From assembly GCA_036172245.1 (NCBI GenBank), contig JAYWIR010000004.1, positions 5,146,001 through 5,210,000 on the forward strand: DNA of 64,000 nt, read 5' to 3'. A program made the position numbers and the translations under genes. The number at the start of each line of letters is the position of its first letter. The stretch's first letter is position 1. Shown in pieces: positions 1 to 64,000 of the stretch. This DNA is from Raillietiella orientalis. Its lineage: Eukaryota. The notes beneath the pieces were generated by a model, which was given only the letters and a program-made list of their open reading frames with translations, was not told where the DNA came from and ran no database searches.

Positions 1-2750
1 CCCGCAAGCGCCTTTCTGACGCACATGGAAACCCGGTCTCGTGAATTCAAGACCTCCGTTGTTTGGAGCACGAAGACACTAAAGTCATATGTGTCTGAAC
101 GCGCATTTAGGGACGCTCTTGAAGACTGGCGATCGAAGACACCGAGCCCCGCCTATGCTTGGCTGGAAACTCGCCTCGCCAGCAAAGAATCCGGGGACCT
201 GATAACGCGCTCCTGTGCTTTCCAGTCCGAAAGAGGCTGGAGTGAAACGGAACGAAAGTCAACAACAACCTGAAGCCTTCTCCCCGTTGATAACTGCAAG
301 CAGAGGCTGAAACGCAAGCTCTATTCGTGGTCGTGCGCGTGGCCTAGGGACTGCGATACTCAATGGCGATTCCATTTTTCCCGAAGAGAAGCGCTCCCGG
401 AAGACAGGAGTAGCGTAAAATCCATGATCGCCGTTTCAAGGGCGGCAGAGTCCATATGAAAGGAGTGGAGAAACGGCCACATCCTTCCAACGAGACAGAC
501 CCGACAGTTCGTTCTTCCCAACTGAGACCGCTGCACTCTCTGCTTCCGGGAGGGTCATCTGGGGTGGCGGCGGACGGAACGCCGCGCGGTTCCCGGCAGT
601 TGCCCGTAGCGCGGAGCGCCGCGCGCTCGTGCTGCTCCCGAACTATGTCGGAAGAGAGAAGAATTCTCTCCCAGCCTCTCTGCCCCCTGACTGAAAGAGC
701 GCGATCACCCCGAACCAGACTTCTGCTTGTGCTCCACTCGAGCCATGACTTTCTTTCCTTCGCCTCTTGCCGGCGCCGCCAACTTTCGCTCCATCCAAAG
801 CCGAGCAGCCCTGTCTTCATCGCCCCGGACCGCGAGTGGGTTGTGTGGCCAGCCTCCCCCAACGGAATCATCCCCGACACTGATGAGCTGCTCGGAACGC
901 GGCCCCCCTCCATGCAGAATCTTCTCGATCCTAACCAGAACACTCACCCACCGCATCCCTATTCCCACTGTTTTCCAGCACTTGGAAACACTTGAGCCCT
1001 TTGGGCATCCATCCCAACAGCGTTAGACGGGAACACAGCACACCTCTCTTCAAGGTTGCCTACCATTTTAGTACGAAAGGGCCGGGGCTCTGGAAGGATT
1101 TTTCAGTCGAGGAGAAGCGCTTGAATGTGACCAGAAACAGGTGGTTTTTGAGGTGCTGCTGAGGTACCTTTTGGTCGGACGCAAAATTCTTGGGGGAATG
1201 CAAGTGGGGCAATTCCCACTTCATTTGGCGCGGGGTGTCAAATGAGGTGAGGATGCAAACACTGCAGCCTGAGGAGGAGGAGGGAAGGGGCTAAAGGTTG
1301 TTGTTGGGGACAGCATGAATCTGCAGGCGGGAATTCTTCTAATCATCTCGCTAATGGCGCAGAGCGGGCGCGCGGCCCACTCACGGAGTCGCCCGGAGGA
1401 ACATTCGGAAAAGCTGTGTAGGCGATCAGTCCGCGACCCCGTGCTCGCGAGGGAGGAGGCTGCACACCCAGCCTCGATGCTGGCGTTGGGAGGCGGACGG
1501 AGAGCGAACGGAAAGGGTCGACGACGTCTTCCACACGCCTGAGATCCGTGGCGAAGCGCCCGTGGGCTCCCTTCGCCTTCCTCGGGCATGGGGAAGCGCG
1601 CGCCAGCCAGCGAGCCAAGAAGGCGTCGATCCCGTCTTCACCTTCTTGAGGGAGACTGGGGAGGAGGGGGGTAAGGGACGAGCGGACCTTCCTCCCGCGT
1701 GTGAAGTCAGCCGGAGGAAACGTGCCGAAAGTTAGCCGGGAGGCAGAAGCGACTATTCCTTCTGGGAAGGATCGGGAAGACAAGGAAGACTTCCAGCCGA
1801 AGACCCTTTCCTGCTGATGTCCGGGAAGAGAGGCCTTCGCTCGCCGTTCGTGCGAGCAGTCAGCTGCACCACCTCGGCTCGCGCTGGCGGCTCCCGCGGT
1901 CGGTTGTGAAGACCAGCGCGACGTTCCCGCTGGTTTCCTCTTGCCCGGAGAGCTATGGTGATGTGACGCGGGCGAGCGTTCTGTCTTCCTGGCAAAGGGA
2001 TTCCGGAATCTTCCTCGAAGTCAGATGCTCCCGCAGTACTTTTCGATGCCGAAGACTTTGTCATTGGAGGGGCCCACACACCCCGAAAAGGAAGGGACCT
2101 TTCCCTCTTCCCCTTAAAGAGCGAGCGGCGGTGTCTCCTGTCCGGCCCCGGAGAGTGTCGTGGCTCCTGCTTATTGCGAGTCGCCGAAGCTGGCGGTCCC
2201 TTCCGAATGGCGCCATTCTGACAACCGAGATCCGCCACGGGCGCCACATGGGCGGATCTTGCGCTGCCCTCCGTTCGATGGAGTCGCCACTCGCTCTGTT
2301 CTCCACCAGGAGTCTTCCCGAAGAGCCTCAGCAGCCTCCCCCGCATCAAAGGGTTTTCCAGGACGCGCCGCGGCACGTCCTCTCGGGGTGCCGCTTTTCC
2401 TCCTTCTCAGACCGCCTCGCGCGCTTTTGGCGCTTCCCTGGATCTTCCGCATCCCCGGTCCTCGCGCCAGCGACCGACGGAGAAGGGAGCGGCCCTCGGT
2501 GAGGCAGGGGCGACGGCAGGGTGGAGGGGGAGGATCTGATGCCAGTTCGGCCGCGGCACTCCTTGTCGAGGAGCCCGCTGCCTCGCCGCGCGCGTGCGCC
2601 ATGCGGACAAGCCGCTTGCCTTCTGCGCCTCTGCGAGGCGCACGCTCTTGGTAAGCGGCTGCCATCCGCTTAGCCTTCCCGGGGACGTCGGGCGAGCCGC
2701 CTCCCGCAGCGTGTTGCCTCCTCCCTCGACTCTTGCACCGCGTCCACCGG
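1..2750 (-). mobile_element. Degenerate non-LTR retrotransposon (L1/Tx1-like ORF2 relic), boundaries approximate
   Basis: Minus-strand fragments in the expected order: APE-like 'GIDAFL...TDLR' (~1630-1540), RT-like 'GGWPHNPLAVRGDEDRAARL' (~860-800; cf. WRPISLLNTDYKILAK) and 'SRSLVRGDRAL' (~730-695; cf. Q.GFV.GR). Many frameshifts and stops. Confidence 0.45.
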
Positions 2751-3494
2751 ATCAATCATCCACTCTCCTCTTCCCTCCCCGGTGCGCGTCTGCGACATTC
2801 ACGGCCCACTGCCGAGATGCACGGGGAAAGTCCCCCTTTCCTCCTGTTCGTGGAAAATAGGAAGCGAGCGAGAGCGTATGTGCAACCCATCGAGCCCTGG
2901 AGAAGGTTTCCTACATTCCAACCCCCTTCCTCCCTCCAATTTACGCTTTATCACATGGAAAACGGGGAAACGGGGAGATGCACCTCATCGGTGCCCTTCT
3001 GATAGCAAGGAGCTTCTGGGAAAACGTTTCGAATCGCTGTTGTACCACTGCGCTTGTTTCCTGTAGAGTGAGTGCCGCACGTTGGACGCCTTGCGGCGGC
3101 ATCTCGGAAGGAACGCAAAATTAACGACGGCAAGAGGGAAGTCCACCGATCGTGCCGGTGTCACGTGCTCAGGAAACGGGAGCCTCTCCCAGAGGACTAC
3201 CTATTTCCCAGACTCCTCCGTCCCTCCCGGCCTAAGCCGCGCACTGCATTCTGTCGTGACCTCGCCGCCCCTACTCCCCTCCGCACTGTTTCACAGTAGT
3301 CGACTGGAGGAAAGACGTCACGGCTAAGGAACGGATGGTTGGTGACAGGGCAAGGTGAAGCATGCGAACCCACGGATTGTCAAGAGAGGTCTCTTGCGCG
3401 CTCCTTACGGACGGTTTCCAATCACCACCACCCTTCCCTCGATTGCATTTCGAGCCCCCGAGGCATGGCAAACCTCTATCCTCTTCTGTTGCAG

Positions 3495-3669
3495 GCTGAA
3501 GTATCTGGAAGCGGAAAACGAATCCTTGCTGTCGGCGCTGAAAGAGCGGGACGAGGCAACCAAACAGAGCACGGAGCAGTTCTTCCGGCTGCTGAACGAA
3601 ACCCGGAGGATGTTCCTGGAGAGCCTGCGCAACCCCGGTTCCGGGGACGCCGGGAGGCTGAGCGCATAA
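3495..3669 (+). CDS. Terminal coding exon of a coiled-coil protein, CCDC13-like C-terminus
   Basis: Acceptor ctcttctgttgcag|g at 3494. The exon encodes (R)LKYLEAENESLLSALKERDEATKQSTEQFFRLLNETRRMFLESLRN...*, matching the RL.....ENE.L..AL...[F/Y]...L......FL..LR spacing I recall for the CCDC13 C-terminus. AATAAA at ~3889. Upstream exons not identified. Confidence 0.5.
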
Positions 3670-4054
3670 AACCGCCAGGGGAGCCGGCCGAGTGGTCTTC
3701 CTCCTTCTGGTGGCTTTCAGGAGGGAGGGGGTAAGAGAAAAAGGAAGGGGATGTTGCGATCGCCTGAGGGCGCATGGCGGCTGGAGGATCACCGGCCCAC
3801 ACTGGAAGTCGAGAAGCGACCGACCGACCTGCTCAAAAAAAAAGCGAAGCAAACAACAGCAACAGCGACGACAACCAAAGGGAAGCAAAAATAAAGAAAA
3901 AAGGGCATCCTGTCCTCGCTCTTCCTCTCCTTCTCCGCTGCACCGCCACACCCCTCTTCTTTGACGTCTTTCTCCTTCTCCCACCTCCGCATTTTCTTCT
4001 CCGCTCTCCGTGGGTGCAGGGTTGCCCTCGGAACGCAGTCGCACGACAGTCGCG

Positions 4055-7000
4055 ATGGCTGAGACGGCGAAGGTGGTCGTGGTCTTCCTGATGATCATCG
4101 CCACGGTGTTCTCTACGTCCAATTGCCCCCAGGAAAAGGCGCCCATCTGCGCTTCCAACGGGAAGACGTACAGGAACAAATGCTACTTCGATTACTACGC
4201 CAAGCCGCAAGGTAAAAAGTCCTTCGGCGACCCGTTTTCCCCAGGTGGGAGGAGGGGAGGGGAGCGGAGGGGTGGTGGCACTTGGGCCCTCCATCCACGA
4301 GTCAAGCCGGGGGACCGGCGGCACGAGAGGAATAGCAGCTTGGCTGTTGAAACGGAGCGAGCCGAGCTGTGGTTCCTGGAAGAGCGTGCAGGAGACTCTG
4401 CGGTGCCAGAGGGATCGGAGGGGGTGGAAAATTACTTTCCGGGAGAGGGAGGTTGCTCATCCCTGTTCCGTTCCCTTCGCAACCCATTCGCACTGAGGAG
4501 GCAGCTCCGCGTCGCGGACGCAAGAGGCCTTCCGACGGAATGCCATCCGATCGGCCTCATGCTCTCTCTCTCTCTCCCGGACAATCGCGGGCCGTGCGAG
4601 AGGCGCTGACTTCTGGGAAAAGAACGATCCAGGCTCGCGAGTGCCGTCGAAGCGGGAAAGTTCCCTCGACCCACGGACCGCTTACGCGGATGCAATCGGC
4701 CTTTCGGAACGCTGCTGTCTTTCCGTAGGCACAACGGCAAGAGAAGGTGGCAGCGGCATCAGGTTTCCGACATCTGCTTGCTGCCGTTGCCCGACGAGCA
4801 ATGGCCACGAAGATCTTCCTCCCACCCCATTTCCTTCCTTCCTTCCTTTCCACGAGGCTCCTCTTTCTCTCTTTCTTTTTTCACCGGTTCCCTTGCCTGC
4901 TTTTCCTCACGTTGGTTTAACAGCACGGTACGCACCAAACCCAAGAGTGTCTGTGTGGGGGGAAGAGGGAAGCTCGAAATGATGCCTGAGTGATGGTGAG
5001 GAGATATGGTGAGGACACACATCGGAAGCCGGAGCGCGGAGGAGGCCGGTCGCCTCGTCCGATGGGGAAGAACCCAGGGTGAACGCGAAACAACCCGCGT
5101 CCACAAGCATGGTACGTCACCGCCTTTCTCCCTCACTCTTGGCACCCTGAGAGCGCATGCACGGATGAGCTCCCAAACTTTCTGCAACAACAGTGCCGGA
5201 TGGGAGCAGAAGTAGGGAGCGGCTGGGGATGGAGAGACAGCTGTTGAGGCGCTGCCTGCTGTTCGCCTCGAGCATTGTTGCTCCGCGCAATCCAGCGCAC
5301 TTCGACCTTAGCCCAGGGGCCGAGAAGCGGTCTGGCAGACTCCACGGAAGTGGAGTCATTCCGCGGCCTTCACTTTCTGACAGTTTTTAGGGTGGTTCTG
5401 CATGACAAGACGTCAGAACTACGCCGCTTTAGGAAACTTTGGGCGGTCAGCCAGTGCCCTCTGTCCAAGACGCATGATTGTTTGCGCGGAGAACGGCCAC
5501 GATCCCAGCAGAGCTGATACTCCGACTGTAAAACGGAGCCTAACCACACCTAACCACAGTAAAATGAAAGGGGTGGGCCACACAGAATGGATTGTGAGAG
5601 ATTTTCCAGCTCCGTGTCAAACTGTGTATGCAAGCGTTCTGAAAAATTGGATTACGAATACGCGAGCAGCGCTATATGGGATTCGCTCCTGACGAGGCCG
5701 AATTTCAGCGTGTGTGTGTGTCAGAGCAGGAATGTCGCACATTCTTCGGCCAAACGATGGCTTCTAGGCCGGAAAGAGAAGCAGGTTCACTAGTCGGTAT
5801 GCATGCAATCAGTCGTTGCTGCGGTCATGGACGAAACGACCGCGTACGCCGTACATGAGTCGATCGTCGTCAGAGTACAGTGATGAAGAGTTGGGAACGG
5901 TAATTTGAAACAGTCTGCTTATTTGCGGTGGGAAAGCGGGGGGGGGGGGGAATCGCTTGCGCAATTTCCCGAGCGAGAGGAACACACCGAAGGCCATGGA
6001 AGACCCAGATGGAGACACACGGGACGGATACCTCCACTGTGATTTCTAAACCGTGTGTCTAGTTTGTTTCCGCACGGAAAGGAAGTTCCCATCCGCGGTC
6101 TGGCAGGAACTCCCATCTGAAGTGCGGTTGCTTGGTCGTTTTCACATCGACCAAACGATGGACCGCGCCGTTGCTGATTCATACAGTAGAAAATTATGAC
6201 TCGATGTTTTCTGAGCAACTGGCAGGTAAAAGATTTTATCCACATTGTATCCAGAATTGTATATCCTTAAAACCCAAGTGCCCTCTCCCCCCTCCTGTCC
6301 CTTTTTGCTTTTCGGTTTCGCCGTTAAAAGCAGTAGTAGTGGAAAGTGGCGAAAAGGAATTGGGCAGAGAAGGAGAGCGATTACAAACGATGTGTCGTAT
6401 ATTTCGAACGCCATTCGCATAACCACGAACTCGTAGTGCGCACGAAAATTGCGGAAAAAAGTGTGCAGGAAAGTCTCTCTCTGTCGTTTTCCCCGCACGT
6501 AATACGCGTTGGCGTGCACCTGCCAACCGGAATGTCAACAGCCGTTGCGCCCCGGTGTGGGCGACGCGCTCTCAGCTTTCAACATGGAGGAGGGCCGCGC
6601 CGCTCCGCCTCGTAGGCCCTAGAAGGGTGACGGCGGCGGATGGAGGACAGCGGAGGGCGTTCGAGAAACTGGACGCGTCTCCATTCCTTTCTTTCGCATC
6701 TTTCCGATTCTGTTCGTTCTCCGTCTTCGTTTCTGGAATGAGGTCGAACCGCCCTTCCGACGAAGCGAATGAGGCGGTGGCCACCACCCCTCTCTGTTTG
6801 AGCACCTACTTGCACCACACCGCGATCCCGGTTCCCCGAAGCAGCTCGTGTCCTCGTGGTCCGCGAAGAGTCCTCTTTTCCTTTCCGTCCCAAAGGTTGC
6901 TCCTGGACGAGAGGGAGCCAGACTCTCTAGCGAGAAAACCCTCCAGGGGGAAATTCGGGCCACAGCAGGCGAAGCGCTAATGCTGCAAGAACCGGGAGGA

Positions 7001-8144
7001 AGGGATCTGCTTCCTGCCTTCTGGGCAGGAGATGCTCCTGTCCAGAGGCAGTCCTCCTTGTCCAGTGCTCTCGCTGCTTGCTGCCTCGTTCAGAGAGGGA
7101 GGTTTGCTTCGCCGCTCCCACGCCTCCTCGTCCGGGGGCGAGCTAGCGGTAGTTCCTCCTCCTCCTTCCCGGAGTTCCCGGATGTGCGGTTCTTCGACTG
7201 GGACTGCGAAATTGCGCGCATGGGATCGGAACCGACGAGAGGCGAGAGGGCGGCGGGGAAATGGGGAGGTCCGCGTGGATTTCCAGAAGTTACGACGCCT
7301 CCAGACTCCTCAAGAGCGCGTGGACGTCCCGGCTTCCTCCAGGAGGAAGGAGCGAAGAAGCCAGCTCCAAGGACAAGGAGCAACCATACCTTTTCCGGGC
7401 TCTTTCTCCGGTCGCATTGGACGTCCCTAAGGATGGGTAGCTCCAGGGGATGGAAGCTGGTGTCGGGCTGCGCACCGACCGTTTTAGAGATGAGGCTCGT
7501 AGGCCAAGGCTGGACCATCTGGGTTCGCCTCGCTCCCGAGGTATTCACACCCGGGGGCGGCGACGAATCTCCTCTCTCCTCCCTCCTCTCACCCCCCTGC
7601 ACAGATGGCACCGTGCATGGGCGGGAAATAGGGCGGGTCAAGCCCGCGAAGCCTCCCGAGATGTGTGTTCCCTCCCGATGCCAGGAGCCCTACAGTGGGA
7701 ATCGACGGACGGGAGCAGGGGGCACGAGGTTCGACAAGAGGGGTCATTCTGGGTCGCCGGCAGGCGACTAATCCCTCCTCCTGGGAAAAGGAGGAGACTC
7801 CGATCGAATTTCCTTCGGGAGAAAAGCCGGCTACAGGGATCTGCGTAAAAGGGCGAGAGTTGCGGACACGCACCGTTGCACGAGGGTCCACACGCTGTTC
7901 ACGAGCACGTCAGGAGAGACGGGGATGCGGAGGAATTGCCGAGCCCGTCCTCCTCCGGACTACTACGAGGGTAAAGAAAGGAGGGGGAAGCTACACGTGG
8001 GAGAAAAACTTCGAGGTGCGCACGCGAACATCATTGTCCTTTGTCATTCCAGGGCACACGCTTCGCTTCCGTGGGTACTGCCCTCCCAAATACCCTGGAG
8101 GGGTGATACCCCTATACTCCAGGCTGGGCTACTTCAAGCAGTAG
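4055..8144 (+). CDS. Secreted single-domain atypical (4-Cys) Kazal-type serine protease inhibitor, paralog 1; exons 4055-4211 and 8053-8144
   Basis: Signal peptide MAETAKVVVVFLMIIATVFSTS, then CPQEKAPICASNGKTYRNKCYFDYYAKPQ. Phase-1 donor g|gtaaaa at 4211; phase-compatible acceptor tttgtcattccag|gg at 8052 gives GHTLRFRGYCPPKYPGGVIPLYSRLGYFKQ*, clearly homologous to exon 2 of paralog 2. AATAAA at 8264-8269. The join across the 3.8-kb intron is inferred. Confidence 0.75.
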
Positions 8145-9693
8145 CGGGACCTCCAAGAGGAAAGCAGACTCTGGCCTTCCTTCAGGTGGGGAGGAAGGAA
8201 AGGGCACGTGTCTCGGAGAGGATGACCGACGACTGGACAGACTGGGAGAATCTGCGAGGGTGAAATAAAAAAGCTCCTGGTCAAAAGAGAAAGAGGGGGG
8301 TGAGGAGGAGGGGGGGGGAGAATTTAGCTGCTTTCCCGCAACGACCAGTTCCGAGCCTGGTGCACCCTTCCACGAACGAGCCCAAGGTTTTGCTGCAGCA
8401 ACGCTCTCCTTTCTGTGAATCTATCCCGGACGAGCTGGTCTGAGGAGAGATCAGAGAACCCGCAGCCCTTCAGAAATCTTCGCGGGACAGAGATGGGAAG
8501 GGGGTTGCTCCCCCTTCCGCCTCTTCCACGTATGCGCCTGAGCCACACAGGAAGGAAGAGGTGAGGCAGGAGTCAAGGCATCGACAAGCCTGTTCCTCAG
8601 ATGGGTGAGAACTGCCTGCCTCTTTCCTGCCAGGGACCCTCCATGCTCAGAGACTTGCGGCCGCTTCCTCGAAGCCACCTCCGCCCTGCACCGGCTGTTC
8701 CCCGATGCTGCCGGTTCCTTTGCGTGAGCGTCCCGTTTCCCTGAAGAGGTTTCTTAACAGGGAATCTCCCGTGGATGAAGCTTTGCCGCCTTCCAGCAGT
8801 CCACAGGGAGTGTCCGTGCGCTATGCCTGTGAAAGGACTCGGCTAGCATGCCGGGGACAAATCCAACACCACCGATCACACAGGCTACGGCTTCCGACAT
8901 GGCACTCGACGTGACAAGAAGCGTGTCAATAATTCCTCGATGTTGCGTAATAGACTTTGGCAGCGATCCCCAAGACAGTATGAGCACAGCCTAATGCGCA
9001 AAAGCACGTACAATTGGAGCCAGCTACACCAAGGATTGCAGGTGCGCCGAAAGTCAAGTCTTAGTTCCCTGGAACAAACAAAGAGCGCCGTTGGAGTGCT
9101 TATCTTTGTCATTGTAGCTGATGGGTCACCACGCAAGTGGCGTTGGTGTTTCCTGCGGGCTTACTCTCAGAGTCGCGCAACGTGCAACCACGGCTGTCAC
9201 TTTTGGAAGCGCTCGGTTCCTGAAACGTAGCTCGTTTGCCCCCTTTTCCGACGACTGCTTCTCACTGGAGCACAATGACAAATCGGCTGTCACTTTCGCG
9301 GCGGAAGCGTGCGTCGCTAAGTCAAATGCAGATAACGAAGAAACCTCTTTCTCCTCGCCTTCGCTCCTCGCACCTTTTCCTCCGTTCACCGTTGCACAAT
9401 TTTCGGTAAACGTAGGATGTCACCTCACTCAAACGCGTTTGAAAAAGTCCGGATGAAAAGGAAAAAAAAAAGATAAAACGGGAACGAGCCCCCTTACGTC
9501 AACGTAACCGGGAATACTCAACGACGACCTTGAAAAACGCTCAGTGTTACCATCCGCACCCAACGTGAATCGGACGGACGAGAAACATCACCGTGATGTG
9601 TCCCTCGGGCACAAAGACCTTTGTCGCAGAAGGGTCGAGCGGCGCCATTGAAATAAATCTGCTTGCCGATGACACATCAGCACGTGCATCGAA

Positions 9694-11940
9694 TTTGTCA
9701 CCCGGATTTGCCGGGGCATTTATTACAAAAATTTTCATAATCAAGCGGAAATTTTACACGTCGAGATGGAACACTTGGTTCTACCCCTCACGAAAAACTT
9801 GTCATAACCAGTGCGCGGACAGGTGAGGTCCTCTCCATTGGCGAAAGGGAAGGGCAAACCACAAAAAAAAAAAAAAAAAATTAACAAAAAATGAGAAAAA
9901 AGGAAGCGAAATGTTTTTCAGGCCGAAGGGAGGGAGGGAAGGGATCACTGAACGCCTGGAGTCGACCTCTGCATCCTGTCTAGGATGTTGACAAGTTCTG
10001 TTTTCGTATTTCCTGGAAGGGACCATTGACAAGAGGTCTTCAAGAAGATTTCCTCCTAGTGAATGGCATCCCTGCTGTTTTTCCCTCTTCTCTCTGCGTT
10101 GCTTCTTGCCAGGATTCTGCTTGCTCAGCAGAGAACTGCTAGAGATGCGGCTGGGGGGCACGGCGTCACGCATGAAGAGGCACCGGAAAATGTTCTTGGG
10201 GTCGCCTGCCGGGATTTTTAGGATCAACGAAAGTCGATTCCAAAGAGCACGGAGGACGGCACAGTCTACTAAGAGATGCGGGAAGGTTTCCCTTTCGTCG
10301 CACTCTGCACAATGGACATCCACACTTCCAAGTGTGCAGTGAGAGAGGCGTACTCTGCATGGAATTTCCCAATGCAACAACAGCAGCACCGTCTCTTGCC
10401 ACTTCAGGGAGAGGGTAGCATTGTCCCGACACGCAAGCGGCCACCTTCCCTCCTCCTGAGCGAGCAGTAATGCGAGCAGCTCTCCCCAGCGCAGAAGTCC
10501 CTTAAGCAGGACACTCGAGGTCGCAGCATTCGTTAGTTGCTGAGTTGTTCAGAAGTTTTCTCCTGCTTCCAACGAGGCAGAACACTTCACACTTAGCCCG
10601 TTCGCTGTTGCTCCTAGCGTTTCTGAATGAGGTCAGCACTGGGGCAAGGGGGGTAGACGAAGCCCACAGCAGTTTGAGTGGGTTGCAAACGATCTCCCGC
10701 AGGGACTGTGGAGCGTAGGTTCCTCTCTCCTGAGGAGCGCTTCGAGTAGAGCCTACAGCAATGGCTTCCGTCGTCCCTTCACCATGACCCAACTGATCCC
10801 CAGTACAAGAGATTTCGGTGTTAACCCCGGGCATGCCACCGGGGGCAAGTATCAGAATCCGATGACTCGATCCAAACGCGAAACATGAATCTTCAGGATG
10901 CACACGCGTTCGTAAAGATGATTGCCTCGCATGCCTTTGCTTTCTCACGCAGGACCCTGGACACAACGAGGAAGTTCCAATTTCCAAGACTGTGACCATA
11001 TCTTGAACGTTTGCGTCGTCGAATGCATCTTTAAATCGCGAAATAGATTATTGTTCCTGGAGGCACGGGAGTATGCACAGTGCACACATTTTTATTTTTT
11101 TTTTCCCCTGAATGTCGTGCTGGAAGGGATATCAGATTCAGGTGCTTCTTACGAACCACAAGGCGAGGATAGCCATCCGTATTTAAAAGAGGATAAGATC
11201 CTTCTTCCATGTCATGCAATTCTCAAAGGATTCGCCATTTCTCTACGGTGGCTTCTTCAGCACTTCAATGTTTTTTTTTTTTCCTTTCACCACAGACCGC
11301 ACCTCCTCGTGCGCGTCACCTGCAACTCGCCTCCATTTCTAATAAGTTTTTTAGGCCGGAAGTGACCGATGGGTGGAGAAGGATCTGTTTTCCAGCCACC
11401 GTAGAAATAACCGCCTCACTTGCAGGAGCGTATTTCTGCGCTTGATTTTCCTCTGGAGCCGAGAATACATCCCACCCCTCTAACTTCTTGGGATCAGCCC
11501 AAGAGAGTTCTAAGTTGCTGCATTTTCCGCCTGGTTGATCCTCTCTTTACTCTTGCCGACACTTCCTAAGGATAAACAGCATACCCAAGCCAAAGGTCTA
11601 CAGCCACGCCCTGCTCCTCAGCGCTACCGGCCTGTTTGGGATCTTCAGTCTGTTCCAGTCGTTGCCAAGTGCAAGTGCCCAATGTTTCCACCTCTGCGTT
11701 CAGACCCTTCCTCGAGTCTTCCTTTGTCCTTGAGCAGAGGGTCGGGTACACGAAAAACATGAGACGAAGCAGCTGCTGCGAAGCGTATGGGGCATGTCGG
11801 CTCCCGGACTCCGGACCTAGCAGACGGCCGAAAGGTCTCCCCCGCGAGGAACAGCCTGGCGTCGACGCGCATCCGGAAAGACAGCACTCGAACGCTCACG
11901 AAATAGGTGGAAGAGACGAACGCGTAGCGGGGAATCTGCT
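9694..11940 (-). mobile_element. L1/Tx1-like LINE, copy A (5'-truncated, degenerate)
   Basis: zf-RVT-like CAECDERETFPHLLVDCAVLRALWNRLSLIL (~10310-10220); RT G.RQG-like relic near 11860; 3' UTR and terminal AATAAA+hairpin at 9694-9724 alignable with 39306-39620. Confidence 0.75.
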
Positions 11941-11943
11941 GTG

Positions 11944-13200
11944 TTCTCACCCGGATACGCCGGAACATTTATTTGTAAATAAAATAAACCTTTACGATCT
12001 TTGTGGTTGGACTTGAGCTCCAACCACGTCCTTTTTAGATCTAAGCTGCCGCGGTACCGGTTCTCAGATCGGTGAGGTGCACTACGGCCAGGAGAGAGGA
12101 GGAAGCAAACAAACAGAAAAAGAAACAGAATAAAACAATTTGGGATAAGAAAGGGGGGGAGGTGAGGGGAGGGATCAGTGTCTGCTGGGGGCGATCCTCT
12201 GCATCCTTTGGAGGATGCCGAGAAGGTCTTACTGGATATTGCTGTCCAGGTGGAGCCATCTCGCTGCCATCATGAATCGAACGGCGAAGTGGATGTGGTA
12301 CCCCTGCTGTATGGTCCTCCTCTTGCGTCGCTCCAGGCAGCGACGATCCCGCGTAGGCAGCAGAGAGCTGCTAACGTGACTGGGACCGTAAAGCGTCCCT
12401 GGAGTTGCCGCCGGGGGTTCCAAGGGTCGTGGCAAAGCGGGGAATCGGCTGCGTGGTGATGTCGGCGAGTGGGCGGCGTGTGCTCGCGGGTGTGCACGCC
12501 TGCGTCTCGATGTGCCTTTCGTACAGTGCCGAATCAGAACAGCAAAGGTATGCCAAGAAGCGTCGTGGCACTAGATTCGCAGCGAGGGAGCACGGGAGCT
12601 CCAAGTTCTTAGCTTTACGCTGACGCTTCCGGCTACGAGTGCAGCAGACATCCAGGTCGTCGGTGAAGGTGGGTCAGTGAGAAATGTGGTAAAAACGAGA
12701 TTTGCAAGTGACTCATCAAAAATCAAAAGAAAAGGATGATGGTGATTTGGTTTCGAAGTCTGAACGTGTTTGAACTGCTGCCGGGTCAAGAAGAACTGCT
12801 TTGAAGGCACAGCGACGTAGGACAGCCACGAGGAGAGTCTGAGACCGCGGGACCGATGTGACCCAAAGCGCTTTGTGTGTGTGTGTGTGTCGTTCGGGAG
12901 TCAGCAGTGCCAGTCCGTCGCGAGCTCGAGTCTTCCGTCGACCCTTCCGATTGCCCAGTGACCCCGGTGAATTCCTGTCGCTTCTACGAAAAATTCCTCC
13001 GTCTGTCCATCCGGTAGGCTTCACAGCACCTGGACCCGTGAGACGAGCTGAGCTGATGAATGGCATCGGAGGGGAGAAAGGGAGGCGGGGAAGGACACGT
13101 GAGGTGGAAAAGGAGTCTGCGGATGATTCTGCGCAAGATGAGGTTTCAGGGGTACTCGCAAGGGACACCAGCTTGATTTCGCGTTCTTTGGCGGAGTTTC
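11944..13200 (-). mobile_element. L1/Tx1-like LINE, copy B (3' portion)
   Basis: Same terminal motif (tcacccggatacgccggaacatttatt, 11944-11973) and same ORF2-end motif cctctgcatcc...ggatg (~12196-12217) as copies A and E. Extra hairpin gtggttgga/tccaaccac at 12003-12027. Confidence 0.6.
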
Positions 13201-13214
13201 CGAATTTCTAATGT

Positions 13215-13582
13215 AACAACAGACCCCCGTACAACGTGGGATTCGTATAGCGCAGATTCGTACAACGAAGATGCGTATAACGACGATTCGTACAACACAG
13301 ATGCGTATAATTAGGATTCGGGCAACGAGGATGTGTACAGCGAGGATTCGTATAACGGAGATGTGCATAACGAGGACGCGTATAACGAGGATTCGTCATT
13401 CGTGTAACGACGATTCGTACAACAAGGATTCACATAACGAGGATGTGTATAATGCGGATTCGTATAGCGAGGATTTGTACAAAGACTACTGGTGTAACGC
13501 GGATTTGTGCAACGTGGTTTCGTATAACGAGGATGCGTATAACGCGGAACGTATCCCTTGCGTTATACAGAGGTGCACCGTA
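13215..13582. repeat. 15-bp minisatellite (~20 degenerate units, consensus GGATTCGTATAACGA) probably inside a pogo/Tigger-like MITE
   Basis: Tandem units read directly from 13239 to ~13550. The ends aacaacagacccccgtacaacg and cgttatacagaggtgcaccgta form a degenerate inverted pair (13/22 by hand count) resembling Tigger-type TIRs ending in TA. Confidence 0.75.
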
Positions 13583-13870
13583 CGATGCTTCTAATCTGCA
13601 TTGTTGTTCTCCTGCTAAAGTCTCGACTGGTGGTAATGGGAAGAAATTTGTGTGGCAGACACCAGAAGTCGACTTCTGCTTGTATCCACGGATCCCCCCC
13701 CCCCCGGAACTAAGTGAGGGAGCGGCATGCTCTATCGCTCATCTTGCAGCAGGTCTGCTTCAGCTACGGGGGAAGCAAAGAAAGAAAAAAAGAAACAAAG
13801 AAAGAAAAGAAAAAGAAAAAGCGGCATGCTCTATGGCTCATCAGCCGCACGTCCGCGTTGGCGGTCGTGC

Positions 13871-13954
13871 GCTTCCAGCTACCACCAGTGCCGCACCTGG
13901 GCCAACCTGCGTCGTTTGGTTGGCCCAGGTGCGGCACTGATGGTAGCCGGAAGC
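13871..13954. repeat. Long inverted repeat / hairpin: 37-bp arms (35/37 complementary), 10-nt loop
   Basis: gcttccagctaccaccagtgccgcacctgggccaacc (13871-13907) versus ggttggcccaggtgcggcactgatggtagccggaagc (13918-13954). Confidence 0.95.
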
Positions 13955-14707
13955 CGGATGCCCCGTTGACTGACCAGGATCGGAAGTTTCCCTTCCGGGG
14001 TCCTTCCAGGACGTCAGGGAGCCCTTCGGGGTTCCCTTCCGGTTGTGAAAGGGGAGCCGAGAAGTGCCATGGAGCACCATGAATCTGGTCGGCACCCCCC
14101 TCGAGGAGTCGCCACTCCAGGGTGTCAAGAAGCGCGCTGCTTCCTTCGGGAAGCGCCCCTTAAGGGTTCTCTTCTGAGAAGTCACAAGGGGAGCAGATCC
14201 TTTCCGAAGGCTCCCTCTGGAGAGAACAAGGAAGAGGTGGTTCCCCTCCGGGGTTTCTTCCCAAGCATGCGAGAGGAACGGACCCCTTCCTCCGGAGCCC
14301 TTTCTGGATTCACAGGGTGTTCCCCTTCCGGGATCGCCCCCCTACAAATTGAAGAGTGACATGCCCACCCAGGTGGCATGGGCAGCGTGAAGGAGCTCCG
14401 TGACTCCTCCCCCCCCAAATACGGCGAACGGTTCTTCAGCACTCAGCTAACCGAAAGAAGAAAAAAAAAGGTGGAAGGGAAGCAGCGAAAACAGGAGAAC
14501 CCCCAAAATGAATTTCCATCCTTCTAGGTCAGTAGTGACGACCTCCCCATGAAGTCTCTGCTGTCTTCCTAAAAGGAAGGGGGGGGGGATGCAACATGGG
14601 CGGTCATGGGTTCGGAGTTCTCCTGCGAGGTGGTGCTGGTGTGTGGCTCAGGCACAAGGATAGTCTTTTGGGTTTCCCCTCACCTCGAAAACAATATATA
14701 TATATGT

Positions 14708-15421
14708 GCAATGGTACCTCAATACTCGTCGGTTTCGTCACTCGTCACAAGCTCCGGAACGAATTATTGACGAATATCGAACCATTGCATACATATATAC
14801 ACACATACATACAGCATATATACTGCACTCGGGTCATGCACATACGACACGTATGTCTTTATTTAGTCTCCTGTATTTAGTCTCACTTTATAACTTACGT
14901 ACGTACGTCCCCTGCACATAATTTATCTGCTTTTCGTAGTCTCCTGTATTTTTTGTTTAATCTACAGATGTGTTCCGTACAATGATAGTCTACATGCCAC
15001 GTGTGCTCTGTACATGATCCAAGTGCTGTGTATACTCCTGAGCTCTTCGTACTCTCCACGTTTTCGCGAAGGCAAGTTTCCCCAAAGAGTCAAGGAATGG
15101 TCCTGCGGCAGCGAGCGACTCCTGACGCTGCCTCGTGAAGACGACGGCGCTTCTCCGGGAAGCCCTCGTGTCCGGCGAGTGGGGCACCCCACCTCCCTTC
15201 CCCCCTTGTCGGTCGCAGAGCGGGAGGGCGGCGTGGGACTGCGCGCGTCCGAAACGGAGGGCGGCGCCACACCGCCGCTTCCGCTTCTTGAGCGGCACTC
15301 GCCCAGCATCCGGACCCAGGCGTGACGCACGCGTGCTTCGTACTCGCCTGCGCTTGGCAAAGTAATTCGTTCCGCAACTCGTGACGAGTGCGAAACCGAC
15401 GAGTACCGAGGCACCATTGCA
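14708..15421. mobile_element. Tc1/mariner-pogo-type non-autonomous element ends (~59-bp imperfect inverted repeats) in TA-rich microsatellite
   Basis: tgcaatggtacctcaatactcgtcggtttcgtcactcgtcacaagctccggaacgaatta (from ~14707) is the near reverse complement of 15363-15421. Both ends abut (TA)n. The CA[A/G]TGGTACCTC terminus resembles Tigger-family TIRs. Confidence 0.65.
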
Positions 15422-15799
15422 TATATATACACATATACATATATACAGCTCAGCTGTCCCTTTCTGCCGCAGCAGTGGACGCAGAAATGGGTACTTTTTT
15501 GAGGATTCAATTCAGCCAGTTTCATTGCGAGGGACTTCCATCGGAAAAGACTCATCCAATGAAGTGGGACGTGTGCTGTTGGCATCCGATTTGCCACACG
15601 AAAATATTGTGGATGGAACCATAGACTTGCACCCGGTGACGCCGGGGCGTTTTTTTGATAGAAAAAATAAAATACACCAACAGGAGGGAACTCAACCGTT
15701 TCCCCGAAAGACGTTGGATGGGAGTGCAAGGAGGGGATCCACCCATGCTCCCGACCGGATTCTTGAGGTAGAGTCATAGAAGGAACTCCCTCAATGGTT

Positions 15800-17032
15800 G
15801 GAGAAGCAGTGCCCTCTTACAGCGAATCGGAGAAACTTGTAGGAAGGTAGCATGAAATCTGGGAGACGGAAAGGGATATCAAGAGTTCGGGTTTTCTGAC
15901 AACGCATTGCACACACCGAGAGCATCTTCCCTCCTGGTGGTCAAGCGCGAATTCGGCTATGCTCGCAGCGAACGGGCGAGCTTCATTCGGAATGATGGTC
16001 CTGGCTATCACCAGCGTGAACCATTTTTACACGAATTCGAGGCAGGATGTTGCGAGTACCTCCTTTGACCCGGATGTAAGGTGGCTCAGTAGAGGCAGAA
16101 TGCGAAAAGGCGCTTAAAGGCAGGATGCCGCTGTTATGGATGTGAAAGTTGGGACGGTCCCTGAAATGTTGCGTGAAACACGGCGAAGAATGTCAGAGGC
16201 TCAGCGAAGAACCCGAAAGTTCAGGAGGAAAACAAGTTTGGAGTATTCGATGAAATCAGGATGGAACCACGATTGTCTTCTACTCTCGGTACAACTAGGG
16301 GGGATCCTTCATCGATTTTTCGCAGCTCCAGTTCGCCAGTCGAACTGAATTTTCGGTGCACTCCCCTTGACAGAAACGCTACAACACCTGTGCACCTTCG
16401 GCGATGTTCTTAAGGACATGTGTCCTTAAATACGTGTGCTATTGCCCTCCTGAGTGTCCGGAAACGCTTCGCCGCGGCCCTCCCATTCCCGATGGGCAGA
16501 GGCAGAGAGAGAGGTCTTGCGGCGCCTCTTTGCTCACGACTCGACGTCGCCGGCAGCTTCCTCGCTTGCAGCCCTGCACTGCCTTCGTGGGATCGAGGCG
16601 GTGAGAAGCCGTGCCGCCGAAAGAGGCCAGTCGAACGATGAAGTCGTCGCAGACGTCTGCTCCTTCGTGAGGCTGGCGACAAGATGGCCGCTCATCTCTG
16701 CCAGCAAAGGGAGCAAGTTGCCAACATCCTCCAGAGGATGCTGAGGACACCGGGAAAAAATCTGTCAGCCCTTCGCTTCCCTCCCAAACTTTTTTAAACT
16801 CAACTTTTGCGTGTGTGTGTGTTTTTTTGTTTATCCTTTCCCGTCTTCTCCCATGCGGACACCATCGGGGAGCGGCTCACGAGAAGCGGCGCTTCCGAGG
16901 CATCTCCCTTGGCAGTGGTCACGTGAAGCCACTACAAAGACGGACGCTTTTTTTTATTTTATATGACGTTCTTTTTTTTTTTTGTAAATATTTTTTTCTC
17001 ACAATAAACGCCCCGGCGTGACCGGTTGAAAA
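15800..17032 (+). mobile_element. L1/Tx1-like LINE, copy C (plus strand, 3' portion; 5' boundary uncertain)
   Basis: zf relic CYCPPECPETL (~16435-16470); ORF2-end motif aacatcctccagaggatgctgaggac (16723-16748); T-rich 3' UTR; terminal aataaacgccccggcgtgaccggttgaaaa (17003-17032). Confidence 0.6.
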
Positions 17033-18364
17033 TGAAGACGTGTGCTCAGCTTGGAACTCGTCTCGGTGAGAGGGGATTTCCTCCGTGGAGGGAGAGCCGA
17101 AGAAAGGGAAAGAACGAAGAAGCGGGAAGCGCGTCGTCCCCTAGTTGTATCTTTCTTGCGAGCACGAAGCGAACTGACAAGGTCGCTCGGGCGCATCTGC
17201 ACAGCGGCACGGCAGCCGATGGAAAGGCACGCATTCAACCGTACCAGAGAGCACAGAGGCTGGAAGCGCACATGGGAGAGCGCTTTGGTCTCAAGGGGCT
17301 GGGCAGTCTGATGACCCAAACGGTGAACTTGGCTCACAGTCACAAGAAAATGCTCCCGGAGGCGGGTGAAAGCAACGTCCCTACCACCACCACCATCACC
17401 AAAAAAAAAAAATGACCATTGAGAATGGTGAGAAAAGCGATTGGGGCTGGGTCATTGCAATAGGTTTTTTCCCACTGCGAACGATGTCCCAGCCTAAGTC
17501 TCCACAGCACATACACCGCCGGAACACTGTGTGTTTCAGCACCCTGCCGCCTGCTTCTTGGAAATTCAAAGGGAAGAGGAAGAGAAGAGATCAGTCCTGA
17601 GGATGGAGGACACTCCCTACTTTTGGAATAACTTGTAATAAATAAAGATGAACACTCACTTGTGCCACTTTGTTTTATTAGCTTTGCTGTGACGTATCCA
17701 CTAAAGGGATGGATGAGTAATTCCGCAAACGCATATTAAATGAAAAATTAATTTTTATTCTTTATTAAACATTCTCAGAGCTATAAAGAAAGGCGGACTT
17801 TTTACACCCACAAGGAGATAACAGCTTCATCTTCTGCTTGAGAAAAAGAGACTGGGAGCGACCGAATGTAATAACTGTGAAAGTTCGATCCACGGTTGCC
17901 AAGGTTTCCGTTAGAGTTCTGAACCTTTCTGCTCCAGCTAGGCGATTGTTTTCTTTCATACTTAAGAAATCAACTGTTGCTTAACAAACGAAGCTCACCT
18001 TCCCATCTCTTTTGTTCGTCGCCCTTTGGGCCCATCCACAGCACCGGCGACCCGAGAAACATAGCCAGCCCGAACATAGCCAGTTCGAACCGACTGCCCT
18101 AGAGGGCAGGGCATTCGCACAGCTCGAAAATGAGAAAGGAAAAAAAGGACAGACCGTCAACCGTGATCCCAGCTGCGGCAAATTTGAAATTCCAGGAATT
18201 GGGGCTCATTTCGCTCAAAACTACGGCCGCGAGACAAAAATTTCCTATGGAATGGAGCAGAGAAACAGAGTGGACGCATCGTCATCCGCGCATCCTTTGA
18301 CACCGCCGATGATTCGGGGCAGGAGGAGGGAACACCGGGGGTGCGCTGCTGTGCACACCCCTAG

Positions 18365-21300
18365 CGGAACGATGCTGTACCTTGGGAAGCTAGCGGGGAA
18401 GTGGATGCTGCAGGGGAAATTCGCTCTGGGACACGGTGCGCAAAGGAAAGGGGCGCAGGAGGGAAGCGTCTCCTCCAAGCGGGCGGAAGCCGCAGGGAAG
18501 CCGTCTCCCAGGAGCGAGGATGCGCGTCACGTTTCCTCGGATCGAGGGCATCTTCTCTCGGAGGCATCGCTATCTGACAGGGAATCGCAGAAGCGGGTCG
18601 GGGGCTCCCGGATGCGGACGCGGAAGTCGGTGGCGCCTTGGGCGGTGCTCTCTCCGCCGGGCTGATAGTCGGACGAGAGTCCGCGGGAACGCGGGCCCGC
18701 CTCGGGGCACCCTCTTTCAGGGAATCCCTCCCCCGTCACAGGTGTTGCGTGAAGGAAAGGGGGGAGGGAGAGCGCTCCCTGGCGGCGCATGAGCCAGCCC
18801 TTTCGTTCCGGCAGGCGGGAGACTTCCGACTTCCTGCTGAAGTTCCGGTCGTTCCTTTGAAGGGCGGCGCGCTTTCGCCCTTCAGAATTGCGGACGCGCA
18901 AGCCCCGCAATTCCCACTCACCCACTCCGCGCCCGCCAATGGGTCCGTTGCGCGCGCCAAACTCTGCTCGGCAATCAGTTATTAGCAGAGAAGCTGCTAA
19001 AGGGAGCCGCGAGTACCGCGGCGACCACCCTCTCCTCTTTCTGTCTCTCCCCCCCCCCCCCCCCCCATCGATGGCACGCTGGAACGCATGGAGCCCGTGA
19101 GACAGCCGGCAGAGCGCGCACCGAGCGAAGGATTGCGTCCCCCCCTCCCCCCCTGTTCCAGTCGAGTTTAAGGGAACTGCTCCCCCACCCCGTGAAGGGG
19201 AGGGGAGGGAGCGAGGGAAGGGAGGGAAGAGGGCTTCTTGTTTTCCGGGAATGCCTCCGGGCCACGACTTTCCCGGCCAGGGGACGACCTTCGACGAAAG
19301 GGGTGCGCTGCGCAGCAGGCGGGAAGCCGAGTCCTCCTGTTCTTCAAAGAGTAAAAATAAATCAACGAAGAGGAATTTCTTTGCGAATCCATGTGTGTGT
19401 GTTTTTCCCCCAAGGAGACGAAGAGGTCGCGGCGCTCACCGATCTCCAGCCAGGAGGCCTCGCGCTGACTACCTTGCATTCCATGTTACGACGATGGCTG
19501 GGAGCAGCGTGTCAGATCTTGGGGAAGACGGAAGAGGTGGAGGGAAACTGTCGCATCTCTTCCCCATCTCCCATCCCCCCTCCTCCCTTCCTTGCGTGCC
19601 TGGCTCTCCTGGCAGCCGCGGTCATCTCCAGGGGAAAAACAAAGCAAAAGGAAACAGCAGAAAAAAGAAAGAAAAGATGCGATCGGCAGGGTTTCGATCG
19701 GCATTGTCGATCGTCTCGTGAAGGAGGGATGGGGGGGCTTGAAAGGGCCAGTTCGGCTGGCCGAGCGTTGAGGTACCTCGCTTGGACTCGAGAGGCCCGT
19801 GTGATGGAGTACCGTACGCACGGAGACAGACGGCTTCCTGCCTTTCGAGAGAGGGAGGAAGCCGAGTCGGGCGAGCGACTGCCATAGCGATCGCAGGTGT
19901 TCGCGGCGGAAAGGAAAAGAAAAAGAAATTAAACGAAAAGGGGTGGGAGGGAGGAAATCGGGCAGCCATCCCGTGAGGCAAGAGAATCTCACGGCACGAG
20001 AGGGGGAAGCGGAGACCTCCCTCCCGTTCCGCTTTCCCGCCTGCGAACTCGGCTCCTCCCGCCCCACCCTTTAGTTCGAGGGATCACCGCGTTAGGGGCG
20101 CACGACAGGACTAGGGAAAACGCGCGCACTGTTTCTTGTGCTGTTCCGCACCGGCTCCTGAATTCCGGCGGCGGCGCCTCTGGGTGAGGGAGAGATGGGG
20201 AAAGAAGGAAGGGGGGAGGGGTCGTTCGGCAATGCATAGCAGGGAATCACCCGGGACACCTCCCAGCGGGCTGGCCGCCTCTGGGTGCCTGCCCGAGGAG
20301 GAAGTTGCGCCACCGCACGAGGAGCCGAAGGGGCGGGGACGGAGCGCGGGGACCGATGACCATCAGTCCCGATGGCAGTGCCCACCGCGATGCTGCGCTC
20401 CCTGTGCGCTCTCCTCCGTTCCCTCCTCCTCCTCCTCTTCCTCCTGGCGGCCGGGTCCCGGGCCCAGTCCCGCTGCACCCTCCGCAAAGACCCCGTCTGC
20501 GGCTCCAACGGCAAGACCTACAGGAACATGTGCTACTTCGACTACTACGCCAGGCCCCAAGGTACGTCCGCCCACCCCCGCTCGGGGAGGAAGCGCGGAC
20601 AGGACTTCGCGTGAGGAGGGGAGGGGGAGTCAAAGACCGACTGGCTCCGGACTGGATGGACCTTCCCGGACGGCCTCTGCCTCTGGAGAAGGCCCTCAGT
20701 TAGCAGCCCGGCGCCCGCGGTCTCGCCTCTCCCCAGCCGCCTCCGCTTGGGCGGGTGCGCCACCGCGAGTCGGTCCTCCGGGAGCTCAGCGTGGTCTTGC
20801 TCTCCTCCTCCAGGAGTGCGGATCGTGAAGGAAGGCTACTGCGACTACGCCGCCTCCGTGGGAATCATCCCAGAGTTCACCCCCTTGGGGTTCCGGGTCG
20901 GATGAAGGGGCTCCCAGCTTCCTCCCGGAGAGCAGGCCCGCCGTCACGATCGTCGCCGCAGCCGCTGGCCGACCAGCAGGAAGAGCATTAAAAGAGCGCG
21001 CGCCATGCATCGCCGCTGGGTGCGCTGCAATCGCTCGTTCGAGAGCGCGCGGCCTTCGCTGCCTCTCCGGGTCCCGGACTGGGAAGGGGAGGGAAAGAGG
21101 GTGTTGGGGGGCTGCATCGGGGAGGGATTGGGAGGGGTAGGGCTGTCGGATATGCCAAGGGACCCCTCTCTCATCTTCGGGGAGCGACTTTCCGTTTCAG
21201 GAAAAGTGCGTGAAAGAGATGAAGAGCGCTTTTCGTCCACTCAGAACGCTCAGTGCGATGACCTGCGACCTCTTCACGCAATCAGTTCCGTGTCCCCCCT

Positions 21301-21461
21301 CCCCCCCCTTCCCTGCGTGTCCGGAGTGCAAGAGCGAGGGAGACGTGCTATTTCCTGGGGGCTTCCACCTGGAGTTCCAAAAATACAACTTCGAAAGGTG
21401 CCGGATCGATCGTCTGGTGGGAGAGGAGGAAAGGGAGGAGGACAAGATGGGGAGGAGCTGA
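18365..21461 (+). CDS. Putative 3' exons of an unidentified gene (18365-18435, 19415-19536, 21201-21461)
   Basis: Three GT-AG-bounded, phase-compatible segments give GTMLYLGKLAGKWMLQGKFALGH-GDEEVAALTDLQPGGLALTTLHSMLRRWLGAACQILGKTEE-EKCVKEMKSAFRPLRTLSAMTCDLF...FERCRIDRL...*. Good acceptors at 19414 (tttttcccccaag) and 21200 (ccgtttcag); donors weak; no homology recognised. Confidence 0.28.
20372..20905 (+). CDS. Secreted single-domain atypical (4-Cys) Kazal-type serine protease inhibitor, paralog 2; exons 20372-20561 and 20814-20905
   Basis: Leu-rich signal peptide, then CTLRKDPVCGSNGKTYRNMCYFDYYARPQ. Donor g|gtacgt at 20561; acceptor ctcctcctccag|ga at 20813 gives GVRIVKEGYCDYAASVGIIPEFTPLGFRVG*. 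ATTAAA at 20987. The start could instead be the ATG at 20390. Confidence 0.88.
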
Positions 21462-21471
21462 ACTTTTGCAG

Positions 21472-21735
21472 GGCCAAAAAACACACACAGTGCAAAATAC
21501 ACCAAGTGCAAAAAGAGCAGGCCAAGGCATTCTACCAAATGTCGCAAGCAAAGCTGCACTTATTATTACTATAGTCATAAGAGGTCCACCTATTCCCCAA
21601 ACGTATTTAATGATATTGCATATTACCTTGGTAGTTGTGTCAAGATCAGCATCGGCAGCACTGCTCATATGTGAAAAGGAAGTAAACAATATTACAAAAA
21701 AAAACACCAAAAACTCTCCTAATTGTAGGGTTCAT
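21472..21735 (-). pseudogene. virB2: Wolbachia/Anaplasmataceae-type TrbC/VirB2 type IV secretion pilin, frameshifted and 3'-truncated (nuclear endosymbiont transfer)
   Basis: ATG at 21735: MNPTIRRV-(+1 in T run)-LVFFFVILFTSFSHMSSAADADLDTTTKVICNIIKYVWGIGGPLMTIVIISAALLATFGRMPWPALFALGVFCTV-(tgtg insertion)-FFG. The ICNII...GGPLMT...FGRMPWPALF...FFG pattern is that of Rickettsiales VirB2. No intron; AT-rich island in GC-rich flanks. Confidence 0.85.
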
Positions 21736-21785
21736 TCCTATACCTTAAATTCAGACATTGTAATTATATCTGAAATAGTATATTG
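21736..21785 (-). promoter_or_regulatory. Co-transferred bacterial upstream region of virB2 (TATAAT -10-like box, purine-rich RBS-like tract)
   Basis: The minus strand reads tatactatttcagaTATAATtacaatgtctgaatttAAGGTATAGGA-ATG, with TATAAT at 21768-21763 flanked by the inverted hexamers ttcaga/tctgaa. Confidence 0.4.
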
Positions 21786-23899
21786 GGCAACGACGGGGAG
21801 TGGGAGCCCGCGCACTCTTTCCCTTCCTCTCTCCCTCCCCACGTTCGACGGAGCCCCGGGAAGAGGAGGGAGATGCCCTCCCTCCGCTCCCAGCACGTGA
21901 ACGTGTCTAGTACGAAACCCCTGCTGTTGCCGGCCCCTTGGTGCCTCCCCCTCCCGGAGCCTCTCCGGACCCGCAGCTTTGGCAGCAAGCGCAAGGGCAG
22001 GCAGCTGCTCGGGGCGCGCGCTTTTGCACCGGTTGCCGGGTCGGAGTGGGGAGGATCTGAGTGCGCGGAGACGCGTTTTGCAGTGTCTCTTTCTCGCCGC
22101 TGCTAGCATCTACCAACGATGCCTTCTACCCGCCCCGCGATCAGCGGCGAAGACAGTAGAGTAGCGCCTCCTGGGAGTAAACAGAGGGGTGGCTGGGTGG
22201 GAGAAAGGAAACGTCCGGCGGCTTCAGAGTCCCCATCGCCTCTGGAGAAAGATCCCATCCTCATTCGTTTCCACCTCCACTGTTGCTTCCCTTGCAGGGT
22301 CCGGATCGCGTTTTGTGGCTACTTGGGGTTGCATCCTTTTCCGCTACGACTCCCGTCGCCCCCTCAGGCTCTTCCATTAGGCCCGAGCGGTGACCTCGGC
22401 AAGATCGCAGGGCAGGCTGCGGTCCACACCAAGGTGAGAACTTCTTCCCGCTTCTTCCTGGCCCCTCCACAGGGATCCTGGCGCCGAAGAGGAAGGGAAG
22501 GCATTGGTTTTCTTTTCCTTGTGGGCAGAAATCCTGGAAAAGGAGGGGTTTCTCTGGGAGTTCTCCCACCCTCTACCCTCTTCTCTGGAAGACTACCTCA
22601 GCAGAGGTGGTTTTCCAGCTTCATGGAGGGCAACGCAAGGGAGCCACCACCGGCTTCGGCGGAGGAACCTCTTCTGCAGCAGCTTTCTCTTTCCCCTCAT
22701 TCTCTCCCCGTTTTTCCCAGCTTCCGTCGTTGGCTCCCGCGTGCCAGCAGCCTGACCGGGGCCAGCGGGCTGATGGTCTCCTGGTCTCCTGTGGACGAGG
22801 AAGCAGCCGACCAGAGGACTCGGCTCGGAGTCGCGGGAGGCGGCCCTGGGCTCCGTTCCCGGACTTCCTCGTCCCGAAAAAATCCTGGGAACTCTCTAGC
22901 CAGTGGCTCCCTAACCCTGATGGACGCTGGCTCTGCCCGACAGTGACTTGAGCGCACACCTCGTAGGTGCCCACCCGGCGTGCCCTGTCCTCCCCGGTGG
23001 TGCAGGGTCTTCCTGACGCAGGGCACGACCGGCCTTCCCGAGCACCGGTGGCTCCCACTGGGGGATAGCCCGGGGCGAGACCCAGATTCGCCTGACCCCT
23101 CTTCGTCTTCGCGACGGACGCGCCGCCCTCGGCAGAGTTCGAAGGGGACCGATGCGCAGGAAGACGGCTGGGAGGGGGAAGGGGAGAAGTCGAGGATGGG
23201 CTTGCTTTCCGGGACGCGGATACTTTGCACTTCCTCCTGCAGAGAGCTGCTTCCGCATCCGCTTTAGCAGCCGACCGTTCAGAAGAGCTCCAGAGTCGTG
23301 TGCTGAAAGGCGTGACACCCTCATCGGGACTCTGGCGTTCGCTGCCAAACGAAAAGGCGCAAGTGTGCCTGGAGCACGCGTGAACGCGTACCGCGGACCA
23401 GCACGTGAGCGAGCGAGCGGCTTGGCGTACACGCAGCGCGCGCAGTACACCGCTTCAAACCGACTCGCCTCAGCCCTTTCTTCGCGACATGGCGTCAGCG
23501 AGCGCGACCAGCATGGCGCCCAACAATGCGACCCAAAAATATACGCACGCAAGCCGCTCAAAGGCTCTCCCGGTCAGATCGGGTTTGTGGCGAAACATGG
23601 CCGCCTCCGCGTTCCGTTCTGGCTTTAAGTGACCCGTCCTTTACATGTCCGAGTATCAGCACCAGTGTGTACCGCGCGTGAGTACCGTGTACGATTGTGC
23701 GTCTTTTCTCATCCCGAATGTTTTGGGCTGCACTAGTCACCTGGAATCAATAGGAAGGGATCGCCGGAAGCGGCCGGATTGAGATCTGACCTGACTCCAC
23801 GGATGGCCATCTTCGGAGTGGTCAGGCAAAAGAAATAGGGAGAGATCTGGGTCCTCGGTAGTAATAGTTCTCGAGAGCCTTAAGTGGCCAAAGGGCTTT

Positions 23900-26800
23900 T
23901 CCACCCTGTCACAAGTAAATAAGCATGCAGAGTAGGAAGCGAGGTTCTGCAGAAATCTTCACAGCGATAGGAAGGGGCTGTTTTGCACGCGGTTGAGTCC
24001 CAGAAGTGATGAATAGAAGGAGGACAATAAGGAAGGAAAATGAATAAGTGATTGGAGAGGGAGGGAGGTAAGGGATACCGGGACCCAGTGCTCTCTGGAT
24101 ATGGTGGTCTTGCCCGCAGCGCAGAGCGGAGACGGCCAAGAGGAGCGTGGCCTCACCTGCCGCTGAGGGGAGGAATCCACAGCACATAGAAGACTAGACC
24201 TCCCCTGCTTCTCGATGGCGGCAGCCTGCGCCCTCGGAGTGGTCGCGTCGGCCAGCCGGGTCTCCGTCCGTCCGCCAAGGAGTTTCGTGATCTCTGCAAT
24301 GGCGAAGGACCCCTCCCCTTGCGGTTGCCTGCGCGCTCTTGGGGGTCACCCGGCACCGAGGTCAGGGCTTGCGAGTTCGCGTTTCAGAGATCGTGGCTCG
24401 CGCGCGCCCAGGCGTCGAGCCCGCCCCCTGCCGCTGTGCGCTGGCTATCGCGGGGAGGCAGGAGCGCTTCCGGCGCGTGCGCTCCGCTTCTGGAGCGGCC
24501 GCGCGGAAGCAGGGGTGCGAGTCGCTCTCTCACCGGAGTAGAGCTGCTTTTTCCTCCACGGCTTCCGTGTGTCAAGTCCGGCGTTCTGACGCGGGGACAC
24601 CAAGTCTTTCAGCCGGATCCTGGTTCCCCACGGGACCTTCCTAAGCAGCGAAAGACGAAGAGTCTCCCGAACTCTGCTCCAGGGGCAAGCCACCGTCCAA
24701 GAAGACGGGTCCAGCGCCTTTCCTCGCCTTCTGAGGGCAGTCAGGACACGCTTCGGTGGCTCAGAACTCGCCTGCGGGCATGTCGAGGCTCTCGAAGGCA
24801 ATGCCCGCGGGAGGCTCCAGGAGTATCAGGTCCGACTGCGTTTTTCTCCCGGTCAAGTGCCTCTGGCGTTTATCTACCACAGATGAATTTTCTCACAGCA
24901 CACGCGTGTGGAGTCGCGATCCACCCTGGCAGGCTGGTCCAGGGAAGCGACCGGGAGTACGAAGGGGATGGGGCAGGAAACAGATGTGGACGAACAATGG
25001 TGGATGCGGAGATGGCCAAGGGGAGGGTGATCCCTTTCTCCTCTTTTTAAGGCGCTGTCTCTTGAGACGAGATGCCTCGATGCTGTGGATGCGGCGCAGG
25101 ACCGCCGTTGCAGCGGCCGGGAGAGTCCCATCTTGGAGGGAAAAACGTCGTAGGGCTCTCGTTGTCCGCGAGGAAGAAGACCCTCACCGCGCGAGGGAGG
25201 GGGAATGGCTCCTCCCCTTGAAGAGCGGAGATAGTCTGCGATCGCTCCTGGGTGCCGTCAGAGACCATGAGAGGGCGACGCTCGGTGAAAGCCAGGAAGG
25301 GGGTGAGCGAGTCGTCCTGATCCTGCTGCCGCCTTCGGGTAGGAGTTCTCTGACGGACGGCATGGCATTATTCCAGGGGGACAATCCGTTGAGAGAGGGA
25401 ACCAAGCAGCGGACGCGTTTCCGCTGCAAGGATCCCAGGGGTCGCCCGCGTCCAGCTCGTGAGCACGCAATGCTGCCGCTGGGGGGCAGATTACCCTCCT
25501 CCTCCCTTCTCGCGAGGGGGACGATGGGGATTTCCAGACTACGTCTTCTCCCACACCTGCCTCCCGACTCCCCCTTAGATGGTTCCTCCTTGCGGGAAGA
25601 GTATCCCATTCAGCTCCTCGGAAGGATGCCCTCCGCCTGTTCCTGGCAGCAATGCAGGCACCCACGCATCCCTGGACCAGCTGCGTTTCGCGTCCCGATC
25701 GCATCCCTCTATGCCTGGCAGCGTCCACCCTCATCCCCGAAAAAGGCTCCGCTTACCTCTCTCCTGGGACGGCGGGTCGCAGATGGCCGCGCCATCCCCT
25801 CCTGTGTTGCTGCTGATGCCTTCCTTCTCCCTCCCATTCTCTTCCCCCGTTGCCTCTTCCCCTTCTCACGCTTTTCCTCGGCTTGCTTAGGACTGAGGGA
25901 GTGACCTCTCCCTCCCTGCTCCCACAGGGCCCAAGGATCGCCATCGAGAGTTCCTCCTCATCTTCTGGATTCTCTAAGGAACGCCGCGTTGGCCACGGCA
26001 GGCGACCGGGGGCCGCTCCGGTCCTCCAGCTTTGGGCTGCGTGCCGCCGGGAGGTTCCTTCGCCCGCTGGACTTGGCTGGGTGCGCCCCCGTCGCCATTC
26101 CGAGGCTGACGCCCTAGGAGCCTAGTAGCGGCTACTTGCCGGGGTCCTGAGGTCGGAGAGCATGGCAGAGGGAAGAGAGGAGGTCAGCGCGCGTATAAGG
26201 TCGAGTCTGGCGGTGTAGGGTAGCCGGGATTCCCAAGATGGCGAGGCGCAGCAGGAAGCCAGGATCCCTCGGGGCGGAGGAGGTCGCGCACCGCATCGGA
26301 CCGATGTCGGCGGAAAACGCAGCTGCTGCCGCGTCGCCCGGACAACGTAGGTGGACCGGTTCTGGAGTCGCCATGTGGGCCCGCAGCAAGTGGCACGCGC
26401 AGACGGCGCCAGCTGGAAGCGCCGCGTGGCGAGCGGAGAAGACGACAGGCGGGAGGCGGGCCGGGAGGCACCCTACCCCGCCCGCGGGACGATCGCCACC
26501 GGTCCGAAAACGCTGGAGGACTCGCGGACTGGAGAACTGGAACGGCGAAGCAGACGCGAATCCTGGTCGTTTCCTCAGTGCGCACCCCAAAGCGTTGGGG
26601 ACTGCGGTCAGCTGGTCTCTTGCGCCTCCTGTGCCAACTTCCCTCTACCCCCCGCCCCTTCCAAGGAGATCCAATGCTCGCAAGGAGGCTTCGAGGGATG
26701 CGACTCTTCCGCATCCGCAAGGGCTCCGTGGATAGGAAGGGAATTCCTCACCGAAAGCTCGACTGGACATCCCCTCCCTCCCTCGGGGTCCCTCCTTCGT

Positions 26801-26900
26801 CCCGAGACGGAAGGATCACATGGAGGGATCTTCGGCGGAGAGTTCCTGGAAAATTCCAGGGGGAAGCGCTCGAGCAACTTCCGACGCAGGTGATGCGCAC
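23900..26900 (-). mobile_element. Degenerate non-LTR retrotransposon ORF1/APE relic (boundaries approximate)
   Basis: Minus-strand zinc-knuckle-like 'VCACHLLRAHMA' (~26400-26370) upstream of APE-like 'W..../ARVDR' (~24940-24915). GC-rich and frameshifted. Confidence 0.35.
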
Positions 26901-27169
26901 CTCGCTCTCCTGAACTGGTTCGCGGGAGGAGGCGCCGTCAGAAGCCCGATGGCGCGCAATCCTACTCCGAGTCTTCCCCGTGACCCCTCTCCAGGGTCAG
27001 CTACTCCCTCACCTCCTCCCTGTGACTGCTTTCTCACCCGAAATTCTGCCGATTTTTCTTTTCACCCGAAAAAGGGAAATCAGGAGAATTTCAAACGAAC
27101 GGGAGCAGCCCTCCAGGATGCACCGGCATCTCGCGGACTCGCACGCCCTCCCCGCGTCTCTGCTGTCTT

Positions 27170-28090
27170 CGTTCACCGTTGGAACATTTCCTTATTGGAA
27201 TAAAGAGAGGCGCAGGGCCTGCACGCAAAATGCCTTCTTTGCTTTCAACACTTCCGGTTCAAATGCCATCCTTCTACCAAGTGACTGGGCATGCGCATGG
27301 TGTTTAACGCGCGCATAGGAGCTCAACAGTCAGGAACCACCCCTTCCTACAGGATGTTTTATCATGCAGCTCCTATCCACGCTAGAACCTCTCCCTGGAG
27401 CAGCCAATGTGTTTGCGTACCTCCTCGAAGAGAGGATGAAATATACGCGGATGGAAGGATAGATTTGCGTAAAATTGACTACTTTCATTCACTCACGGAC
27501 ACGAGTTTTCTTGGCATCTCTCTTGGTACCCATGCATTTCTGTATTTTCGATAATGAGTACGTTTGACATCCTGTGCGGATAAACCTGAATATTTTCCCA
27601 CTAGTCCTTTGTTATTTCCTGGCATCACAGCAGGCAAGTTGGTACTAACTTCTAGTCCAATTTCATCTGAAATCTTGAATCTTTCCAACTGTGAAAACTT
27701 CTACAGTAGGATGAGCTTTCAACGACTGGCAGCACAGAAAATCCTTGCTGACTTCGCCTTCGAATTCACAACTTGCGAATCCAAGCAAATCAGTCTGAAA
27801 ATTTTGCAGCTTTGCCTTATTGTAAGAACAATAAAAATGGATTTTTTTTTTAGCGCTCTTTCGAAAGTTGGACAGACTGCTTGATTTGTGCTTGATATTT
27901 CATTTCTGGAACTGGGAAAGCTTGGAGAGTTTCACACTTCCACTGGATGCCGTTGAATGGTAGGAAACAATTGCTCATGACGATCAAATAGCATGCAAAT
28001 GTTTGGATTCGATGCAATAGGTACAGATCTGTTTCTTCATCCGAGGTGATCAAACATTCAGATATCTTGCAACTTTATCTGTTTCATCAG
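27170..28090 (-). mobile_element. hAT (Charlie/Buster, SCAND3/ZBED-like) transposase pseudogene fragment
   Basis: Ordered motifs: SDEETD (~28040; cf. LDESTD), STNLPAVMPGNNKGLV...VKRTHY (~27650-27550; cf. TDGA.AM.G...G.V...THC..HR), KVVNF (~27480), HWLLQGEVL (~27400; cf. RWLSRGKVL). Multiple stops. Confidence 0.65.
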
Positions 28091-29766
28091 TGTTTTTTCT
28101 CGTTTGAACGTTCATCTAACTTTTAACCACCGATCCATGGGAGCGATCAGGAATTTATTTGACAACCCCGATCAATTATATGACGTTGGCAACCAGTACT
28201 GTGATTGCCTGATATGTCATTTTGAGGTGCAGAAACTGAAAACAGTCCTGGAAAGAATGGATGTGGAATGAATTCCAGCCAGAACGCGCTGATTCCCGGA
28301 CTACTGCATGAATGGGTTGATATGTGACTTCATATAGGAACAGTGAAAACAACTTCCCGGTTTTGTTAGCATTGGGGAGAAAGCAGATTTTGGAAAACGG
28401 TTTCCTGAGAAATAGTTTTTTTTTTCTGTATTATCTCACCATATAACTCATGGAGAGAGTTAAGGCAGCTTTTGTCATGCCGTCAAGAGATAATCAGAGT
28501 GTATAATCAAGATGGTACCATGCCTCTCAACTCCGTAGGTTATACCGACCTGACTTTTTTTTAGTGCAGCCAGACAGATCAGATAAACTTGAAATTTACA
28601 AGATATGGCTTAGCTTGAGCAAAGTTTCACCAATCAGATTAACGCTGAAACCTTTTGAAATTTCATGCAAGGTCTAGGGATGTTATCGTTACTACTCTCA
28701 AGGACCACCAGGGGTTTGGGAACCCTGGACTGGTAATTAATGATGTGGATTTTTAAGCTAGGAAGTAGTGACGGTTTAAAGAATTTTAATTTCGGTATTC
28801 GCTTCAAGGATGCACATCTGTTTCAAGATTATTTAAAATCGACCGTCAGACGTTTTCCTCTTTCCTTTGTTTTATTTATAATGTATTAAGATTTTCGATT
28901 CCATTGATGCTTTTGTCATTTGTTAATGAAAATTTGCTTGTTCTAAGTTCTTGAAAGCTGAATACATTTTGTTCCTCGAACTTCAACTTCATGGTTTTCT
29001 ATTTTTATATTTTCCCTATACTTTTATAAAAAAACTTGATGAATTGTTCATTTGCTGATAACTAACTCACGCAAATGAAGATAGGGATTGGAATTTTTCC
29101 CTACAAATATTGGATAGAAGTGATCCAGAGTTGCAAGGGGTGGAATTAGAGAAAACAGTAGACTCAGATGTGCAGTAAAGCATTTCATGAGTTCGAAGTG
29201 GCGAAAACCCGAAACATCCAACATGTGTAACTTATGCATTGTATATTTAATTTACTAGACCTATAGACAATTGAAACTACATAAGGATCACTCTAAATAA
29301 AACGCTAATTATATAAACGTAAAGTACGCAATTTCATGTTCCTTGTATGTATTAAGATGTGAAAATTGAAACAAAATAAGAACGAGACCTCAAAAAGCAG
29401 ACTAACTGCTAAGTAAAAAGTACATTGCTACATGTTAATAGGTGCTTACCGGTCTGTGGAGATGACTGCAAGTGAATTAGCAGGTGTAGTATTTACACCT
29501 AATTTGCAGCCATTGAATAGGGATGAGTGAAATAGAGATCTATTTGTATGTTAAATTATCCTGTAATACCATATGTAATATAGATGGAAATTTGGTATAA
29601 AGAATGAAAGACATCGCAGACAGTAAGGAATTTTGCTATTCATGATCTAATGCACTACTGGATATCTGCAAGAGTTACTTCAGTTTTTGTGTACATGTAT
29701 TTATCATTTGGCATTCCTGGTATTTCATTTTAATATAATTCTAAAGTTACCAGAAAACTTGGAGCA

Positions 29767-32700
29767 ATGGATACAAAATCAGTATGTGCAAAAATTGGCC
29801 CATCGATCTTGAATGCAGATTTATCGTATCTGGCTGAAGAGTGCAAAAAGTTATTGTTGTGTGGTGCCGATTATATACACCTAGATGTCATGGATGGAAG
29901 TTTTGTCCCCAATATAACCTTTGGACATCCTGTAGTTGAATCCCTAAGAAGACATATAACTGATGCATTTTTTGATGTGCACATGATGGTCCAAAATCCA
30001 GAACAAGTAAGACAATATTGCTGTTAAGTATGATTTGGTACCCGAATATAATCATCATGGGTTGATGTTAACTGAACCAAAATAAAAATTTCTGCCGTTT
30101 TTCTCCTTCAAAAAAATTGTATTTTGCATCTATTGCAAGGTTTGTTTTCCGATTTGTAACTCTTGAAGATTCAGAAACCAAATGTACAACAGGAAAACAC
30201 AAACTGAATGTACTCAGATCATACTCTATGTTACATAGTCAGTAAAAAGATTCTTGTATTGCCCTTAGAAAGACAATGAGTTAAAAACAACATTTGGTGC
30301 TTAAAAAAAGTTCATTTCTTAAAACTTCCCTTTTTGGGCGTAGCATTCATAGCATTCCATATGATTCCATGTGACCAAGTGTTTTTAAAGCATTCAAATT
30401 TTTGTTTAGTTTTGCAACATAGTTTTGCAATTTCTGTTCTTTGAGCAGAGCAATATATGCATGTTTTTATTCTGTGCAATGTTCACATTTTAGTATATAC
30501 TAACATCTCTCATTGTCAGTATATATATTCCAGTATATGATTTTCATGTGTTTGCATATTGCTAAATTGCTGTAAATCTTTTGGATCTACAATTTCCTGA
30601 AATTATGATGATTAAATGATAACCCCTGAATGTTTTTTTGATAATCAGTTTGGTGTGGTTACTTTATTGTTTAGTGCAATTGTAGTTTTAGTCAATAAAG
30701 CTTAATCTATAGCCCTTATTTATTGACAGCAGCTTGCTGCACAAAAAAAGAATTCTTTTGATTTAAGCCTGTACCAAAAATAATTAGCTTGGACTTTACT
30801 TGATTTCTTTTATTTTTTCCAGTTTATTGTATAAACTTAAGTTGCATCTAAACATTCACTTATTTTGGTAACTGATTTCGCAGTTTCATTGAGCTGCAGC
30901 TCACCTAGACAAAAAAAAAACATTTTTCATTTCAGGATGTTTTTTTTTTAAATAATTGCTTATATGATCTATTAAGGAAAGAGTCTATCAAAATGTTGTG
31001 TGCTCTTAAAATGTTTTAGTTCGAAAGCAATGTTTTCACACCATCCTTACTGATAATGAGAACACCATTTCAGGATTTCCTGGTTCTATTTCTGTTTTAC
31101 TTGTGTGTACAAACTGGTGATTTAATGCAATATTAATGGATTTAAGAGCTTACACAACTTCAGTAGGAAATGATATAGTGAGCATATCATCCAGTTCTCT
31201 TTTGTGATTAGTTTTTGAATACATGCTAATCAATATCATGGAGTATTGAAAGTAGTTTCTCAATTTGTCAACTTAAACATAAGTAAATATTCATTGGTTC
31301 AATGGATGGAATATTTAAGTAGATAAGTTGTTCTGAAACTCTTGAATCTTGTTTAGATTCACAGATTTCCGATTAAGGAGACACTATGTAGTGAGATAAG
31401 GGGTGCAATGCTTAAACAATGAAGTCCTAATCAAAAACAACTGGAATCTTGGCCATTTTTTTTTTTTTTTCCTTCTTGAACTGATGTTATTTCCATGGCA
31501 TGATATTTATTCAAGAATGTGACGATGGTTTTGAATATGCAGTTCCTGATAAGATCTGGATCAATGTAAAATGAATAAGTTTTTGATCTAATTGATTTTG
31601 CACTGAATAAATGAGTTTTTGATTTGGAACTTGAACAATGAAGTAATGCATTGGATTAGGTATTCCTGAAACACTAAAAGCCATTGTTGATTGTTTACTT
31701 CATCAGATGTTCATTGCATTAAATTAATTAAATATCCCTCAAAGGTTGCTGGTTGTTTATGCTCATTATCTATAGGAACACTCGAGAGTTTTCAGTTTGG
31801 AACTGCAGGTGACAATTAGATTGTTTATTGACAAATTGGACAAGTTGCATGGTAGTACAGTTCTGTACCATATCATGCAACATAGCCTGTTTTCAAACAT
31901 ATTTTAATTTTCATTTTTAAACACTTGTACCTTTTAAAGCACTTCTGTAGAGTTGTAGCTGAATGGATTATCATCATATTCCAAGTGTTGTGATGTTGGA
32001 TTTATGTGGTTCCCCACTGTGAGCAAAAGAAAAAAACTTTGCATTTGCCCACATCTTTTGCTTGTAAATTGTGCATACATTTGCAAGAAATGAAGGAAAT
32101 GCAGTTTCATGGTTGAAGAAGGAAAAAAAAAAAAGTTCTCCACATAGTAATTTTAGATACACTTATTTGGCTTTCGAACAAAAGAGTGTAATGGGACTGT
32201 GTTAAGCTTAGAAATGACAATGTGATATCAAACAAACATTTCAAACATTAGGTGCACAATGAAAAATTTTACCGAGTTTTTAAACAAATAAAAGTAAAGA
32301 TTTAGAATCTTTATTCAAAAAACACTGAAGATTACTTCAGGTAATTCAAATAACTTTATCACTGTAGAATTCATAAAACACAGTTAATACATAGCAACCC
32401 AAAACTGTTTAAATAAACTCAGCATTCACGTGGATTAGCATTATTATTTCATTCATCCTAAGTTTAGACTCCTAAACTTAGCTTCTGTGTTGCACTCTTT
32501 ACTGATCCATGTTCAGTCATCAAATGTTTGAATTGCAGTGGGTAGAGCCAATGGCGGTTGCTGGTGCAAATATGTATACTTTTCACTTGGAGAGTACAAC
32601 ACAACCAATTGAATTATGTCAACGTATCAAGAGAGCCAATATGAAGGTTAGTGAAATTATTAATCCTTATTAATGTTACCATCAAGCCTGCTGTTGCATT

Positions 32701-33060
32701 AAAACCTACAACACCTGTAGAAAACGTTGTAAATCTGGTTGATTCTGTTGATTGCGTGCTTGTGATGACTGTAGAACCTGGTTTTGGTGGCCAAATGTTC
32801 ATCACAGACATGATGCAAAAAGTCGCTTCGTTGAGACGTCAGTTCCCATGTTTGGACATAGGAGTAGATGGTGGGGTAAACAAGGATAACATTGTATTAT
32901 GTGCTCTTGTGAGTTTACTGTACACTGCACATCACATGGCATCTGTTGTATTCAGGCAGGGGCTAATATGATTGTATGCGGCTCAGCTCTCATTAAAAGT
33001 GATGATCCAGCAGAATACATTAAGCACCTTCGTGATGTTGTGAACTGTTCCCTGAGATGA
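29767..33060 (+). CDS. RPE: Ribulose-phosphate 3-epimerase; exons 29767-30006, 32539-32646, 32687-32908, 32956-33060
   Basis: [69 protein letters not shown]. All introns are GT-AG and phase 0; open frame through to TGA at 33060. Confidence 0.97.
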
Positions 33061-33134
33061 CAAACCAGATCTTAGCATTTGCAGCTTAACCTTTGATTAA
33101 ATAGTAAAATGAAAAGTAAGGTAAACTTTCAAAT

Positions 33135-34662
33135 TTAAGTATCATCTAATTCACTGGTATCTCCACTACCATAAGTAAACCATTCATGGCTCCCTATGTC
33201 TGATTCTATCAGATGATCTTCATTTTTCATGAAGCGAGCAAACCTAAGCTAAACATAATCAATAAACGACAATAAACAGAATTATTACCGTTTGGGGTTT
33301 TCGAGTCTGCTAACTAAATCCCAGACATTACACTGTGGGCTTGAACAAAAACTACGCAAATTTTCCAGTGCAAGGCTAGTTTCTCTTTCACCTTCTTCTA
33401 AGTATTCTTCTTCAGTGAGCAAACGACGGGGTTGTTGCTGATACCTGAAACAAAGCAGCATGTAAAATGGTTTGTAAAATAACAGTTTCTTGTAAGACTG
33501 GGTGTTTGACCAATGAGTGAAACATCAACTCCAAAAGTCCCTTCAAAAATGGTATGCTACTCACCAAGATATCTGCAGTCTATACCACCAGCAAGGTAAC
33601 AGAGAATAAACAGCTACCAAAAGAACTGATACTGCAAACATGACTTCCCATAAGTAACTGCTAAAACAAATCAACAGCAGGCCAATTCCTTGTAACATCC
33701 ATATCAACAGCTGTAAACTGCGAGGATGTGTCATTGGTTGGTAACGATACAATAGTGCAAAGGATATTAATGCAGTGAAAATTATGTATGCAATTATCAA
33801 ATTCACATGCTGGTGGACTAGGGAGTGGAAATTGCTCCATGCAGACTGAAACGCATACAGCATTATGGACCAGCCACCCAGGAGAAAACTGTATGCCATG
33901 ATTTTCTGAACTCAAATCATTAATGGACTTTCAAATGGGAATTACCTTTGGCATTAAACGACTTAGAATGAAAATCAGTATCAGTGCCGATGCAAGGACT
34001 CCAACTGATGTTCCCACTGTATAATAAAAGACTATGCTATTTGCAAAGAATGTAGAGCAGAGAAAGAGAGCTACACCAATGGCACACTGTAGTACTTTCC
34101 ATGGGTCAATTGCTGAAATTTAAAAAGTTCATTTTCACTAATTAAGAGAGCTTACATTTCCAATGCAAATGTAGAAAATAAGGTGACTTGGTATCAACTC
34201 CTACACAAGAGGCAGAAAAAGGATGTATTTTCATTGATTTTTGTTTCCATGGTTTTAATGCTATCCATGCTCTTTGAGCATCATGATAGTTTTGCAACAC
34301 CAAAGACTCATTTTGGGCCGTGTAGAGTTCAAATTCCTCACCTTTGATATTCAAGTGTAACTGCTTTAGGGTTACATAATATTGTAATTGTAGCACTCAC
34401 AGTTACACTGCTGAATACTTTCCAAAGTGCTTTGCCTTCTCCATTATAACAAAATATTTTCATTTCAGTAGAATAAGAACCTGGAACTTTCACGATGTGA
34501 TCCTTTTCCAAAGTGGATACGATAGCTGGAACTTAAATTTCCAACCTGTTCCTCAAAAAAAAATTCTGAACACATACTCTGAGCTCTGCATACGGCAAGA
34601 ATCATAAAAAAGATATTCAGAAGCACTCCATAAGTCTCAGCTCGCATACTTTTACATAGCAT
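33135..34662 (-). CDS. NEMP1: Nuclear envelope integral membrane protein (NEMP/TMEM194 family), about 7 exons
   Basis: Signal peptide; IFCYNG; IHPFSASCVGV; FYYTVGTSVGVLASALILIFILSRLMPK; LLGGWS; RSLQLLIWMLQ; RLLTEEEY...ETSLALENLRSFCSSPQC..W..VSRLENPKRFARF. Short GT-AG introns; TAA at 33137-33135. The exact start and first intron are less certain. Confidence 0.92.
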
Positions 34663-36369
34663 GCTTAGATTTCAAACAAAATCAAATCTTGCAACAGACT
34701 TTACGCCATTCGGTGTGGTAGACGTTTACTTACAACAGCACTGATCTACAAGGGACAATTCACATAGCACTCATGGTTGAAGGATGGGGACAATATTCCA
34801 CAAGTTTGTTTGATAAAAAATGCATTTCCGTATTAAGGGGCTTCATGAATGTACCCATGAGATCGCGGGGCTGCCTGAGATCCGCCAGTGTATGGCTTTC
34901 GGCCGAGAAATTGTGCAACAGAATTAATTAAGTTGTCCGTCCTCTCAACGACTACTTGGTCACGTTGTTGATGAGTTTCTCACTGCCTTCGTTGGAAACT
35001 TACCACGGGCGTGGAACCTTTTGCTCACAACCGTGTATTTTTGTTCGTTGAGAACACTCGATTCAGGCACGCTGGTTGACATGCTGCGAGGAAATTCAAG
35101 CAGCCCTCGGAAAGATTCCCAACGAACTTGCGGCCGAAAATGGGTCGCACCCACCGAAAATGCTCAGTTCGAAAACAACTCGAAACATTCGAGGACGAGA
35201 TTAAGGAACTGTCTTCATGTTCAGTTTCCTTTCATATTTTCATCTCAATGAAAATTACTTATGCGATTATTAATGTTAATTCGGGTCATTACACTACATT
35301 ACGTGCCTGTCAGTTACTGCTCTCCCCCCCCCCCCGGATTCGAATCACATTCAAGTCATCAAAAAACAAACTTCCATACAGAATACATCATCGTTAGTGT
35401 GGATGTATAACACGGGCATTGTACATCAATGGGATGACAATTTCAGTTTGGGTCTGCGTTCGTGACGGAGCAGAGCCAAGCAACGCAGCATCATTCATCT
35501 AAGCATGGAACTTAAAAGAGTCGGTCCACTCTTATCTAAGGTGAAACGTCAGAACTTTCTTTGTAACGTACTTCTAACTTTCTGGATCCGCAGCTGAATT
35601 TCACAGCGGTTTTTATTTTCCTATGTCCAGCTGCTGAAACGAAATGGAACAGTCTGTACATGCGTGCAAGCAAGGTTTGGTTTGTACGTACCAGTGCCTA
35701 AACCGTGAAACAACTTCGAACTACGCTTTCACGATTTTTTTTTTTGTACAGTAATTTTTATTAGTTTTATCAGTGGGAGGGGGGGGGGGAGGTGTTCGAA
35801 ATCGGCATCGGCCCACTCTCGTCTGCTGAAACGAATACTGATCCCTACGCATTAAAAGTCGGAATCGTTTTTTTTTTTTTTTTCGTCTTCTTATTTGCTC
35901 TGTTTCTCCTCGATTCATCGTTCTTTCTTTTCCTATTTTACTAATGGACTCATGTACACTCCAGGATGAGAACTGAGCCAACATCTCCACCTTTTTTTTT
36001 TCTTCTTCTTTTTTTTTTTACCAATGCTCTCTTTTCTCAATCATGAGGATCATTTGCATATCGCTCAAAGCTACTTCAACTGCCATACACTCCACATTGC
36101 AAAAATATTAAGAACAGTGGTTGAAGATTATTGGCATAATAAAAACAAAAAAAAATAGCGTAAAGCTTACATTTTGAAGACGAGTTTTCAACTTCCAAGT
36201 CACTTGCATGTCCAGAGCTCCCTTATTTCGCACCAATTCTTATTTCATAGTGGGTTTCCTCCATAGTACAAAGTACGAAGAAAGTCAAGTGTCAATAAGT
36301 TGGACAAATGGATGCAAATCTATTAATTAATTGGTCAACATTCCTTAGGTCATCACGGCGTGGGGCTTC

Positions 36370-37730
36370 AGTGTGTTTGAAGTGCACGAGGCTGCGACGT
36401 TGACTTGCCTACTAGTTGGACTACACGACGGTTTCCTTTAACACAGAAGGTGCACCATGCACGTGAAGCTTCCCGTGCAAGAGTGTCGTTTCCGGTTCCA
36501 CTGTCTTTCGAAGTCAGAGGTTGATTTTTAACACACCACTTACAACCATTAACCTTTAACACACCATTAACAAGCTTTTCTGCATGCACTTTGATTCTTG
36601 AAAAGAATTTTGCTTCAAACCAGGTAAGTCGATGTAAGAGAAAGAAGTGCACAGGCAGGCAGGACGAACTCCAGAAAAGAATCTTTCAAGTGTGCCGTTC
36701 GGCAACGTAAGTTGTGAGGTGAGTGGGGGAGAGGATGGTGGTGATGGCTGCTCCCAGTGCGCCTGTATCAAACAGCATGTGCAAATGAAGGTGCGAGTGC
36801 CCTCACACACGGCTCAGTTTACCTTGAGAGACCAACGTCCAGCTACGGAGACAGATCAGTAACAAGACTGGCTCTCCTATGAACAGGACGTGTGCAATAA
36901 TATTTTATCAAAGCTGAAGTTACTTGCGGAAACACCTTTGAGTGCGGTGCATTTTTGTTCTAGCTGCGCCTGCGTCAAAAGTAGGTGGGGTGTCCCCCCC
37001 CCCCAAAAGAAAAAAGAAAACCGCATCCGTCTGCGGAATGAAATCGAACTACGGCATTGAACGAGCTTGTTTTTTCATTCTTACTGGAACGTTTCTCGAA
37101 CGTATTCGAGTGCTCTCGACATGACCTTCCACAGCGGCTGCCATTTTTTTTCCCGCGCGACGGAACAACAAACAGCGCAAGAACCGAGGCCAAGGGAAAC
37201 TATCCAGGGTCGCATCCACAGTGGCAGCGGCGGAATAGGGTCGCTTGCAGAAAACGCCGAGTGCTCCTCGCTCCTATCCGTGGTTGCTGTTGCGCAACTT
37301 TTCTGCAGTCACGGTGCGCTCCTCGACTTCCCGCTTCCAGCTGCAAGCCAAGACTTTCCCCACCGCCCGACAAGCGGCGGGGTGAGTCTGCTTGCCGAAA
37401 TTCGAATTTCAACGAGATCCAACTACCACACTGGGCACGTCCGCTGTTCCTCTGAGGTCTACACCCAAGTCTGCATTCCAGTTCTTCGTTCGAGTGCCGC
37501 TCGCTTCTGGATCGTCTCATCTAGGGGGTGTTTTGAGGAAGTCTTGAAGAACTCCTTACACTCTTCCGGAAGCCCGCGGGATGTACCTGAATGTCCAGGA
37601 AGGCTCCCTTCCGCAGTTGCGGATCCCGAATTCTCTCTTCAGCGATCCTTGCGTGATTTCCATTTCCGGCACATTTCTCCCTTGGAAAAGCTTTCATCTT
37701 CCCTCTATGATGCTCGTGATGAAGACTGAG
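36370..37730 (-). mobile_element. Degenerate RT fragment of a different non-LTR clade (R2/R4/NeSL-like)
   Basis: Ordered minus-strand relics: PRIGARSTRRF (~37280), SCREHSNTF (~37120; cf. GC.EH.F), a NA.FD.IP-like segment (~37050), LKVNGCK (~36550). Confidence 0.45.
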
Positions 37731-37756
37731 GTCTTCCGCACCATCGGATTGTGTGC

Positions 37757-39300
37757 TTTTCACCGAGATGCTACGGGGAGCTTACTGCTGAAAAATAAAC
37801 TTACAAAAGTAGCAAAAACAATAAACTTAAAACTTACGCAGACTTCTGCCACTTCAAAGGAAGAGTGCGAGTGTCCAAGAGCACTGAGGGCCACTGTAGA
37901 TCTTCCAGTGGAATATCCAGCAGCTCGCGCCAGCTTCGAAGTCCCTGAGGTGGGGTACTCGGGGTCGCAGCGCCCGTGAGCTGGTCCGTCGTCCATTCAC
38001 CGAGTCTTTTACTCCTGGAGGAGACTTTTATAGATGCCTCCCATCTAAACGAAAGGCTGCTGCCCAATCGCTCCCTCGGGGAGGGCGGCGCTGCGGCAAG
38101 GGAGGTTCTTTCTGACCACTTCTCCCGTGATTGGAGGACGGTTCGGCAGACGACAGACTCGGGGAACTCGTCGAAAACAGAGATCCTGAGTGGACTCTTC
38201 CGCGGCTATGGAGTGTTCCCGGTGTCCGTGTGCCTGCCGTAGAGCGTGATACCGAGTGCGTCTCCTTGACGAGCTCCCCTCTTTACATGGGTCACCCTTG
38301 CCTCACGCTTGTCAATCGGGATCCTGGGGTGGCCTCCCTTCAGGATCGTCTCCACATACTCCCTGATGCATCTCAGGAAGTCCAGTTTTCCCGAAATTAT
38401 TGGGAGAATCCCGTGGTCCACCGCCTTCTTCACATCGGCGAAGCCGAGCGCAGGGTTGTCGACGGCATTCGGCTGTGACCGACGGCGGCCTGGTCGCACT
38501 GCACGTTGTCAAGACATGAGGGGGCATCCGGACACGGAGCGCGTCTGCGTGAGAGGAAGTGTGAGGGCGTGGTTGGCCCGGATCTTTGTTTCCCGCTTGG
38601 CATCCGTGTTCAGGATGGAGACTGGCCACCACCGGGTGACCTTTTCATCAGGCTGTCCTGGCCGGCCTTAGGCAGCGACCTCGCCCTGCCTTCGTAGAAC
38701 GGTTTCCAGAGCTTCCGCTCTCCCTTGATCTTCTACTCTGGTTCGTAGAAGAGGCGCATGTAGGTCCCTCTGGTGGTGAGATGTGGGCATACGATCGGGG
38801 CCTACTGACACGTCCTCATGGAGCTGCCCCCCAGTCCGACCGGTCCGACGACTTTCCGACGATCACAGATTTCCGCAGACACTTTATCGAGTGTTTCTGC
38901 ATATGCGAAAGTTCAGGGCACTGAGTGTCGCTTCCACTGTTCACATTCGGAATTCTTTCTCTATTGGGAAGGTCACTATGGTCAGGTGAACAGTCCGTTC
39001 ACTTGGGCGACGTCCGCCATCTCCTTCAAGATGTGGCGGTATGTCCAGACTCTGCCGCGGTTCCTGATCCATGTTTCCCTCTCCTTCAATCCTTGGATGA
39101 TGCTCATGGCATGCACTCCGGTGTCCCTTCTTTGCCCTTCTTATCACGATGCTCGCGATGAAGAGGGAGGTGGTGGTCAGGACCACGGGATTGTACCGGG
39201 CAGCGTTCCCGTTTCCCTTCAAACGTTCCCGCAAGATCCCCATCTTTCGTTTTAGTCTGCAGGCCAGTCACCGTTTCAGCGTTGTCCAATCCCAGCGACG
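37757..39300 (-). mobile_element. L1/Tx1-like LINE, copy D (RT core retained, internally deleted)
   Basis: WWPVSILNTDAKRETKIRANH (~38630-38570), FADVKKAVDH (~38440-38410), VKRGARQGDALGITLY (~38290-38240); diverged terminal motif ttttcaccgagatgctacggggagcttac at 37757-37785. Confidence 0.7.
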
Positions 39301-39305
39301 CCAGG

Positions 39306-42300
39306 TTTGTCACCCGGATTTGTCGGGGCATTTATTATAAAAGTTTATAATAAAAGTCGTGATGTTTAGAATATCGTGGTAGAGCACGCGGCTGTACCAA
39401 GCGCGAAGGACTTGCCAAAACCAGTACGCAGATCCTGATCTCTCCAGCAGCGGAGGGAAAGGGAAAACCACAAGAAAACAAAAAAAGAGGAAAGGGGAAG
39501 TTTTTCGGGGAAAAGGGGGCAGGGAAGGGATCACGATTCTTCGAGAGACGTCCTCTGCATCCTCTCCGGGATGCTGACAAGTTCTGTATTCTTTTGTTCC
39601 AGGTGGGACCATCGGGAAGCGGTCTTCAAGAAGATTCTCGTCCAATGAATAGCATCCCTGCTATTGTGGCCCCTTCTTCTGGCGTTCCAGATTGCCGCGA
39701 TTCCGCGGACAGGGCAGAGAACTGCTGGAGATGCAGCTGGCGGCAGGAAGTCACGCATGAAAAGGCGCCGAAAAATGTTCCTCGAGTCTCTCACTAGGAT
39801 TTCTAGGATCGACGAGAGTCTATCCCAAAGGGCTCGGAGGCCGACACAATTTATCAATAGGTGCGGAAAGGTCTCCTTCTCTCCGCAGCTTCCGCAATTG
39901 GCATCCACACTCCCAAGTGGCCAATGATGGGGATGTGCTCTGCAGGGGATTCCCCAATGCAACACTAGCAACGCCATCTCTTGCCAATTCAATACGCTGG
40001 GGGTCACTTGTCCTCCGGATGTATCGTGAGCAGCTCGCCCCAGAGTGCAATTCCTTTTGGCGGGACTCTCGGGGTCGCAGCATCCGCTAGCTGACGAGAC
40101 ACCCATGCACAAAAAAGTTTGTTGTGCCTTGCGATGTAGCAGGACACTTCTCACCTTGCTAGTAGATAGCTGTCCCTTGCGTTTTTTAGTTCGGGCAGCA
40201 CTGAGGCAGCGGAGGTGGACGAAGCCCACCGCAGACGCCGTGGGTTCCGCACGATCTATTGCTGGGACTGTCGAGCAAATCTGCATCCACGCAGGCAGGC
40301 GGCGTCGGGGGGGGGGAGGGGGGGGCGAGAAGGTGAGAACGTGAAGCCGGGTCTCTCTGTCTCCACGTGCCTTGCAGAGCTAATCTTGCCTGTTCCATAC
40401 TTCGTTCTGGAGCCACTCAGGATTCTTCCGTGGTGGTACATCAGGAGGTTATTCTGAGTATCTGGTGGTAGGTCGCTTCTCCATGTCGTTGCGCCAGCCG
40501 CCAGCAGGTTAAAGTTCAGGATCCCGTGTCTGCATCGTCCGGTGAGTTGTCTTCATCAACTCCCTTCTTTGACTGCGTCCGCCACGTCTCTGCGCCGCTG
40601 CGAACTTCGAAGGCACAGAAACCCCGAAAGGACGTCTTTCCAATCTGCTTTGAAATGCCGTGAAGGCTGGAAACGACGGTTGCCCGTACACGCCTATATG
40701 CATCTGGCCCTTCCGAGGGCTGATCGTGGTCACAGTGGCCGAGGACAGTAGCTCCTCGTGACCCTGTGATCGGCTCCTCCAGCCCTAGTGCACCCAACAG
40801 CGGCGGCGGTTCGTGCCGGTGCGGACGACTCGGACGCGGACTGCGGGGGCAGGACGGCGCGGTGCCACTATGGAGGTGCTCCAGACGTGGACAGGAAGGG
40901 GAAAACCGGCTGGGTGCGCTTCGGTGACGAAGGCTGGGTGATGGTGGCGGAACCAACAACGCCGTACTCCGAAGCAGCGGCCGGAAGCGCGTCGGGTGCC
41001 ATGAGAGCTTCAGAGCTTGGCACAGAAGTCCGCCTCCCTGAAACCGCAGGCGCCGTCGACGAACCCGTCTGGAAAGTGGATCTGGAAGCTAAGTCAGTCA
41101 TCTCCAGGATGGAGCCTATCAGAGTGGCGGCGGCTGCAGGAAGACTGTGAGGGGAGTGCGGATCTCCGCAAGCGGCCGCTCCGTGCGGAGGGGAGCGTTG
41201 GCAGTTGCGCAGACTGCAAAGAGATGGCGCAGCCTGGTTGAAGAGCGCACAGATCCCGACGGGCGCATTCTGTGCAGCACCAGGGAGGCGAGGAGCACGG
41301 CAGGGTTTTTTTGTCAGGCCCAAACGAGCCAGAAGAGCACCCGGAAGTGCTTCTCATCCATGCAGGAAGGCAAAAGAAGTTTGTCACTTAGGCGATTCGG
41401 CGGGCAGGGCCATCTTCCCCGAGGAAGGAATTGTCAGAATGGAACTTCAGGAGGACGCGGTCGTTTTGGCTCTGTCACCCTCCAAAAAATAACACGCGCG
41501 CTCGACGAGAAAACCGAGTCAAACAGCCCCTGGGCCTGCAAAAACAGCAGCTCACCCTCGGGGGAAATGGCCGTGAGCGCGGTCGGGAAGACCTCGAGGA
41601 GGACGAGCCAGCACCGGAGGAGGTTCGACCTTCCTCCTCCGAAAGGAGATGGAGAGGAGGCCAAGAAGAAGGGGGGAAGCGAACTTTTCATGAGGGGGTT
41701 CCTCTCGCGTAGACGCGACCAGGGAAAGGGGAGAGGTGATCCCGAGGGAATGGGCGGGCGGGAGGGAGGGCTCGACGATTCAGAAGGCCAAGACCGGGGA
41801 GAGGCCGCGGAGAAGGTCACCAGCTCCAAACGTTGCCGGTGGAGGGCATCGTAAGGGCGACCGACCTGTAAGCATCCGCGCCGAGCGGGTAGATCTGCCC
41901 CGGGAGGGGCGGGGATGAGCCTGCATCCCGCAAGGGGAGACAGCGCCTGCGCCGACTCGGGTGGAGGAAGGGCGGCCCTTCAAGCGCCAAGGAGGGTGCT
42001 GGCTGGCGGAACATGGCCATCACTTTCCACCCCGGGTTGCTCGTGGAATGGCGTCGTGCGCGCCCCCAAGGTGTGGACAAAGGCCCGTGAGGCCAAGGGA
42101 AAGAAGGGCTCGTCCTCGGCGGCGTCCCGTGGAACTCACTTAGCGACTGCTGCCGAGTCGCGACCCCCCTCGGGGAGGTGACGTGCTCTCTCAGGAGGGA
42201 CCTCCTTCACGAGCCCTCCGGGGCCCTTTTTGTCGCAGCCCCTTCTGTCCTGCAGGTGCCACGGGCCCTGCCGTGACCTCGGGAGGAGGCTGCGCTCTCT

Positions 42301-44400
42301 CGGTAGAGGGCCGGCCGGCCTCCCCCCCCTCCCCATCCCTTGCGCGCCTGCGCAGACTCCTCCCGCTCCTCAGAGCGACCTCGGCGTGTTGCCCCGGCGC
42401 TCCCTGCCGCCTCCGGGGATTGCGTCGCGGGCACTCCCGGCTTCCCTCTCTGTTCCCGGAGGGAGGGGGGGATGAGGTCCGCCGGGCGCCCCTCCCCGAT
42501 CGGCCCGTTTCGGGGAGTGGCACTGCGGGGTGGACGCTCGAGAGGAGGGGCGCGGCCACCGCCTCCGCCGAGGTGCGTCCGTCCGCGCTGACCGCCTCCC
42601 ACGTAGCAGCTCCTTCCGCCGGAACGGCTCGCTTTAGGGGTGGGTGGGTAGGTGGGAAGAGCACCCCTGGAAGAGGGAACCGGGGCGGACGGAAGCTCCC
42701 TCGCCTTCTCCCAGCTCCTTTCCCCCTTACTTAAGGGGAGGCATCCAGGGAGGGCCTCCTCCTCCCACCCTGGTCCGCCTCTGAGCGCGGAGTCGGTCGG
42801 TGATGAGCTCCTCGGCGTCCCGGGGGCAACCAGGCGGTTTCGTCCTAACTCGAGACCGTTTTCCCCCGTCGGCCTGTCCTAGGGAGCTCCTGCGGCTCCC
42901 TGCAGTCTGCGCCGACCCCGCCGGAGAGGCGCCACCGTCACGAGTTTGCGGGACGGAGATATGGAGTCGCCGCGGCGGGTCCTTCCTCGCCTCCCGCGTC
43001 CCCTTCAAGCGGAAGGCAGAGAAGGGACGCGGCTCCCTCGCGGGTCACAAGAGTCCGTGCAGCCTCCAGGGCAGGGGGGAAGGAGGACGGGGGAGCAGAA
43101 GCCTGGGAGGGGCGTTCACGGGCCCTTCGGAAAGGAGGAGGTCGGCTGCTTCCTCCTCTGTGCTCTTCGACCGCCTCCGCCGTCCCTCTCCTGCGCGGGG
43201 GGCAATCCTCCGGAGATTCCTGCCTTCCCTAGGAAACCGGATCGGGGGGCCACCTGCCGTGGATGCGGGAAGACAGCCCGTCTGGAAGGCGCCGAACGGG
43301 TCCCTGGAAAGACACGACCCTGCTGCCCTCTGGGTTTCTCTAGACGCAGCTTTTGTTTCGGAGGCCCCATCTGTCGATGGAGGACCAGTCTGAATTTAGC
43401 TCGCGGTGGAACTGCCTTCCCGCTCGCTCTGCTGGCGACCCCAATGGGTGCATTCCTTTCTTATCCCCACACGACCCTTCCGCAAGGGAGAGCCGCCTGC
43501 GTTCTTCCCCGCCTCTCCTGCAGCAACAGGGCTGCGACCGCTCTGCCCCTCGGGCTTGCTGGGCCTTCTGGTGCGATGGATCTGAACCCGCAAAGCGTGA
43601 AACGAGTCGAACAGGATCTTTGGATCGACTGGTCCACGCCCGGATGTAGTACCCATGAGATCCTCCTCCAGGTCAGACCTCCATGAACCTCCACTTAGGC
43701 ACTTTGCTACCGCCACCAAGATGCGCGCCGACGGCGGCTGCAGGAAAGCTCGCGCCCCCCAAAAATCGCCCTGCGTGCACCATCGCGAGCCTGGCACTCG
43801 CTGGAACCTGTCGTCCTGCGGCAGCGGAACTTCACTGTCCCGGGCGGTCTGGGCAGTCCGGACGATTAAACGTTTCGAAAGGTTCCGCACCTGCGCTCGG
43901 TTCGACCGAAGAGGGCCGCGGCCCGCGACAACTCGGCACCGTGCGGGTCAGCGGTTCTCCCTGGGTCGTTCTTTCCTTTCTTGCGCGATGGATGCTTCCC
44001 TTCCTTCTTGATCGCCTTCGCAGCTGGACGAGAAGGTCTTCTCAGTCCGGAATCGCCGTGACAACTCCCTTCGTCGTGCGTCTCCTTTCGTGTCCGCGGA
44101 CTCTCCTCCGGGTTGCAGCTCCTGTCCAGACGGCGCACCTCTCCGAGTTCACCTGCCCTGCTGCCATTTGACGGACGGAGACTCCCGCACCTCGACCACG
44201 GTAGCAGCCTCCCTGCTGCAGCAGCAGCAGTCAGTGCTGCTGGTGATTCAGGGCGCGCGGAACGTCTTCAGCGGGCGAGCGTAAGAGGTTCCTTGGAGAG
44301 GGCAGCAGCGCTTTTCAATCCCGGGTCGTGTTGGCCGGAGAGAGCAACGCGAGTAATTAGCAAGTTCGACGGAGTTTCGCGCGTGATTGCTCATGGAACA
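39306..44400 (-). mobile_element. L1/Tx1-like LINE, copy E (longest, ~5 kb, degenerate; 5' boundary approximate)
   Basis: zf-RVT CGSCGEKETFPHLLINCVGLRALWDRLSSIL (~39895-39800), collinear with copy A over >600 bp; RT-entry relic RGRWPCPPNRLSDKLL (~41420-41370); terminal AATAAA+hairpin at 39306-39336. Confidence 0.75.
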
Positions 44401-46345
44401 GGCGGAGCTTCGCCGGTGGACCAGTCTGGCATTTGAGCTGAATTAAGGAAAGAAGAAGGGGAAAAAACGGAAAACCCTCGTAAAGGGAGGAATTCGTGGT
44501 TTCCACGATCCACTTCTCTGATCGGGGATGGGACAAAAGTGCGTATCGGTCGGTCAGATCTGCTTCCGTTCCGTCTGAAGCAAAACGTCTCGTCGCCATC
44601 GACGCATCGGCACGCGACAGGAAGAGCTGCCGCGGATTGGAGCCGCCGCGCCCGAGCACGTTCCCTGGGACACCTCACCTGAGACTGCGTCTGCGAGTGG
44701 GCGAGACGGAGCTCGAGCTCACTTCAGCAGGATCGTACACGAGAGAGGGCCACCCAAGATGCACGAGCGGAGTAACGGTCTCCTTAATTAATGATGTCAT
44801 CCACGTGAGTTCACGCATTGCTCTTACAATGATTCCGTCCATCGGATACGCCTTCATGATGCAAGGCATCATTGAAGTGGATTAGCCAGTTTAATGGCAG
44901 GAAAACTCTCAGCCTGCTGGGGTAAAAGGGGAAGGAAAAAAACACACACAAAAAAACAAAACTCCAGGCTGACGTTACGCAAACTGTGCCTCCAAGAGAG
45001 AATTCTCTCCGAGGATGATGGGGAGACAAATGTAATGTGAATGGCTGTTCCATATGGTAAAGTCCCAGTGTGGAACTGTGGTCCTTGCGCTCCTTCCCTT
45101 CCTTCCTGTGGAAATATCTTGGAATTTGCTTCGTATGAGGAGGACGCTACCCATCATGGGCTCACGGATTTACTGCGCCCTCCTCTCTGGTGCGTCACGT
45201 GTCTGGAATCGTGTTCCGTCATTTCGGAGACGGGAAACTCGCGTTTCCATCAATGAAGCAAAAGATGCAAAAAATGTATTTGTATATTTCAGAGAGTTTT
45301 CTCATTTATTTCGATAAGTGGAGGCTCATCACTGAGAGAACAATCCAGATTTTTCAATGATACACAGATGATAAATAAATAATTTGGCTTTTCAGGAAAA
45401 TCATCATGCTGACTAGTCTCTAATAGTAACTTAAAAACAAATAATTACATTCGAACAAATAATGAAACGTAGTTTTTTTTTTTTTTTTTTAAAAGATACA
45501 CAACAATAACGAATACACAGTTCATCAGTTGAATAAAATTCATCGTTCTAGGTACAAAAGAGATGCACATGAAACGCTTACATGTACAATACGATATGTT
45601 TCTAAACACATGGATAATGTTTCAAAAATTTTACATTTTGTATTTTTTTTGTTTTTTTTTTTTAAAAAAAAAAATGAACGCTTTAATAATCAAAGACGAA
45701 AAAAAAAAAGAAAAGAAAAGAAAAACAGGAACACATTGATGGTAATAAAAATATTTTTCAAAAATACGATGAAAATTTAATCTAGAGCTGAATACCCTAC
45801 TGCCACGTTATGGACGGAAATGTACCACACTGTCTCTCCACGTAAATGCAGAGTAATTGATCGATAGCGTTCCACTGGACGAGTACAAAATTATTATAAT
45901 GTTTTCTGTCGGTCAGGATATGCAGCTGCCCTCCATGGGAGGGCGTTCCAATCGTCTCTCCGGGATCCACTTCCCGTCTAGTCGGGTCGTTGGGAGCTCC
46001 AGCGCCTCCTCCTGATCGCATGTCGTTCCAAAGGGCTTCCAGTGCCGATGGCGTTTCATTCACAAAATCAGATTGGTACACGAAATCATAACAAATGTCC
46101 GCTACCGAAGAAAATCCATTGAATGAATGGCTATACAGTAAATAAGTACACAGTACGCGTGAATCCACGGATCAAAGTTTACACATATTGGTTACAACGT
46201 CGGTGTTGCGAGTCCCGATCTCTCTCTCTAATTGCAGTAATTCCCTAGATGCGACAGCTTGCACAGAGAATCGACTAACTGGACGTTTGGTTTTGCATTT
46301 CTGGCATTTTTCATGAGTGACCGAAAGGAAGAAGATTAGTCACCA

Positions 46346-46417
46346 GGGGTCGGTCCACTTTGAGATTTGCAACGATATTCAGGGTGAAACCTAATGGACA
46401 CTTCTGCATGGACTTCT
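46346..46417. repeat. 72-bp dispersed direct repeat, copy 1 (begins CAGGGGTCGG, a hAT-like terminus)
   Basis: Matches 52203-52274 with 2 mismatches. Confidence 0.9.
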
Positions 46418-46804
46418 AAAAGATCGAGAGGCACATTCGAAAAATGAAAACTTTTTCACAAAAAAAGGCACTGAAGCTCATTTTTATAGGATTTCTTGGA
46501 AATTGCAAGTTCTTCCTATTTGTCTAAAATCGTGAAAGAGGTAGAACTTCGTAAATAACAGGAAAACAAATCAAATGAGTCTTCAACACTGCAAATTCCA
46601 ATTAGTCTTGTGCTGAAAAGAAAGGCACAATGGAAGAGACAGCAAATGGCAAACACGCTGTAGATAAAAAAAAAGTTCAGCGGGATTTGACGATAGCAAT
46701 TGGAACATGACCGATTATTTAAGGCAAGAGCGAATTTGAAAGGGTTTTTTTCTTTGTGTGGGCTTTCTAAACTTTTACTGCAGAGCCGGTAAGTCATATC
46801 TCAC

Positions 46805-49800
46805 CTGTTTCGGCCATCTTTGTTTTTGCATATTCAATACGAATCCCACCTCTGTCTGACGATTCCAATATGTATCCCTGTAAAGAATTCATCGCATGAT
46901 GAGCGAAGCGAATATCTTGGAATTCCACAAAAGCACAGACAGAACCTCCTTTATTGTGCATCCTCAGACGAACAAAACCTAAAAAGCTAAGAACACAATT
47001 ACAGTTTCACAGTCCGTTATAGTCCGACATTCTCGCTGGCCGCCACATTGTACATTCGGACGGTGTCTTTTCCTCGAGTTTAGAAACATTTGTGCCTCGA
47101 AGCTACGCACGTCGGACTTTCTTTACATTTTAAATACGAAAAGGCCTGATTCAGTAAATAAGCTAAGGGTCGGAAAATGAGCATTAGGTCGCTTTGTAAC
47201 CACGAGTAGTGTTTTTAAAACGAAACACCAGTTTCCATCTTCTGCTCCATTCTGTTACAGAAGATCAGTCAGTAATTGCTCGTGACGGGAGAACCGACTT
47301 TCGAATTTCCATCAGTGACCAGGTACGAAGAAATCAGAGATAAGCAATAAAGTAGGAATGCCGCATTCTCAGCTGGGGAAATGTGCATGGGTCTTTCTTT
47401 CTTTTCTTTTTTTTTGAAAAGGTAGGAAGAGTACCAGGGAATCATGGAGTGGGGTAAACATTCGTTTGTGCATTTGTGTAATTAAATTATCTACCTCATA
47501 AGAAACAAGCATTCGAGACAATCCACAGGTGGATCCACATAAAGATACAAACATTCTTAGTATCTGTTCACACATTGTCCAAAGTGTCGTGTTATTTGCT
47601 CTGCCATTCCGTCTCCGAATCCATGCATGAGTGCTTCATTTAATTAGGTCATTCACATAATAGTGCAGAGGGACTGCCACTGAAAAGTTCTCGTGCATTT
47701 CAAATCCTCGAATTTTCAAGAACCAAGACAGGAAGAGGAGCGATTCCTTTCCTGTGCGTCCCATGCATCTCCGGATTCCAGTTCGTCCTCCTGTAGAATT
47801 TTCATCTTTAACTCAACTGTTTAACTTCTTCCGAGTCTCCTCCAGCACGACCTCTTCAAGTTTAGAAGTCCGATTGTGAATTCTTGAAAGGTGCAAAAGA
47901 ATCGGCTGCTTTATTTGAAAATGAAACCACCTTGGGGGAACATCCGATTCTTATCTGTGCAACTCAGCTGACTTTGAGAGAATGTTTGCATTGGAGCCCA
48001 CGTTTCGATTTTGGCAGACTGTCCTGTTCCTGTTTCGCATGGAGTTTCCTGTTAAATCGCCCTAAACAATTTACACTGTGATTGCCAAGTCTCTGTCTGT
48101 AGTTCTTTCAACGATCCCTAACATCATATGTAAATATCTCAACTGAAACATTTCTGTAACCCTTCCTCACGGAAGGTTTTGAAAACACGAAATTCAATCC
48201 AGAGCTCTTCAGGAAGAAAGATATAAAAACCGTTTACCACCTCAGTAAAATTCCAACCTAAAAACTGAACATATTCAGGCATTGGCACAACTAGAAAATC
48301 GAGCGTACAATATGTTCCAATACTTCGCTGGCATTATTCAAGAATCCATTAACTTCTAGTTTATTCTCAAGGCAGCTCCATTTTTACAGGTAATGAAGAA
48401 AAAAAGCAATGAAATTGATATGTCAGTGCTATCTTCAAATGATGATCTCGTATTCGATTTAAATAATAAATTCACTTTTTACAAGGCTATCCCTTGTTTC
48501 AATCATTGCCCGCAATTATGAAGGGAAACAAACTCAAAATAAGCAGTCCCTGGTTGTTATGGGGGAAGATTAACATGCAGGATTAGATAATGGTTAGAGG
48601 AAGATCAAATAGAGAGGGTTGTATTGACTGTTAGACACAGGGCAAAACTTTCAAAGAATTTCGATCTTCCTATTTTGAACTGAATTTAGCCTCGGAGACA
48701 TCTAGATCAGCGTTCATTACTATCAGAAGAGAGATCACAACTCATCGTTGGCTTCTATCATGGTGATGGTGGTGGTGGCGGGAAACGGTATTTTCTCCTA
48801 CATTGGAATCACAGCTATAAATCTTTAGAATCGACATGTATAGAGCATTCTGAAATTTGGTGTTTGTTAAAATGACAATCATCGAAACACAGGGAGCTGC
48901 AGAAGGAATCACAGCAATACCGGAAATGGCACCTGAGCGTGAAGGGAATGCAGGAGAGTATGGCGTGCATTTGTGCAGAATACAATAAGGAGAACCAGAT
49001 ATTCTGTGAGCTGGGAAAGCATATGCTATTTTACAAAATCTGTTGATGACTCATACATTATGAGATTCAATGCTCGAGTCTCACTAAGATTAGAGCCTCC
49101 ATTCACTTCGCATATTCATTATCATTCATAATTGAGCAATTTGTGATTTCAATTTAGCCCGTACTGAGAGAAACTTGAAAGAGGACAGGTAACAAGACAT
49201 GACCAAAATGGGGTCATACCAAATCAGGATGTGTAAAGTACAGCGATCTAAATTACACAGTAATTGTTGTGAAATACAAAGAAAAAGAAAAAATGCAGTA
49301 AAATGAAAACTCGTCCATGAAGATCATATCAGGGCAGAACAAGAATGTTCTCTAAACCACACCATTGACAACTTAGGTACAGAAGCACCGTTGCTCCGGA
49401 ACACGAATCAACATCACAGAGACAAGGCACGCAGCTTAAGCACCATGTTCATGTTCACTTCCAGTTTAACATGATCAAGAAAATTAATACTGCTTTAACT
49501 TTCTGGTTTTGAAATAAAGGAACATGATGAAGAAGCAACAGAAACAACCATCTAGCAACAAGGTGGAAATCGAAAGGGAAAACAAAGCAATCTGAGAAGC
49601 AGGATTTGCAAATGTCCAGTTCATTAAGGGACGCCGAAACGAAAGAGCACTGGCAGTGAAAGACAAAACGGTTTTCCATGAATCCGAGCACATGTGTGAA
49701 AATTTGGAATCCGTGACGGAAACAGCAAAGATGGCAGACATGACCGTAGATCAAGCAACGTTCCTAAATGAAGAGATTGATACATTTTAAGAATTACCGC

Positions 49801-52800
49801 TATAGGACATAAACAGCAATGCAAAAAAGGATTAGACTGCAAAAACTATGGAATGACTTGTACTAAATGACGATGGGGATCTGGATGGAGATCTTAGATG
49901 ATGAAAGCTTTCAAATAGAAAAGGATGGCATTTGAACACCTGGCAGTTGTCAAACACTGAACAGAACCGCCAGAATAGCGAATTTCTAAATTCAAATAAA
50001 TTAATTTCTATAGCTTATTATCATAGAAGAAAACTTTGGTGAGTCAAGAATGCTTCAAGTACAGAATGGCATCATTCCGATAATCGTGACCACTGACATT
50101 GAACTGTCCCATTCAGCGATATTTCCGTATTTTCTAATCTACTGTCATCATAACAAGAAAGACGACTTTAATTTTCTCGCTAAGAAATCACTAGTCAAAT
50201 TTTCCACGGAAAATAAGGGAAAACTACAGATGAGACCGAAAGATAAAAACCAACCTTTATAAAATCTAATAAAATCATCCAAAAGTCTGAGATGTATGTT
50301 GGAATATGGAGAGCAACTTTCGGCATAACTACTTAAAATTTCAAAAAAAAAAAAAAAAAAACCTACAACGAAATTAGAAAACAGTCATCATTAACCTTTT
50401 AGCTCGGCCATCTGCCTATGGAATTTGCGAAAAAAGCTTTTATAACGCCTTTCACCATGCAGACCAACGAGAAGGAGAATAAACCTTCATCCTAATTTCA
50501 TCCCAATGGGTCGTTCAGATTTCGGTCTGAGCGCAGTCGGAAACGATCTCAAATCAGAGGGAACGAGGGAATTCCAAGTTTAAAGTTTAAAAACAAACTT
50601 CACGTTAAAGTAATTAATATAAACAATCGTGAGGGGAAAAAAAGAAGGAAAATAAACTGGATGGTAAGGTAATGCGTTCAAAGAGAAGATAACCGAAGTT
50701 TGTGCTGAGCTCGTTTTCTACTAGTCCGTTTCCTTCTTCAACAGACGGAACGAAAAGAATTCATTTCGTGACGAATGAAATGTACACCACCGCTGCTTGC
50801 GCAGGAAAGCAACGAAAGGCAAACAAGGAAATCAGAGGAAAGTCCTCTTCCTCTGCCGGAAGCTCGTACAAGTTTGTACAGGGAATTTAGCCTCGGAGTT
50901 CATGCTAGACTACACTTCGAAGAAAAAGCTTTTATTATTATTATTAGTAGTAGTAGTAGTAACATTCAAATCTGCAGAGCTGCTCATTAACTCTCCCAAG
51001 TGTTTTGCGATTAATGAGGTTGGATAGCACGTACGGGAATGAGTCCATAGCACAAAAGATTCCAATCCCGCGTGAGTGAAGCTGCAGTAATGTCGGTGGC
51101 TGTTTTTGATTTTTTTTTTTTTTTGCTTCTTCTTCAAAGCGCTCGTAGGAGTGTAATGGACGAATGTGTCCGAGTTTGTGTGCAGAGACGGAGGAAACTG
51201 CGTACGAAGTGAATCGAATGTTTTTTGTATGGAATACGAGATAAAGGTGGTACTGCGAAACGCAGATCCTTGAAACGCAATTTCAGAAATTTTTGAAATG
51301 TGTATTCCGTGTATCAAGAATATGCTTGACAGACTGACAAAGGGCAATGAAGGAAACGTGTGTGCACAGGAGAATGTGGCCAAGGAAGACTTGTCAATTT
51401 TAGGTTCTTACATTTTCTGCTATAAAATTTCGGTCGAAATTAAAACTGAATTCATGACAGAAACTGGTAGCATCCGTATTTAGAAATAAAATTCTGAAAT
51501 TTGTATATTCGTGCTTTGAAATTATTTATATGGCAATAAAAAGCAATCTTTTATCCCTTACATACCTGGAGAAAGTATCTGTAAGTTCTTTCTCAGAAAC
51601 GGTGGATCCTAGATTAGCTACAAAAAGAGTAGAACATGGAGGATTGGATGCTGAGTTATTTATAGATGTTAGGATATTCGAAGGTAAATGAAAATTAGGT
51701 GGTAAAGCTGCTTGCAGAGATGCAATGTTACTTCCAATAGGGGATAAGCCTAAAGGAGGCTAAAAAATACAAGCACATTATTTGTTCGATTCATTAATCA
51801 CGTTTAAAATAACAAACATTGCAAAAAAATTGTATGTCAGAATCCCAGCACATTGCCAATCAGAATCATACGGAAAACGCAAACTGTCGGGCTAAATATC
51901 GGGAGAAAGGATCGCGTAGTAGAGCTACAACCGGGTTCACAATCCGTCTCCATTTACGATCACTTTCTTTTCGCGTATGTTCATCCGTCATATACGTGGC
52001 TGCCTTCGAGGTCGTCGAACAATTCCGAAGTAATGAGGGAACGATCGGTAGATCAGAACGCCTTGAATAATTAAACGAGGTTTTCCTTGGGAACCGTGGA
52101 GCTTCCTCTCAAGTGCACCACATCTTTGTGAAATTTTTCATGTGCTGGGGGCATTTCCCTCTTACTGAAATAAGCTGAGCAGAGTTGCTTCATTACTGTT
52201 TCGGGGTCGGTCCACTTTGAGACATGCAACGATATTCAGGGTGAAACCTAATGGACACTTCTGCATGGACTTCTGAAAGTCAAAATTTTCGGATTCGTGC
52301 ACCTAACGCTTAAATCATTCTTCCTTCATCAGTCGACTGTTGATTCCTGTGAATCCAGTTTAGAATAGAGGTAGCGTTAGCAAAGTATATTTTCGATATG
52401 TATCTAAACAGATACGTTGAAAGTTATGATGGATCCCGATGAAATGCTTCTGACCGACTTGGAAACTTTGTCTCATGCGCTCTCATGACACGATGGAAAA
52501 ACTTGCGAGCCGAAGGAAATGATTCCAGGAAATACGTTAGTAAATTGGAGTTCCGTCCCGATTTTCCCCCTAAGCAAAAGCAATACTTAATCACTCAAGG
52601 ATTCGTTGTATTCTCAAACGTTCACTCTGGCAGTGCAGTAATTATGCTTTCGAACGATTATGAGGTCTTCTTCTAGATGGCACTCTAAAACATTTTGCGT
52701 GCAAGCTCCAAGTCGGTGCCAGTCGAATTAAACAAGTGCCATCGGACTTGTCAATAGCCGTGTTCTAAATTAGAATTAACTTCTTCGTAGTACCGTCGAA

Positions 52801-55800
52801 TTCAACTTGATTTATTCAAAAGAGAGAGAGAGAGAGAAAAGAAGGCACAAAGATTTAGCTGCATTTTCAATTATTTTAGTTTCCTCTTGCGAGTACAAAC
52901 CCATAGTCTGAAGTGGGAAATGAATCTTTGCTACAGTGATGTCTCTGAATTTCTTGCCGTTCTTTTGGATTACTGACTGTTTTTTACGTTTTCATTTGGT
53001 AAATATACTTTTATCATCATCTCCTTTAGATGAATAAACTCTAAATGGTCTGCATCCATTCTTACGTTTACGATTACTGCTTTTTGTTTTCTGCTTTTAA
53101 GGTTTACAAATACCAATCATAAAAAATCTGCTTTTCATCTCGCCTCCACAAACATTTTCCAAGCGCAAAATATTTAGATGTTTTGAGTTTTAGAGTACAA
53201 GAAAAGAAAGAAACTTTGAAGCTCTGGGCAGTGCTTGATGCTCCTAAGATTCCCAACGTTCACCTTTCCTGTCGTATCATATGCTGAAGACTTTCATGAT
53301 GGTCTGATTGCATTTCATTGCTTTAACCAGTATTTGCGTTTCGTGGTTTTTGATCTTTCCTTTCATACTTCGAACAAAATTTTTGAAATTTTGGGTGTTA
53401 TTCTAGCATCCTTTTCATCCTTCAATGTTTAAATTCAAAGGCTTGAATTTCATTTTGAGTTTGACTCGTTCAAAATTTATCGAAGCAATTTTTGCATCCC
53501 TAGTACAAAGAAGAAAGAAAAAAATTCTCGTGACTTGAAAGGCTAGATACAGCTTTTTGTTCATTTAGATGTATTAATTAGTTGGAATCGCTAATTTGAT
53601 GAGTGTTCGCTCATGGGTTGCATTGAGTGCATGTTCTAATTTCGAATAAGACGGAGCTTTCGATCTCAGTGATTGAAGGATTGAAACTTGTTCAAACAGC
53701 TTTAACAGAGCTATCGCAGATACAACAAATAAAGCACGACATTTGCTCAGTAATGGATGTGCGGAATTTCGAAATCTAAACATCGGGAGATTCTCCAAAA
53801 CATCTTTGGGGCTTCTCAATCACAAATTATGCAGTTTCAAGTTTAATTTTTCAAGATGCCCAAAATAACCACGGATTCATCTAACAAGTTTATAAAAAGT
53901 TTCTTCCTTTTTTTTAAAAAAACATATTCTTTTGGTTCCCATGTGAATCAGTGAATTCATCCGGGATATGGAATTTAGATACCCCACGTGAAACCACTGT
54001 TTAATAGTTAGCCACCTCATTTAGAAAATATCAGTGCGTACAAATAGATGGAATTTGTACAGACGAATAATTTCGCTTTGTTCTCGAAGATTTCTAAAGA
54101 GGAGATTTCTGTCTTTATGTCAACAGTCAGCGGGAAAGGAGAAAAAATCTTTTTCTGAATGGAGGAAGAAAAGTAGTCAAGAAAAGTTTCCGGCAGAGTC
54201 ATTTATATAAAAAACATTGTACAAGACACACCACTGCAAGCATAAATAAAAGATTCAAATAATTATTTTATTACCTGAGCAGCTAAAGCCGGATGGAGCA
54301 AGCCAGGATGTTGCAATGCAGCAGCTGCAGGAATTTCTGCAGCACTGTATGCAAGAGCAGTATGATGAGCCCATACATCAGCTGCACCCGCGAAAAAAGG
54401 TGTCGCAGTAATATCTAAAATACAAAGAGTTCTTTAAATCAGTAGTTCAGTACCAAAAAGCACTGTATCAGTATTCCTAGTTAAGTGTATAATCAGCTAT
54501 GCAACTATAATACTCACTCAGTAATTCAGAATTCTGAGCATTATAAGAAGAAACCCCTGAAATTCAGATGAATTCTGATTGCCAGTAGTCAAAATTAATT
54601 TTAGCTTTAAGAATCAAACGAACAGATTTCTAAAATGCAAGTTTTACGATGGTACAGTATTCACAATAATCCAGGTACTTTTTCTAAGGGATCTTTTCAT
54701 TTAAGTGGTAAGAAAAATGCATAGGAAATATCAAAATGTTCACTTTGATGACGAAACAGTGATAAAAACAAATTCACTCGAAGACTGTATTACAATGATT
54801 AATTGTGGTAATTTTGATGACAGGATGATAGGATTTACTGTGATTGTTGATGACAGCAATAAGGGAATATTTGGAGGTTGTTGTGTCTTGATTGCACTAT
54901 AACAACCCATATCTTACCTTATAAACGAAATTTGGGCTTTCCAATAGTCAATCTCTTAGAAAAAAAAACAAAACAAGTTTCTATCATTGAGATAGACATT
55001 CTTACAAAGTTAACAACATCGAAAAAGAAAGAAAAAAAATCGAACAATCAAAGACGTATAAGAATCTTTAAGGTGACAGAATGAAAAACACGAAATATCG
55101 ATCTCCAGAAACCTCCACAAGTTGTTGAGATCAATGTGGATAAGATGGCAGACATTTGAAATTAAACGTGATGAGCATTAACGAACGAGCATCCTTAATG
55201 GCAAACATCCATGCAAAGTGGCAAGCACAACAAGCACTGTTATGGAGGTGAAGAACCGTGCAGAAGAGAGCATTTCTGCAAATATAATATCATCCTGGGC
55301 CTTAAGTATTTGGTCTCTTATCTTGCTGAGGCTGTTGACTGTTTCCCAGGAAGGATAATATTGCGTTACGAATTTGGTGGTGCATACTTTAATTCACACT
55401 TGACATCGTGTAAATGGTCGACTATTGATGTTTTTCCTGTTTCCTGTGCTTGCAGATGTCCATTTGCTTCCGTGCCCTTCGTATGTTCCAATGCACATTT
55501 TATGAAATTTATAAATTGGTGTTTAACAAATCTTCACGGCGATAATTGAAAATCCAGTAGGAAACCAGAGGTACGTGCGTGGGTGTGTGTGTTTTTGATG
55601 ATCAAGTTTTCTGAATACTGAAAATAACAGTCATCGACAAAAAGAGGACAACGCATGTTTCTCAATGGTTCACTTTTCGTGATTCTTTAGGATCAGTCTT
55701 TTTGGGCGTATGTTAAAAGTTCTTTTGTCATGGATGTTCATGCACCTGTTAGTAGAATCTGATTGTGAGCTAAAAGTCTGAATTTAAAACAAATGAATGT

Positions 55801-58800
55801 TGAATGTATGATGTAACCTTCGTTGGTTTCTGAAATTTTAAATGACAAAAACTATTCCCCAATTGGTTGAGAAATGAGTTTAGAATTATGGGCAATATCA
55901 AAAATAAAGAAAACGAATATCAACATTAATATGCATATCGCTTCGCATAACTTCTCATCATTACAAAATAAACGCAAAGCTATGAATGCAAAATAAATAC
56001 GAAATACATTCTATATCCAAAGTAAAGAAAGGGGTCAATCCCAAGAGGATATTTCGTTGCAATTAATCTTATTTCATACTCCACATTTGCACTTATGCTA
56101 TCTGAATAGCTATTTGGGCTCTAAACGCAAATGACTTATAGTATCTCCACTTGCAAAATTCATGTAAGTAAAAAGAGAATAATGCGATGAGATCATGTAT
56201 TATTTAATGAACATTGTAATTTTCACTTAGATCTCACAAATATCATAAAATATTAAAAATTAGAATTAGTAGCAGCAATAAGTGGTAATTAATGAAAAGT
56301 AATAGAGGTATGAGGTGCAACCTCAGTTTCCAAATGCAGTATTTATTTTTTTTTTTTGCTTTAGCACGACTCCGGATACAGCAAAAATCAAATGAGCATC
56401 ATTCAATATTGTAATTTACAATTTCTAGTGTTTATAAGATGCAGCAAAAAGCAGTTTTTCTTCCATCACAAGCAAAGTTACATCCGATCAATTCCAAGTA
56501 AAAATTAAATGCTTCCGAATTCCATACTAATTTTTACTTGGTTTATCGATGTTCCTGGCATGCTCAAATCATGGGTCACCGAATCATGTGATTACCAAGA
56601 TTAAGACAGCCACAGTATCTTGCCACAAAGTTGGAAGAGAAAATGTGAAATACCCTTTTGAAGAAGCATTAGAGCCCTAAATTGTGCAAACATGTTAGGT
56701 AACATATTAAGCAAGCAGAACGCAAGCTTACTGAGTGCAAGCATAATTCACCAGTGGTTGGTGCATTAGACTACTTACGTCCAGTGAATGGGTGCAGAAG
56801 TGTGGGGTGAGAAGTGATAGCCTGGGGTGATGGCTGCTTGGGCTTGGTGACCTTGGTGTTACTCTTTGCAAATTCTAATCGAATTGTCTGAGGCATATCA
56901 GGGTCAAAGCGCACTCCCTGAAAAGTCAACTCAAAGGATTTGAATACATTAATAAGCATGTTCAAAGGATCGAGGGTATCCCAGTCCTGTAGGATAGAGC
57001 TGTTTCATCATCGTAGCAAGCCAAATTGGGCGGATGGTAAAAATAAAGAATAGGTTCAGGAGCTATGATTTCCCTTGCGTGTAAACGATTCTGCATTCCA
57101 TACACTATTTCCATTATAATGAACTGAATTTTCACTATAGTAGATATTTCTAAATGCATCGATAATTTCTAAACCGTTACGCGCATTCACTTTCAGAGGC
57201 AATACTTCTCTTTATAGTAAACATCACATCGCAACAAAAAAAAGTTCTAATCAAAAAAATTACGCGTATACGTGTAAACGTGTATGCATATTCCTATCTA
57301 GGCAAAACGTTCGCAAATGAATATATATGGAGAAATATATTAGTAGGTTCTTGAATTGGCGTTTAAGATGATCCTTCGTTTCGTTTATATCAATTTCCAC
57401 GGGTGATTCGTCCCAAAGATCACTATAACAAATGCTTTATTATTATTTATGGGCTAGCAACAAGTAATCAAATCCGTAAGTACGTCTGCTTGAAAGGATT
57501 CTTACGTGGCAGGGATAAAACATTGCATTCTAATAATGCGATGTAATTCTGAATTTTTTGTCGAGCAATACTTCTAAATTTTGTATAGGAAGCCATTGAA
57601 GAAAGAAAACTAATACAATCTTGAAAATCTGCTAAAAGAAGAGAAGTCCTAAAAAGATGAGATTGAAAATCAACTAGGAAGCTTGAATTATTCTTGACCA
57701 TTAAGAGGGGGAGGTAATTGAAGTCGGCAAGCAGACAAACTTCTTTGGTATCAGCAAGGATTGCAAATATTCTTTGCAGAAATACGTTTTTGATACATTT
57801 AATGACTTAGAAATTCGCTTGTGAATATCTTGTGAATAAGCCGAGTACTTTGCACAAATAAAACAAGGACAAGATGGGCAGGATTTTGCGATGGTTTGAA
57901 ATAAGAGCAGGACATTCGTTTCAATGAAAAGCCAGAATATGTTCTGAGGAGTCATGGGTGCCTCACCTTGGAACAGAAGAACTTTTAGCATTTAACCTTG
58001 ACCTTAACCGTTAAGTGCAGATATATTCCCAACATTTGTCATTCGATCACTTCATTATAACAACTGAAATATTAGTAGCGAAATGAGTATCGGAATTTAC
58101 AGTTAGCGTTTTGTGCATCCCTCAAGGAGCGCGAATGATCTCTGCTAAAAAAAAATATTGACCCACTCGAGAACCATCGCAATCATTTTGGTGATGCAGT
58201 TGCTGAGGATTTCAGCACTGCAACTGAAGCTCGGAAGATGATTTCTTGATTACATAATTATAATAATTGCTGAATCTTAAATCAAAACGAGTGCTAATTA
58301 AATGTTCTCTATCGTTAAGAACATGTTAAATTGCTATTTTCATGTGTGTGTGTGCGCGCGCGCGCCGCTTCCAGAGATGAAAGAAATTGAATTTTTTAAA
58401 ATCTACGAAAGTTTTATACATTAATTAATTAATCCCCTGTTGAACTAGGAGTTTATGCAAGATGATTTTTTCGATTCACTTTGTTGGATCGGTTATTAAA
58501 ACTATGAGACTAATATTCCTTACACAGTCATTTTTCTCTATCTAACATTAGAACAGTGTTTGTTTCCAGAAATTCAACTCTCACTATAGAGGAGGAATTA
58601 TGCTCATAATTTCTAAAATAGGAATCGTCTATCTAAGAAAATGGGTTTATATTGCAAAAAACGGATGAAGTTAAAAAGTTGATAAGAAGTTAATAAGAAA
58701 ATATGGATAAGTTGGAATTGACTCGAGCATTTGCACATTTCATGACAACAGGAAAGTATTGTTTTACAAAGAAATACTTGATGAATGTGATGTTGGCTGC

Positions 58801-61800
58801 ACAGTTGGTGTGACTGATTCAGTTGAATCTCTGAATGTGATTCGTCCCATACAATAACAGATGACAAAGAACGGCATCAATTGAAATATAAATGCAAGCT
58901 TTCAACTAACATATTGAGGATTTTAGTGGTTAGCAATCCCTGAGAACCATATTGATTATAGCATCATCTTGCATCTCAACTCCCAAGATCTTGTTATATG
59001 GAAGTTGCAATATTAGGTGCTTTCGAATTTCAATTAACAAATATTAAGAATTGAAAATTAAGAACGTATCTTGGGATAGGTTTCCAAGTACTCTTCTTCC
59101 CTTGAGAGCAAAATACACGCGAGAGCAACGTCGAATGAAACCGAAATGCGCCCGCCCCCCAACCCCCAGAGCTCCTTAGTGTTTGGTTTAGTGACCAACA
59201 GTCGGTAGCAGACAGAGATTTTGTGAATGCACCCTAATGAGCAGACATACCTGGAAGTGGAAGGAGAGCATTATTTCATTCTACATGGGAATTGCGTAGC
59301 ATACAAACCTGTAAATCTTGTTTTGCTGCTTCAGCTTCATTTCTGCTTGAAAAAGTAACAAATCCAACAGGCTTTCATGAAACAAAACAAAAAATGCTTT
59401 CAAACAAAATTCACTGAGCACGGTAATTTGTTACATATTCTCTGAAAGCATTTAGACAAGAATATGTAAAAGAAAGCGCAGGGAAAATCGGTTAATAAAA
59501 TGATCAAGCCTTGTAAACATTCACAAAGAAAATAGACATGACATACTGATAAGATAAAACACAAATACAACTGAAGCGGTAACTAAAGACTTGTTAAGGA
59601 ATAATACATTTATTTCCGGAAGAAAAAATATTTCATTTCAGTAAGCGCTTCAGCAAATACATAATTTGCAAATTTTCTTAGCAAATGTAAATTCGTAAGC
59701 CAAGTGCACATTACAATAGAAAACTATATAAATGTTCGAAATACTTGTTCTCTTACTTCTCCGCACTAATATGTGGAAGTAAAAAAAAAATGCTTAAAAT
59801 TAAAAATATCGTGAGTTATTTAACTGCCGAATATTTTCGTGTTAAGCTAAACGCACTGAATTTACAAGCAACTCTTAGGAAGAGCACGAATGATGTACTT
59901 TGAAGGTATGTAATGAAAAGTTCGTTTTCCTCTGTACATGTATTCAGACACACAAGAAAGTCCGCTTTCTCATTTGCCTTGCGAACTTGTGAGCCAAGCA
60001 TAAAGAGAAAGCATTACATAAGAACTAATAACAGCAATCTAACTGTGCATTCAGTATCTATGATCATATAGTATTAATGTATAGAGTTAAAAAAATCCTT
60101 TTACCGATGCCGTCTTCCCATTTTTGCTTGTAATTTTCAGAAGTGACCCTTCGTAACCCTGCAAGTACAAACACAAACAATTGACTCTGCATTCAGTTTC
60201 CATGAAGCAGCAATGAATCAACAGCAACACATCAGAATTAATAGATCTAAATCAAAGCCAAAGTATTTTTCATGCATGTATGGATTATATGCTGCAAATG
60301 AAATTTGCTGAAGAATTTTGGGCGCAAAATTCATTCGGGAAATAAATTCGAAATTTCTGGATTTGGTTTTAAACATAATACATCATTACATAAACTGACT
60401 GAGCTTTAGAGCTATGTCTACTTTATAAGTTTTAAAAAAGAACTGCGTTCCACATTCGAGTATCTCAAAAAAAAAAAAAAAAAAAAAAACAAGAAAGAAA
60501 ATGGAGTATTAATAAAAAAAAATCTCCATTTTAAAGTATCCTTAGTTTTAGAGAATAACAAACTAATGACTTGATTATGATGAAGCCGAGCAATCAAACA
60601 TTAAAAATGTGGATAAGAAAGTACTTTGAAAGCACTTTTTTATAGAGAAAACAAATTAGAGCGAGAAAAATTCTTTGCTCAATAGTAGAACGATCTCAGT
60701 CCAGACAGAGGTCAATGCGTCTTAGCCTTTTATGTAATGCATTTACACAGGTCAGGTTTGATTTCAAAATAGAATTTTTCACTGGTGGGAAAGGAAGCCT
60801 TTATAGAAATCATCATCATTTAATCTCAGCTTTTTCTACGGTTGAAATATAGTCACATCTCTTTATTAAGAGTGAATTCCAGGTCTTTATTGTCAGGTGA
60901 GTCATCATTCCCATTTTATAGCGAATGATATACTTATTTCTCGTCTAAAAAAAGATTAAATTTTTTTCTCCAAAACTACGAACTACTATTTTCCATTTTT
61001 CGTGCCCTTTTCCATTCTACATGAAATAGTAACCACAAGGTCGATGTGAACATTTTTCACACAGTGTGATATCATTTCGGCCGTGAAAGTATTATTCTTT
61101 TAGGAATGGTAATTGATTTTTCTTGTAACATTGCGAAAGGCAATTCCCTATTGAGAATTTTAGATTTTCCTCAATATGTGAAATTCCAGCAAAATTGTTT
61201 TGAGAAATTCATCCAATGGATCCCGAATTCTCAGAATCCATTGATTCCTGTATCAAATGCTTCTATCCAAAAGTTTGCTCATCTAATGTATTGAAATCGT
61301 TGCATATTTTTACTACTATTCATTAATATTTATTACAGGATTCTTCTTTCGGGAGGAGAGGGAGCGGAAATATCTTTATTTTTTATAAATCTAAACGTAT
61401 TCCTCATTTATTTTAAAATTATGAAGTTCATTATTTCAGATTTCTTCTCATTTTGCAGATCATGATAATCGCGATGCCCAAAGGGTTTATAATCTCGATG
61501 GCTTAAAATCAAAATCTTCCCGATTTTTGGGAGAAGCGTACTCGACAGGAATTCATCCTCATACACGTAATCCTATCCAATGAAACTTCATGATATACTT
61601 TAGACATTTGCTCTGTTTTGAGTGCTCTCCAGGTTTGGAAGCTTTAAAAGTCATGTACAGATACATGGATCTTGTATACTCAATTAAAAACGTGTATTTT
61701 TGATAAATTTTTGATTTCAAATATCTTTTTAGTAAAACACAACACCATGCTTTTCTGCAAATAATTTCTTACTAAATGATCTCAACGTAATAAATCAGGG

Positions 61801-63468
61801 AATCGTGCCCTTTATTTTTTGCACTTAGACATTAATTCTAAACTCTCGAGAGAATCACTTTCCTTTATGGGATCATTACTTTTACGTATTTCATACCGTG
61901 CATAGTATTAATACGCGTGTCAATAAATTGACACGCGTATTAATTAATTTATTTTATTTTATTTTATTTTAATTATTTTGTTTGTCAGTTTTCAAATGAA
62001 AATAATTAAAATTTCCAGGACATAAAGGTTATTGCGACATGTTTTTCCATTTACATCATTTTGGACAACGCTTTTCAGTTTTTGAATTTAGGAAGTAAGA
62101 TTATCATTCTATAAACTTCCTTCCTTTAATAATGTACCAAATTCATGCTCAGACCTCGAAAAAAATATCTGAGCTCATAAGCGCGAGATACCAATGTAGT
62201 TAATCAGTTTCTCGAATAGTTTATTGCTTACAAAGAAGATAGTGTCGAACCCCAATAGGATGCTTAAATCGTGGTGTTTATTTAGAAAGGGGTTATTTAA
62301 TTTAGATAACCAAATAACCTGCCATCTTATTCCAGTGATTGTAAAAACTCTAATCTTCCATGAATGTGCTACATAATATGAAGAAAGAAACGAATGATTC
62401 AGGGAATTGTCATGATTCACTTCTTTCGTGAATTCCACTAATCATTATTTTGATAGCGAGTAAGATCTAAGATCATGGCAACTCATCAACCGAGACTTTA
62501 CCGAACCATTCTCAATTCAACGTTGCAACATGGCAAACGGAGCACTTGCACACCTGTATGAATCCAATTTTTTTCTTCTTTTTTTTCAATATCAAAACGG
62601 CAAACTTTTGCATTACAAACTATCATTAAAATGAGAAAAATCATCAAAAAGCAATTCCAACAAACATAAAATTGTGATTTTTAAGAAAACAGAAGAGAAG
62701 TTTCAGCTCTGGAATCTCATACGATAAAATATTCAAGTTCGCAAATTCTATGCCCTCTAACTTCAGCGTTGGGCAAAGTGTGGAACAAGATCGTATAGTA
62801 ACAAATTTCGAATATGATGTGGGAAAAAATTTTTTTTTTTATTCCTTCATAGTTTAAATGGAAACAAACATATTCAGACTCTATAAAAAAGACAGGAAAA
62901 CATTTGGTAAAGTGAAGAAACAATTGTTTGCGTCTTCATTCTATTAAAGTCTGTTTTTAAATATAAATGTTTTATAAATTCGTCTTTTAGTGAGTAAAAA
63001 CAAGAAAAACATTAGGACACACTTCATCATCTATCCAAATCAGCTAGAATCAAAAGTTAATAAGATAATGTAAGATTTAGATATTTACAGCTAGGTCTAA
63101 ATCGTTTTGAACGTTCGCATCAGCGGTCCATATAAGATTTCGGTTAAATTTCCAGTCAAAATACACTAATTATTTAGAAGACTTCAGAAAATTGTCTCAG
63201 ATCAATACACAGTTCTTTATATAGTTCATATATTCAGAAAGTTCCAAGTTTAGAAGATCCATTTCCAAAGATTATTAATTTCTAAATAATGTTTTGAACA
63301 AAGCGATTTCTCAGGACTGTAACCAAATGTACACTACACTCTCACACACACAAATTCCTTATATAATAGAAATTAATGCTAGTTGCTTACTCCATATGCT
63401 CTAAACAATAAATACAGTTCTCTGGGCTTTGCGTCCATAGGCAGTCCGCTGACAAACAGAGTGCGTAC
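46805..63468 (-). CDS. cpo: Couch potato / MEC-8 / RBPMS-family two-RRM RNA-binding protein, partial; exons 63468-63391, 60158-60105, 59371-59309, 56917-56779, 54414-54275, 51759-51566, 46986-46805
   Basis: RRM1: [88 protein letters not shown]. RRM2: PPCSTLFVANLG...FSSFLGFVRLRMHNKGGSVCAFVEFQD...LQGYILESSDRGGIRIEYAKTKM. All junctions are GT-AG and phase-consistent. The first exon lies beyond the window; the last exon (probably ~45.3-46.3 kb) was not resolved. Confidence 0.95.
52203..52274. repeat. 72-bp dispersed direct repeat, copy 2 (in cpo intron)
   Basis: ggggtcggtccactttgaga..tgcaacgatattcagggtgaaacctaatggacacttctgcatggacttct is shared with 46346-46417. Confidence 0.9.
61907..61944. repeat. 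Perfect 18-bp inverted repeat with 2-nt spacer, in cpo intron
   Basis: attaatacgcgtgtcaat-aa-attgacacgcgtattaat. Confidence 0.95.
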
Positions 63469-64000
63469 CTAAAAATCAGGAAATATGTTTTAATGCAAGT
63501 TATGCACCTCAATGTTCATTTTAAAACATTAATACACAAGAAAATGTATTTAGCACATTTGATGGCACTTCCATAAAGACTATGAGGAAAATGTTGGAAT
63601 CTAATGGAACTTTTTCGCTTATTCGCCTTATTACGAGACTTCCTGATTTGATGATGCATCGCAGCAGCAGACATCTAGAAATCTAGAATATTTATAGCAT
63701 ACACATTTTTGTGCAAATATGGTCAAATAATTTTTACATTGAAAGCTTCATTCCTCGATATCTTACTTGCGAAGTAGAAAATTATTTTGGGGAACAAATA
63801 CATAGGAAATGACATTTCTTAAAATTGAAACGCTGACATTAATTTTGCATAGTTCACTGGGTTTTAGATAATGCTATACCATCTATGTGTAAGTCGCAAC
63901 AAAAATTTACCCTTGAATTATTTACAACATTGTTATTGTTGACATTATTATAAGGAATTTTGGAATAATGAATTTGAAATTATGTATCTATAAGAATAGT

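Follow-up and report, generated by a model that had tools for sequence, protein, structure and literature searches.

A decayed Wolbachia virB2 fragment in a probable arthropod contig, a putative nuclear transfer

An island of 322 bp in a GC-rich animal contig is very probably a nuclear Wolbachia transfer (NUWT), a decaying Wolbachia fragment residing inside the chromosome of an animal, most likely an arthropod. The island lies in a 64-kb stretch of DNA that was analyzed at its full length and is called the window here; its features are collected in Table 1. We propose that a short piece of a Wolbachia chromosome would have been pasted into a host chromosome, probably when a break was closed by end-joining, and that this integration would have taken place in the germ line. 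The donor may have been a Wolbachia strain of or near supergroup F, and the piece, by now a dead fragment, would be functionless and drifting neutrally. That the transfer took place at the level of DNA is shown by the non-coding bacterial spacer that accompanied the gene. The original prediction had held that the piece was decaying in a host genome rather than sitting on a live symbiont contig, and this is borne out by the frameshift and truncation of the gene, by a gap-free contig with non-bacterial flanks, and by the presence of intron-split animal genes on that contig.

Table 1. Features of the island and of the neighboring host DNA (window coordinates)
Feature	Position	Strand	Details and basis
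Wolbachia-derived fragment (putative NUWT)	21463..21784	-	322 bp, 36% GC; blastn, alignment, GC
Spacer homologous to non-coding DNA upstream of Wolbachia virB2	21736..21784	-	49 bp, came along with the gene
virB2 (TrbC/VirB2 pilin) pseudogene	21463..21735	-	Start codon and codons 1-88 of 116; Pfam, alignments
T-run	21696..21704	-	9 T versus 8 positions in 4 of 4 aligned relatives; alignment column 131
(TG)4 where relatives carry (TG)2	21482..21489	-	4-bp slippage-type insertion; pairwise to L001-L004
CCC	21471..21473	-	3 extra bp, either inserted or filling the junction; homology ends 8 bp further on; pairwise to L001-L004
Putative first exon, secreted Kazal-type inhibitor	20372..20561	+	Pfam Kazal_2, 35.2 bits versus cutoff of 22.8
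rpe (ribulose-phosphate 3-epimerase)	29734-30024, 32645-32968	+	Two exons 2.6 kb apart; Pfam
NEMP	33288-33524, 33564-33911	-	Two exons about 40 bp apart; Pfam

The bacterial origin of the island is apparent from its composition and from its similarity to Wolbachia DNA and protein. Its GC content is 36.0%, compared with 60.8% and 64.2% in the 500-bp flanks, which agrees with the earlier description of an AT-rich island between GC-rich flanks. The minus-strand translation contains DTTTKVICNIIKYVWGIGGPLMTIVIISAALLATFGRMPWPALFALGVF, the same peptide that had been quoted when the island was first noticed. When scanned against Pfam, the stop-to-stop frame at 21348-21731 matched the TrbC/VirB2 family (PF04956) at profile positions 13-86 of 98 with 43.2 bits (E = 4.6e-11), above the gathering cutoff of 27.9 bits; an NCBIfam scan of the fragment's frame returned 0 families. 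In blastn comparisons, 311 bp of the island aligned at 90.7% identity (E = 5e-121) to a locus of wTis, the Wolbachia strain of Tettigetta isshikii (L002), a match far beyond chance, and 320 bp aligned at 88.75% identity to each of two others, one from wPaur (L001) and one from a MAG (L004).

Searches of larger collections led to the same group of bacteria. When 5.8 billion proteins were searched through a word index, all 162 candidates scored at an E value of 1e-3 or below, and among the 120 protein matches listed, every row that named an organism named Wolbachia, save two MAG rows labeled "Rickettsiales bacterium." When a single genome of each prokaryote species was scanned for similar loci, 34 loci were confirmed among 250 pattern matches. 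Thirty-three of these were in Wolbachia or Rickettsiales records, with a best amino acid identity of 89%; the remaining locus, in an Oscillospiraceae MAG, was a weak match (36% identity, E = 7e-4). Judged by these comparisons, the island is a piece of a Wolbachia virB2 locus. The Wolbachia TrbC/VirB2 identity proposed at the outset thus holds: a DNA and protein comparison with Rickettsiales had been suggested as its check, and a failure to find VirB2 as grounds for giving it up, and the best matches were to Wolbachia virB2. The gene had also been described as multicopy in Wolbachia, in agreement with the up to 8 matches that we found per Wolbachia genome. The extent first given for the island, 21472-21785, was right to about 10 bp, with both edges shifted relative to the DNA homology (Table 1).

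Comparison with the wTis locus revealed how much of the bacterial sequence is present. There, virB2 is a 116-codon ORF (2968-3318) preceded by a 372-codon ORF, putatively DnaJ-like as read from its sequence. Homology with the island begins at 2919, ahead of the gene start at 2968, and the corresponding spacer in the island aligns to all four orthologous Wolbachia loci (five-way alignment A1, columns 51-99). The native start codon of the gene is retained at 21735-21733. At the other end, homology stops past codon 88, and the final 28 codons and the stop codon are missing; the position of this left edge could be off by about 11 bp, as blastn matched the wTis locus no further than 21474.

The retained part of the gene carries three further lesions. 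A +1 frameshift in the T-run falls after codon 11, and the ORF that begins at the native ATG ends after 29 codons. A single-base frameshift in a 9-base homopolymer occupies a classic site of sequencing error and could be such an error. The TG expansion was seen relative to four of the five relatives compared, the fifth (L005) aligning differently there. Three lesions had been predicted, and each is present in the assembly: the extra T, about 10 bp from its predicted position near 21710; the tgtg expansion near 21485; and the 3' truncation. The CCC insertion was absent from that list. When the frame was examined for the parts expected of an intact PF04956 member, the leader, the two helices, and the C terminus were not found in one ORF. 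From its profile match and alignments, the piece derives from a member of the TrbC/VirB2 family and is a pseudogene fragment rather than a working pilin gene. With a +1 frameshift, +4 and +3 insertions, and the loss of its 3' end and stop codon, this copy is shown by its assembled sequence to be incapable of encoding a pilin.

To place the island among Wolbachia virB2 copies, we constructed a maximum-likelihood tree from the island and, for each of 33 loci, the stretch that matched it best, with 282 columns kept. Wolbachia virB2 formed two paralogue clades in this tree, each with support of 100/100, and the island fell inside the one with 11 rows. Its closest relatives form, together with it, a subclade of 6 rows (support of 97/97) that includes wTis, wPaur, wStur, and the MAGs Gx481_bin163 and Spi319_bin9. 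In the other paralogue clade, wMoz and a Paracimex strain, both of which we take to be supergroup F, are joined by the second copies of wPaur, wTis, and Gx481. The supported nesting of the island and the common upstream spacer place the island in Wolbachia virB2 paralogue group 1. wPaur, the Wolbachia strain of the louse Penenirmus auritus, is a supergroup F strain (PMC9903615). A literature search for Tettigetta isshikii together with Wolbachia found nothing. Our best guess, drawn from one short gene (282 columns) and a subclade in which wPaur alone bears a supergroup label, is that the donor was of or near supergroup F; Wolbachia recombine.

Several other virB2 copies were observed in the course of these comparisons. 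Wolbachia genomes contain several virB2 paralogues, some of them in tandem near the orthologous copy (at 700-1250 in the wTis locus and at other loci). The virB2 copy of Spi319_bin9 (L003) is situated where a 5.5-kb contig ends and has a terminal branch of 0.12, similar to the 0.14 of the island; this copy could be a host-integrated fragment that was binned into a MAG. P0001, a JGI metagenome protein of 97 amino acids from a 1757-bp contig, is VirB2-like with several odd substitutions and has an aberrant C-terminal tail where its relatives continue. This protein, too, could come from a virB2 copy that has decayed or been transferred.

The contig around the island has the character of animal DNA. 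The window is gap-free and contains no N, and the two flanks of the island are alike, with a GC fraction of 0.627 on both sides and CpG observed/expected ratios of 0.89 and 0.87. We scanned 300 stop-to-stop ORFs in the window against Pfam. Besides the pilin, the matches were to rpe, NEMP, an RRM exon (46797-47006), and two Kazal domains (in ORFs 3965-4606 and 20360-20611); no bacterial family was found in the 300 ORFs across about 21 kb upstream (52-68% GC) and 5 kb downstream (about 63% GC).

The genes rpe and NEMP, located 8-12 kb downstream of the island, are split by introns. The best solved-structure matches of the rpe exons were 3OVP, 3QC3, and 1H1Y, each with the molecule name ribulose-phosphate 3-epimerase, which we take to be the human and rice enzymes and to be of the eukaryotic cytosolic type. 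Among the 120 rpe matches listed, all rows that named an organism named animals, at 64-78% identity. A bacterial transfer of rpe was considered and rejected, as exon 1 is closer to animal Rpe (64-78% identity) than to the Rpe of Wolbachia (54-56%). For the NEMP exon, an earlier protein homology search gave no match at an E value of 1e-5 or below, and an exhaustive phmmer search of 1.84 billion representatives gave 243 matches, the best at 39% identity. Six of the top ten NEMP clusters named an organism; five were arthropods (Strigamia, Daphnia, Nilaparvata, Rhipicephalus, and Hyalella) and one was a mollusc. The rpe, NEMP, and RRM exons are of animal type, and the host is accordingly an animal, probably an arthropod without a close relative in the protein collections searched.

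Nearer to the island is an exon that is putatively the first of a gene for a secreted Kazal-type inhibitor; it encodes a hydrophobic, signal-peptide-like leader and half of a Kazal domain and ends at a putative donor, AAG/GTACGT, at 20561/20562. A paralogue of this first exon is found about 16 kb away, at about 4055-4211 on the plus strand, and both exons end in CYFDYYA(K/R)PQG before a GT donor. A comparison of these two paralogous loci by blastn and tblastn yielded no convincing second Kazal exon downstream of the island.

The window as a whole is a sharp compositional mosaic, with three switches between GC-rich and AT-rich blocks along the contig. The GC content is 52-70% in the GC-rich blocks, at about 1-27 kb and 37.5-44.5 kb, and 30-38% in the AT-rich ones, at about 27.5-37 kb and 45-64 kb. 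The exons of housekeeping genes (rpe, NEMP, and RRM) lie in AT-rich blocks and the Kazal exons in GC-rich ones. The CpG observed/expected ratio is 0.54 at 28-36 kb versus 0.87-0.96 elsewhere in the window. Other short AT-rich islands occur in the GC-rich blocks, at 17547-17908 (minimum of 29% GC) and 14726-15042; neither has similarity to the five Wolbachia genomes compared.

Within the window, the island is the sole trace of Wolbachia that we detected. Comparison of the full 64 kb with five Wolbachia genomes at the DNA level gave the island and a weak match on the conserved rpe exon. A tblastn search with 578 ORFs from 40 loci gave 123 matches in the window, of which 115 fell on the island and 8 on rpe. 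Of the ORF located ahead of virB2 in Wolbachia, the window has no trace. At the junctions, no repeats or target-site duplication were found above the level of chance matches, and of two exact strings, one at the right junction and one across the lesion at the left end, neither matched any metagenome contig. In the assembly as given, the island runs directly into host nuclear DNA at each end; these junctions are known from one assembly.

That same fact leaves room for an artifact, in which 322 bp from a co-sequenced live Wolbachia strain were wrongly joined into the host contig during assembly or library construction; symbiont DNA is a routine component of samples from arthropods that carry Wolbachia. 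We consider such a chimera unlikely. For a short piece bordered left and right by host-type DNA, a chimera would need two independent false joins, within a window that is free of gaps and between flanks that are alike in composition and have no sequence in common with Wolbachia. Moreover, the truncation and the 4-bp and 3-bp insertions are absent from the four aligned living orthologues.

Divergence from the living copies bears on the age of the nuclear transfer. The terminal branch of the island is 0.14, versus 0.0094 for its sister wTis. Over codons 1-83, the dN/dS between the island and wTis is 0.31 (10 non-synonymous and 9 synonymous differences), compared with 0.05-0.17 among the four living orthologues. 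This ratio falls well short of 1, so that much of the 9% divergence probably dates from the bacterial lineage, before insertion, with the caveat that these counts are small. At sites where all four relatives agree, the island has 14 private substitutions: 10 AT>GC, 3 GC>AT, and 1 T>A. On the island branch, the skew toward AT>GC relative to GC>AT changes (10 versus 3) is not significant (two-sided binomial test, P = 0.09). The GC content of the island is still similar to that of the living orthologues (34.9-35.9%) and far from the 61-64% of its surroundings, which would make the insertion fairly young on the compositional time scale of the host. Within the limits of these small numbers, these observations together suggest that constraint was relaxed along part of the branch and that the insertion is not an ancient one.

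The fragment might instead have acquired a role in its host. There is a very slim chance that it was co-opted, as a transcribed membrane peptide or as an antisense element in the first intron of the Kazal gene; in a milder version, it would be all that remains of an extinct, supergroup-F-like infection of an arthropod lineage that is poorly sampled. Domestication, whether as a small membrane peptide expressed by the host or through an antisense or regulatory effect on the neighboring Kazal gene, strikes us as highly improbable. A 127-codon stop-to-stop frame, the one at 21348-21731, does cross from the fragment into host DNA, and from an internal ATG it would specify about 105 codons in which two hydrophobic pilin helices are fused to a host-derived tail; further, the island lies about 900 bp downstream of the Kazal exon donor, on the opposite strand. 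Against this, GC-rich DNA yields long open frames by chance, as illustrated by the 45 ORFs of at least 150 amino acids in the window, which overlap on both strands; the leader peptide is out of frame; and dN/dS is raised, not lowered, relative to the living copies. Finally, the notion that the contig belongs to a live symbiont or to contaminating bacteria rather than to a host chromosome, in favor of which stands the Wolbachia identity of the 322 bp and nothing further, has a negligible probability and is ruled out by the flanks, which lack any bacterial family in the 300 ORFs scanned and share a gap-free contig with intron-split animal genes, and scans of the window gave 0 tRNAs and 0 Rfam families.

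As a nuclear transfer, the island marks its host lineage as a past or present carrier of Wolbachia, probably one close to the supergroup F strains. With a whole genome and a sister species, it could help to date that infection. For annotators and for the users of contamination filters, the locus is a caution, as it would be host DNA and not symbiont DNA. Our understanding of how Wolbachia transfers happen is unchanged by the island. Its added value is modest and lies in the supergroup-F-like signature and in an apparently poorly sampled host.

Compared with the virB2 copies of wTis, wPaur, Gx481_bin163, and wStur, the island has 89% amino acid identity, 88-91% DNA identity, and the same spacer upstream. 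Unlike those copies, it is frameshifted, has two small insertions, breaks off 28 codons short of the stop codon, and lies outside a bacterial genome. With wPaur, an example of supergroup F Wolbachia, it falls into the 97/97 clade in a tree of one gene with 282 aligned columns. Nuclear Wolbachia transfers were reportedly described by Dunning Hotopp and colleagues in 2007. In 22 filarial genomes, NUWTs serve as a record of infection, the "ghosts" of past infections (PMC12693587). The island resembles the NUWTs of arthropods and filarial nematodes in being a short, non-functional fragment in nuclear DNA that can serve as a record of a present or past infection and of the supergroup of its donor. 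It differs from known NUWTs in that a single fragment was seen in 64 kb, in that its junctions are taken from an assembly, and in that its host has no close relatives in the protein collections. Short NUWTs are already a well-described class, and the island is one more example of it.
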